Assembly: GCF_016432865.1 (NCBI RefSeq)
Contig: NC_067400.1
Location: 177,816,001 to 177,880,000, forward strand
Length of the DNA stretch: 64,000 nucleotides
Origin: Antechinus flavipes
Lineage: Eukaryota
Reading direction: 5' to 3'
In this document: positions 1-64,000 of the stretch, piece after piece
Position numbering within the stretch: the first letter of the stretch is position 1
How the letters are laid out: every line of letters begins with the position of its first letter
Notes under the pieces: generated by a model
Told to the model about the DNA's origin: nothing
Seen by the model: only the letters and a program-made list of their open reading frames with translations
The model's database searches: none
Position numbers and translations under genes: made by a program

Positions 1-145
1 ATTCTCAAAAACAGGACATTGAGTTTTGGATACTTGTAATAATATATAAACACAAGTTTTTGCATTTGAGGCAAGTCTAGAATCAATTTTCTTCCCTGTA
101 GTGATGAAATCTACAGTAATCCCTTTTATGTTTTCATATTTGTAG

Positions 146-205
146 GGTTGGCAAAACGTGTTGGAGCACGTCTTCTTCTGGCCTCCACTTCAGAAGTATA
201 TGGAG
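146..205 (+). CDS. UXS1: UXS1 coding exon (first in window; upstream exons lie outside)
   Basis: tgtag|GG TTG GCA AAA...TAT GGA G|gtaag; 60 nt; translates (G)LAKRVGARLLLASTSEVYG, which includes the SDR catalytic Thr/Glu motif STSE. Confidence 0.97.
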
Positions 206-1149
206 GTAAGACAGTGGCAACTTGTCTCTTAGGGTCAGTGGGAGCCTTCACTTGTCAGAACTTTATAAAAATTTTGGTAGGAGAATTTTAAGGTTGAATT
301 TTGAGGTTTCATCTCAGAAGAAGAACCTGCAGTTTCTATTATAGTTTTATCTCTTTTTGGTCACAGGTGAGTATTTGACAGTCACCCCCAAAATAGTCTT
401 GTGACCAGAAGGGATTTAATTTTTAAATGAGTCAGGAGTATCACTCATGTAGATTTCATCATTCCCAGTCCTAAAAGAGGAGAGCCAAATGAGCAAGGAA
501 CCTGTTTTAGAATAGAAAGCAGGAAGAGAATTTTAATGTCCATAGCTTCTCACGAATCCTTCATCTCTGAGACTCCTTCTGCTGTACTTTTTTCTTGTTT
601 CCCCTAACTCTCCTTGTTTGTACCCTTTTACTACTTCCTTGACTCATTTCTGGAATGAAGTGAAAAGAGGAGACTAAAAATAAAATAAGATGGAGAGGTT
701 GTATATGTTTATTTGCTTAATAAAAACCTAATAATAATGGGAATTTGCCTTTAAACATCATGTTCACAAATGAGATAGGAGAACCTAAATCTATCTCTTC
801 AGGCATTAGCAGTAAATCTGGCTTCTTCTTGGTAGCCTTTTAATCTGTGGACATTGGCATGGGCTGGATACTAATGAGCATCATTTTAACTAAAAGCTTA
901 TTTTATCTTCCATCATTCCAGTCTTAATAATGACTTTTTCCTTCCAGTCTATTGCCCTATATTGGTATTCCTTTATCTATTACTTTGGACAGTACCAGCA
1001 TCTGTCATATTTTCTTTCCTCTGGTATCAGGTTACCTGTTTTCTCAGCATATTTTTCTAAAATTTTTTTTCCATAAATAAACTATTTGTTTTAGCAGGAG
1101 AGAAAGGATTAAAACTCAGCTCCAAGAAGGAATACATCAACTGCTTTTT

Positions 1150-1384
1150 TTCTTCTTCTCCTGTTCTCCTCATAATCCAATTTGGGGTTTTCTTGGCAAA
1201 GATACTGGAGTGGTTTGCCACTCCATTTCCTTTTCCAGCTTATTTTACAGATGAGGCAAGCAGGATTAAGTGACTTTGCCAGGATACATGTCTAGTAAGT
1301 GTCCGAGGTCAGATTTGATCTCAGGAAGAGAAGTCTTCCTGACTTCAGGCAATACTCTTATCCACTGTGCCATCTAGCTGCCCC
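1150..1384 (-). mobile_element. CORE-SINE (MAR1/MIR-type)
   Basis: Reverse complement starts ggggcagctagatggcacagtggataag (tRNA-derived head), then the core and ccactccagtatctttgccaagaaaaccccaaattgg tail. Confidence 0.8.
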
Positions 1385-2258
1385 TTATGTGCTCTAAGAT
1401 ATCTACAAGAGCACATCCCAAAAATCTATCACATAAAATGTGTTACCTTCTAATAGCATACTCATCAACATTTCCCCAGCCCTACCATTGTCACAACAGT
1501 GATATATCTAATTGAAAGACTATAAGAGGGAGTTGCGTTTTAAATTCACAGTAAAATTATCCTCCGTTTAGTTCTACACTAATGTTTCTTTGTTATGTAG
1601 TGTAGAGGTGACGCTGGGTTCCCAAAGGCTAAACTAGAGGAAAGCAGTAAAGCTGCTTCTCCTACGCTGGAAGGGTTTCAAATATAAACCTAGCAACAGA
1701 CTGTATCTCTGTCTTCTGGAGACCAGATTAGCAATTTGGAGCTGCTGCTCATCATCAGGTTGGTTTCAAAGATGATGAATTATTTTGACCATAGCAACTC
1801 ACAAAGAGTATATTTACTAGAGCATAGAGGAAGATCTACACCGTTGACACTATAGCATTGCAATATATTTTAAGTAAACACAGCATATGTGCAAGGCATT
1901 GAATATCAAAAAGAATCCAGTTTAGGTTTAGGGCAAGATTGGAAGTCTTTGTGGTGTGTTAAGTCATGGTGCTATTCTGAATGAAGTACTGGAAAACTAT
2001 GCAGATGCTACATAAAGAGAGAGTAAGGTAATCTGGAACACATCTGCTACCTAAACAGTACTACCACCCACCCAAAATAAAGTCTATGTATATTTTTTAT
2101 TATTTTGCATTCCAGGGAAAGAATGTTACCAGCTCTTTCTCAGAAGCTCAAGGATACTATACCTTTCTTCTTTGTTGATTTGCTTCTTGGTACACTGAGA
2201 CACTGAAATGTTCTATCTTCACTACACAACTTTCCTCCCTTTCCTCTTATTTTATCTT

Positions 2259-2390
2259 ATTGTTGTTGAGGCAATTGGAGTTAAGTGACTTGCCCAGATA
2301 GAAAGTATTAAGTGTCTCGGGCCGGATTTGAACCCAGGTCCTCCTGACTTCAGGGCTGGTGCTCTATTCACTATGCCACCTAGTTGCCTC
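2259..2390 (-). mobile_element. Short marsupial tRNA-SINE (WSINE1-like) with TSD
   Basis: Reverse complement has the head, gacctgggttcaaatccggcc, and cttaactccaattgcctca end; flanked by direct repeat ttattttatctt (2247-2258, 2391-2402). Confidence 0.85.
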
Positions 2391-4305
2391 TTATTTTATC
2401 TTTCTTTCTCATCCCTCTCTCATCTCTGAAGAAACATGGAAACATTGTCTGTTTTGTTTGAATAAATGATGAACTGACTGGCTGCTCTCCCTTTAAATTG
2501 TCAGATGTTCTCTTCCTCAAAGACAAAGGCAGCAAAATATCTTAAAACACTATGTCCAAGAACTGTGCTTTCCCTTCCAAGCTAGTATGTCCCGTGGGCT
2601 TAGCACTGTTTTAAAAGATTAAAATATGAAGCGACCTTCCTTGTCCTATCCAAGATAGCATGCTCACAAAGCTCATATGCACCACCTTCCCTTTCTACTT
2701 GAATGACATATTTGATGGGAGTTTGTTTTTCATGAGATTGTGGAAAACAGTACATTTTCTGAAATTCACAAGACATTGCATTTCAGACTTAATTTTGTCA
2801 AAAAATCTTTCCTAAGTATTATTTATAGTGCCAAGATCTTTATGTGGTTGGGTACTCCTTTATTTGTATACCTTTACTTGAACCATAAATAACACAGAAA
2901 ACTATCTCATAAATGAATCTTTGATGTTGACAGCATTTATCTTGAATAGAGAAATCTTAAGTATACAAGGAAATATTCTTCTGGTATTTGGGATTGTTCT
3001 TTGTAACATGATCTTTTACCACTTGGTTATTCTGGGATGCACAAATACCTACCACCAAGAACTATTTTGAACATTGATGCTAGTGATAAAATTAATTGGC
3101 TCTTACTGCATGAAACAGGTGGGGATCTGTACAGGTAGAGGAAGCCCTAGGCAAAATTATGTTTATCTGTGTCCTTCTGAGAAACCACATAATTGTGTTC
3201 CTGTTTTGTTTTCTATATATGGAGTCCTTCCTTTTTGTGTCCCTATTTCCTTCTCTTTATTAAAACTTAATTTATAGGGGTAAAATCTGATTCATATCTT
3301 AATGTTATGATACTGTGTTCTTAAGGACACTGTGTTCTTTCCTAGAAGTATTCACAATATTTGTTATTTAATTGTGAAATGAGAGCCTTGTTTGTAGGTG
3401 ATCTTTTGTGTTCCAGTGATACCCTCTCAATAATTGTCTTTTGTCCATTTAAATAAAAAGTAAAAATGTAAATAATCACATAGTCTTTTAATATTTGATA
3501 CATGGTACATAAGTGATTGTTCAACAAGCCCTGGTTTTTTGTTTCCTTCTGACATACATTTGAACATTTTTACATTCATTCTTATGAACTTGCAATGTTC
3601 CTATAAGAAAGATTTCAAATTTTATTTTTATTTGTATTTTCTTTTATTCCCATTTATTAGGTAAGAAACTGAGAATCAAGTTAATTTGGCTAAGAGCATA
3701 CAATTAGCAAGTGGAGGCACCATGGCTTAAAGTTAGTCTTCTGATTCCAAGTCCAGCTTTCTTTACCTTGTACTTGTAGATTACTTCCTAAAGGTAGCCC
3801 CCTAAGACAAAGACATCAGAAATATTTTTTATGTTATCATTTTAAACTCCATGGAAAACCCATAACATTTGTGATCACAGATTTTCATTTAGAAGTTTAG
3901 CTTTCTGTACAGAGCTTTAAGAAGAATGATTCCCTCTAGAAAGATATATAAAATAAATATATGGCATGATAATTTCTGTTACCAAAAACAAAAAAATCTT
4001 TTATGAAATAATTTATTTTATTATTAAAATGTTTAATACATTCATCCACATTCAGGAATATAGAAATTGTATCCAAAGGGAAGGAATTTGTACTAGACCA
4101 TTTAAAACTTATTTGTCCTATCCCATTTCTTCAATGTTCTACCTTGCTTATATATTCCTTGTATTTCAGATAAATCTCAATATAAAAATTCTTCCACACT
4201 CTCCCTTTTTCTTTTTTTCTAACTCCCATTTTCAAAGTGAATTTATCTTGTTTGTAAGCTTGAAATGAAGTAAAAGAAAAACTATTTCTTATTTCCCTCT
4301 AATAG

Positions 4306-4427
4306 ATCCAGAAGTACACCCCCAGAGTGAAGATTACTGGGGCCATGTAAATCCAATAGGACCTAGAGCCTGTTATGATGAAGGAAAGCGTGTGGCGGAG
4401 ACTATGTGTTATGCCTATATGAAACAG
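4306..4427 (+). CDS. UXS1: UXS1 coding exon
   Basis: aatag|AT CCA GAA...AAA CAG|gtatg; 122 nt; [41 protein letters not shown] with the SDR YxxxK motif (YDEGK); phase matches previous exon. Confidence 0.98.
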
Positions 4428-5309
4428 GTATGCCCTTGGTTTCCTACAATACTTTTTAGTACTTGTTTCCTTCATTTGGATTTATTTTATTTACTAAGCA
4501 TGTATCATTCAGACTATGTTTAGTTTAGGAAACTGATCTTTTGGGGTAGACATGTGAAATTAATTTAGTCAGTAGGAGAAAAGATGTTTTTTCATGTTGA
4601 TATTTGATGGAGCTGCTTCTGGTTAGTTTCGATGTATTGTCTTCCTCTATGACTTGTGTTCAACATATTTAATGGATTGGGAGCCGGAAAGTGGTAGATG
4701 GTCGTTTTTGTTATTGTTTATTTTAAATTTTAAATATATCTGCAGCCTTTCCCTGTAGGAAAAAGTCTGCAGACTTTGGGAGAAATGCACTATATTCCAT
4801 TGTCCCTTTGTGAGTGGGATGCACTGGCTTCCTCACCTTCCAAGTCTTATACCCTTACTCAGCTTCTTTCATGTTTTTAAAATCTGCTATGATGCCAGCC
4901 ACCTTATCTGAGTTTCAGAGCTCTGAACAGTTGCCTATAGCCTCAGGACTAAAGTGTCTCCCCTTGATGTTGTTACTTTAGAACTAGAACTCACTGGTAT
5001 GCTTGCAAATTTCAGCAGTGATGCTACATTGCCATGTAGGTAATGTCAAGTGGATGTATGCAGAGAAATCTCAAGTTCAAATTATGTAGCTTTCTTTCCT
5101 TTTTAACATGCATTTCTTTTTCTCTCTCAGAAACCTCTTTATAATGAATAAATCCTGCCTTAATGTATACTTCCAGTCATGTTAAAATTAAAGAGAGGTG
5201 GAACATTATGATTGCACCTTCAGAAACTAGTATTTAGAAAACTGCATTAAATTTTTGGGCCAGAATGAATGAGCATAGATTTAAAGTTGAAAGAGACTTT
5301 AGAGAATTA

Positions 5310-5490
5310 ACCTGTCAATTGTATACCTAGCATGTAGCATAGTGCCTGGTACATAGTAAGCATATTATTATAATAATTAATAAATTCTTGGTGATTGATA
5401 CTTTTTTTTGCCAGTTCAATTCAACATTTAATTATTTAGCACCTACTACAGGCAGGGTACTATGGTGAATACTGGGGATACAAACAAAAA
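5310..5490. mobile_element. Two L2 3'-end fragments, tail to tail
   Basis: agcatagtgcctggtacatagtaag...ttaataaa (+) followed by ttcaattcaacatttaattatttagcacctact (-), typical L2 termini. Confidence 0.55.
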
Positions 5491-5679
5491 ACTAATTAGA
5501 TGCTACCATCAGGGTATTGAAGTGGGAAAAAAAAAAAAAACCATAGATCTTGCCCTTGTGATTTTAGTATCATTTAGTATTATTATTGGTTATGTTGTTA
5601 AAGATTCAAAGAATCTTATCTCAGTACCTAAGGCTGGTCAATTCTTCCTCCCCTACATACCACATTGTTTTGCATATAT

Positions 5680-5885
5680 TTTTTATTTATTTATCAGTGT
5701 ACATGTTGCATTTATCCACAATAAAATGGGACCAGTTTCTTTTATAGATGAGGAAACTGAGGCAAACAGAGTTAAGTGATTTGCCCAAGTTCGCACAGAT
5801 AGAAGTATTTGGTATCAAATTTGAACTCAGGAAGCTGAATCTTCCTGACTCCAGGCTTCTTATTCTCTCCACTACATTACCTAAT
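5680..5885 (-). mobile_element. CORE-SINE (MAR1/MIR-type)
   Basis: tttatagatgaggaaactgaggcaaacagagttaagtgatttgcccaag...tttgaactcaggaag...cttcctgactccagg. Confidence 0.8.
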
Positions 5886-7064
5886 TTAGATATATTAGGC
5901 TCTTAATTCATGCTTATTAAATTGGATTGGCTATCCAATCTGACTTCTCCCTTCCCCCAATTCTAAGGTCTCATGGCTACTCTAGTTAGGCTAGATTAAG
6001 AAACAGGCTTAGTGAGATAAAATTATTTTTTCCCAGTCTTCTGGATAATGCATTATCTATCATAACTAAAGGAGTGCCATGGTTATGGCCAGAACCAATA
6101 CTAAACTCTCCTTCTCACTCATATTTTTTTATCCTACACATGTGCCTAGAACATCTGAACTAGGTCACTGCAGAGTAATGAAGCATGTGCTGGGGGGGAG
6201 AAGGGGTGGGAGAGAAGAGAGGACGTTTAGACTAGTACCTAGCTTTTAAAGAAATCAGAATCATCTATGTGTGGCAGCCACAATAATTTGACTATTCCGA
6301 AAGTAAATGGCCCATAGCCTGCATTTACATAACATTTGTTACCACTTCTCATGCTGAAGATCCATAACAAAGTTGCCCTAGAAATACCATCTGTTACTCC
6401 AAGCATTTAAGTTTTAATCAGCAAAGTTGTAGCTGTCTCCTCTACTAGGATATTTTTGGCTTTTGGGTTTCTTGTCTTAAACTTGAAACACAAAAAGTGC
6501 ATCTAATGATAGTAAAAAGTAAAGGTATTCAGTAGATTGTGATGGCTCCAGTTTAAAGAAAGATCAGAAAGGAGGCATGAATTCAATGGTAAACTTAATA
6601 CCATTGGAGCTTTTTTGTTCTAAAGTCATATATTCTCACAATTTTGGGTTATTCTGAAGCACAGGCATATCATTTAGAACACAAGTCCTTGTTTTATTGT
6701 AGAACACTCTAAATGATGTACAGGGCTGCCTTACTTTACACATCCAACATAAGATCATCTGCAGTTCTTTATGCCATGAAGCCTAGCCATGTTATCCATT
6801 GAGATTTCTTCTGAACAAGACCTTTCCTGATATTTTCCTTCCTTCTAGTTGCTAATTTGGAACTGGCTGAAATGCTTTAATATTTTTGGTTAATAAATAT
6901 TTCTCACCATATTCTTCACCCCTCCCCCATTATATTTAGTTTATTTAAAATTTTTATTTTCATTTTCTTAAATTTATCTTTCCATATACAGAAATCTACC
7001 TTCTCTCTTCTATGTCCTTCTGCCCACCTCCCCATTGAAAAAGAGAAAATAAATATGCAGGCAA

Positions 7065-7207
7065 GGGGCAGCTAGGTGGTACAGTAGACAAAGCAACAGC
7101 TCTGAAGTCAGGAGAACCTGAGTTCAAATCTGGTCTCAGACACTTAACACTTCCTAGTTGTATGATCTTGGGTAGGTCACTTAACCCCAATTGCCTCAGC
7201 AAAAAAA
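7065..7207 (+). mobile_element. WSINE1-like SINE inserted in an older L1-like 3' fragment (~6935-7290, -)
   Basis: ggggcagctaggtggtacagtagac...cctgagttcaaatctggtctcagacacttaacacttcctagttgt...ccccaattgcctcagc-A7. Confidence 0.88.
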
Positions 7208-9402
7208 TAGTTTGATAGATAAGCAAGTAGTCAAGCAAAACATACCTTTCTGAACAAGTCAAAAAATGTGTGTCTCCCTCTGTTTCTGCTGTATTTTATA
7301 TTTACTTATTCTTCTCCCCCATACCTCCTTGTGGGCAGAAATATTTTCATTTCTTTGCCTTTATAACCCTTATACCTAGCCCAGTGCTTGGAATAGAGTA
7401 AGTACTTTAAAATGCTTATTAAATGAGTGAATTTAAGAAAGAACAGGGGCTAAGGCTAATTGTTATATCTTATTATGACTTATCTCAACCTATGGCATGT
7501 GCCTGTATTCAACTGGGAGCAGCAGACATGGGGAGGATTCTGAAATCTGTTTCTGCCTCACTGTATTGGCTAACCATCAGCAAAATGTAGTAACTATTCT
7601 GAAAAACCAAATTTTTCAATGGCCTTCAGAAGCTTTTTGGTTTTTGTGTCTCTTATAGCTAATTGTTTTTTGTTTCCCCTTGACTCTTCAAAAGGGAAGC
7701 ATTCATTACAGGAAACTTAACCAATAACTGACATTAAGCCTGTTGGCTTAGAAACTACATTTAATATAATAAGCTTCCCTGAAGTTATGTGTAGCATCCT
7801 TATGAGGAAGACTAATTGTCCATCTTATTTTCAAGTTGCTGTCTTTCAGATGACCTGACAACTGCATACTCTCCTTTCAGACATTCAGTATTTGTTTTTC
7901 CCTTTATAAAAAATTGTAATGTCTAGAGTGAGATGCCAGTGACTCAAATTATTCCCCACAATGGTACATTCTGTACCCAAATGGGTACAGAACCCAAAAA
8001 TGAAAATTAGTCATTAGTAATAGTGATTCAGCCATGAACCTCCTGAATTACTGACTTGTGACTCCAAATCCTTGGTGAAGAATGTAAATTTACCAGAATT
8101 GTAGTCAGTAGGAGATCTGCCACTATAAAATAGGATTTGAGATATGATTCTGGAGAAGTCACATTTTGATCTTTTTTTTTTTTCACTTATTTTTGCCAGA
8201 AGATTTAAAATTGGGAAAGAACAAGAAAAAACTAAGTAGAGTTGTCAGCTCAGCATCACAAAATTAATTGAAGGAGTTCTAAGAAATGAGATTTACTGCT
8301 TTAAATTGGCCTGTAAAGATGATTTATCACTACGAGATATTTATTTATAGGAGATATGTTTTGAAGAATTTTTTAGGTAATTATGACAACATTCACAAAC
8401 TCATGTGATAAAGTAATCTTGAATGCTAGACTAAAAGTCAGGAAGATATGAGTTCCAATTCTGATTCAGATACTTAACTATGATGCCCAACATATTACTT
8501 ACCTAATTCAGTCTGTCTCGGTTTCTTCATTTATTAAAAAAGGAATATAATGCCTCCAGGGTTATTGTGAGATTAAAATGAGAATTCTTAGAGTGCTTTA
8601 TAAATTTTTTTTATTACATTTACCTACCCAGTAAATCCTTCTAGTAACTCTTCAGCCCAGGAGTTTATCTTATGGCCAAGAAACAGATATTCTCCTTTGT
8701 AAGCCTAATTATTCTACCTGGGTTCAAAATTGTAACCTTGACTTCCTAAAAAATCATCATGCCTTAATCATGAGTGAAAATTATACACTTCAGAGGGTCA
8801 ATTAAATTTTTTAAAAATTTTCTGCATAAATATATTTCTTTTAATTATTAGAAATGACACTGGAGAAGGTACAGGTAAGGATACAGTAAGAAATGTAAGT
8901 GAAAACAAATTTTATCAATAAATATTATTCTTTAAAAAGAGGGGATAATCTGTTAAACTTAGAGAAAATCACATTTATAGAGCAGAGAAGATGAGAAAAA
9001 TGCATTGAAATCACTGGGCCATTCAGAGGGAAGATTCTAATTTGAGCAAGTAGAAACTAGGAAGCTAGTTTTGAGATTAAATGATTTCCAAACTGAGCCC
9101 TAAAAATCAGGGTTCTACGTGACATAGTAAGTAAATGGACAGGAAATATGAAGCAGCTTCAGAAAAGCCTATATAGGATTTAATATTAGGATATTCTAAC
9201 CTCAGTAATTAAAAGTTCCCCTGAAAGCCTGAATGCTCAGAAAAACTGAGCTAATTTTACTTCATCTGTTGATAAAAGATTTAGAGCCTTTAATCCAAAT
9301 TTTAAAAAGCAACTATCCTTGAAGTATAGGACACCTAGATAGCACAGTGGATAGAGGGAGTCAAGAAGAATCCTCTTCCTAAGTTCAAATTTGGCTTCAG
9401 GC

Positions 9403-9857
9403 TGCTAAGTGAAATGAGCAGAACCAGGAGATCATTATACACCTCAACAATGATACTGTTTGAGGATGTATTCTGATGGAAGTGGATCTCTTCAATAAAG
9501 AGAACTAATTCAGTTTCAATTGATCAAAGATGGGCAGAAGCAGCTACACCCAAAGAAAGAACACTGGGAGATGAATATAAACTGCTTGCATTTTTGTTTT
9601 TCTTCCCGGATTATTTATACCTTCTGAATTCAATTCTCCCTGTGCAACAAGAAAACTGTTCAGTTCTGCACAAATATATTGTATCCAGGATATACTGTAA
9701 CCTGTTCAACATGTAAAGGACTGCTTGCCATCTGGGCGAGGGGGTGGAGAGTGGGAGGGGAAAAATCGGAACAGAAGTGAATGCACGGGATAATGCTGTA
9801 AAAAAATTACCCTGGCATGAGTTCTATCAATAAAAAGTTATTAAAAAAACAAAAAAA
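9403..9857 (+). mobile_element. 5'-truncated L1 (ORF2 end + 3'UTR + A tail) with 17-bp TSD, inserted in a CORE-SINE (~9333-10040)
   Basis: gctaagtgaaatgagcagaaccaggaga...caataaaaagttatt-A-rich tail; perfect TSD caaatttggcttcaggc at 9386-9402 and 9858-9874. Confidence 0.92.
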
Positions 9858-11639
9858 CAAATTTGGCTTCAGGCACTAGTTGTGTGATCCTGGGCAAGTC
9901 ACTTAATCCTGTTTGCCTCAGTTTGTTCATCTACAAAATCTGTTAAAAAAAAAAAAAAATCTGGAGAAAGAAATGGCAATCACTCCAGTATGATGTCAGT
10001 AAGATTCAGACATGACAGAAAAACTATTCAGCAACAACTGGCCTTAAAGTGCTGATATCTTGTCTCTTGAGGAAGAATAAGGACCACACATTATCATAAT
10101 AATAACATGAGGATAAGGCCAGACCACAATCATCTTTTTCTTAAGTCTCAGAAGTCATCAAGCCTCCTTTGCTTTAGGCCCCATAATTTTCCAAAGAACA
10201 GAAACCAAAAAGGAGAGATGTTTGTTTATTTATGAAAATTTTGTTTTCTATCAGTCATTTAGGTGTTTCAGTGGATAGAGTATTACAGTTAAAAAGACTT
10301 GAATTCAAGTCCTCCTGCAAATGGACTGATCCTGGCAAATCGCTTTACCTCTTTCTCCTAAGAAAATGGAGATCATAATATGAGGATCAAATGAAAAAAT
10401 GCTGTGATGGTAAAATGTGAATTCTGGTAAAGCCTTTCAAGCTGAAAGAAATATAGAATATTGACAATAAGGCAATAGAATATCGACAGTAAGATAATAG
10501 AATATTGAACACGCTTATATGGAGCATCAGCCTAACTTAATTCAACATATTCAATCAGGTTGGCTGCACAGTGATGAATTTTTAAAATAAGTAATAAGCC
10601 AAAATAAGACTAATTCTGGGGTCAGGACCTGAGTTCAATCTGAGTTGCTTTAAAGGATGACCTGCCTCCATCCTCTACTCTCTTAGAAGGCAGGTTTCTC
10701 TCCCTTCCCCATATCCCTGGGCTGTGATGGAAAGGGAATACTTACGGGACTCTGGATCTCAGTTTCTCATCTGTTTAAAAAGAAAAAAATGAAGATGTCA
10801 GATCACATGACCTCTAAGGTCTCTGCCAGCTAATAGATCTAGGAGCCTGTAGTGCTACTAAGCTTGATTTGTTGGAGATTTCATGGAAACTTGGTATGAC
10901 TTTTACTCTGTCAGGCACACTGGTTTGATTTGTGTAAACTTGCTGAGATTTTATATTCTATTCCTAGAATAAAGCTGCATTCACTGCTTGTTTCTGTGTT
11001 TCCTTCCCCCATTCTATTAATAAAACTGAAGTTGGTGACTTTAGAGTTATTTTCAATTGAGATCACCATCTCTAGCCCCCTTTTTATATCTTCTCTGACT
11101 TGTTTAGTGGGAAAAGGGTTTATTGTTTCTAGGCTACAAATAAAACCACAAGCCTTAGTCATCAACATTTGAGTACCCAGCAAGATAACAATATATTGTG
11201 TGCTGTGAAGAGTTTATATGTGTGTGTGTGCGTACATATGTGTGTGTACATGTATATGTAAATAAAATTTTTTTAAAGTAATTTTAAGGTCCTGGCTTTT
11301 AAGGAGTTTATAATGTGATGGAAGAAACACAATAAATATAAGGACTTTAAAACTTTATAAACCAACACTCTTAAGAAGTTGTGATACTGCCTGGGTTGAA
11401 GTTTATGCAATCTGAGGGGGAAAAAAAGAATTAATAGTGAATAGCAGGCTGGGCTTGGAATCAGAAAGAACTGAGGTTGATTCCTGCTTCAGTAAATCTC
11501 TTTTGCCAAATCATTTAACTCCATTAATTTGTCTCCAAGTTTTTTTTTTTAACCTGAAAAAAGGAAATAGTAACAGTATTAGGGAATTTCTATCATAAGA
11601 TGTTAGGATTTGGAGGAGTCTTAAAGATCATTAAGTCAA

Positions 11640-11766
11640 GGGTAGCTAAGATAGTCCTGGAGTCAGGAAGACCTGAGTTAAAATATGGTCTCAGACACTT
11701 AACATGCATTAGCTGTGTGACTCCAGGCAAATCACTTAATTTCAATCTCACTGAAAAGAAAAAAAA
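11640..11766 (+). mobile_element. WSINE1-like SINE (degenerate)
   Basis: gggtagctaag...ggagtcaggaagacctgagtt...tcagacacttaac...atcacttaat, A tail. Confidence 0.7.
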
Positions 11767-13125
11767 TTAATTTAGTCTAATCCTTTCATTTTACAAGTGA
11801 AGAAACTGAGGTCCATAAATCTTAAGTCACTTACCCATGATCTTTCTGGTAGCGAAGGGCAGAATTTGGATTCAGATTTAAGCATATATAATTCTGCTTT
11901 CAGCACTATTTCCACTTTTTTATTCTACTCTAGTCATTTTTATAGGTGAGAAAACCAAGGTTTAGAAAAAAAGTGACTTGCCTGAGATTAAACATCTTGG
12001 ACAACAGAATGTAATGAAGCTTTACCTGAAGCCCTTTGTATTATGCCTTCAAGAACATTTTTGTAAGTGAAGGCACTCTCTCTCATTCATAGGTAGATTA
12101 GACTATTTCCCTAAGTCTGCTTTGTATAAAAACTGGGAACTGCTAACTATGGCATTCTTAGCTCTGTAGTCACAACTTAAACCTTGCTGGTCTCTCCAGA
12201 AACAACAGAAATAGTATCAGCAGCTTCTTCACCATCCCACTCACAGCTACTAGCTGTGCTAGATTCTCTTGCTGTTCCTGCTGTTGATATTACTGCAGGT
12301 GGAGCTCAACAAGGTAATGAAAAAAAAAAGCCTTCCGAATTGCTTCAAGGAACTGCTTGTCTCCTTCCAGTCTCTCTGAGAGAGGAATATGACTGTCAGA
12401 ATCATCTATATCTCTCTCTCTCCTGCATCCCTGGGCTTAGTGAGGGGAAGGGATCCCCAGAAGACGTTCTCCCTTCCCAAATCGTTTGCAAGTATTTTAT
12501 TTGGTTCTGGAGGTCCACTCTTAGATATATGCCCCTTAGGATTATTGGTCATGGGGGAAACTTTCTAAAGCTTTATGTTAGAACAGAAAAAGAGATGTGG
12601 AAAAAGGCAGAGGAGGATAGAACCCCTGAAAATAGGAGTTTTCAGTATTTATAGTTGACTGAGGAGATATCCTAGAAGTAGACCAAAAGCAATCAGGATA
12701 GGACAAGGAAGAAAGCCCAATCTGAATCAGCAACTTCCTCTTCAGCCAATAAAATCCTATTAAAATTCATTCATTCAGCAAGCATTTATTAAATACACCA
12801 CTTATTCCAAGCAAGCTGAGGGGAAGGGAGATAGCCTAGATGAGTTTCATAGCTAGATTCCTCTTTCTGGGGATGTGAGACAGGAATGCAAGTTGTCCCT
12901 TAAAATATGCAAGCATATTTCACCTATCTTTGAACAAGCAATAGCTATATCTGGGGAGGCTAGCAGAGATAGCACTAGGCACCTTATTCTTGGGTCCCAG
13001 CATTCTTCTAAGTCAGATAGTATGGGGCAACTTTAAATTATCAAGGACTAGGAGGAAAAGACTATGCCTGGGATAGTTAGGGTTTGGGCTAGAGTTATGG
13101 CTGTGGGAATTAAGAGACAGATATA

Positions 13126-13269
13126 GGGGCAGCTAAGTGGTGCAGTAGAGAGAGCACCAGCCCTGAAGTCAGGAGGACCTGAGTTCAAATCTGATCTCAG
13201 AAACTTAACACTTCCTAGCTGTATGACCCTGGGCAAGTCACTTAACCCCAATTGCCCCAGCCAAAAAAA
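13126..13269 (+). mobile_element. WSINE1-like SINE
   Basis: Full head, body and A tail; degenerate TSD aagagacagatatag / agagagaaatgtag. Confidence 0.88.
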
Positions 13270-14169
13270 GAGAGAGAGAGAGAGAAATGTAGCTCTGAAT
13301 AAATTCTAATCTAGTAGAGGACAGCAAGAAACACTGGACTGTGGTAATTGGACATCACCTCAAATTTTTCTACTTAGTAGAGATGTGTCCCTAGGCATAT
13401 CATTTATTCATCTGTAACATGATGATTGTCCCTGCTTTGTTCTGAGAATTAGGAGATGATTTATATGAGAGTACTTTGAAATGCTAAAGTACTGGGCAAA
13501 TATAAAGTAATATTGTTAATATATGCTTGCAGTTAAACAGAAAGCAGTCAAGATGACCCCAAGAATAATAAGCACTGCCCAAGAAGACACTTTGATTTTC
13601 CAGATTATGGCAAGGCCAATATGTTTAGAGAAGTTAATGATTTGGAAGAAGTATAAAGAACAGTGACCTGAAAGCCAGAAGATCTGGTTTCATATGTTAA
13701 ATTTACCACTTATAATCATGCAACTTCAGGCAAACTACATAACCCCTTGTAACTTCTGTGAAATTAATATTTCATGTACACACATGCCTGTGTGTATGTT
13801 CCCTGGCTTGTTTTTGTTGTTGTTTTTTTTTTTAGTTGTATGTGACCCTATTTGGGGTTTTCTTAGCAAGGATACTGGAATGGTTTGCTATACATACATG
13901 CATGTGTACATGTCAGCACACCCATATATACTCATTTGTGTGCATGATTATATATACACACATACATGTGTTATAAGAAAAGACATGTGATTTCACTGGT
14001 ATAGGGAACTACCAATGAATAAACTCTTTTTACCCATACAGAACAGCAAATATATTCAGCAACTTATAGTTTTAGAGAATGGCTGAGCGCTCTGAAATAT
14101 TAAATCATTTCCAAGGATCGTTCAGTAAACGTTTCAGAGACTAGATTTGAACCCACAACTTCACTGAAT

Positions 14170-14900
14170 TCCTATGAAAGGTGTCCCTTGAGCTAAATAT
14201 TAAAGGGAAACAGAAGCCAAATGAGGGAAGAGTAACAGTAGCTGGAGGGGAAAGAAAGGCCTTCTGTAGAAGTTACAATGAGCAACTAAGTTGCACAAGG
14301 AAGCCATGTGAGAAGGCAGAGCATTCCAGCCTGGAGAGTAGCCAGTAGAAAGACACAGAGATGGGACATAGATTATTGTGTAGGGTAAACTGTAAGCAGG
14401 CCAGCATGGCTAGGTCACAGAGTACAAGGAGCGGAATACTGTGTAAGAAAACTGGAACAATAGAAAGGGGCCAAGCCATAAAGTGTTACATAAATGTGAA
14501 TGGTGAATCCTGATATTATTCATGTGTTCTATTTTAGAAAATGGTCCTAAGAGAAACTATCCTGTTAATGGCTAAAAATAGATAAGGGAGAGAGAGTATG
14601 AAAAGTTTATGGCTAGAAATATAGATCCGAAAGACGTGCTGGTGATCATTTAAACCATGTGAGTTGAATTCCCTGCAGTGGATGTAGAAAGAAATGAACA
14701 GAGGATCCAGGGCAGCCTCAGGGCATACCACAGTTAATGTGTGGGTGAGTAGGAGAGCTGATGGACTTGTAAAGGAACAAGTCCTTTGGAAGGAAAGTGC
14801 AATGCTTAAAAAACTTGGAAAGGAAGAGACAGGCTGGTTACAGTATCTACAATTAAAGAAATGTTACTCTTGTAAGAAAGCTGTCATATTTGGTCATCTC
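14170..14900 (-). mobile_element. L2 LINE fragment
   Basis: Purine-rich sequence with L2-antisense motifs such as gcagagcattccagcctggagag and ggccagcatggctaggtcacagagt. Confidence 0.6.
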
Positions 14901-15123
14901 CAAAAGTTAAAACCCCTGACAATGTTAAGGGATATATGTAAAGTGAAGAAGATAGTGTATTAGCTAAAATTTTATATTATAATAAAATTTAGAATAAATC
15001 TTTCTGTTCCTAGAAAAGAGAATTATGCTTCTATTCCCCTCTCTCCATTTGTTTTGCCTTAATCAAGATTACAGTTGAGAAAATTAAACATAATATTACT
15101 TTTTCTCTCCCTCTTCATTGCAG

Positions 15124-15243
15124 GAAGGGGTTGAAGTACGAGTTGCTAGAATATTCAATACTTTTGGACCACGGATGCATATGAATGATGGCCGGGTTGT
15201 CAGTAATTTCATTTTGCAAGCTCTTCAAGGGGAACCTCTCACA
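15124..15243 (+). CDS. UXS1: UXS1 coding exon
   Basis: ttgcag|GAA GGG...CTC ACA|gtaagt; 120 nt; [40 protein letters not shown]. Confidence 0.98.
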
Positions 15244-16441
15244 GTAAGTATTTGTGACATTATTCTTAACTTTGAACTTTTATAAGTTAAAAGATTTTAA
15301 ATCACTGTGAGACCTCTATTTGGAATTTAAGTTACCGTAGAAAGCTGAGAAGAAATGTTAAATTAAACGTAAATATCCCTGAAAAAATGTACACCTTGGT
15401 GCAAAATTAAGCAAATTCTTTTCATCCCTTGCTGCTCATTTGAAAAATTTTAATGTCTTCCACAGAAGCAAACCAACTAGTAATACCGAAATCTTACAGA
15501 CTTTTTATCATGGACACATAGTATGAGGAGTGAGACCCTAACAGCATTTGAGGGTCCCCATGCCAGTGTTGCCACAGTGCCAGTCTCCAAGTGAGGTTTT
15601 GTCAAAGGATTTTTTGATACTGAGAAGCTCTTTCTCTCTGTGGGCTCCTGATTAGAAGGTAGCAAAGATTTGGGATACACAGGGTTTTGTTTTAATTTAG
15701 TTTTATTTAGCTTTCTGGCCTGGCATCTCCAGATAAATTGAGGGACTAATTTCCAGATCAATAATGGTGATGGATAATGATGGAGCCAAGTGAAAAGGTG
15801 GAGAGGAGTTGCAATTCAGGTGGGGATGATTTTAGGAGTTTCCCAAGGCCAGGTGAAAGAGGTATGGGAGGAGTTGCCAGCAGATTCAGAATTTTCTAAC
15901 CCAGGTGCCCTCCCTCCAAAAAAAAAAAAAAAAAAAAAAAATCGGGATCACAGAGTCCTTATTACATCAATAGGAAGATTAGTTAATTTTAGACAGTTGA
16001 ACAAAGATGCATTGGCATTTCACTTATCTAAGAGACTCCAGACATTTAATAAGTGATTATTCTAAGCACTGTACTTTGTTCTAGGGGCAGAAAGAAAAAG
16101 CCAAAGTAGTCCACACTCTCAAGGAGTTCTTGCATTCTAATGGGGAAGGCATTGGGCATTTTGTATTGTAATGAGGGAATCATAGGACAACTTATACATA
16201 ATTAGTATCTACAATGTAAATACTGAGCACATAGTAAGTAATATTAGAGGGGAAGGCAATAGTGGAGTCAGGATATATAGGGCTTAGTTTTGAGTAAAAG
16301 GATCATTAAGTTTGGCATAGGGAGAAAGAAAGATTCAGGTGCTCTCTTCCACCATTCCTCTAGGTAAAAGACTGCTGGATGGTCCCACCTAAGAGTACAG
16401 GTTTAATATAGAAGAACCTTTTAAGATCATTGATTTGTTTT

Positions 16442-16548
16442 TGGGGTAGCTAGATGATACAGTGGACAGATGACCTGACTTCAGATGTGGCCTCAAATAC
16501 TTTACATTGGTTAAATCTTAACCCCAATTGCCTCACCAAAAAAAATAA
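16442..16548 (+). mobile_element. Internally deleted WSINE1-like SINE
   Basis: ggggtagctagatgatacagtggac...cttaaccccaattgcctcacc-A8. Confidence 0.7.
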
Positions 16549-17141
16549 AGAGCCTTGGGCTTTTTTATAAGGAGTGGTGAAATTTCACCTTTGATTGGTT
16601 TCCAACATTTATTGTCATGAATAGGTGTATGGGGTAGAAAGGTACTGGGGAGATGGGGTGTCTATCAGCATGTCTGCTGTAAGTTTTCAACAAGGAATAT
16701 TGGTGCAGAGGTATCACAAATATTTGACAGGAAAAACAGGGTTTCTATGGAACAGAAATATCCAGTGAATAAAGTCTAACATCAGAAACCAAAAGCTTTT
16801 TGGGCTACCACATATCTCACTGTCTACATGTGCTCATATATATATTTACTCCCAAATCTTAATTATCCATATCAATCAGAGTTAGCACTGGTATGTATAA
16901 TTCAAATTTGTGAATAAATGTGTTTGCAACAAATTTAAATTCCTAATTGGACCTTGTCTAGATAAATTTAAAATTAGTCTGCTTTTTCTGAGTATGTACA
17001 TCAGCTGACAGTGGAAAAAGGTGGAAAGACTAAGCCAGCCACCATTCTAAAATTTCTATAGGTATTTTCACATGTGGCTAATTGTTACCTTGGTATCTAT
17101 TATGTGCCTCAGTCTGCATATTTTAGGTCACCATGAAAATT

Positions 17142-17515
17142 TGTTGTTGTTGTTTTGTCCTTTATTCTTGAAGAGGATCATGATATCAAGTAGGTGATGC
17201 CACGACATGCAAGTGAATTGGATTTAAGGAGGGCTGTGCAAGGTCACCTAACTCACTTTCCCCTCCAGAGCCATCTGGGTCCAGTGGCCAGATATAGGAC
17301 AGCGGGAGATGGCCTTGAATGCAGGGGGAGACTTTGGCCTTTTTAAGCTAAAGTCTTCAACAGGTCTCCATTTGACTGAAGCCGCGCCCATTCAGTAACT
17401 AAGGCCAGGTAGCATTTGAGGCAGATTTTTTTTTTTACCTAGAAAGAAAAAGCCAAAGTAGTCCACACTCTCAAGGAGTTGGGACCTTGTCCAAAAAAAG
17501 AAAAAAAGAAAAGAA
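17142..17515 (-). mobile_element. RTE-mobilised SINE (WALLSI-like; family name tentative)
   Basis: (GTT)n at the left end = (AAC)n 3' tail on the minus strand; body homologous to the copy at 30578-30960 (gcaagtgaattggatttaag...ctgtgcaaggtca). Confidence 0.55.
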
Positions 17516-17537
17516 ATCTAAATAACACCCTGGTCAG

Positions 17538-17892
17538 TGTCATGGGTTTGACAAAAGAATTCACATGCTCAATCAGTCTCCAAGTTAAGATTTATTACAA
17601 TTATAATTTATTACAAAGATCAATTACAATTTACACCAATTGAAGTGGGCTAAACTTCCAAAGGAGTTTAGCAAAGAGACAGAAACAAGAAGATGGCTTA
17701 GAAGTATAATTGAAGAGTAGTAGGGGAGGAGTAGTTCCCCTAGGGATTATTGACCAATATATTGGCCCCCACTGTTTCTGGTACTTAAGGCTAAGTAGCC
17801 TTAACTCAAATTCATTTAGGACAAAGGGATGAAGGTCTCATTTTTGGAACTGCTTCAGGCTGACAAGGGGAGTAGAGCTGGCCCTACCTACA
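17538..17892 (-). mobile_element. 3' LTR of a class I (gamma-like) ERV
   Basis: TGTCATG start; tttatt (AATAAA on -) near 17590; homologous to 21024-21430 (agtttagcaaagag..agaa.caagaagat, gtagttccc, tagcctta); right end approximate. Confidence 0.65.
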
Positions 17893-18085
17893 GCTGAATC
17901 CTGACTGAGGAAGGGAGACTTGAAGGTGGTGACAGCAGCATCCAGAGGATGTTGAGATTCAGGATTAGGTAGCCAGTGGTATTCCTGTTGGGATGTTCAT
18001 GGCCAGAATCTGGAATATACGAAGCTCACTAGCAATAGGGAGAAAACAATTAACTTGGAAAAAGTGGAAGATAACAACAACAACA
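17893..18085 (-). pseudogene. env: ERV env TM C-terminal remnant
   Basis: Minus strand reads LIVFSLLLVSFVYSRFWP*TSQQEYHWL...HPLDAAVTTF, resembling the class I TM tail LLVxFVSSRL...QQxY...PLD. Confidence 0.5.
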
Positions 18086-18119
18086 AAAAAAAAAAAAAAA
18101 AAAAAGAAAGAAAGAAAGA

Positions 18120-18815
18120 AAGGTAGAATGAGGTAGAACTGTCTAATTGTTTGACTATTGAAGATAGATTTCCCAAGTGATTGGAGGGCATTCTTTATCA
18201 AGTGAGTGGCTTGGTGTAAGCCAAAAAAAAAAAAAAAAAAGAAAAGAAATTTCCACTGGCTTGCCTCTGGGTTTAGAAGTTGGCCTGAGGATGTTTGACA
18301 CCACTCAGAAGGAGAAAGGTGTGTCCCCTTTATCAAAGTCCTGTTCTTGGGAGCTATATGCAATAGGAGTTGGGGAATAAAAGGTGCCATTAGGGGCACC
18401 TAGGCAGCAGCATGGACTGCTGAATCTGCAAGCCTGTTTCCTTTGGCTGAAATGAATTCCCCTTCTGGTGTCTTTTATGAAATATAACCAAAATCTCTTT
18501 AGGTCCATGGACAGATTGCAGTAATTATAGAATTTCCCCTGCATAATTAATGGAGGAACGTTTGGTTGTCAAAAATCCCCTTTCTTTCCATATAATCCCA
18601 TGAGCATGCAAGAGATGAAAGGCATATCTGGAGTCAGTATAGTTGTTCACTCTCTCATTCCTTTCCCCAATTCTAAAGCTCTGGTGAGGGTATAATTAGT
18701 TCAGCCTTCTGGGCAGAGGTCCCAGTAGGGAGTGGCTTAGCCTCCAAGGTGATATTGAGGTTCACCACAGATTAACCTGACTTCTTTCCTATTTAAATCA
18801 AAAAGAGCTTTCAAG
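18120..18815 (-). pseudogene. pol: ERV pol remnant: RNase H plus integrase N-terminus
   Basis: Minus strand motifs PTGTSAQKAELI/LTRALELGKG, YTDSRYAFHLLHAHGIIWKERGFLT, AKGNRLADSAVHAAA, LLNPEASQWK, LHQATHL; contains stops and frameshifts. Confidence 0.9.
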
Positions 18816-19199
18816 GCCATTGGTTTGTTTTGGGATAGCGAGATGGCACAGTGGACACAACACTGGTCCTGAAATCAGGGTGATCTGACTTCAAATGTGG
18901 CCTCAAACACATGCCCCACTAGGCAAAGGTCAGTTTTAGCTTTCTTTGAGTCAGGTTCTGAGAGTGACATGATTACCTGCTTCCTCTCCTCTGAGAGTGA
19001 AAGTGAGATGAGAGTTAATTGATGGCTCAAATACTTAGTTGGATGCATGGGCCAAAGTGGACCTTAGACAAAGAAACCTAGAAAGTCAAAGATTTTTATA
19101 GCAGCAGCCAGAGAAGCCTCTTGCATTGGGCTACCAAAAATGAGTGGCTCCAGGTTTCTTCAATCTTTAGCTAGTACCTATCCAAAAGGTTTAAGAAGG

Positions 19200-19480
19200 G
19201 AAAATTGGGTCCCCACTTTCACCATTAAGTCATGTCCCAACAAAGGGGCAGGACAGAAGGAGATAAGAAGAGTGTTTGGATAATAGGTCTCCAAACTGAC
19301 AAGGCAGAGAGAAGGCCTTCAAAACAGTTCGCTTCAACTCCCATCATCTTAAGAGGGGAAGGGTGGGTAGAACTGGAGTACCAGGGCAGGACAGAAAATG
19401 GGGCTTCCACAAAGTCGAAGAGAAATGCCTTACATGCAACATCAAAGTTACCCTGGGTTCAGCCATTGTGATGGAGCAGG
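19200..19480 (-). pseudogene. pro: ERV protease remnant
   Basis: Minus strand ITMAEPRVTL...APFSVLP and CPAPLLGHDLMVKVG (degenerate GRDLL motif); DTGA motif decayed. Confidence 0.75.
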
Positions 19481-19499
19481 GGGGAGCCTGGCCTAATAC

Positions 19500-19866
19500 T
19501 GGACACCATAACTCCTGGTCCTGAGGAGAACGGAGGACAGAGCACTGGCAGAGTTGACTCATCCTCACTGTGCCCCTCCTTGTTGTAATTAGAATATGGT
19601 TTCTGGTTGCACTTGGGTCACAGGTCTGGGGGTTTCCTCCAAGGACAATTGCGAGACCACTGGCCTGACTATGGTTCCTGGATATGGCAGCAGCTAAAAT
19701 TTGAAACTGTTCTCTGTTCCTCACCCTGGCTCTGCCTTCATTTTCTTCTGCGTCAGCTTGAACCTTTATTGAAGATTCTCAAAAGCCTGTTTCCAATAGT
19801 TGTGTCTAGAGAGTTTGAGGACCCATGTCTAACTCTGCAGCTTCCTCCATATGTTTAGGACAGATT
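19500..19866 (-). pseudogene. gag: ERV gag remnant (capsid end + nucleocapsid)
   Basis: Minus strand (Q)SVLNIWRKLQ, QFQILAAA, and decayed zinc knuckle GQWSRNCP...NKEGH. Confidence 0.8.
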
Positions 19867-20750
19867 TGAAGAGGTTCAGCTCCCCTCAATTCCTAGTCAG
19901 GGAACCAAATGATGAGATTTGGGGTTCCTGGTGGTCTGGGAGTCAAATGAAGAGATTCAGGGAACCAAATGAAGAGGTTTAGAGTTGTGTCCCCAAATGA
20001 TGAGGTTTGGCGCCAGGCAGGGAGTTGTGGGAACTCTTTTAGTCAGCGCAAGGGTCCTTGGTAAAAGAATTTACGAATCTGAAAAGCTAGACTGATAAAA
20101 AGTTTATTTTTTAGGAAGTCAGCCATTGCTAGAAAGACTGAATTCCTTGGTGGCAAGGTTCCCAACAGAGGGATATAAAGTTTTTAGTGGAAGAGTCCTG
20201 GCAGAGAGTTTCTAGCAGAGAAATCCTGTAGCGGAGAAAGTGAATAAGGTCTTGTTGGGAAATAGAGAGATAAAGATAGAGGGAGTAACGCTAAAAGAGA
20301 ATATCATTTCAGTGGACAGAGGATTGCAGCTTATGCCAAAGGGAGAAAGAGGTTCCTTGGCATGGCATATTAGATCCTCTGCAAAGAAATGAGTTTAAAA
20401 TTGCCACTTTGATAAGGAAATCTGAGATGGAAGTTTCAACTGAATGAGATTCCCTCAATGCTGTCACTGCCTCCAGGTCTAGATGAGACCCCTTACTGGG
20501 AGTGGTTTTGAGCCAATTTTCAGTTCAATAAATGAGATTAAATTTGAACTAAGTAGGGAGTGGTCCTGTTCTCAAACTAGTCCCACCAAGATAACAATGA
20601 AACCACTTTATCTTGATTTCCTGGGGTGGGTCTTTCTCAGAGGCAGGGTTCAAGGAGAATGTCTCCTTCAGGGAGCTTCTCAAATGCTTTATCTCATTAC
20701 TCATCCCCAAAGGCAGAGAGAAAGAGAATATTTCGGTGCTCCCCTCATCA
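19867..20750 (-). mobile_element. Solo LTR ('GGGAACCAAA' family) nested in gag
   Basis: TG...CA ends (tgaagagg / cctcatca); tttatt at ~20104; homologous to LTRs at 24907-26754. Confidence 0.8.
19890..19907 (-). promoter_or_regulatory. tRNA-Glu primer-binding-site copy inside the LTR U5
   Basis: TGGTTCCCTGACTAGGAA versus PBS-Glu TGGTTCCCTGACCGGGAA (16/18; the differences are at a CpG). Confidence 0.8.
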
Positions 20751-20870
20751 GACTAACAAAATACACACTAACCTGGACAGTGGGCCCCTCTGGAGAAGTG
20801 GGGTCCGGGTTAGTATATTTCTTTAAGGCCTCTATAAGAAGAGGGCAGGATTTACATAGTGCAGACAACC
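20751..20870 (-). pseudogene. gag: ERV gag capsid remnant (upstream half of the split gag)
   Basis: Minus strand NPALFL/IEALKKYTNPDPTSPEG...VYFVS, which joins QSVLNIWRKLQ on the other side of the nested LTR. Confidence 0.8.
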
Positions 20871-20958
20871 TAGACAAGATTTCTTAGGCGCTTGGGGTAT
20901 CCCTTCACTATAGGATAAGGGATTACCTTAGAAGAACAAAATTTGGGGGGGCAGAGGG

Positions 20959-20976
20959 GTCCCACAATGGGCACCA
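20959..20976 (-). promoter_or_regulatory. Putative PBS (tRNA-Lys1,2-like) of the outer ERV
   Basis: TGGTGCCCATTGTGGGAC versus TGGCGCCCAACGTGGGGC (14/18), 4 nt after a ...CCTCAACA terminus. Confidence 0.55.
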
Positions 20977-21023
20977 AAAATGTTGAGGAAAACACCTCAA
21001 CAAGATTAGGGTCCCCCAGTCAA

Positions 21024-21430
21024 TGTAATGAGTTTATCAAAAAAAATCTGCACACTCATTTTGTATTCAAATTAAGGAGCAAACATTTATTATATAATTG
21101 TGGCCCCAATTGAAGCAGACTCAAAGTTTCAAAGGAATCTAGCAAAGAGGCAGAAGCAAAAATAATTTTGCTTCTTGGCAGCAGACTAAAGTTTCAAAAA
21201 AGTTTAGCAAAGAAGTAGAAGCAAGAAGATAATTTTATAAGAAAGAAAAACAAAGATTAAGTTGATATGCTAATAGGTTTAACGATACTACTGAAGAATG
21301 GTAGGAGGAGGTAGTTCCCATTATTGAGTTCTACAGCTTACTGACCAACAGATTGGTCAACATTGCTCGTGGTACTCCTTAGGCCAGAATAGCCTTAGGA
21401 TTTCTCAAGGGTAGGGTTGCTACTTTCTCA
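21024..21430 (-). mobile_element. 5' LTR (or same-family LTR) of the class I ERV
   Basis: TGTAATG start; homologous to but clearly diverged from 17538-17892; internal tandem duplication gcagact.aagtttcaaa...agcaaaga; right end approximate. Confidence 0.6.
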
Positions 21431-22574
21431 TACTTCATCTTTGGGAGAGATGCAGAATTTTTAAAGTCATATTTCCTGCTTTGATGGAGCTTCTTGTCTA
21501 TTTAGGGAGGTAGATGCCATATTAACACGAAAAGAGAATGTGATGTATTATTGTACCGAGCAGGGAACCTGGCTTTAAATTTTGATTTTACAGCTTAATA
21601 GAATGCTAAGGGATATAAAGATAAAAACTAAATAGTCCCTACATTGAAGAAGCTTTAATTCTGCTGAAAAGATACAATATATCCGCAGAAAAGTAAATAG
21701 GAGTCCCTGGATATTTTTAAGTAGGGAGATAAATTAACATTTGCATAGATCTGATGATATATTAATTGCATGGAAGATGGATTGGAAATAAAAATTGCAA
21801 GCTAAACTTAGGAAACTATTAGAGTTGTAAAGAAAGTCTTGAAGGACTATGAGTGGAGAGAATATGAAAGAGGTTGTGAAAAACTTGGCCAAGTGATAAA
21901 ATACTGATAGTAGGATGAAGAAAGAATAATAATTCCAAAGTTATTGATCTAGGATGTTAGAAGGATTGTGGTATTCTCAAGATAAATAATGTTTAAACAA
22001 AGAATGTATTGGAGGGAAAGAAAAGTTCCATTTTCAAAATGTTGAATTTAAGTTTCTGGTATGGGGCACAAAAACAGACTCTTGGAGTAAGAAAAAGCAA
22101 AAAGGAGCTTATTACTATCTATGAGAAGGTGTTTGTCAGCAAAAGGAACGTAAAGCATAAATTGCAAAATGCAGAAGCCCCACCCCAACCTGGCCTTTTC
22201 CCCCCCATGGTTTGGGGGAGGAAAAAAATAAAAATATTATAAATGTATTATAAAATTATTAATAAAAATCAAGTCACAAAGTCTAGTTTAAGGTTATATT
22301 CCCAGGAGAGTGGGACTTCACCTTACTTAATTCCACACTGGTATCATACCAATGAGAAGATGTCAACAAGTAATTACCAATCTATATCTTTCTGCTATAT
22401 GTGTGTAGTATATATTTTATATATAGGAAAACAATGGTAAGCCCATTTATTGCACATTGTATTTAACTAGTGGTAAGCCACTCTTGTTTTTGTTTGTTGT
22501 TCATAAGTAGCATTACTAAATCTGCATCTTGCTCCAAATATTTAATGCTTGGCTCTGAGTCTAAATCACTATGC

Positions 22575-23061
22575 TGTATTAATTGTCCTATTTAGTTATT
22601 CTGCCTCAGGTTATAACCTTTCCCTCTTAATGTTTGATGAGATAAAGGTCTACCTCAGTTGCTGTGCCCCCAAACCCCAGGCTATAATCATTCCCTCTTA
22701 AATGGTTGATGAGATAAAGGTTTTATATCTTTAGGTTATAGACATTCCTTATTAATATTTGACAGGATAAAGATTTATCCATTTTAGATGTCATTAGAAA
22801 ATCAGTAACTTCCCTCTATTGTGTCATCCTAGGGGCCTCCCCCCATTAGGTTATTCCCACCCAAGGTACCTCCCCCATTGTGTCGTTGTTATCCCATAAA
22901 AGGCTTGCCCTCTGAATACTTCATGGCTGGACTCTTGAGGTGAAAGTCTCGTCCAGCTTTGGGATCAAACATGGATCCATTGGTCCCAGTATTTCTCTCC
23001 ATTTAATAAACTATTGAATTGGTCTCTAATCTTTGTCTTGCTCAGTTTCTTTGGCATTACA
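22575..23061 (+). mobile_element. Solo LTR in sense orientation
   Basis: Ends ...ggcattaca; AATAAA at 23005-23010; three U3 tandem repeats; U5 related to the LTR at 28504 (catggatccattggt.ccagt); start approximate. Confidence 0.75.
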
Positions 23062-24017
23062 ATAGCTTCTTTCTCTGTTTCCCCTTTGACTTCTCTTAGG
23101 GATTCTGAACTCGCCTTGAATTGGGACTCTTGGTCTTCGGTGCCACATAAATCACCAAATAGACATACCTTTTTCCTTTTCTCTCCCTCATTCTTTTCAC
23201 CTGTTGTATATAGAAGCCCTTCTTTTTATATTACAGTTCAGAGCTATTTGGTTTCAAGAACAAACTGCCAAAGATCTTCCTGGAAGCATGGTCCTGATTC
23301 ATTAGTCTCCTAGCAGCAGTCAGAACCCAAGTGCTAGGCAGCCAAGAGAGCCTCCAGGTGTGTCACAAATATAAGATCTATTGTTGGCAGGCAGTGATAT
23401 TCACACGTCTTTATGCCTGGAGAGCTTCCGTAGTGAGGAAGCAAGGCTGACTGGTGCCATCAGTGAGTGCAGTCTGGAAAGTTAAAGACTTTAGTTAAGT
23501 CTGGAAAGGTAAAAAGAAAACTAATTATCAGGAAAATTGTTTGGGAGAGGTTGACTTTCTTTCTTTTTTTTTTTTTTTTTTTTAATTTTCTTTTAATTTT
23601 TTTTTCTTTTATGATACTTTCTTTTAGAGTAACTTTACAGCATACTTGGCTGTTGAAACAGCTCTCTCATCTCCATCCCCTGAGCTGTGTTTGAGATTTT
23701 GGCACACTCATGCCAACTAATTCTTTAATTAGTTCCCAAAAAACTTGGAAAACTTTGAAGGAAACCCTTTTCTCCCTTCTTACCCCCAATTCACTTGAAA
23801 AAACTTAGTTCCTTAGAAGAAGGAAAATAAAGAGGCACACACACATCCTCTTTTCTCATACATGCTTTCTAAAAGTCATTTCTAAGGGAAAAATAATTAG
23901 CACCAACTTAGCTTCTTTAATTACCCTGTACAAAGTCCCCCATAAATTGTTTTGTAAAGGCCCAATTTTTAGATTACTTCTTGATTACATCATAATAGTT
24001 TAAAAAAAAAAAAAAGG

Positions 24018-24039
24018 CACACACACACACACACACACA
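24018..24039. repeat. (CA)11 microsatellite next to an A14 run
   Basis: Read directly from the sequence. Confidence 0.95.
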
Positions 24040-24570
24040 AAATTTGTAAGGCCTTTTTTTAAAAATCCCATACCAAATCAAGGGACAATTTGAATGAAAT
24101 CTGTTTTAGTGATTGTGTGTCTGTATACATGTTTTAAATTTTCCATGTAGGTTTTAGGATCTTAGGGCAATAGTTTTTTGTTTTGTTTTTAAAACAGAAA
24201 GGTTGTCTATTCTAAACCCCTGATTTTAAAGATGAAAAAAACTGATCCAGAATGTTTAAGCAATTTGTTTAAGGCCACACTGGTAGAGCTACAATTTCAG
24301 TCCAAGTTCTGTGATTCCATCACTTTTTTCACACAAATTTAGTTTGCTTCAGATTAAACTGGTTATTTGGTAGTGTTAGAATTTTTCATAAATGTCAGTT
24401 TTTTTTTTAAATAAATGGCAATATAGCATGAATAGTTCCGATTTGAAGGATAAAATTATGTATGTGTGGCCGATTTTAGCCTCTCTTTAAGAATCATCTT
24501 TATTCCATATTGTTAGAAGTAAAAATTACCTGGACATTTGCAGATACTCGCTTTTCTAAGATTAGTTAAG

Positions 24571-24857
24571 TGTTGTGATATGGAAGCCATCTGCCAGTGG
24601 CTGCTGGAGGTCTAATTCAGACCTGTAGAATGGATCTCTCTTTATATGAGAGGATGATGATACAGGAGCCTGAAAAGCAGTTGCTGTTCTCTGATCTCCT
24701 TTTCCCTCTGCCTCCAATTTATTTAATTCCCAGTCCACAAGCAACATCTGTGTCACTAAAAGATGCTTTTCAACTCCTTCAGATGTTATGATTCACAGCT
24801 GTGGAGGCTCTTGGAGAATTGATCTGCACCTTCTTCAGCTAGGCATGGTCCTTAACA
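24571..24857 (-). mobile_element. Solo LTR (287 bp) with 6-bp TSD, class II-like
   Basis: TGTTG...TTAACA flanked by perfect GTTAAG at 24565-24570 and 24858-24863; AATAAA on the minus strand. Confidence 0.85.
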
Positions 24858-24906
24858 GTTAAGTTTACAAATACTTATTAAATACCCATTGTATTCTAAG
24901 GCTCCC

Positions 24907-25510
24907 TGTGTGGGAACCAAAAATATGATGAGGTTTAGGTTTTGGGGTTCCCTTTAGAAGGGAACCAAATCATAAGGTCTAGATTTAGGGAACCAAAATG
25001 AAATTGATGAGATCTAGATATGGGGTACCTGAATGAAATTAGGGTTTTGTTGAGGTCTAGTGGCAGGTTCAGGGTACAGGGAGTCAAATAGAGTTCCCCT
25101 CACGATTGGCACAAGGATATGGCATTAAATGAAGTCTAGTGGCGGTGCAAGTCCCCAATAAAAGCATTTATTGGCCTGAAAAACTAGATTGATAAAAGAG
25201 GTTTGTTATGGGGTTTGGAAGTAAGGAAATAGGTGAAAGTAGAGATAAAAAGGGCACTGGGCTAGCATGTTTGGGACCTCTGCAAAGAGGGGATCCTAGC
25301 ATGGCCCTTTTATAATGGGAGATTTAGCTAGAGGGGCCTGTAGGTGTAGCCCCAAATTTGGCTCAGATGGGGTTGGGGTGGGACAGGTCCGAATGATCTT
25401 CTATTGGAATTCAAAGGGACTAGGATTTGTGAATCAAAAGGTAATTACATTAACTAGGAGAGTTTGGGAATCAGAAAGAAAGGAATCTTAAAGGTACCAC
25501 ACCTGCATCA
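24907..25510 (-). mobile_element. LTR ('GGGAACCAAA' family, diverged subtype)
   Basis: Repeated gggaaccaaa/tgatgagg units, then aaaactagattgataaaagaggttt and cctctgcaaagag shared with the other copies; ends ...gcatca. Confidence 0.75.
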
Positions 25511-25542
25511 AGATTAGGGTTTCTGATGGTCAGGGAGTTAAA

Positions 25543-26068
25543 TGATAAGGTCTAGTGGAAGTTTTGGGGTTCAGGGAACCAAATGGAAAGGTTTGGCTAA
25601 AAGAAGTTTATTATAGGGATTGAGAAGTAAGGTTAGAAATCGCGGCAGAGAGGCATAATGTCTGCTGGGGAAATAGGTAAGGGTAAAGAGAGGATGGCAC
25701 TGGAAAATAATATTCCAATGGCCAGAGGCTTTCTTGGCATAACATGGCATGTTTAGAACCTTTGCAAAAAGAAGATTTTAGATTGGCTCTTTTATAATAA
25801 GAGCTTTGGCTCCAAGCTGAAGGGGGCTACTGGGTGGAGTCCCAAGTTGGCTCATCTACAAGCTGGGTTTAATTTGAGCTGGAATTTTAATAGAATTGAA
25901 TGAGTTTTTTAAATTCAGTAGGGTTGGAATACTTTTGCTCTGGACTGAACCAACCCCACCTAGATAACAGAATGAAACTATCTTGTTTCCCTTGGATAGG
26001 GTCCCTCACTGAGGCAGAGTTGAAGATTTTTTCCTTCAAGAAATTTTAGTTTTGGAGTCCCTTCTTCA
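25543..26068 (-). mobile_element. LTR ('GGGAACCAAA' family)
   Basis: tgataagg ... cttcttca termini; preceded by a degenerate PBS-Glu (ggtcagggagttaaa). Confidence 0.85.
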
Positions 26069-26754
26069 CACCCACTAGACCCCTTCAGCTTGTAGCCAAA
26101 GCTTCTATTATAAAAGAGGCAATCTAAAATCCTCTCTTTGCAGAGGCTCTAAACATGCCATGCTATGCCAAGGAAGCCTCTGCCCGCTGGAATAATATTA
26201 TTTTCCAGTGCCATCCTCTCTTTACCCTCACCTATTTCCCTAACCAGACATTATGCCTCTCTGTTGCGATTTCTAACCTTGCTTCCCAATCCCCCTAATA
26301 AACCTTTTATCAATCTAGGTTTTCAGGTTTGTAAATTCCTTTACAGAGAATCTCTGCACTGCCAGAAGAGGGTTCCCCAAAATTCCCTACCCTCATGCTG
26401 AATCCTGAGGGAATACAGGGGAGCCAAACCTCTCTATTTGGTTCCCTAAATCTAGACCTTATCATTTGGTTCCCTTAAAGGGAACCCCCAAAACTAGACT
26501 TTACCTTATCAGGTGGAATTCCAAGTTGGCTCACCTACAAGCTGGATTTCAGCTTGAGCTGAAATTTGAATAGAATTGAATGAGTTTCTTTAATTCAGTA
26601 GGGTTGGAATTCTTTTGCTTAGGACTGAACCAACCCCACCTAAATAACAGAATGAAACTGTTTGTCTTGTTTCCCTTGGGCAGGGTCCCTCACTGAGGCA
26701 GAGTTGAAGATTTTCTCCTTCAAGGAGTTTTAGAGTTTCAGGGTCCCTTCTTCA
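26069..26754. mobile_element. LTR of the same family with its R/U5 half inverted (26069-26511 +; 26512-26754 -)
   Basis: 26069-26310 is the reverse complement of ~25600-25836; 26512-26754 is a direct homologue of 25833-26068 (roughly 90% identical by eye). Confidence 0.88.
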
Positions 26755-28503
26755 CTTAGAACTGGGGACCCAATGAAAGGTAAGACAGTCAGTCTCTGCT
26801 CTGTGAGAGTTCACAATCTAATGAGGAGACAAAATGCAAACAACATTGTATAAACAAGACATGTACAGAGGAAAGGCAGTAGCATTAAAGGATAATCTAG
26901 AAAGATGCTTTGATATTTTCTTATTTGATTTGGTAGCCAACTTTTGCTGTTTTCTGAAATATGGCTATATTCTTCAGAAAAATAGAAAGTTTTAAAAGGA
27001 AACCACAAAAGGAAACTGACAGACTGTGAGAATCAGCAGGAGGAAGCAACAGCACACATAAAAATGATGACTGAAGTATAACCTCCTGTCCTGCTCTTAA
27101 CTGTCCCATTCATTCCTGTGTAGTTTGTTTTCCTCCCTATTCATCTTTAAACTTTTTGTCATCTACTAAACAGTTCCATAGAATGCCATCCCCAAATAAT
27201 CAGTTCTCTCCTCCAAAAGTTCTTTTCATTTTTCCTTTCCAAAGAGAGGCAAAATCTACTAAAATTTTCACCTCACCGTTGTCATGTTTAGAGATGAAAA
27301 TTAGCATTTTGTTCATTCTGACTTTTAACATAGGGCTTTGTGTGTATTTATGCCTGATGTTTTCTCTGATCTCCAAGCACTCTTGATTCCTAGAAAGTTT
27401 ATGTGTATGAGGTGGGGCAAGAGAGAGGAAGGGAGGAGAGAAATTCAGAAATTCAATTTTTTCTTTCTCATATCATATTTTCATATAAACCTCTTAGTAC
27501 TCTTCTCTTGGTTGTGGGTCCTTGGTTTCCATGAGTTATTATTCTTTTAATATTAGGTCTATGCAGAATTACTTCTCTCTGGTACAGGGAAGATTCAGGA
27601 GTTTGTGGAATTAATCGAGTGAAGGCACTCTGTTGTGAATATACCCTTAAACTATACCTTAATTGTGACTTGATACTTTATAATTACAAATAGAGTTATA
27701 GCTTTAAAAAAAAAAGTTGCAGGTGTTTGTCCCTTTCTGTCCCTTTTAAAGTTAATTTATTCTTTTATTTCTGGGTTAGATTTAAACTTTGACTCCACCA
27801 AACTATGAGAGAAAAGGCGAGGGGGGAGGCGGGAAGAGCTTCTGTGTTTAAGCTATTTAATCTTGGTGTTTTGCAGTTTTTTGTTTGCACTCCTTTTACT
27901 GACAAATACCTTGTCAGATGGGAGATGCCCTTTCTCACAAGATCATAATAAACCCCCTTTTTGCTTTTTCTTACTTTGAAAGTCTCTGATTGTTTTTGTG
28001 GTCCATACTGTCCCACACAGGAGGAAACCTTCTGGCTACAGTTGTGTGGTTGAAATGATAGCAGTTATCAAACACGTTTGCCAAAAGGACATTCCTGTGG
28101 ATGACTTACTACAAGATATGAACAAAGCACCATGCCTTACAAAAATACTTTTTAGGGATGCCTAATAACAGATTAATTTCACTTTAGAAGTTCATAGAAA
28201 TTCATCTATTAAATCATAGTTTTGATACTTTTCTCATAGAAAAATGTGTTCTTAATCCGAGATCCATGGATAGATTGCAGGGAATTCATAATTTGGGAAG
28301 AAAACACATCTTTCTTTTCACTAATTTTTCACTAGTATTTAGCATTCCTTCTATTAAGAATGTAAGCAACAAAATTATATGAAAAGGGGGCCATATAGAC
28401 TTCAAACTGCCAGAGGGATCCATGATCTAAAAAAAAGGTTAAGAATTCTTGCTGTAGATGATGGCTAAATTGCCTGGCGAGTGCCTATTTATTACAGAAC
28501 AAA

Positions 28504-28998
28504 TGTAATGCTGGAGAAACTGAGACAAGATAGAGATTAGAGAATATTTAATAATTTATTTGAAAGGGAAAGATTTACTGGAACCAAATGGATCCATGGT
28601 TTGGTCCGAGGGCTGAATGAGACTATTGTCCCCAAGAATCCAGCAGTGTGAGTTCTCAATGACCTATATAAATGTGGCTCAGACTGGATATACTGAGGCA
28701 GGGGTAGAGTCAGAATACTGAGAGTGGGAAGGGAGGGTGGAGTGAGCAGGGGATGACATAATAGGGGGAGGCACCCGGGACAAGGGGAGAGGCATCTTGA
28801 TAAGACATTATCTGACATTCCGATAGTTTGGGATGGGGAGAGGCATTCTGATATTCTAAAACATAAGATCTTTTATACTTATCAATTATTCTGATAAAGA
28901 GGGAGGGGAGGTTTTGCAGAACTGAGCTTTGAGAAGCAGGCAAACTGAGTCAGGACTGGGTCAGGGTAATTAGAGAAACTGAGAACTGTGACATAACA
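28504..28998 (-). mobile_element. Solo LTR, antisense
   Basis: TGTAATGC...CATAACA; tttatt at ~28555; U5 end homologous to that of the LTR at 22575-23061; no clear TSD. Confidence 0.8.
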
Positions 28999-30577
28999 CT
29001 ATGAACTTACCTACTTGTTGTAATGTTTAGGTGAGATAATGAATTTATATTTTAAATGCAAATTCTTTCTTTTCTCCCCATTCAAATTCTAGGGGCAAGT
29101 TTTCCCCTCCACATATATATAATGAGAATTCCACCTTTTATACTGGTACAAACCCTTTGACCAGTGAGCTCAAGAGACACCCAGGATAAATCTTGAAATC
29201 ATAGCAAATAGATTGCCTGACTGTCTTCTGCTCCAGTCTTACACATAGGCCCTGTATATATGTAGCTTGGCATGTGCTAGCTATGTAAGCTTGGGCACAT
29301 TGTTTAATTTCTCTGGGTCAGTTGAGTGTTTGTATTTGTGGGTCTGTGTGTCTTTGTTCTGTACTGGACTTGTGATTTCATCATTGTCAGAAACCTGTTC
29401 TGCAACTTGAGACTTTAAAGGATCACCTAAGGGCACTGATGAGTTAAGTGACTTACCCTGAATCACACAGCTTATAAAGGAGGACTTTCAAGTCCAGGTT
29501 TTCCTTACTCCAAAGGCTTTGTGCATATCCCATGCTGTTTCCCTGTACTAATAAATGAATAGCAAATGTTGGAATAACCTATCAATCCTTGGTGGCTTTA
29601 AACCTACCTTTAGGGATCCATGAAATTAAAGCTCTCTAGCTAACAAGCTTGGCTTGCTTATTTTAAAGCATAACCTTATCTGGCTCTTTCCGTACCCCCT
29701 TAAAACATTGATGATATGTGTCACTAATTAAAACAAGTGACCATAATTTGCAGCCTAACGATAATCACCCTAAAACTTAGTGCTGTAGGCCAGCCAATCA
29801 CCCTGAACAACTATAACTAAAGGAGTCATTTTATGTATAAGCCTTAGTTTACTCATCTGTAAAGTGAAAAGGTTTGTGGTCTCTGAAATTCCTTCCAGCT
29901 CTAGATCATAGATCTAGTAGTAACCTAATTCACTACCTAAAGAAGCTGACAGGTAGGAAAAAAAAACAACCAGAAACCTGGTATCCTGTGGAAGACCAGT
30001 GTAAGATCATGTTGGCTTTCAAACTCACCCAAAGATTAGTCATTCCCATTGCATGTGAATGTCACATAGGGCTCAACACACAATGCATGCTCAGGATATG
30101 CTGCCCACAAGGCAGACAACCCAAAGTAGGAGACCATGACACAGTGAAAAGTAGAGTGGATTTAGATTTCTGGATCTGGGCCTCAGCCCTGTCTCTTAGC
30201 ACTTGGTTGGTTACTTAACATCCCCAATTTCTTCACCTATGAAATTAAGAAATTGAACTTGATGTCCTCTGAGATACTTCAGTGGTCCTTTGATTCCTAC
30301 TCTGAAAGTTTAGGGACAACATCAATTAACAATCATAAAGACAATAACTAACATTTATGTTGCACTTCGAGGTTTGCAAACAGATTTTTACATGTCTTGT
30401 CTCAGGGTGGGTGCTATTACTGCCATTTTGCACATGAGATATCTAAGGTTCAATAAAATTAAATGATTTACCCAGGATTATATAGAAATTAAGTTGCTGA
30501 GACAAGATTCTAACTCAGGTTTTCGTGAATACAAGCCCAGCTGTCTCTCCAGTGCAATTCCTAGATAATACTGAAAA

Positions 30578-30960
30578 TTGTTGTTGATCATCCTTTGTTC
30601 TCAGTGGACCAAGAGGGTAATGTCTTGACTTGCAAGTGTATTGGATTTAAGTGTGCCGGACTGTGCAAAGTCATCAGCCTCACTCTTCCAGAGTCATGGA
30701 AGTCCAGTGACAGGATATAGATCAGAATGACTGCAAAGGCCCCAGAGGCAGAGGAAACTGTGGTCTTTTAAAGCAAAGGTCTTTTCTAAGTCATAGTTTG
30801 TCTGAGGCAAAACCCATTCAATAGTCAAAGGCTACATAAGAATTGAAGCCAAAGTTGGCCTCATTTGCCTTCACAAAAGAATCATTCTGGGAGGGGAAGA
30901 CTCAAGAGTTTCTGGCCAGAAACCACTATTGCAATGACTCTGAAGTATCAAAACTCAATA
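30578..30960 (-). mobile_element. RTE-mobilised SINE (WALLSI-like; tentative), older copy
   Basis: Homologous to 17142-17430. Confidence 0.5.
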
Positions 30961-31724
30961 TAAACACATATACACACACACAGTACAAATACAGCCAAGG
31001 GTATGACATCTGGAATGATTTGAGGATCATTGTCATGGATTTTTTAGGTAAAAGACTTCTCTCTCCCACTATTTAATTAGGATTAACAGTCCTCTTTTCT
31101 TCCAAATGTAACAAAAGCCCTGGAAAGCCATGGGATTTCTCAAAATAAAGAGGACCATTCCTTATTTCCCACATCTAATCCTAGGGAATCAGTCTTCACC
31201 AATTAGGTCTGTAGATTCAGAAACCATATGATATCTAAGGCTATTATAGATTCCCAAGTGAGAACTAGAATGGGTGTAAGAAGGGAGATTCTCAGAGCCC
31301 AGGCATGGGGATCTGTGTACCTAATGGGCTTCATTAGGTACTTTGCAGCACTTTGACTGAAGCCACTGCCTTTGAAAGAGAAATCTCCAGAAAGTTAGCA
31401 TCATCAGACTTCGTGTTTCACAAAGTACTCATCTGGTAGGAGTTGTCTGCTGCCCCTTCTTAAAAACAAGAGAAGGATAAATTAAGGATTTTACATTTCA
31501 GTGCTTACTCTCATTAGAGAAAATCAAGAATTGAGAATTTCAGGTTTAAAAAAAGACATTTTATTGTGCAATTACACTTGTCAGGATGAACAGGGAGTCT
31601 TATCACAATTGAATGCTAATTGTATAATTTTCTAGTCCTCTGTGGAGATTATCATGTAACAGAGCATGCATGGATGAAGCAACTGGTATACTTCTCATAG
31701 TAAAGTTTCCAGATAGAACAGGTA

Positions 31725-31805
31725 TATATATTTATATATTATATTATATATTTACATATATAATAAAATTATTATACATATTATACAATAAAATATATTA
31801 TAAAA
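31725..31805. repeat. AT-rich low-complexity tract
   Basis: Degenerate (TA)n/(ATT)n; a similar tract lies at ~33165-33430. Confidence 0.85.
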
Positions 31806-32289
31806 AGCATTAAAATGTGCTAGCAATACTAGCTTTCTATGTGCTTATAAGCTAGGTGGCATAGTAGATGGACTCATGCAGACCTAAATTCAAATGTGGC
31901 CCCTAACACTAGCAATGTGACTCTGGATGAGATTTTAAGCTTGTTCTGCCTCGGTTTTCCTCCTTTGTAGAAAGGGGATAGTAATAGCACCTACCTCTCA
32001 GGATTGTTGGGAGGATAAAACATGATTATTATTTATAAAACACTATGTAAGCCTTAAAGTATTATATAAATATTAACTCTTATTTTTTTTTTATTACTAC
32101 CAAGTATTATATTGTTGGGTATTTCTAATTAATCTACTTTTGAGTTCCAGGGTTTTTATTTCTACTAAGTAGATTTGCTACTATAGCTGTAGGGCATTGA
32201 AGTTGCACATTAGAAAGAGAATTGGACCTGGAATCTGGAAGATTTCTCTTTGTGAGTTCAAGTCCAGCCTCAGACATTTATTTATTCAT

Positions 32290-32900
32290 TCATTTATTTT
32301 TGTTAAAGCTTTTTATTTACAAAGAATATGCATGGGTAATTTTTCCAACATTGACCCTTGCATAACCTTTTGTTCCAAATTTTCCTCTCTTTCCTCCCAT
32401 CCTCTCCCCTAGCTGGCAGGTAGTCCAATACATGTTAACTATGTTGAAATACATGTTAGATCCAATATATGTATATATATATTTATATAGTTATCTTGTT
32501 GCAAAAAAAAAATTTGGTATACACAAATTCTGCAGCCTTTAGATTGTATGTTGTGTATACCAAATTTTAATAAAATATCTAGATTAGTGACTTTCAATTT
32601 CCCTCATTTTATCTTATATTGAATACTAATGAAGCTTTGTATGCAAAAAAAGCTAAGGAGAAAAAAGTAAGGAGGTGCCTTTCAAAAAAACTAAATTATA
32701 TATTATATTTATTTTGAAGATTTGAAACACAAAAATTAAAATAAGTAAAAGTCTCCATAAAAAAAAAATCATATCAAGAAGAAAGAAAACGAAAAACAGA
32801 AAGAAAACAAAATGCAAGCATATAACAGAAAGCGTGAGAATGTTATGTTGTGTTCCACACTCTGTTCCCATGCCTCTCTCTGGGTGTAAATCCAGCACTC
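32290..32900 (-). mobile_element. L1 3'UTR fragment interrupted by a ~260-bp non-L1 insert (32503-32768)
   Basis: ttgttaaagctttttattt...catgggtaatttttccaacattgacccttgc is an L1 3' end on the minus strand; it resumes at aaatcatatcaagaag...gttccacactc. Confidence 0.8.
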
Positions 32901-35741
32901 TTTCTGCTTAATTTAACTGTCTCCTTTAGACCCTTAAGTATACCATAAGTGGTAAAAGGAGACTCAAGCAGATATTAACAACTGTTTTTCAAATGTGAAA
33001 CTCTAAAGAATATATAAATAGATTTTTTAAACATCAGGATGCTTGATTTTATAGAGGAAGCACTGGACTGAGAGCTATGGAAACATAGCTTGGAATCAAG
33101 ACTGCTCCTCACTTTCTGTGTGATATTAGGAAATTCATTTAATTATATGATGAGATACATATCTAAAGACTATTTATACCATTATATAGATGTATTATAT
33201 ATGTTCACTTGAATATTCATACATTTATTTATTCATATATAAAAATATAGATATTTCTGTCATCTATATAATTGTGTATAAAATATATAATTCTATAAAA
33301 TTAATTATATAAAACAGAATCTAAAATTAATCTAATTAATTAGAAATATACAGGTATATTAAATAATGTATTATAATACTGTTAAGATATATTTATAAAT
33401 ATTTCAAATGAAATATGATGAATACAATAAAAAAAGAAAATTCACTTTGTCCCTTGAGACTGTTTCCTTATACAGAAGGAAAAGGTGGAATTAGGTCAAT
33501 TCTTCTTCAACTATCTTTATGTTATAAATCCCTTTGGTTACCTGAAGTTTAGGTACTCCCTCTCATAGTAATGTTTTTAAATGACTAAAATAAAATTTAT
33601 GGGATTATAAAGGAAATTGATTGTATTGAAGTGAAGTTATTAAAAACAACAATCTTCATGAACTGAAGATTGGACTCCCTGCACTAGATGATTACTCAGG
33701 CTGCTTCCAATTCTCATATTTTTTTGATTTGGTATGAAGCTTTTTCTAAACAACTCAGCCCTACCAGCTAGTTCTGAGCTTCTTAGGAATTTGGGGGATA
33801 GAATGAGTGTACCTGTGGCAGTTAATGATTGGGGGGAAAAGGGGGATATACCTTGTGGTCATGGTACTGGGAGGAGACACCATTATTGTGCTATTATATT
33901 GCTGCTGTAGTTGAGGGAGGAACTGGATCCCAAAACAATCTTTCTTACTAGCTCTCTACTTCCCACCAAAAAACAAAACCTTCCTAAATTTGGCCAAGGG
34001 TTTGTGAGATATGCTTCCATCTAAAAATCCTTCAAATCCTTTTGAAGAACCTCTGATGCCATAATTTGGGCCACATCCCAAGATGAAAACAGATGCAATA
34101 AGCAATAGTACTAATATTGGGATTTGTGGTTTTTTTTTTAAGTTGTGTATTTCAGGATAGCATAAATATATTTTTAAAAAATTATCTTAGCAATCATTTA
34201 CTTTCTCTTTTACCTTCTATCCTCCAATGAAAAGAAAAAAAATTTTAGCAAATAAAATTCAGATATTTGAACAGTGAAAGTGATTTATCATGATAATACT
34301 GCTCTATCAAGATAATATCTGTTCCTTTCTTTTGAAGACATTTATTTATTTGTTTGTTTATTTACAATAAGGAAGACAATGTGGTACAGTGGAAAGATTA
34401 TACTGATTATATGATCCCTGATATGTTACTTTAAGAAAAAGAAGGAAATAAGTATTTATTAAGTGCTTACTATGTAGTGGGCCCTGGGCTAAGTGCTTTT
34501 ACAAATATTTCATTTGATTCTCTCTTGCTACGAGTAATTTTCTAAGATAGTCAATTGCAGAATAGTTGCTGATCTGGGAGTTTTCCTTTACCAATGAAAT
34601 CATAAACCTGAACCAAAAAAAATTATATTAAGCTACTACATCATCTCTTGCCCCAATTTTTCCCCCTCGAAGTTAAATGAACCATTTCATTTATCATTTT
34701 TTCCTGCTCTGTATTTTTTCCAAAATTTCATAAAATGAATATTTGAGGCGCTCTATCCACTATGTGAAAACCACCTATGCTAGCACATTCCCCTTCTACA
34801 CTTTTACTTAAAGAAAATATTCTAAAGGATTTATGGCTATTCACAGTAAGAATTTTCTGATCTCCAATTTCCTTCTCACTTGATATAAGGAAGTATAAGG
34901 AAGTAATCATAACACTGTCCAGAAATGGCAAGGCTCTCTGTTCTTAATAGTCTCAGCTAATAATGCCTCAACACTTAAAAATAAAGTGCAAAATGTCAGT
35001 GTTAGGAAAGATAATTAAAATAAGAAGACAGGAAAGCTCAACCAATTCATCAGGAAGCCAAGAATGTTATGACTCAGTTTCTCAGCAGAATATAAAAATA
35101 TTCTCAGGTATAAAGTATTCTATGTGGTCCATCAAAGAATTCACTCTGAGCACCATTCGTTCTTTGGGCTCTTTTTTAGGCTGCCTTTACTTAATTACCA
35201 ATCAACAACAGAAAGAGCATAGCTTAATCAATTAATGTACTGGATTTGGAGTAGCAAGACCTGGGTTCAAAATTAAGCTTTTAAAGCATTAGGTATATGA
35301 ATTAATGTTAGCCACAATCCTTTCATCACAGGAAGGATAGAGAAAAAAATGTGTTGAGAGTGGAAAAAAAATCACATCACCAACTTGTATTCCTTGGAAT
35401 TTGATCCTTTCTATGACTTTTGGAGTAATTTAAGGGTAAATTGATTCCAGAGCAATTGTTAGATTTTCATTTCAAGCATTTATACCTCTAAAATAGACAA
35501 AAGCTACAAAACAAGGCTTGACTTACTGTTTTGTGGAATGTCTAGACTTAAGGAGGTAAGAAATGTTAATAATGAAGACTGAACACAAAAGTCTAGGTTA
35601 TAGACTTTTTTGGGGGGGTAAGTAAGGGGGGAGAGAGGGGGGGAGGAGGTGGAGGGGGAAGAAGATCTGGTTGTTGAACATTTACCAGCACTCTTCCTGT
35701 TATTATTGTGTTCCTAACAGACTTTCTATTTGTTTTCCTAG

Positions 35742-35785
35742 GTATATGGTTCTGGGTCTCAGACTAGAGCATTCCAATATGTCAG
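35742..35785 (+). CDS. UXS1: UXS1 coding exon
   Basis: ttcctag|GTA TAT GGT...GTC AG|gtaag; 44 nt; VYGSGSQTRAFQYV(S); branch-point-like CCTAAC at 35713-35718. Confidence 0.97.
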
Positions 35786-36975
35786 GTAAGGGCATATTTA
35801 TTTTTTGTAACATGTAATTATTGTGTAGCATCTGTTAGCCAGTTCTGGGGACAGATAAGATAGTCCTGAAGAAATCTTCTTTTTTATTTTGTAAAGTTCC
35901 AAAATACACTAGAATAGAGGCAGTTGGAAAAGATCCATTTCTGTTTTTAAAATAAATTCAAAAAAATTTTTTAAATCAGAAAGCCTTTTTTTTCTTCAAA
36001 ATTAATTCACACTAAATCCAAGTTTTACATTTCTCTGTTAGAAATTAACTTTGGTGGATTTTCTTCTAATCCATGCTGCCATCTAGTGTTCTTAGGAAAA
36101 ACTAACACCTGTAGCACATATTTAAAAAATTTTTGTGATTCAAGGGAGGTAGGATATGTAAAGTGCTTTCTAATTTTATAGCTTTATGTAAATGTGTATT
36201 ATCATGATAATGATTTAAGAATCTCCATAATAGCCCTGAAAAGTAGTCATATATTTTTAAAAATTAGTCCATTCTATTTTTGGATAGCTAAATACATGAT
36301 GGGCAAGACCACTTATTTCTGATCTAATTGTGTTTTGTCATGTACTTCAATATAAAATACATTTTCACAAGTTATACTCTTCCCTATGAAATTCCTCTAG
36401 TCAATAGGATATGTTCCTTAAAAAAATTTCCAGTAATTTTATAACCATGAATATTATAGAATCATAAATTTAAAAGTAGACAATATCTTCTCAGTCCTCT
36501 GGTTCATCTTCCTCATTTTGCCAATAAAGAAACTGAAGCCCAAGGGAGTTGATTGTCTTGGCCAAGCAAAAGTAATGTGTGACCTGTTCTTCTGGAGTTC
36601 AAGTGGCTACTCTACAGGATGTTCAAGAAGTTCCTCTCAGCTGCCGTATAGTATCTTGACTGATATATCCACCAAACATAGGGTTACGTGGGCCATCATA
36701 GTGACAAGGAAAACTTGGTCACAAATATAATTTAGTGCCATTTTTAGATTACTTTCTTTTAGGTTTATAGGCTTATAGATGAAGAATTATAAGAACCTTA
36801 GAGACCATCCCTTTCCATTTTGCAGATAAAGAAACTGAGAGGTTAAAGTGATTTGTTTTGGGTCATACATGTGGTATTCCTGACTCATAAGTTCAAAAGA
36901 ATGACCTCAGCATTCTAAAAAAAAAAAAAAAAGGAAAGCTCTTTCTATTGGGTCCTTTACAATTTGGGAATTTTT

Positions 36976-37284
36976 TTTAAAAATAACTTTTTATTGACAG
37001 AACTCATGTCAGGGTAATTTTTTACAACATTATCCCTTGCACTCACTTTTGTTCTGATTTTTCCCCACCCTCCCTCCACCCCCTCCCCCAGATGGCAAGC
37101 AGTCTTTTACATGTTAACTATGTCACAGTATATCCTAGATACAATATATGTGTACAGAACTGAATAGTTCTTTTATTGCATAGGGAGAATTGGATTCAGA
37201 AGGTAGAAATAACCCAGGAAGAAAAACAAAAATGCAATTCATTTCCCAGTGTTCTTTCTTTGGGTATAGCTGCTTCTGTCCATC
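36976..37284 (-). mobile_element. 5'-truncated L1 3' end with 17-bp TSD
   Basis: Same L1 family as 9403-9857; TSD acaatttgggaattttt at 36959-36975 and 37285-37301. Confidence 0.9.
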
Positions 37285-37682
37285 ACAATTTGGGAATTTT
37301 TAAAGGAAGTCATTCCTTATTCCTGAGCCTTCAATGTTTTTAAAAATTGAAATAGTCTGCACATATAAAGCAGAATGAATGGTGAAAGGACTCTTGATAG
37401 TAGTAATACTACTATTAAGTATTGTTTAGTACCTAATAGGTTTGAAGATAAATTTTGAGGAGATTTTGCTACCCAACCCTATGGGTAGAAAATTCATCAC
37501 TTTGACCCATTTTAATTTTCTTTCCTCCCATCTTTTTAAGGATCCTCATTAAATCAAAATCTAATAATATTAACTAATATTTATATAATGCTTTATGACA
37601 AAGATGCTTCAGATAAATGGTGCAAGTATTATTCTCATTTCACAAATTAAGAAAATTGATACCAAAGAGTTAAAATGATCAT

Positions 37683-37918
37683 TGGGTAGTTAGAGTGCCT
37701 AATCTAGAGTCAGGAAAACCCACCTTCCTGAGTTCAAATGTGATCTCAAACACTTGCTAGCCATGTGATTCCAAGCAATTGACTTAATCCTCGTTGCCTC
37801 AGTTCCTCATCTATAAAATGAACAGGAGAAAGAAATCACCAACCACTTCAGTAACTCTGCCAAAAAAATCCAAATTGAGTCAAGAAGTGTTGGATATGAT
37901 TGAAACAACTGAACAACA
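37683..37918 (+). mobile_element. CORE-SINE (MAR1-type)
   Basis: cttcctgagttcaaatg...cagttcctcatctataaaatgaac.ggagaaagaaat...gaaacaactgaacaacaa tail. Confidence 0.75.
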
Positions 37919-38454
37919 AAAGTCATGAAGATAGTTGGTGGCCCTCCTGGGACTATAACCTAAATATCCTTACTTCAGTGCCATTTTTATTTTCTGTAGA
38001 ACAGCTCTTAAGTCATTTTGATTCCATCATCTCTACTATTTCTTTTGTTTGAAAACCATGCCAATAAGCCAAGATTTTTTGTTTATTCTCTTAACATTCA
38101 ATTGCTGTCTATTTACATCATTCACCTGGTGTGTTTTGCATTTTAAAATTTCACAAGTTCCAACTAATTGGTAGAAGAAAAAGAGAGTCTTTGATAAATG
38201 CAGTTTCATCTAAATGCTAATATAATGTTACTAAGTACAAGTCCTGCTTGAATGAAGACATTCTGATGTTCACTCATTTTACAAATTACAAATGCTTTCC
38301 CCAATAATAACCCTTTCAGTATAATCCCTATTCAGTATAATCCCTAGGTTTTCTTTTCCTAGACTCTGAGTTTTATCCATGATCATTTGATGATGTTGGT
38401 GATGGTATTCCTGAGTGTATAGATAATGAATTTACATATTCAAAGTTAAGTTTT

Positions 38455-38968
38455 GTTGTTTCTACTTTCCCAGAATCTCTTGAATGCTTGCTTCCCTTTC
38501 TCACATACCTTTCACCCTGCTTCAGTCCCTCACGACCCATTCTGTTGCAGTAACCTAGTTGATCTCCTTGCCTCAAAGCTTTCCCCACTCCAATTCTTCT
38601 TATAGTCAACTGCCAAAGTGACTTTAATAAAACACCAGTTGGATGTTTTCAATTCCCAACCTCCCCATCCCTGTTCCAAAGCTTTTCATTCTCACTTCCA
38701 CATTCTTGCTGGTCTGGCCTCATTCAATACTCAGCTTAAATCCCACTTTTTGAAAGAGACCCCTTCCTTGTCCTCACCACTGCTAGATCAACTCCCACTT
38801 ATTCTATATCTATTTTGTATATACATAATATTTTTGCATGTTGTTTCCCCCTTACTAGAATGTGATCTTCTTGGAAAGACCATATTTTGTTTTGTTTTTT
38901 GCCTTTGTATCTTATTGTTTAGTACAATGACTAATATGATCCATTGCTGATAAAATACTTACTGACTT
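38455..38968 (+). mobile_element. L2 LINE 3' region
   Basis: ctgccaaagtgacttt, tcagcttaaatcccac, gaatgtgatcttcttgg...ctttgtatc; L2 terminus. Confidence 0.65.
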
Positions 38969-41900
38969 CAGTGAAATCTCAATACATTTATTCAAAAAAG
39001 AATCATATTTTGTACCTGCCCAACAGTTCACTGAAATTAAAGAACAGTGATATGATTGTTAACTTTGCTAACACTGTTTCTATTGCCACTCAATTATTAA
39101 ATATAAGAAAAATTTTGCTGATCATGATAAAGACAATAGAGATAGGCAGCATGAGCCATAGTAGATGGAGAACTGGCCTCAAGGCAGGAAAAATTAGGTT
39201 TAGGCCCTATCTCTCTCATATAATGGCTATGTGATCCTGGGAAAGTCACTTAATTTCTAAGTGACATAGGTCCCTTTCTAAGTTGATCTTGCCAGCATCA
39301 GCTGATCTGCTTTAATGAAGGGAATTGAGGATTTCACTATGTCAGTGAAATCATAGATTGAATCCAAAAAATAATGTCTCATTCTGAGGATAACTAAGAT
39401 TTATCATAGTTTTCTCTTTCTTATAAAAATAACTAACATTTACATATTGAATTCTAATTACAACCTTGTCAAGTTAGAATTGCAAATGTTATCCATATTT
39501 TAGACACAAACTGAATCTCAGAGACGTTGACTTGTCCATGATCTTATAGCAATAGGTTAAAGCAACAAGATTTAAAATTCATAACTCATCTCAAACCAAG
39601 CCCAAGATTCTGCCTCTGGCTAAAGTAGAAAAGTATACTGTTACTTTTCAACTATTCTATCTTCAGTTTGCCTGCTGTAAATATATAATATGAAGGGACT
39701 ATTCATTTAAGCTCTTAGAGAAATGGTGTTCATGTTCATTCACTAAGTAAATCTTTTCTCCCTAAAAGGCCCCTAATTCTGACTAAATTATCACAAACTA
39801 CAAAAGCCCCAAAGAATCATTTCTGGACTTACAATAAATAAATAAATGAATAACTAGGTAACTTAAGTAAATAATTAAATGTTTAGAATGCCTCCCCCAA
39901 ATAAATAACAAATGAAATTTATATAGTGCTCTAAAACTTATAAAGCTCTTTATATATATTTTCCTTTGAGTCTCACACTCAGTCTTTAATGTTCTTACAA
40001 GTATTATCTCATTTTGTAGATAAGGAAGACATTAAGTGTTTTCCCTGTTGTCCATCACTACTAATTATACAGCTAATTAGTGTGAGATGAGATTCCAACC
40101 CAGAATTTCCTGATTTCAAATTCGTTATTCTCCTATGCCAACTTTCCTTTTAAAATAATAATTAATATTTTTAAATAGCACTTCAGTTTTTGCACAGTGC
40201 TTTACTTATGTTATATCTTTGGGTCTTCACAACACCCTTGTGTGTACGAAGGATGTTGTCATACCCATTCTACAAATGAGAAAACCTATGTGAAACCCTT
40301 GCTCTCAGGATCAGAGTCAGTAATGGTATTTGAACCTTTGAATCTTAACCTTTGTCTTCCTCATTCCAAGTCCAATTTTCTTTCTGTTTTGCTAAGCTTC
40401 TTCTTTTAGGAATCTTTATATATTAGGGCATTCTTTTCTTTGGCAAAATTAGTTTCATAATTTTATCAATATTGAGGACTTTCTATGAAGAAAGTTCTTT
40501 CATTGCAAATTAGAAAATTTTCTTTAATTTAGAGCCATAGAAATTTGAAAAAGTTGTGACTTTCTTGGGGCCACATAGTATTAAGTTTCAGAAAAAGGAC
40601 TTAAATCTAAATCTTTATGACATTTAGACCAACCCTCTATCATTTATCATCCTATATCTCACATTTTATATTACAATTAGGATTAGGTATGAGAAAACCT
40701 CTTAACCAATAGTTTCCCATTCTCACAATTTGCTGTTTCTAATCTTTTGGGATGATGTTACTTAGTCATCATAATGCAAAATTAACTGTTTTTTCCAAAA
40801 ATGTGTCATCTAAGTAAGGAATATCTAACAATTCAAATTCATAACCAATTTCATTTTACCATTGCTGTGGTTGATATTTTCATGGTCAAGTTATGTTTTC
40901 ATATACATTAAAGTCACATTATTTAAAAAAAGTCACTTTGTCAAAATGACACTTGATAAGAACTTTAGGTTAAATATAAGTGTGATCTGTGCAGGGTTGA
41001 CCTTAAAAGTTGCCAGATTATGTTATAAATTATCCATCATTCAAAGCATGGTTACCAGAATCCTGTTAGCCTTATTATTTGATATTAACTTAAATAACTT
41101 TACTCTCACCATTTCCATCCCCACTCCCTACCAGTTTCAGACTAATTATAATAAGTAGTATTGAATGGCAGCTTTTAATGTCTGAAACTGAATCTTTTCA
41201 GGCCACATTGCTAATAGAAAACACCTCCATTACAAAGAATGTTAAGATGGTACCAATGATTCACTGCCATAGTGATGAAGTGACTTTTTTTGGTCAGTTT
41301 CTCTACAGTAGAGAAATAATCAAATGGCTGGCAATTATTGGCATGAGTGCTTGATTTGTGAAAAAGAATGATTTGAGCATGTTAGTATAAATATGCCCAT
41401 TGGTTATAAATGGAAAATTGAAAAGTTTGCCAAAATAGCCCCCCAAAAGATTTTTCTGTTTAAGAGAAAAGCAAGACTGTTGATCATTGTCTTTTGCTTT
41501 ATACAATTACTTTTTTTTTTTTAATCTGTAACATGACTCGTAATGCCCTGCTCCTCAGTGGTAACAATGCACAGAGAAGGATCAAAATATTTTAAAATTT
41601 GCATCTTTCAAATCTCTGAGATTTGAGCTCTCTTGAGAGCTCTCTCTAGGAATAAGCTGCCTCTCAAATAGGAATAAAAGTGTCTTTTGTGCAGTACTGC
41701 AGTGTCATTTTTACAGAGTAACTTTTTTTTAACAGAGCCCCACTTTAAAGCTTCTGAAAATAAGAACCAAATCTTGGTAAGCGGAAATTTGCTTACTTCT
41801 CTTCACTTTTCATGGACCAACCAATCACAATCCATCTGAAACATTTGCAATTCCCTGACTTTTTTGTGTGGAGTGTTTGAGATTGTTGTTTGGGGAGAAG

Positions 41901-42303
41901 GAGGAAGTTGGGGTGTTGGAAAACAAGCCATAATCACATTTCAATAACCAATATTATTTGGTTTGTCTTTGTAACATACCAGTCTGGGGATCTCCATGCT
42001 TTGCACAATTCTTTCATCTCAGTGGGCTTTTGTTTCATAATAACATTTCATCTGGGTAAAGAAATGCTCATCATTGTCCATCAGAGCCAAATGGGTAGGG
42101 ACACATCAGACATGGGTTTTCATTAGGGATATAAGAACTTATTCTGTGAACATCCATCTCAATTACAAGATTTGTTTTTTGGTGTTTTTTTTACATTCTT
42201 CATATTTTCCGATTTGTTTTTGGTGGGGAGGAACCAAGAAATTGTTTTTTCAATAGTCATTTATTTTGAGGAAATAGACAACATGGCTTTCCTTCTTTTG
42301 CAG

Positions 42304-42364
42304 TGACTTAGTGAATGGACTTGTGGCTTTAATGAATAGCAATGTCAGTAGCCCTGTCAACTTG
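42304..42364 (+). CDS. UXS1: UXS1 coding exon
   Basis: ttttgcag|T GAC TTA...AAC TTG|gtaag; 61 nt; (S)DLVNGLVALMNSNVSSPVNL. Confidence 0.97.
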
Positions 42365-42963
42365 GTAAGTCCTTTTTCTTCACATTTTCTGTTCTCCATT
42401 GGTTGGCAGGAATATGACTTTCTGGTAAAGGTCCTTATGAGTCTGAATTGTAGGGTCTGTCTTTTCTATCAAAAAAAAACTTTGGGAATCTAAATGGTTT
42501 TTTTGCTGGGGAAGATGCACAGAGTAAGAAAGTTTTACAAGCAAAATATTTCCATAAATATGTTTTACAAAAGATCATAATGAAGGAACTCGGAACTCAT
42601 AAATGAAGACCTAGGTCCGCTCAATTTGGCAACAACATGCATAATCAGGCAGTATTAATAAAAGCTTTTTAATAATACTTGTAATTATGGAAATTACATG
42701 CATAAATTTGTGTGTCCCTAATTTAATACATGAATGTATCTTATGTAAATATCCTTGAGTAACATGGAAGAAGAAGCTTTTTCAAAGATAATGTCTCACT
42801 GATGAGAGTTGTTATAATATAACTATGAAAAACAGCCTTCTTGCCAAGAAAAGGATGCTGGCTGGGTTAATCAGGAGATCTGAGTTCATATTGAACCTCT
42901 GATAACTTGCTACTCTTGATTTGGGGCAAATTATTTAGTTTGCTAGGGCTTCAGTTTCCTTAA

Positions 42964-43182
42964 GGCAACTAGGTAGCACAATGGATAGAGTGATGTGCCT
43001 GGAGTCAGGAAGATTCATCTTGAGTTCAAATCTGGCCTTAGAAACTGTGACTCTGGACAAGTCACTTAACCCTGTTCATCTAATTTTTCCCATCTGTAAA
43101 ATGAATTGGAGAAGAAAATTGCAATATCTTTGCCAAGGAAATCCCAAATTGGGTCACAGAATCAGAAACAACTGAACCAACA
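42964..43182 (+). mobile_element. CORE-SINE (MAR1-type)
   Basis: ggcaactaggtagcacaatggatagag...ctttgccaaggaaatcccaaattgggtcac. Confidence 0.8.
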
Positions 43183-44252
43183 GTTTCCTTCTATGCAAAG
43201 TAAGAGGTTTGGACTAGCTAGTCTATTGAGATCCCTTCCAATTAAACACCTGTGATATTATGAAAGCTTAGTTTCCCCATGGTCCTTGGGTTTTTGTTAT
43301 TATTACTGTTAATATTATTATTATTAAAATAAGACCCTAAAATAGTTAAAACTCGTCAAAATACCCGTCAGAAAAAGTAAAGATATGTAACTTAAGAAAT
43401 TTATTTTCTCAGATTTAAAAAAAACAAATGAAAGATGTAGCTTGTCACCTTGAAGATATGAAGTTAGCCATTATATTTAGAAACTTTTAAAACAGTAAAT
43501 GAAAGTAGACAAGCCTTTTTCTTCTCTTTTCATTATTAAATACAAAGCATGTTCAAGTGTATGTGTCTTTTTTATTACAAGGGCTACAACTAACCAATAA
43601 ATACTTGCATCTTGTATGTGTTAGATTTATAATTTCTCTTTTATGTGGAATTTATATTTGACACTAGATATTATCTGATTTAAGCAGTAGACTTTGCTTT
43701 TGTTTGCCATTTATGTCACTGTTCTCATTAGGGGCTCTACCTTCCGAATGATTTTTTTTTTATTTATATTTACTTATATGTTTATAATGTCAGACATTGT
43801 GCTAGGAACTTTTCAAATATTATCTTATTTAACCATCACAACAGATCTGGAAACTAGGTGCTACCTTAATTTACAGTTTTTCAAAGAGAGGAAATTTTCC
43901 AGTTGAGGAAATTGAGATGGACAGGTTAAGTGAGTGCATTAGGTCACAGTATCTAACTCATTTGAACTCAAGGCTTCCTGACTCCACACTCAGCCATCTA
44001 TATACAATGGTTGCTGCTGCTATCATACTTGGAAAGGTAGTGGATAGATACAATGTATCATCAGCCAGAGTCTATAAACATGAATTTTGATGTGTTAACA
44101 GCCCTGAATGAAAATTGCAACTGTGATGAAATAAACATATGTATGTTCTAGAAAGCCTGTTGCCTTCTGCTATCAGTGAACCTATAAACATCTTACAGAA
44201 GATTAATGTGATGCTTAATTACTCTCATAACCAGTAACCATTTCTTCCTTAG

Positions 44253-44310
44253 GGGAACCCAGAAGAACATACAATTCTGGAATTTGCTCAGTTAATTAAA
44301 AACCTTGTTG
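44253..44310 (+). CDS. UXS1: UXS1 coding exon
   Basis: ccttag|GGG AAC CCA...CTT GTT G|gtaag; 58 nt; GNPEEHTILEFAQLIKNLV(G). Confidence 0.97.
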
Positions 44311-46200
44311 GTAAGTAGGATAAGTCATTTCATGGGTGAACTTCAATATGAATGTTTCCTATCAGTGGCTAATTCCTTGATTAGCAAATGTGTAATTAAT
44401 ATAAGCTAATTGAATTGAATAAAAGCAGAGCTTTTATCAGAGACATTTGTCTTCTGATGCTTTAATTAAATAACAGCAGGAGAAAAGGGTGTCTTTGGTT
44501 TTGTTTGGGATTGTAACTGTGGGCTTGTTTCTGTGATAGATCCTTTTTATTCCCCAAAGTTAGGTCATTCTGTGTAGGTGAAAATGATTTGTTTGAGGAG
44601 CCTATGCTGAGTGAGAATGGAATTTTAGAGGGTGAAGGAAAATCACTTAAATTGTGTATTGTTTGGTGTAGAACACATCAGCCAGCTCTATAAATACTAT
44701 TTACAATTCTGACCAGCTTTCCCGTGAAATTGTAAGAGCCAACATAGAAATCAGGGCAAGAGATAATAAACCAGCCAATTGAACCCCACAGTGACCCAGA
44801 GCTTTGTCTGATTCCAGACTCAGTTCAAGTCCAAGCAATCTATCTCCTGTTAATATGAGTTTAGTCCCCAGCCCTGAGCAATTTGTGGAATCTTTGGAAT
44901 TTTTTTTTCTCAGTTCTATACCCATGTGTAAAGGGAGACTAAAGATTTCTGCTAAACAAATATGGCACTGGCGTAATTAGGCTTTGCTGAGATCAAAGCT
45001 TTTATTGTATATTCATTTCTTATTAGCCACTTATAGATATTCCTGAGATCATGTGGTTTAGCTACAAATGAGTTTGACCTGGAATCAAAGGTCAGTGTTT
45101 TTCACCCACCTGATCTGAATTCATGTCTTTATTATACACACCTGTCAGCAGCAAGGGCTTTATTATTGGATCTGACCTAAGAAAACCTCAAATCTCCCTA
45201 CAGTAGGAGGCAGCCTTTTTGGAATTTTGATTACTGATCAAAGGAATACGTGTAGTTCTTTCCTCATTGGCCAAGCTGAGGAGAGGGACTAGTCCTGAGC
45301 TCAGGGGCTCAGATCACCAGGTTCATTCACTTCCTTTGTGTTCTCTGACCCTTCAGATAACTGTTCCCTCCTTCTCCCCCACCCCAACATCCAGGAAGGA
45401 GTCTTTTTAAGAAATTAAATTAGGATCAAAGATTTAGAGCTTAAGGGGATTTAGAGGCTATCTGATCTAATCCCTTCATTTTACAAATAAAGAAACTGAG
45501 ACTCAGAAGGGTGAGAAAGTAAATAACAGAAATGGAATTTGAAGTCATCTTCTCGAACCCCATATTTGGAATAATATCTACTACACTGTTCCTCTTCCTG
45601 AAACCTTACTCAATTTTTGCAATCTCCGAATTACATAAAACAGTAAAGGTTTTCGCCATCAAGATGGGAGAGGTCATTTTTAAGTATCCCTTCTCAGATA
45701 TTTGAATAGATGTATGTATATATGGCTTTTAGCTAATTACTTAATCTTTCTGCCTCAGTTTCCTCATGTATAAAACATGACATGAGACTCAATGTCTTCT
45801 TAGGTCCTGTTCAGGCCTATGATCCTCTGACTCCTGGATTGCCCCTATGTCTTAAGAAGGTATAGGGCTTTAATGTGTAATAGAACTAAGTTTTATTTCT
45901 ATTTCAATATAGGGAGGGACCAAGTAAGGAAATTGATTTTATCAATGGAGATCAGTACTGTTCTATAATTTACACACTTAGATAATTCTGTGAGTGACTG
46001 AAAAGTTGAGTGATTTTCTGGATATCACAATGACAGTATGATTAACCTATTATCTGTATTAATAATAACTTTAGTTTCACTTATAAGAGGTTCTTATTAA
46101 ATTACAGCCTTCACTAAGATTCAACTACAGTGCCTCATTGTAACAAAGTGGTGACCTTGGGGTCTTTGAGTGGAAAAGAATTTATCAGACCCAAAATGGA

Positions 46201-46436
46201 GGGGCAGCTAGGTGGCACAATGAATAGAGTACTGGACCTGCAGTCCAGTTGAATTTGAATTCAAATCCAGCCTTAGATACTAGCTGTGTGATGCTGGACA
46301 AGCCATTTAATCTTGTCTAACTCAGTTTCCTCATCTGTAAAATGAATTGGAATAGGAAATTGCAAACTACTCTAGCATTTCTGCCAAGAAAACCCTAAAT
46401 GAGGTCACTAAGCATTGGATATGACTGAATAACAAC
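46201..46436 (+). mobile_element. CORE-SINE (MAR1-type)
   Basis: ggggcagctaggtggcac...ctgccaagaaaaccctaaatgaggtcac...gactgaataacaac. Confidence 0.82.
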
Positions 46437-48505
46437 CAAAAATAGAAAAGCATTTCATCACAGATGCTAAGAAAGATTGACTTTAGCTTGATAGGAAATT
46501 TTGTAGAAATTCTGGGTGCTATCAACTAGAGAAGTATCTTATTGTAAAAGTTAGAGAGCTAGTCTCAAGAATTCCAGCCCTAGCCTCTAAGTCATATTGG
46601 CTATGACACTGGACCAGTCATTTAGTCTTTGTATCTTTAGCAGTTTTCACGGGCTATAAGTTGTAAAGTTCATCTTTAATGAAGGGAATTTTTCTTACAC
46701 CATTGAAATCATATATCTGGATATTTTTTTTTTAAACTCATAAATAAGGACAACAATAATGAGGAGAAGGTGATAACAAATATGTGGCACTTAAAGGTTT
46801 GCAGAATGCTTTACAGGTATTATAGATCCAATCTTCCATTGCAATGCTGCTTAAGGGAAACCTAGTCAGTGTATGTTCAGCAGAAACTTACATTTTTAAA
46901 CCTAAAAGAGAGCATTTCTTAGATAATATAACTCCTGCCTCAGTTATTAGCAGCCTTCCTATTGTGGCAATATCTGCATCCATGAAAGACTGGCCCTACT
47001 ATGGAAATCAAGAGAAACTAAAAATTGAAATGGAATATAAACACAGTCATCATAGTTTGCTCCTAAATCCGTGGTGTTTTTTTTTTTTTAAATAGACTTC
47101 AGTAGAGTCCTCTTCCAGGCTTTGTTCCCACTTAAGAGGTGACCCTAGTTTCTCAAAAGCATACCATAGGCATTAGATTCCAAGGTCTGGCAGATTCCAC
47201 CAAGCTGAAAAGTCTTTGAGTATTGACTAATGATGCAGCTTTTTAGACCAGCATTTCTGGTTTGAAGGCATTTGCCCCCAGGTCAACCACAGAGAAATGA
47301 ATGTTCTAGCCAAAATAGCTCTAACAGTCCATGTACTAAGTTCCAGGAATTTTGTGTTTTGCATTCGTGGAGGAAATAACCACGGTAATAAAATAAGGAC
47401 ATTTTTTCTCCCTTGATAAAATTTGGATCACATTGCAACTATATAGATACATAGATAGTTATAAGTATATACATACACACACATACATACATCTATGTGG
47501 GGGTATATGTGTGTGTGTGTGTGTATTGTATACATGAGTATTTATGTATACAGACAGACTGATGGATCCTGGGCAGGTCATTTAATCCTGTTTGCCTCAG
47601 TTTCTTCATTTGAAAAATGAGCTGGAGAAGGAAATGGCAAACTACTCCAGCATTTTTGCCAAGAAAAATCCAAATGGGGTCAGGAAGAATCAGACACCAC
47701 TACCACCACAACAAACAAGAAGATATAAAGCTCTATCCTTACACTACATTGTATGAGGTGTTATTTCCCACTTTACAGGTAAAGCAGTTGGATGTCAGGA
47801 AGGTTAAATGTCTCAGGGCTGGATAACATAACTAGTCTGAGGCTGCATTTGAACTCAGATCCTCCTCAATATAAGCCCAGTTTTCTGACACTATCAACCT
47901 TGACTATCTTCAAGTCCTCTGGAAATGAGAATTATTGTGTAGGAGACTATTGTCACATAAAAACGGTGCCCTAATTTCCTAGATCTTGGGGAGTTGGGGG
48001 GAAAGAACCTTTGCCAATGTAACCAAGTGGTTTACCAAAACATTTCAGCTGATTGTGGTGACAGCCTGTAAAACTTGCCATCAGGAGGCTGGGGCTACTG
48101 GATCACTTGAGCATGGGAGTTCTAAACTGAATAGACTAACTGCCTGTTACCAATCCAACACCAAAATAGTTGGGGGGATAAGAAGGGAGAGTAAGCCATC
48201 TAAGGAGAGATGAGGAGTTCCAAATGAGGAAGGAAAAAAAAAAAAGTTGTAGAATCAGAAGACTCATGAGAAGCTGCTATTGACTATACTTTCAGCCTGG
48301 GTGAACTCAGTCTCCTGTTCTTATGTTCCCCCCCGTGCTCCCCTCCCCCCCCAAAAAAAATTCTCTAATCATCCAGATCTCTAACTCAAGGCTAGATTTT
48401 AACTTTTCTTTTGTTTTCTTTTTAAATTGCCCCCCATCATAGCACAATGGTTGTGATTCTCTTTATAACTCTAGAAATTATGTTATGGTTTTGGTCTTTA
48501 AACAG

Positions 48506-48609
48506 GTAGCGGTAGTGAAATTCAATTTCTCTCAGAAGCCCAAGACGACCCACAGAGAAGAAAGCCGGATATCCAAAAAGCCAAGCTAATGCTGGGGTGG
48601 GAGCCCGTG
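48506..48609 (+). CDS. UXS1: UXS1 coding exon
   Basis: aaacag|GT AGC GGT...CCC GTG|gtaagt; 104 nt; (G)SGSEIQFLSEAQDDPQRRKPDIQKAKLMLGWEPV; keeps the Arg equivalent to human R361. Confidence 0.97.
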
Positions 48610-49719
48610 GTAAGTGAAGCCAAAGGAGACATGGCATTCCCTGGAAAATTGATTTCCTCTGTTGTACATGACCTTGCCCCACTCCCTCTCCCTTTTGTGT
48701 CCTTCTGTCCATCAATAGAAGAGCCATACCAGCTGAATTCAAGCAACGCTTGGTGAAGCAGAGGGGAAGAAGGGGTGGGATTTTCCTCACACCATTAAAT
48801 GACTTTTCATGCATCATTTGAGAATCATTTTCTGTTACCAAGGAAATAGCTTTGATGGCCTTGCCTGGGCTGAATGAAATGACATATACACAGTTGTATT
48901 CCCCTGTGCAGACACCTTGGCCAGTGGCCTATTTTGGAGCTTATAGACTCATCAGGACCTTTGTTCCTATTGCTTTCTTAGATCTGAGTTTAGAATTCCT
49001 GGTAAAGAAAAATGCCTTTATTTAATTTTGTCAGTACCCTTTCTTAGATGCATGAAAACTTACCTGAAAGGGGTAACCTATTTATTATCTGTGAATCAGA
49101 GAGATAGCAAGTTCATAAACACTGGGTAGGAAACATTCTCATGCTTTAGGGCTTTAACTTATCCATAGAAGATAATTGTCCCTTGCTGTGAATTCTCCAA
49201 GTTTGTTATTACATGTTGGGAGGAAGGCTGCTTTTGAAGCATGTATTGTTGATAGCTTTGAGGCAAACAGCTGGTGGTAGAGACAGTGAGGAATACCCTT
49301 GTTGTTGTTGTTATTCCTAGTCTACCCTGAACCCAATTACCAAGGAGGAGGTGGGAGTCCCCCACCCCCATTCTTGATTTATCAAAGCAGCAGCATCTAG
49401 CAATGGACTAGATCTATATTGTACATAATTTAGTGAGTAGAATCACCAAACAGTGGAGGAAGAGCTACTCATCTTGTTTTTCATATAAGAAAACCAAGGT
49501 TGGGAGTACAAAAGATTTATTAAATTAATTACATTAATTATTAAAGTCAGAATAAATTTATCTTTGTTTAAGACAATTCAAATATGAAAAATTTTTAAAT
49601 TTCATATGGATAATTTTAGATATTGCAGGCTTTCTTCAACATGTTGCAAGTAACCTCCCCTCCCCCCAAAGTAATTTCAAATCCCCAAAAGTTTATCTTT
49701 TGTTTTACTTCTGTTGAAT

Positions 49720-50060
49720 GGTTTATTTTTTTTTTTTCATTTTTTGATAAGCTTTTGAGTTCTGAATTTTTTTCTCTGTCACTTCCCCAAGACAGCCAAT
49801 GATCTGATGTAAGTTATACATGTACAGTCATATAAAACATATTTCCACGATAGTCATATTGTAAAAGAAGAAACAGAACAAAAGGAAAAAAAAAATGAAA
49901 ACAAAGAAGTAAAAATAATATGCTTCATCCAGATTCCATTAATTCATTTTCTGGATGTGGATACCATTTTCTTTTATAATTGTCTTAGATTATTGTATTG
50001 CTGAGAAAAGATAAATTAATCATTGATCATCACACAATGATACTGTTACTTACATTTCCA
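49720..50060 (-). mobile_element. L1 3'UTR fragment
   Basis: cccaagacagccaatgatctgatgtaagttatacatg...ctggatgtggatac; homologous to 62968-63422. Confidence 0.7.
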
Positions 50061-51744
50061 TTTTTTAACAATTAAAAATACATTTTTCTCCACTCTTTTC
50101 CCCTTATCCTTTTTCCCCTTTTTCTTTTCCTTGCAAACTATTTGCATTACAGAATAATATTTAGGATGACTTCTTACCTATAAAAGGATCCTTTCTCCCC
50201 CTTCCCCCCCCCAAAAAAAAAAAGATTTCTTTGAAATTCCTATATAAATAACAAGCTTTTCTTAGTAATTATAAGATTTAATTCAGTTAACAAAAAAATT
50301 AATTTCATTTACAATTTTTTGGAAACATTATCACATAAGAGAAAGCATGGCATAATGGTAAGGTCTGGCCTTGGAGTAAGAATGACATGGGTTTACATTA
50401 TGGATGAAGCAAAGTTACTTAGCATCTCAGTTCCCTAATCAATCCCTGAGTCTAAATGTCACAGGCCAAAAGTTAATCTACATTTGTAGAGAGAAGATTC
50501 CCCACTGAAGTTAGAAGTTCTAGTCTCCCCATTCCTGTCCTAAAACAAAACAAAAACCCCATTATATGAAATAATAAAGTCAGACATTATATATTATAAA
50601 CTAGTGAGAAAATTAGATATTTCTAGTTGAAGGCTATATAAATACTGAATATGGAGTCAGAAGACCTGTGTTCAAGTTCTGCATTGAATATTTATCCCTC
50701 TATTTGGATATTTATTTGGGGGCATGTTACTTTTTCTCATCTATAAATTGAAGAGCATCAGATTAGATAGTCACTGAGGTGATCCCAAGGACCCATCCAG
50801 TGATCCAGTAGTCATCAGCTCTTTTTTCTAATTTCTAATTGTGTAGTGATTTTGAAAGGACCTATATTAGAAGAAGCTTTGGGGCACTTGCTACTTCCAT
50901 TTTGCTATGTTCATAAGTGAAAGCTCAATTGTTACTGTTATCTGAAGTGAGCTGACAACTAACAATGAGGTTAAGATTATTTTAAACTCTGCCATGAACT
51001 CTGTTCATTTTACAATATTCTGTCCTTTCAACCAGCAGTAAGTGAAAGTTGCCCATCCAGCTTAATCTGAACTATATGTAGATATTTGAGACATAAAGGG
51101 ACTCACTAGCAAAGGGCTGATTGTGTTTTTATATATTCTTTTCCCATCCTATGGCCTTCTTCCAGAATAATAATGAAATGGAATCAGTTCTAAAGAGGAG
51201 GCCAAAGGCCATTTAGTTCAATCTCTCTCCTCTTTCTTCAGATGAGGAAACAGTCCTTGGGAGATTAAAATACTTTCCCTTTTAAAAGAAAATTATTGTT
51301 TCCCCAAGTAACATTTTTTCTTTGTTTAATCAGAAATAGAAACTAGTAGGTAGAAGGGGAAAAAAGGAGTGACGGGGAGAAAAGTTTAAAGAAAGGAAAA
51401 AGGAGAAAAAAAGAAAAGTAGGTCAGTATTTCAGATTTGATATCTTTTAGAGCAGAATTTTATTTATAATAAATAAACAAAATGAAAGATAAAAAACAAA
51501 ACTACTCCTGCTGCTGAGTTCCACCACATTTTGAAACAGTATGCAGAGTAGTCTGGTTTTTTTGGGGTTGGCATTGGTCCTGTGACCAGTGTGTGGTGCT
51601 GTGAGCATTCCTAGCAAACATTTCATGTTGAAAACCAGCATTTCCTGCGAAGTAAACCCCAAAGGACAAGCACAATAATTTATTTCATTAGACAAGAAAC
51701 TCAGTATTGATGTGACCTTGTCTTTTTCTCTCCTCTCCAAACAG

Positions 51745-51876
51745 GTCCCTTTGGAAGAAGGCTTAAATAAGGCAATCCACTACTTCCGTAAAGAACTTGA
51801 GTACCAAGCAAATAATCAATACATCCCCAAACCGAAACCCGCAAGGATAAAAAAGGGCCGAACACGACATAACTGA
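51745..51876 (+). CDS. UXS1: UXS1 last coding exon
   Basis: aaacag|GTC CCT TTG...CAT AAC TGA; 132 nt; VPLEEGLNKAIHYFRKELEYQANNQYIPKPKPARIKKGRTRHN*. Confidence 0.98.
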   Translation, partial: VPLEEGLNKAIHYFRKELEYQANNQYIPKPKPARIKKGRTRHN

Positions 51877-52055
51877 AGGAAGGATTTGCTTCTCTGGACA
51901 GGAGAATTCCCTTTTACATTTGACAGGATGTAATTTTTTTCCTTTCCTTTTTTTTTTTTTAAAAAAGAAAGACTTAAACAGGTGTTATGAAGAACAAACT
52001 GGAATTTCATTCTGAAGCTTGCTTTAAGGAAATGGATGTGCCTAAACCCTCCCCC

Positions 52056-52056
<1 letters not shown>

Positions 52057-52098
<42 letters not shown>
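52057..52098. repeat. (AC)21 microsatellite in the UXS1 3'UTR
   Basis: 42 nt of uninterrupted AC. Confidence 0.97.
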
Positions 52099-52105
<7 letters not shown>

Positions 52106-52618
52106 CAGAAGAAAACTGCAAATCTTGCCTTGCACTTTTTAAAATCTGTCTTTTTATGTACAAATAGAATAGAAACATCTTTGAGTATTTTCAAGTTTTT
52201 TATCTTGCTGTGAGATCCTTTGTTGTTGACTGTCACTGACAGTTTTATTTACTGGTTTCTTTGTGAAGCTGAAAAGGAAGACAAATGGAATGGAAAATGC
52301 CAATTTTATTTATAAAATATGGATCCCATAGTTATACTATGCATAAGAGAAGAAGTTTAACAGTATTGTCGGGCAAGTAAAATGCTGGGATTAAGCCTGC
52401 AGGAGTATATACGAGAATTCAGTTTGAAACCTTTATGTTTCTTTGGATTCAGAAATTTTCCAAGGTTTTAGTTTTAGTTGCTCATTTGAATTGGAGACAT
52501 TTTCATTGATTATCATGGATAAGGATATTTTAAATCACTACTGTGTCGTGCTGCGTACTCTGGGAAAATTTAAAAAGTTATTGTATTATTGGTTGACAGT
52601 GGTTGAATATGCTATTTT

Positions 52619-52624
52619 AATAAA
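52619..52624 (+). terminator. Polyadenylation signal of UXS1 (AATAAA)
   Basis: aatatgctatttt-AATAAA-atatt, ~745 nt after the stop, followed by U-rich sequence. Confidence 0.75.
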
Positions 52625-55392
52625 ATATTATAACTTAAAACTTAGACTTTTCAATTTTTAATTACAGTAGATGTTTTATATCTGTACAGTACATTTTCGA
52701 AGGGGTGAAAAAAGGAGAAAATGAGTATGTATTTATTTGTACAAGTCTATTAAAAAATCAAAGTTATTATATATGCTGTATAATTGAGAATGATGGCTTT
52801 TGAATCATTATGTGCAGTCCAGACTAAATTTACAGAAATAATGAAGAACATTTTGGGAAGACTTTACGCTTCTTAATGGCTGACCTAGAGTTTTATCTTA
52901 TTCTTATATTCATGGGCTTATTTGTGATGTATGATGGATATATAGTTGTTGTTCAGTAAATTTTTATTGATAAAAGATAGGGACCAGACATGGGTCATTT
53001 GTATTATATTGTGTGATTTGTTAGACTGATTGGGTTTTTGTATTGTTTTTGTTTTTGTTTTCCCCAGGGAAGAAATGAAACTAAGATCACAACTTTTCAA
53101 GCCAGAGCATGCGGTTTTACCAGTTAAATGAAAAGAAACAAATATGTACCTCTCCCTTTTCCCATTTCCTCACTGATTATCCTGGATAATCAAAAGAAAC
53201 AAGAGACAATGTCTTCTTGTATCTATGTAAGAACTTTCTTTTTAAAAAAAAAAAAAAAAAAAAAACGAGATTATGATGTTAAAAAGAAATGGTATTTACA
53301 GCATGATAAAAATACAACTGACTGCTAGAATTCTGAATTACAAAATATCAGAGATAGTCTGGATCTCTGAGGCCTTCATCTGGTGTCATTCAGTTGTTTT
53401 AGACCCTTCATGACCCAATTTACAGTTTTCTTAGCAAAGATATACTACTGGTACACTCCGCTACATAAACCTTCCTCATTTATTTTGAGACATTAATGAC
53501 TACTGACTCTGATCCTACCTATATTTCTCTACCTTGTCCCCAAAGATAGTATTTGTCAAATATTTTACTGACATCTAAATGAGCTATAACTATGGAATTT
53601 CTTTTTTGATTTGACTACCTAATAATCCTTTAAAAAAATCAGCCCACTCTTGCTGAAACCTTGCTGTCTATATCATTGCTTATTTTTCTAGTTATTCAAT
53701 AAGGATCTAAAATAATTATAGACAAAATTGATTTATAGATTTTGTTTTTATATTGCCTAAATTTCCCATCTTATCTTTTCTCTTCCCAGAAAAAGATCCC
53801 ATATAAGGATTAAAAAAAAAAAGACAAAGTCAAGCCCCTTGAACTTTCATTTCCACATTTTGTCTCCTTCCTCTCTTTTTTATTTTTATTTTCATTTTCT
53901 ATTTTTGCCCTTTTCTAGACTTTATTGCTCCCATTCTCCATGATCTTTTCAAAGTCATCCCATGGTGACTAAACCATCCTTTCAACCAATTTTCAGGACC
54001 CATTGGTATCTTAAATCAAAGAAAGCTAGGTAATTACTTATTTTCTCATTAATCTTGAGTTTTAACTTTTATTACTCATTGATTGTTCTCCAGGGCTCAA
54101 GAAAACAAATAAAATAGGATTTGAGTAGTTTTGTTGTTCTCCTTTGTCCCATTCACCCCAACTATTAATCCTATAACTTCTTTAATCCTGTCCTTACTCT
54201 ATATATTGCTTAAAACCCCCTTTTGTCAGTTTTGGTATTCCTCATCAGTCTTGACTAGTTGCATGTTTTAGCCATACCTATAATACTATTACTCGATCAT
54301 GATACTTTTGTATTCTTCCCATTACCTGTTATTGCATACATCTTCTTAAAAATCAAAATTGATTTAAGAGTTCCATGTGCATTCACAACAGTCTTTTTTT
54401 AGAAAATATCTCAGAATAGTATCTTCAGAATTTCATTCTTGAGAGCACTCCATCTTTTGCTAGCTTTTACCATCCTATCTAATCTTTCTGAACCCTTTGA
54501 AATTTTCTCAACCCAAATATAGGATGCAGGTGAAGCTATGATCAGATTTGAAAATGTAGTCCACATGTTCTCTCAGTAATAAAACCTGTGACTGATTTAT
54601 ACATAGGCAAGGCCTATGGAGCACATAAAAAGCTCCATATCTTTCTTTCCAAGTGTTCAAATATGAAATTTTGTCATCATAATCATAACTCATGTTTACA
54701 TAATACTTTACATTTTACAAAATGCCTTCTTTATGACTATTCTATGCAAATATTTCCCATTTTACAAATAATCTATAAACATTTATTAAGCTCCTCCAGG
54801 TTCAAAATAGAAGTTACAGCAGCATATTTTGGTTCATGTAAGACAGATTTTCATAAAAACTTCATGAAAATGGAATGGATGCCAATACATGTAATAAATT
54901 CCCTATCAATCAGTGGAAGCATTTAAGTGGAAATCGAATGTGTTATATGATGGATTCCCTGTATCGCGTAAAAAGCCAACTTCTCTGATTCTGAAATCAG
55001 GTAAAAATAAACCTATGAAAGGAAGGTGACCAAATATAAATAGTTCACTTTACAATTGACTACAGGATCAGCCATGATTTAAACACATACCCACACATGA
55101 TGAAGGATAGGTTTCAACCCAGGCTTTCTCATTGTGAACTTCTGGGCTAAGAATGGTACATCTTTGTGCCAAAAAAGGAGAAAGTGTCATCTCAGTTACT
55201 CCCTGTGTTCTCAAGGTTGGAGGATATGCTTCCTTAAATCTAAGAGTTGCTATTTTAATTTGTTCATGGATATGGATGCCAAGCCATTGGCTCTGAATAT
55301 TTTTTGTTTTGTAGGAGTGCTTAGCTTACTTCAGAGGAGGAAATATTCTCCAAGTGTGGATATGTCAAATATACAGCAATGTTCAAGGGTCC

Positions 55393-55427
55393 CACACACT
55401 CACACACACACACACACACACACACAC
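55393..55427. repeat. Imperfect (CA)n microsatellite
   Basis: Read directly from the sequence. Confidence 0.95.
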
Positions 55428-56214
55428 TTGGACTTGTGTGCTAGAATTGCTTTTTTGCTTTTTTTTTTTTCTTTGAATTCTCTTGGATTAATTGCTATAG
55501 TTGGAATATTCTATTACCATCAGTACTGTTCTAACACATATCTGTCTAAAAAAGTTATTTCTATGATGGAAAGTAGACTTTATCTGATTTCCCTGGTCAT
55601 CCAATTGGGTTCTGCAACTTAACTGATTTGTATAACAAAAAAACTGGGTATTGCTTGCCTTGAGACAGAGAAAGGAAAATGGTGAAATTCTTGGTTCTCA
55701 TTTTGAAGATTGTGAGAGCTAAAAGAAAAGAATTTTATCTTCAAAGGCTATAATTTGTTCTTAAATTGAAATTATTTGTAAAGAGTTGGCACAATTCTAG
55801 ACCATTCAAAATTTTGTTTCCTAATAATAATTGCCTTTAAAATTGGTTATTTTTAACTCAATACTTAAGTGGATCTGTGTTCTCATCACTGTGGAGATGA
55901 ATGACCTTTTCAGAGCTGCATATTATAGTCCTTTCATCCTTATTCATCTTGTTCAACTCTTGTCCATGTCTTCCCATAAGTTTTTCCCAGGGAATCCACA
56001 CAGCAAGCTATGGTCCTTTTAAAATTTCTTCTGACGTCACTCAAGAAAACAGTGGTTATTCTCTGATTTTGCTACATGGCCAGCCCATCTTTTTCAATCG
56101 TTTGATTTTTTTACTCAACTATTTTTCATAATCCCTTATTTATTATTATAAATGTGATTATCACACATGATTTTATTGCCTTCTGAGTGATAATCAATTT
56201 AAACTATTTAAAGA

Positions 56215-56760
56215 CCATAGTGCACACACTATGCCATGACAGATCCATTCAACCACACTGGTAGAATATTAGCATTTATAAAATAACTTCATTTCAGGCA
56301 CAATTTGGGGGTCACTAAAGGCATTTTCTGCAGTTTCTAATAAGCAATTCAGCCTTCCCACCTCTTCCTGTGCAATACTGGTCTCTATCCATTTTTAGTT
56401 TCTGTCCAAGTTATACTGGTAAAAATGTTCTATAAGCTATTTGTATAATATTATCATAGTCTAGACTATAGATATTCTTCAACCACTTGGCTTCTGGGGG
56501 TAATTGGTAAGGTCAACTATTATAAATGTTGATGGAGTTCATCTAGGAAATGATACGGTATTCTGGAGCTTGTTCGAAACAGTACAAGGTCATCTTCAAA
56601 TAGAATCATCTGTATGAAAACTGCCTACAACTTTGATTCTAGACTGGTTCTTTTCCATGATGATGTCAAATTCCTTTGGCAAGTTTATGTCTCCCTTTTT
56701 TAATGACCACAAGAAAGATGGAGCTGCCACATTGGTGACCACAGTCCTAGATTTTCTTAA
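56215..56760 (-). mobile_element. RTE-clade LINE reverse transcriptase remnant
   Basis: Minus strand QMILFEDDLVLFRTSS...FLDELHQH, a decayed LLFADDIVL RT motif, followed by a KWLKN-like segment; many stops. Confidence 0.7.
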
Positions 56761-59519
56761 AAGGAGGTAGAAATTGAATTAAAGAGAACAAAAATGGGAA
56801 CAAAGATAGGAAAAAGCAGCTGGATAGAACAAAAAGGTATTAAGAATATTTGTGCTTGAAGCAACACAATTGTGAGAGCCTTAAAGAATTCGCCAATTTT
56901 CTGAGGGAGAAAGAAGATACCAAAGACATGGAGAAAACATCCCAGATCTTATTAATACTCAGAAGAGAACACCTGAGAGATTAGCAACTTCTACTTTCTA
57001 CAGCTACCTTCCCATGAAGAAAAGAAAAGCTTCACTCAGCATTTGGATAATATTCAAATTAAAGGTATTTGCAGAGAAGGCACCAGTTGGTCTAAAGGTT
57101 TGATAAACCAAGTAGGATCTTCCTAAAAGTAAGTCCAAATGAAACTGTAGCAGTATTACATAAATGAAGTAACAGAACAAAAGGGACAGAATCTAATTTT
57201 CAGATATGATTTTGATACCTTGTGTCCTTCCAAATAATGCTCAAGTTCTCAGGTTCAATCAACATTTCCTTATCCTCCCAAATAGCTATTAATGCCCTTC
57301 TTCTCATCCCCAAATTTTCTTTGCTTTTTTAAGTAATATGTATTTATTTATGTAATAATAGCTTATATTCTGTATTATTTGTTCCTCAAAAGTGCCTTGT
57401 GATTTAGATGCTATTATTATACTCATTATACAGATGTACACATCTCCTGCAGAATGTAAGTTTTTTGAGGTCAGTAACATCCATTTAGCACTTAGCATAA
57501 TGCCTGGTGCATGTTAGACATTGATTCAGCTTGTTAGTTAGATTATATTTCACAGATATGGATGAGAATGGATGCAAACATGATAAGGCAAAAGGAGTTT
57601 TGAAATTATTAGAAAAGCAAAGATACTTATTCAAAACCAGAATGTTCATAACACTTAGAGGACTTAAAAGTTCCAAAGTTTCACCCTATTGGTATAAAAT
57701 CATGATTATACTATGCACTTTTTGAAGGCATCTTTGATCAGATTTTAGTAGGGGAAAATCAGCCTTTTTTTTGAAAGTGACGTTTCTTATGGGTACAATT
57801 CTCACATCTTATGAATGTAATATCTACTTTTATTAAGGAATTCTTTTGAACAGCTAAAAGTTAAATGTTTTGTTGTAAATATGTTCATTGCGTTAAATTG
57901 GGGTTGGTTAAAATTGTTACTCAATGTATTTATGTATCCATCCCAGAACCTTTTGTTAACTTTAGATAAATCTGGCAACTTTAGATGAATTCATTTTTGT
58001 ATTAGAGTCCATTGGTTTCTGAGATAAGTGATGATATAGATATAGATGATGATATGTGATATAGGTAAGATGATATAAGTGATAGGTAAAATTGTGAATT
58101 CCCTGGTCTAAAAGATTCCAAATTTAAAAAGACATAAAGATTTGAGCTAACTTTCATTATCTTACCTGTTTATTGGCAAAGTAAAGTAGAAGTTTGAGAT
58201 CAAACTTAGTAGGAAATTTCTACAAATGATCTGAATTGGACAGGAACAGAGCCACAGGACATCAGATGTTTCTAGAGGAAGGGAAACATTGACTTTTTCC
58301 CTTTGTGTCTCTTATCTGTAAGATGTGCTTATCAAAAAGGACTGCCCTCTTTGATTCTATCTGTTATTAAAGGAAATTGCTCTTTATCTTTGTCAAGTTC
58401 CATCCATTTTTCCATGTTTCATCTCACATTTTCTTCTTAAGTTCCAAAATTAGACACTCATCATATACGTTTGCCTTTGGTCTAAAAGAGATGGCCAAAT
58501 GACAGCCCTTTTAAATTTAATAACCTGTTGGCCTTGTTAATAAAATGATTAAATTGCTTCCCTGGAAAAGTGACATTCCACAGTAAGCCACATCTTTACT
58601 ATCATACAACTGCAATATGTTGAGATAAGCTTTTCACTATGCTTACTGTTTGTAACAAATTGTTTTGGTAACAATTTTTTTAAAAAGCCTTTGGATTCAG
58701 TAGCATACAATGCCACCTAAAAGACTTTTATAACAAGATGTTACATGAATACGCCATGTATGATAGTTATTAAATTAAATCATTAAATAAAAAAACTTTA
58801 ATGATACAATTTGAAATTACACATCATAGGTGTGAACCAAAAGTATACAGATCAGGAAAGATTAGGAAAATGAAAACTTGGTTGACTTGGGGCCAACCAT
58901 ATATGTCAAACATATATTTTCTGAGTCTCAAATCAGAGTATGTAATACGACAGGATTTTTCTTTCTTGAGACTTATTTGTTTTATAATTGAATATGCATA
59001 TTGTCCCAAGCTACAGATCCTGAACCATCAAGAATCTTGCTAAGAAGAGGATCTCAAAAAAGAACTTAAAAGACTCTGTGAGACAAAGTGATATAAACAT
59101 GTCCTTTCCATGATATTTTCTTGATCTAATTGTGAAGGATTTGACCCAGCTCTCCGAGATTCTGTTTATCAACTTTGCTTAACCCATCTAACTTTTCATC
59201 TAACTTAATGTGGACATTTCTATTTACGCTTTTTATATGAATATCTTGTTATTTGTGTGTGTGTATGTATCTTAAACACAGTCAATTGTTGAATTTTATT
59301 TTCTTATTGTCAAAGGTTGTGAAAGATAACAGATGGACAACCCAAATATTCCACTGTTATCCTTTCAATAGTAAGAAAAAGGGAAAGAAAAATCAAGGAA
59401 AGAATCCAATACATTGAATGGCAAAATTATGAAAGAACAAGAAATAGAGGAGCAAGCATAGAAAGATTGTGACCTATATTGCTGAGAAGGAACATCCAAA
59501 TTGAAGAGTTGGTAATTCC

Positions 59520-60250
59520 ATTTGAAAATTTCTTCTGTCACTTTTGGCAGCTAAGTGGAGGATGGAGTTGATTGAGTGATTAAAGACTCTGGAGAGGGAA
59601 ACCAATCAGCCAGCTATTGCAATAGACCAGGCATGAAGTGATAAGAGCTTACAACCAATATGACAGTGTCAGAGAAGGGGCCACACATATGGCAAAAGTA
59701 GAATTGACAGAATTTGGCAGTGGTTCTCAAAATGTGGTCTAGATAATATTGGTTGGGGTTGTGGGGAGGAGTCTCTTAAACCCTTTCAGAGGGTCTACTA
59801 ATTCAAAATTAGTTTTTATTTCATAATGGTAAATATCTAGGAATATAACCTTCCAAAAATAATGTTAAGAACAAAAGTTCTCAAACTTTTAACTGAGTTA
59901 AAAGAATCAAGGATGACACATTTCAGACCTCAGTGATTGAGAGTATCATGGTACCTAATATGGCAAAAGGGAAGTTAAGAAAAGGGGAGGTATGAGTTCA
60001 ATTTTCAGTGTGATCTGCATGTTGAGTTTAGGATATCTATCGAATAGGCAATTGTAGATGCAAGACTGGAAATCACGAAAGAGGGTAGGGCTGGACCCAG
60101 ATCTGAGAATCAACTGCATATAGATGGTAATTAAAACTATGGGAGCTGGTGAGATCCTTATGAGAAATAGTACAGAGAGAGAAAAGGAAAAAATCAAAGA
60201 CAGAGCACAAGGGCATACACTGGAAGGCCTGCTGAATGAAGATGAGGCAG
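59520..60250 (-). mobile_element. L2 LINE fragment
   Basis: ccaatcagccagctattgcaatagaccaggcatgaagtgata, gagttcaattttcagtgtg, gatctgagaatcaactgcatatagatggtaattaaa. Confidence 0.7.
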
Positions 60251-60960
60251 ACATATAGGCAATTCTTTAATATTATAAAAAGTAAAATAAAGTGCTGATC
60301 TTCATTGTAGTTGCTAATGAAATTACAGGACTAGCAATATATATACTTCCACTTGCTCATCAGAAATTTTAAAAAATTGTTGATTATAAAGCTTTATTCT
60401 TTCTCACTCTGTCACCTGAATCAGCCGTTTTTCCATTCTGCCTGTCATCAGGTTGTAAGAGGTAAAAGTGGTCTGTCTTCAAGGTGGTAAAAGCACCAAT
60501 TCAGCACTTTGGCCTCCCTTCAGGATCTTATTATGTTTGGTATCACTTTCCAGAAAATTTGCTTTTCAGCAGGAAGGGAAAAGGATGAAAATGAAAAGAA
60601 AAAGGTATAGAAGCTCACCAAATGGTGCTAATCTATATCAAATGGACCTGAGATCAGGGATCTCATATTGGCTCACACTGCCCTTCACAATGACACCATC
60701 AGTTGTTTAAAGAGTCACATATGAGCACTTTCTCCTGACCATTGAGGAACATATCAACAGTATCACTTTTCCTTTACTACTATGCTCTCTCCCTTAAATG
60801 AGTTTTGTTAAGAAGTAACAGCAGAAAGAGAGGTAATTGAATTGTAGGAAAGACAAATTACTTAAAGGACCAGAATCTCATACTCCTGTAAAATGACTCT
60901 CTATATTTATCAGAAAATGTGTCCTTTTTTCTTACCTTCATTAATATTAATAATTTTCCT

Positions 60961-61161
60961 GTTGTTTCTGTGGCATTTTCTTGACAAAGATACTGGAATG
61001 GTTCCTCATTTCCTTTTCCAGTTCATTTTACAGAGGAGGAAACTGAAGGGGATAGGGTTACATGACTTCCCAGAGTCACACAGTTAGTATCTGAGGCCAG
61101 ATTTAAACTCGTCTTCCTGACTCCAGGCCTACTGTTCTACCCACTATAACATCTAGCTGCC
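60961..61161 (-). mobile_element. CORE-SINE (MAR1-type)
   Basis: ttttcttgacaaagatactggaatgg...cttcctgactccagg...atctagctgcc. Confidence 0.8.
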
Positions 61162-61169
61162 TTTAATTT

Positions 61170-61524
61170 AATTTATTTTTTTAAATAATGGCTTTAAAAA
61201 TACATGCAAAGATAGTTTTCAATGTTCACTCTTGCAAAACATTGTGTTCCAAATTTTTCTCCCTCCTTTACCCCCACTCCCTTCCTCTAGAAAGCAAGTA
61301 CTCCAAAATAGGTTAAATATGTGCAATTCTTCTAAACATTTCCATACATGCTCCACAGGAAAAATAAGATCAAAAAGGGGGAGGGGGGGGACGAGGGGAA
61401 AAAAAGCAAGCAAGCAGCAACAACAACAAAAATGGTGAAAATACTGTTGTGATCCATATTCAATCTCCATGGTCCTCTTTCTGGATGCAAATGGCTCTCT
61501 TCAACATGAGTTTATAGAAATTAT
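61170..61524 (-). mobile_element. L1 3' fragment with 12-bp TSD
   Basis: L1 3'UTR; TSD tgcctttaattt at 61158-61169 and 61525-61536. Confidence 0.8.
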
Positions 61525-62967
61525 TGCCTTTAATTTTAATAATAGATAACATTTACATAGTATTTTTGTAAAATGATTTAAATATGGTATCATTTGATCA
61601 TAACAACTCTGAAGGATGGATTATTATCCCCATTTTATAGGAAACTAAGGCAGATGGAGACTAAATGACTTGCCCAGTAAGCATCTGAGGCAGGATTCTA
61701 ATTTAGATCTTTCTGACTCCAGCTCCATCTTCTAGCTCCGGATGCTAGGCTGTTGGATTCCAAGTACAACAACAATACTTGCTGTGCCATCTAGCTGGCT
61801 AGTGGGAAAGAGGATAAGGAAATGGGATTTTCCCATTACCAAGTGAGAATTCTCAATGATTTCTTAATAGTATGACATTAGGCAATCCACTTCTTTTTTT
61901 TACAGTTTCCTTACATGTGAAGTGAGTGGATTAGACTAGAATTATTCTATTTTAAAACAGGAAAAGGAAACAGTTATTTAGTCTTGACCGCCATCATTTT
62001 ACAAATGTGAAGGGAGATTTGGATGGATTTTTCCATTTGTATTTCCCATTGGTTGTTCACACTGTGAGGATCAAATGGCCATAGTGAGCAGAAAATAGGA
62101 CAAATTGAGGCAACTTACTCATAGTCATGCATTTCAATAATGGCAGGACTAGAATTAGAATTCAGGTTTCCTAGAGTCATAAGCTTTAGGATCATAGATC
62201 TAGAGCTGACAAGAGACTTTTGAGATCATCTAGCCCAATTTCCCCATTTTATAAAATAAGAAACAGACTCAGGTTAGAAAAACCCTAACTCAGGGAAGCT
62301 TCATGGGTCTATGCAATAGTGGAAGGGAAAGAAGCTAAAGAGTGAACAAGGGAAACCAGAGACAAATGAGAGAGAATAAGAAGTCAAAAAAGAAAGGCCA
62401 AAAGGAAAAAAACGAGTAAAATCTAGTTAAGTGACTTAACCAAGGTCTCAAAGGTAGGAGTAGTAGAACCAGAATTTAAATTCAGATCCTCAGATTTGTA
62501 AACCTGTATTTTTTCTATTATACCACATTTCTTTCACCAGATTAAGTTTGAAGAGAACTTAAGTTTGAAGGTTATTTAGACCAGCTACTAATTGAGCCTG
62601 AATCTTATCTATAATGTCCCAAGTTCTTATCTATAATGTCTACAGCTTCTACTTGAAGACTTGCATTGACTAAGGAGCTTATAATCACATAAAACTTACT
62701 ATTGTACTACTAGATCTATCATGACAGAAATATCTCCAAGGCCCTGTGGTGTCAAAATTGAACTAGCACAATGCAGAAATTATAGAGGCAGGAAAAACTT
62801 AGGTTTTATTATTATGTTTAAGCATAAGTTCAGAAGTCAGACAAAAAAATAAATCTGAACAACCATTAGGATTCTTAGAAGGCCTCATAAGCAAAAATAC
62901 ATTAGAGTGATAGAGAAATAATTCTTTTACATGTTGCAATCTTATCTATTCCTCTTAGGCCATCAAA

Positions 62968-63422
62968 GTTTGTTTTTCTTTCCTCCTCCAACAGCATTTT
63001 ATTTTTTTCAATTACACATAAAGATAGTTTTCAACATTCATTTTTGTAAGACTTCATGTTCCAAATTTTTTCTTCTTCCCTCCCTTACTACCCCCCTCCC
63101 CAAGACAGCAAGCAATCTGATGTAAGTTAAACAAAAAAAAAAAAAATTATTTTAAACATTTCCATATTTGTTATGTTATACAAGAAAAATCAGATAAAAA
63201 GGGAAGAAACCATGAGAAAAAAGTGAACAAAGGTAAAAGTACTATGCTTCGATACACATTCAGTCTCCACAGTTCTCTCTCTGGATGCAGATAGTATTTC
63301 CCATCCAAAGTCATTGGAATTGTCTTAAATCACTGCATTGCTAAGAGCCAAGTCCATCACAGTCATCACTTAATTTTGCTAGTGCTATGTACAATTTTCT
63401 CTTGATTCTGCTAATTTCACCC
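62968..63422 (-). mobile_element. L1 3'UTR fragment truncated by the ERV insertion
   Basis: aagatagttttcaacattcatttttgtaagac...ctctggatgcagatagtatttcc...ttgattctgctaatttcac. Confidence 0.8.
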
Positions 63423-63622
63423 TGTGTATTGGGCTGAGACTTGAGTTGATGCACTGAGGTCCCAAGCACATGAGGCTAAATAGTAATTGGACCATACTCT
63501 ATTAATATATAATCTTGGAGAAAGAATGGCCCCCGCCCACTCTTTGTGCAAGTCCTGATGTGTTGTATAGGAAATGACGATTTTGGTGGGTGGAGGCAGG
63601 GAAGTGGAAAAGGAAGATGGCT
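63423..63622 (+). mobile_element. Probable LTR U3 segment of a class II ERV
   Basis: Starts with TG exactly where the L1 sequence stops; GC-box-like ccccgccc and TA-rich element; abuts RT coding sequence; LTR identity rests on recall and context only. Confidence 0.55.
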
Positions 63623-64000
63623 CTGTGGATAGAACAGTGGCCCTTAAGTAGCGATAAAATTCAGGCCTTATTAGATATAGTACAGGAGCAGCTTGAACAA
63701 GGGCATTTACAACCTTCTCTAAGTCCTTGGAATTCCCCAGTGTTCATTGTAAAAAAGAAATCGGGAAAATGGAGGATGTTCACTGATTTAAGAAAAGTGA
63801 ATGAACAGATGGAAACTATGGGAACTCTTCAGCCTGGACTTTCATCTCCTACTCAATTGCCTAGAGAGTGGCCTCTTTGGGTCATCGATATTAAGGATTG
63901 TTTCTATTCTATCCCTCTGGATAAGGAGGATATGAAAAGATTTGCCTTTTCAGTGCCCAGCGTTAACTTAGCTGAGCCTTATAAAAGATATGAATGGACA
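63617..64000 (+). CDS. pol: Betaretrovirus-like (class II ERV) reverse transcriptase N-terminal ORF, open to the window end
   Basis: 128 codons without a stop: MALWIEQWPLSSDKIQALLDIVQEQLEQGHLQPSLSPWNSPVFIVKKKSGKWRMFTDLRKVNEQMETMGTLQPGLSSPTQLPREWPLWVIDIKDCFYSIPLDKEDMKRFAFSVPSVNLAEPYKRYEWT; contains WxEQWPL, SPWNSPVF, KWR..DLR, DIKDCF and RFAFSVP. Confidence 0.93.
   Translation, partial: MALWIEQWPLSSDKIQALLDIVQEQLEQGHLQPSLSPWNSPVFIVKKKSGKWRMFTDLRKVNEQMETMGTLQPGLSSPTQLPREWPLWVIDIKDCFYSIPLDKEDMKRFAFSVPSVNLAEPYKRYEWT

Follow-up and report, generated by a model that had tools for sequence, protein, structure and literature searches.

A partly inverted LTR pair in Antechinus flavipes, possibly left by a backwards nested insertion that later flipped

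The window, i.e., the whole stretch of 64,000 nucleotides of Antechinus flavipes DNA analysed here, contains an LTR (LTR-1) beside a second LTR of the same family, one half of which is inverted. How was the second LTR cut in two and half reversed, and did an integration complex attack its own DNA, as an earlier note on this sequence proposed? At 26068|26069, the U3 end of LTR-1 (...CTTCTTCA) abuts the CACC of an inverted piece, segment B, and at 26511|26512, the U5 end of segment B (...CCTTATCA) abuts the GGTG of an un-inverted piece, segment C. Both junctions, a U3 terminus joined to CACC and a U5 terminus joined to GGTG, can thus be read in the sequence just as the earlier note described them. 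The tetramer at 26069-26072 is the reverse complement of both 26512-26515 and the intact LTR-1 site at 25833-25836. According to blastn, 26069-26309 is an inverted copy of 25598-25836 and 26512-26755 is a direct copy of 25833-26069, each with 87.7% identity. Mapped on LTR-1, segments B and C share exactly 4 bases (25833-25836), which bears out the claim that 4 bp of a single LTR site were duplicated exactly. The CACC/GGTG stagger is 4 bp, and a related LTR nested in the U5 of LTR-1 (LTR-0) also has one of 4 bp (a contig skip of 510 = 506 + 4). Since two true LTR ends meet one site with a 4-bp stagger, an integrase-type event must have struck an LTR of its own family. The 4-bp duplication and the CA ends resemble those of gammaretroviral XMRV/MLV integration (PMC2857682; here and below, sources are cited for the available part of their text), but no protein match assigns the present LTR family to the gamma-like ERVs. 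The junctions prove such an event in a same-family LTR without proving that donor and target were one molecule, because two different histories yield the identical order of parts. The features of the locus are as follows.

24858-24901, no strand: left host flank, which we take from its sequence to be an old LINE-2-like repeat.
24902-24919, minus strand: primer-binding site (PBS) for tRNA-Glu(TTC), host DNA directly beyond (17/18 match to the tRNA 3' end).
24920-24925, minus strand: 6-base linker from the PBS to the U5 end (sequence).
24926-25004, minus strand: true U5 end of LTR-1, the outer piece of segment A (end-to-end alignment with 26511-26437; contig skip to 25511).
25005-25510, minus strand: LTR-0, a related solo LTR of 506 bp, TG...CA, in the U5 of LTR-1 (AAAT/AGAT flanks; contig skip).
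25511-26068, minus strand: remainder of LTR-1 (segment A), with inner U5 repeats, R and U3; U3 end at 26068.
25833-25836, minus strand: the attacked site as it stands intact in LTR-1.
26069-26511, plus strand: segment B, half an LTR in inverted orientation, reaching from CACC of the attacked site to the U5 end, 443 bp.
26512-26754, minus strand: segment C, a half LTR from the attacked site (GGTG) to the U3 end, 243 bp (family end at 26754 in four of four runs).
26755-26870, no strand: right host flank, starting directly after the U3 CA (single-copy contigs of X18, X22 and X3).

The limits of these pieces were determined with contigs of four public runs (X18, X22, X1 and X3, from three studies), which were matched to 24500-27300 at 85% likeness; the contig tables list some of the pieces, and gaps in cover were not taken as absence. 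None of the runs held more than half of the words of the stretch, and a part of it was present in 22 of 24 rows. The start of LTR-1 had been placed at 25543, which the contigs show to be wrong: 25543 is an inner U5 repeat and is ruled out as the U5 end by family contigs that run from about 25000 straight to 25511. This skip of 510 bases is found in 6, 6, 8, and 9 contigs of the four runs, and 7, 3, 5, and 4 contigs, respectively, join 25511 to 26437 on opposite strands. Consequently, 25511-25542 belongs to U5 and 25005-25510 is a nested second LTR, and LTR-1 therefore spans 26068 to 24926. LTR-0 has the same orientation as LTR-1 and carries a 4-bp duplication (AAAT/AGAT), with the skip of 510 bases recurring in all four runs.

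At the other end of the structure, 160 to 203 contigs per run stop matching at 26754 in four of four runs, with mixed flanks (agreement 0.39-0.40), so that 26754 is the U3 end of the family; 26068 is the base homologous to it. As to the U5 end, 26511 aligns with 24926, and ends of this type adjoin a PBS both at 24926 and, in a related LTR, at 19910; 26511 itself does not occur among the 24 of 4,127 contig loose ends listed. Both breakpoints thus lie at LTR termini, as first supposed, the U3 terminus being fixed by contig ends in all four runs and the U5 terminus by homology to PBS-marked ends. Single-copy contigs of the right flank from X18, X22, and X3 start 27 to 28 bases inside segment C (the rule for bridging is 31 bases) and show 0, 9, and 29 differences from the window per about 570 bases, which hints that the joint between segment C and host DNA is common to an organism 5.2% diverged. 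Window-specific letters, obtained by subtraction and to be taken as a hint only, appear at one-copy depth for segment A in X22 and for segment B in X18, X22, and X1. An unflipped or pre-insertion orthologue was not seen among the 15 of 502 joints and the 32 of 66,157 contig pieces listed. The LTR motifs had no match in viral contigs and none in metagenome contigs.

The outer end of LTR-1 is marked by a PBS. Of the 18 bases at 24902-24919, 17 agree with the 3'-terminal 18 bases of human tRNA-Glu(TTC) as given in PMC9550958, and beyond them the agreement ceases. No other place in the window has at least 14 matches to that tRNA 3' end, and the chance of this PBS match is about 6e-4 after allowing for the shared core. 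ARAGORN found no tRNAs in the window. That the PBS might be one more inner U5 repeat was considered and rejected (14/18 to the inner repeat versus 17/18 to the tRNA). A motif scan with the PBS gave 45 metagenome loci, dismissed as chance matches, since none of the 45 had a tRNA gene. The linker between PBS and U5 also appears as an inner unit in 2 to 3 contigs of three of the four runs (joint 24912/26481), and the U5 of the family comprises several inner units that look like an LTR end with the beginning of a tRNA-Glu PBS attached (19938, 19960, 24960, 25533, and 26474), which suggests that primer copies were repeatedly captured into it. Given these units, PBS-tailed ends are likely to have arisen in this LTR family before. 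The related LTR at 19910 has its own PBS at 19890-19907, with 16/18 matches to the tRNA-Glu primer in bioRxiv 10.1101/797472. The two PBS copies fit different tRNA-Glu types, that at 24902-24919 scoring 17/18 on the first and 14/18 on the second and that at 19890-19907 scoring 13 and 16.

Beside the U3 half, no polypurine tract or internal region is present, and host DNA follows directly after 26754. An outer 4-bp duplication was not found at any of 7 offsets (best 2/4); a 4/6 match at the PBS boundary could be a decayed 6-bp repeat. Among eight candidate copies used to examine continuity of the host flanks, one was colinear (near 16060), which is not significant (shuffle p = 0.08).

These boundaries bear directly on autointegration, according to which the 3' LTR was attacked by the element's own integration complex and the resulting linear DNA was caught in a chromosome and inherited through several species. 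We think this history possible but rather doubtful; the odds that we attach to it and to the other readings are matters of judgement and were not computed. In a symbolic test, a 3'-LTR target yields exactly the observed order, including a PBS beside segment A, while a 5'-LTR target puts the parts in a wrong order and was discarded. The PBS next to LTR-1, which the reading predicts and the earlier note missed, is indeed there, at 17/18 and exactly 18 bases long, followed by host DNA. Moreover, the outer ends correspond to the limits that plus-strand strong-stop DNA has, starting at the polypurine tract and stopping at the 18th tRNA base (PMC11241228), and the outer 4-bp duplication is absent. 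Attack on opposite strands is an established source of inversion circles, in which both LTR ends are joined to opposite strands of their own element (PMC7197481, citing Garfinkel et al. 2006), and the A-B-C order fits such a product with a 3'-LTR target. Against this stands the absence of the polypurine tract and internal region that autointegration predicts, and the autointegrant must therefore have opened exactly at two landmarks, a hypothetical route. In this reading the complex would have been built on a pair of LTR duplexes with the plus-strand strong-stop landmarks as their limits, possibly derived from two different co-packaged genomes. In the available parts of PMC7197481 and PMC5041404, autointegrants are reported as unintegrated circles, and the inversion-circle products of PMC7197481 are extrachromosomal and have identical LTRs and an internal region. 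The present locus, by comparison, is chromosomal, lacks an internal region and a polypurine tract, and has LTRs that are 9.7% apart with two large indels; because polypurine tract and internal region failed to appear, we do not class it as an inversion-circle autointegrant. A germ-line-fixed autointegrant was not found in the literature searched, which omits most subscription journals.

How far the LTRs have diverged provides a second line of evidence. Segment A differs from B plus C at 55 of 567 aligned bases (9.7%), and a 76-bp unit of A is missing from B while a 113-bp piece of B is missing from A, in agreement with the caveat in the earlier note that the two LTRs are about 10% apart and unlike in U5 structure. 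Family contig pieces differ from the window at 264 of 2,477 bases (10.7%; 16 pieces, the longest listed, with a cutoff at 85% likeness), a value indistinguishable from the A-B/C divergence (Fisher p = 0.54), and family contigs contain both the 76-bp unit and the 113-bp piece. As judged from the aligned bases, A and B plus C therefore seem no more alike than unrelated copies of the family. The two LTRs of one cDNA are identical at origin (PMC11241228), and autointegration consequently demands either later deletions or two different co-packaged genomes to account for the 9.7% divergence and the two large indels. Among the listed sites at which the window departs from family contigs (40 of 498), 7 rare ones could be aligned; of these, 1 was common to A and its partner and 6 were private to one of the two. 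Polarity against the 19910 copy as outgroup was balanced (10:11 and 7:9), which suits the equal age that autointegration implies.

The same order of parts could also arise from separate insertions. In the explanation that we prefer, and to which we would give about an even chance, a provirus entered a chromosomal LTR in backward orientation, and later recombination between the inverted arms flipped the 232-base spacer. A first element would have inserted with an integrase-made U3 end (26754) and a host-made end carrying the 18-base copy of the tRNA primer; because one end would be made by integrase and the other by the host, no outer duplication would have formed. This element would then have been reduced to a solo LTR. 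Into it a second member of the family would have inserted the other way round, duplicating 4 bp, and this member would likewise have been reduced to a solo LTR. Thereafter, a crossover within the inverted R/U5 arms would have reversed the spacer, making A and B reciprocal hybrids and leaving one copy of the duplication to be read as its reverse complement. LTR-0 would have entered U5 at a time that this scheme leaves unspecified. The symbolic test reproduces the observed order when an element is nested backwards and the spacer between the inverted R/U5 arms is then flipped.

Several observations favour a nested insertion with a later flip. The divergence of A from B plus C is like that of unrelated family copies, with two large indels in addition, and host DNA meets the U3 CA exactly, without a polypurine tract, as predicted for a chromosomal target LTR. 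It is on the divergence of 9.7%, the indels, and the missing polypurine tract that our preference rests. Nesting has also occurred a second time in the same LTR (LTR-0), and more LTRs lie nearby at 24571-24857 and 19910-20696. The flipped segment is bordered by inverted homologous arms that still pair strongly (z = -33). Recombination between Alu or L1 copies in inverted orientation is documented to cause inversions, which leave hybrid elements and duplications without a match (Lee et al. 2008, PMC2603318), and the present locus resembles such inversions in its two inverted copies and in the hybrids and non-matching duplications proposed here. Unlike the inversions described in the available text of that study, it involves nested LTRs and a 232-bp spacer, with a putative ancestral state and crossover.

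The scheme has its costs. Five events must have happened separately, and an aberrant first insertion has to be added for the outer end, which is PBS-tailed and free of a duplication. Integrations in which integrase joins one end and host enzymes join the other, accompanied by host deletions, are known for ASLV and HIV (PMC5041404), and our locus is similar in having one correct CA junction and one irregular junction, with no short duplication. In the available part of the same source, however, host duplications are the commonest outcome and the bad end is often truncated, whereas the irregular end here is extended by the linker and a complete PBS; aberrant integrations numbered 0 of 99 in drug-free wild-type HIV. 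No crossover within the arms could be located: the direction of differences shows no switch along them (weak/strong 30:18, p = 0.11; low power), and polarity against the outgroup is balanced. In addition, the match in divergence fits a single cDNA as well, provided that the family expanded in one burst, and balanced polarity is also expected from equal age. Long inverted arms are unstable, which could lead to large deletions, and the two large indels may be later deletions that broke the arms. Autointegration is thus weaker than the earlier note held: its integrase signature, two true ends at one site with a 4-bp stagger, stands, whereas its order of parts is reproduced identically by nesting and flipping. 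It is nevertheless alive because of the PBS end that had been overlooked.

Two variants of nesting would dispense with parts of this scheme. In one, which we regard as improbable, nesting and flip affected the 5' LTR of a provirus of the ordinary kind, which later lost by deletion all that lay from the PBS up to a point just past the other LTR. The PBS would then be accounted for without an aberrant first insertion, and the symbolic test returned the same order of parts. However, both ends of the deletion must have hit special spots by chance, namely, the exact PBS boundary and, if the flanks were once adjacent (p = 0.08), a point about 7 to 11 bases from the insertion point. In the other variant, the nest is real, but the flipped order arose through an error of assembly at a stretch where the two arms are identical. 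A swap within the arms would produce the same order in the symbolic test, and neither inner junction is bridged among the 32 of 66,157 contig pieces listed. The longest identical run between the arms is only 35 bases (25680-25714), the arms are about 10% apart, and the window contains no N; we consider such an error very unlikely. Some other history altogether is given an equally slim chance.

If a nested insertion and a flip account for the locus, it is a compact case of nested LTRs rearranging themselves and leaving the same scar as autointegration, and the A-B-C scar alone is therefore no proof of autointegration. If autointegration were true, a normally dead-end product of integrase could enter the germ line, and one could then count, in any assembled genome, how often the A-B-C order occurs together with a PBS end without outer duplication. 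In either case the structure is probably an inert fossil without sign of function, and nothing suggests a function for the host.

The window contains further elements. The related 5' LTR extends from 19910 to about 20696 on the minus strand, and beyond its PBS lies a short, decayed internal region (element as a whole, 18900-20696) with protease-like words, recognized by eye, across three frames. Searches for pol, pro, and gag of this element gave no Pfam hits in five and in four frames and no PDB hits. A separate solo LTR at 24571-24857 is flanked on both sides by a perfect 6-bp duplication, GTTAAG, and its contigs end at 24571; the 6-bp duplication assigns it to another ERV class. Solo LTRs abound in a dasyurid genome, that of the Tasmanian devil, for which about 64,546 have been estimated (PMC11334065). 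At about 22560-23060, the sequence again looks like an LTR and contains a polyadenylation signal as well as short inner repeats. Finally, 9529-9863 and 36961-37284 are inverted copies of a repeat that are 84 to 94% complementary and lie about 27 kb apart.
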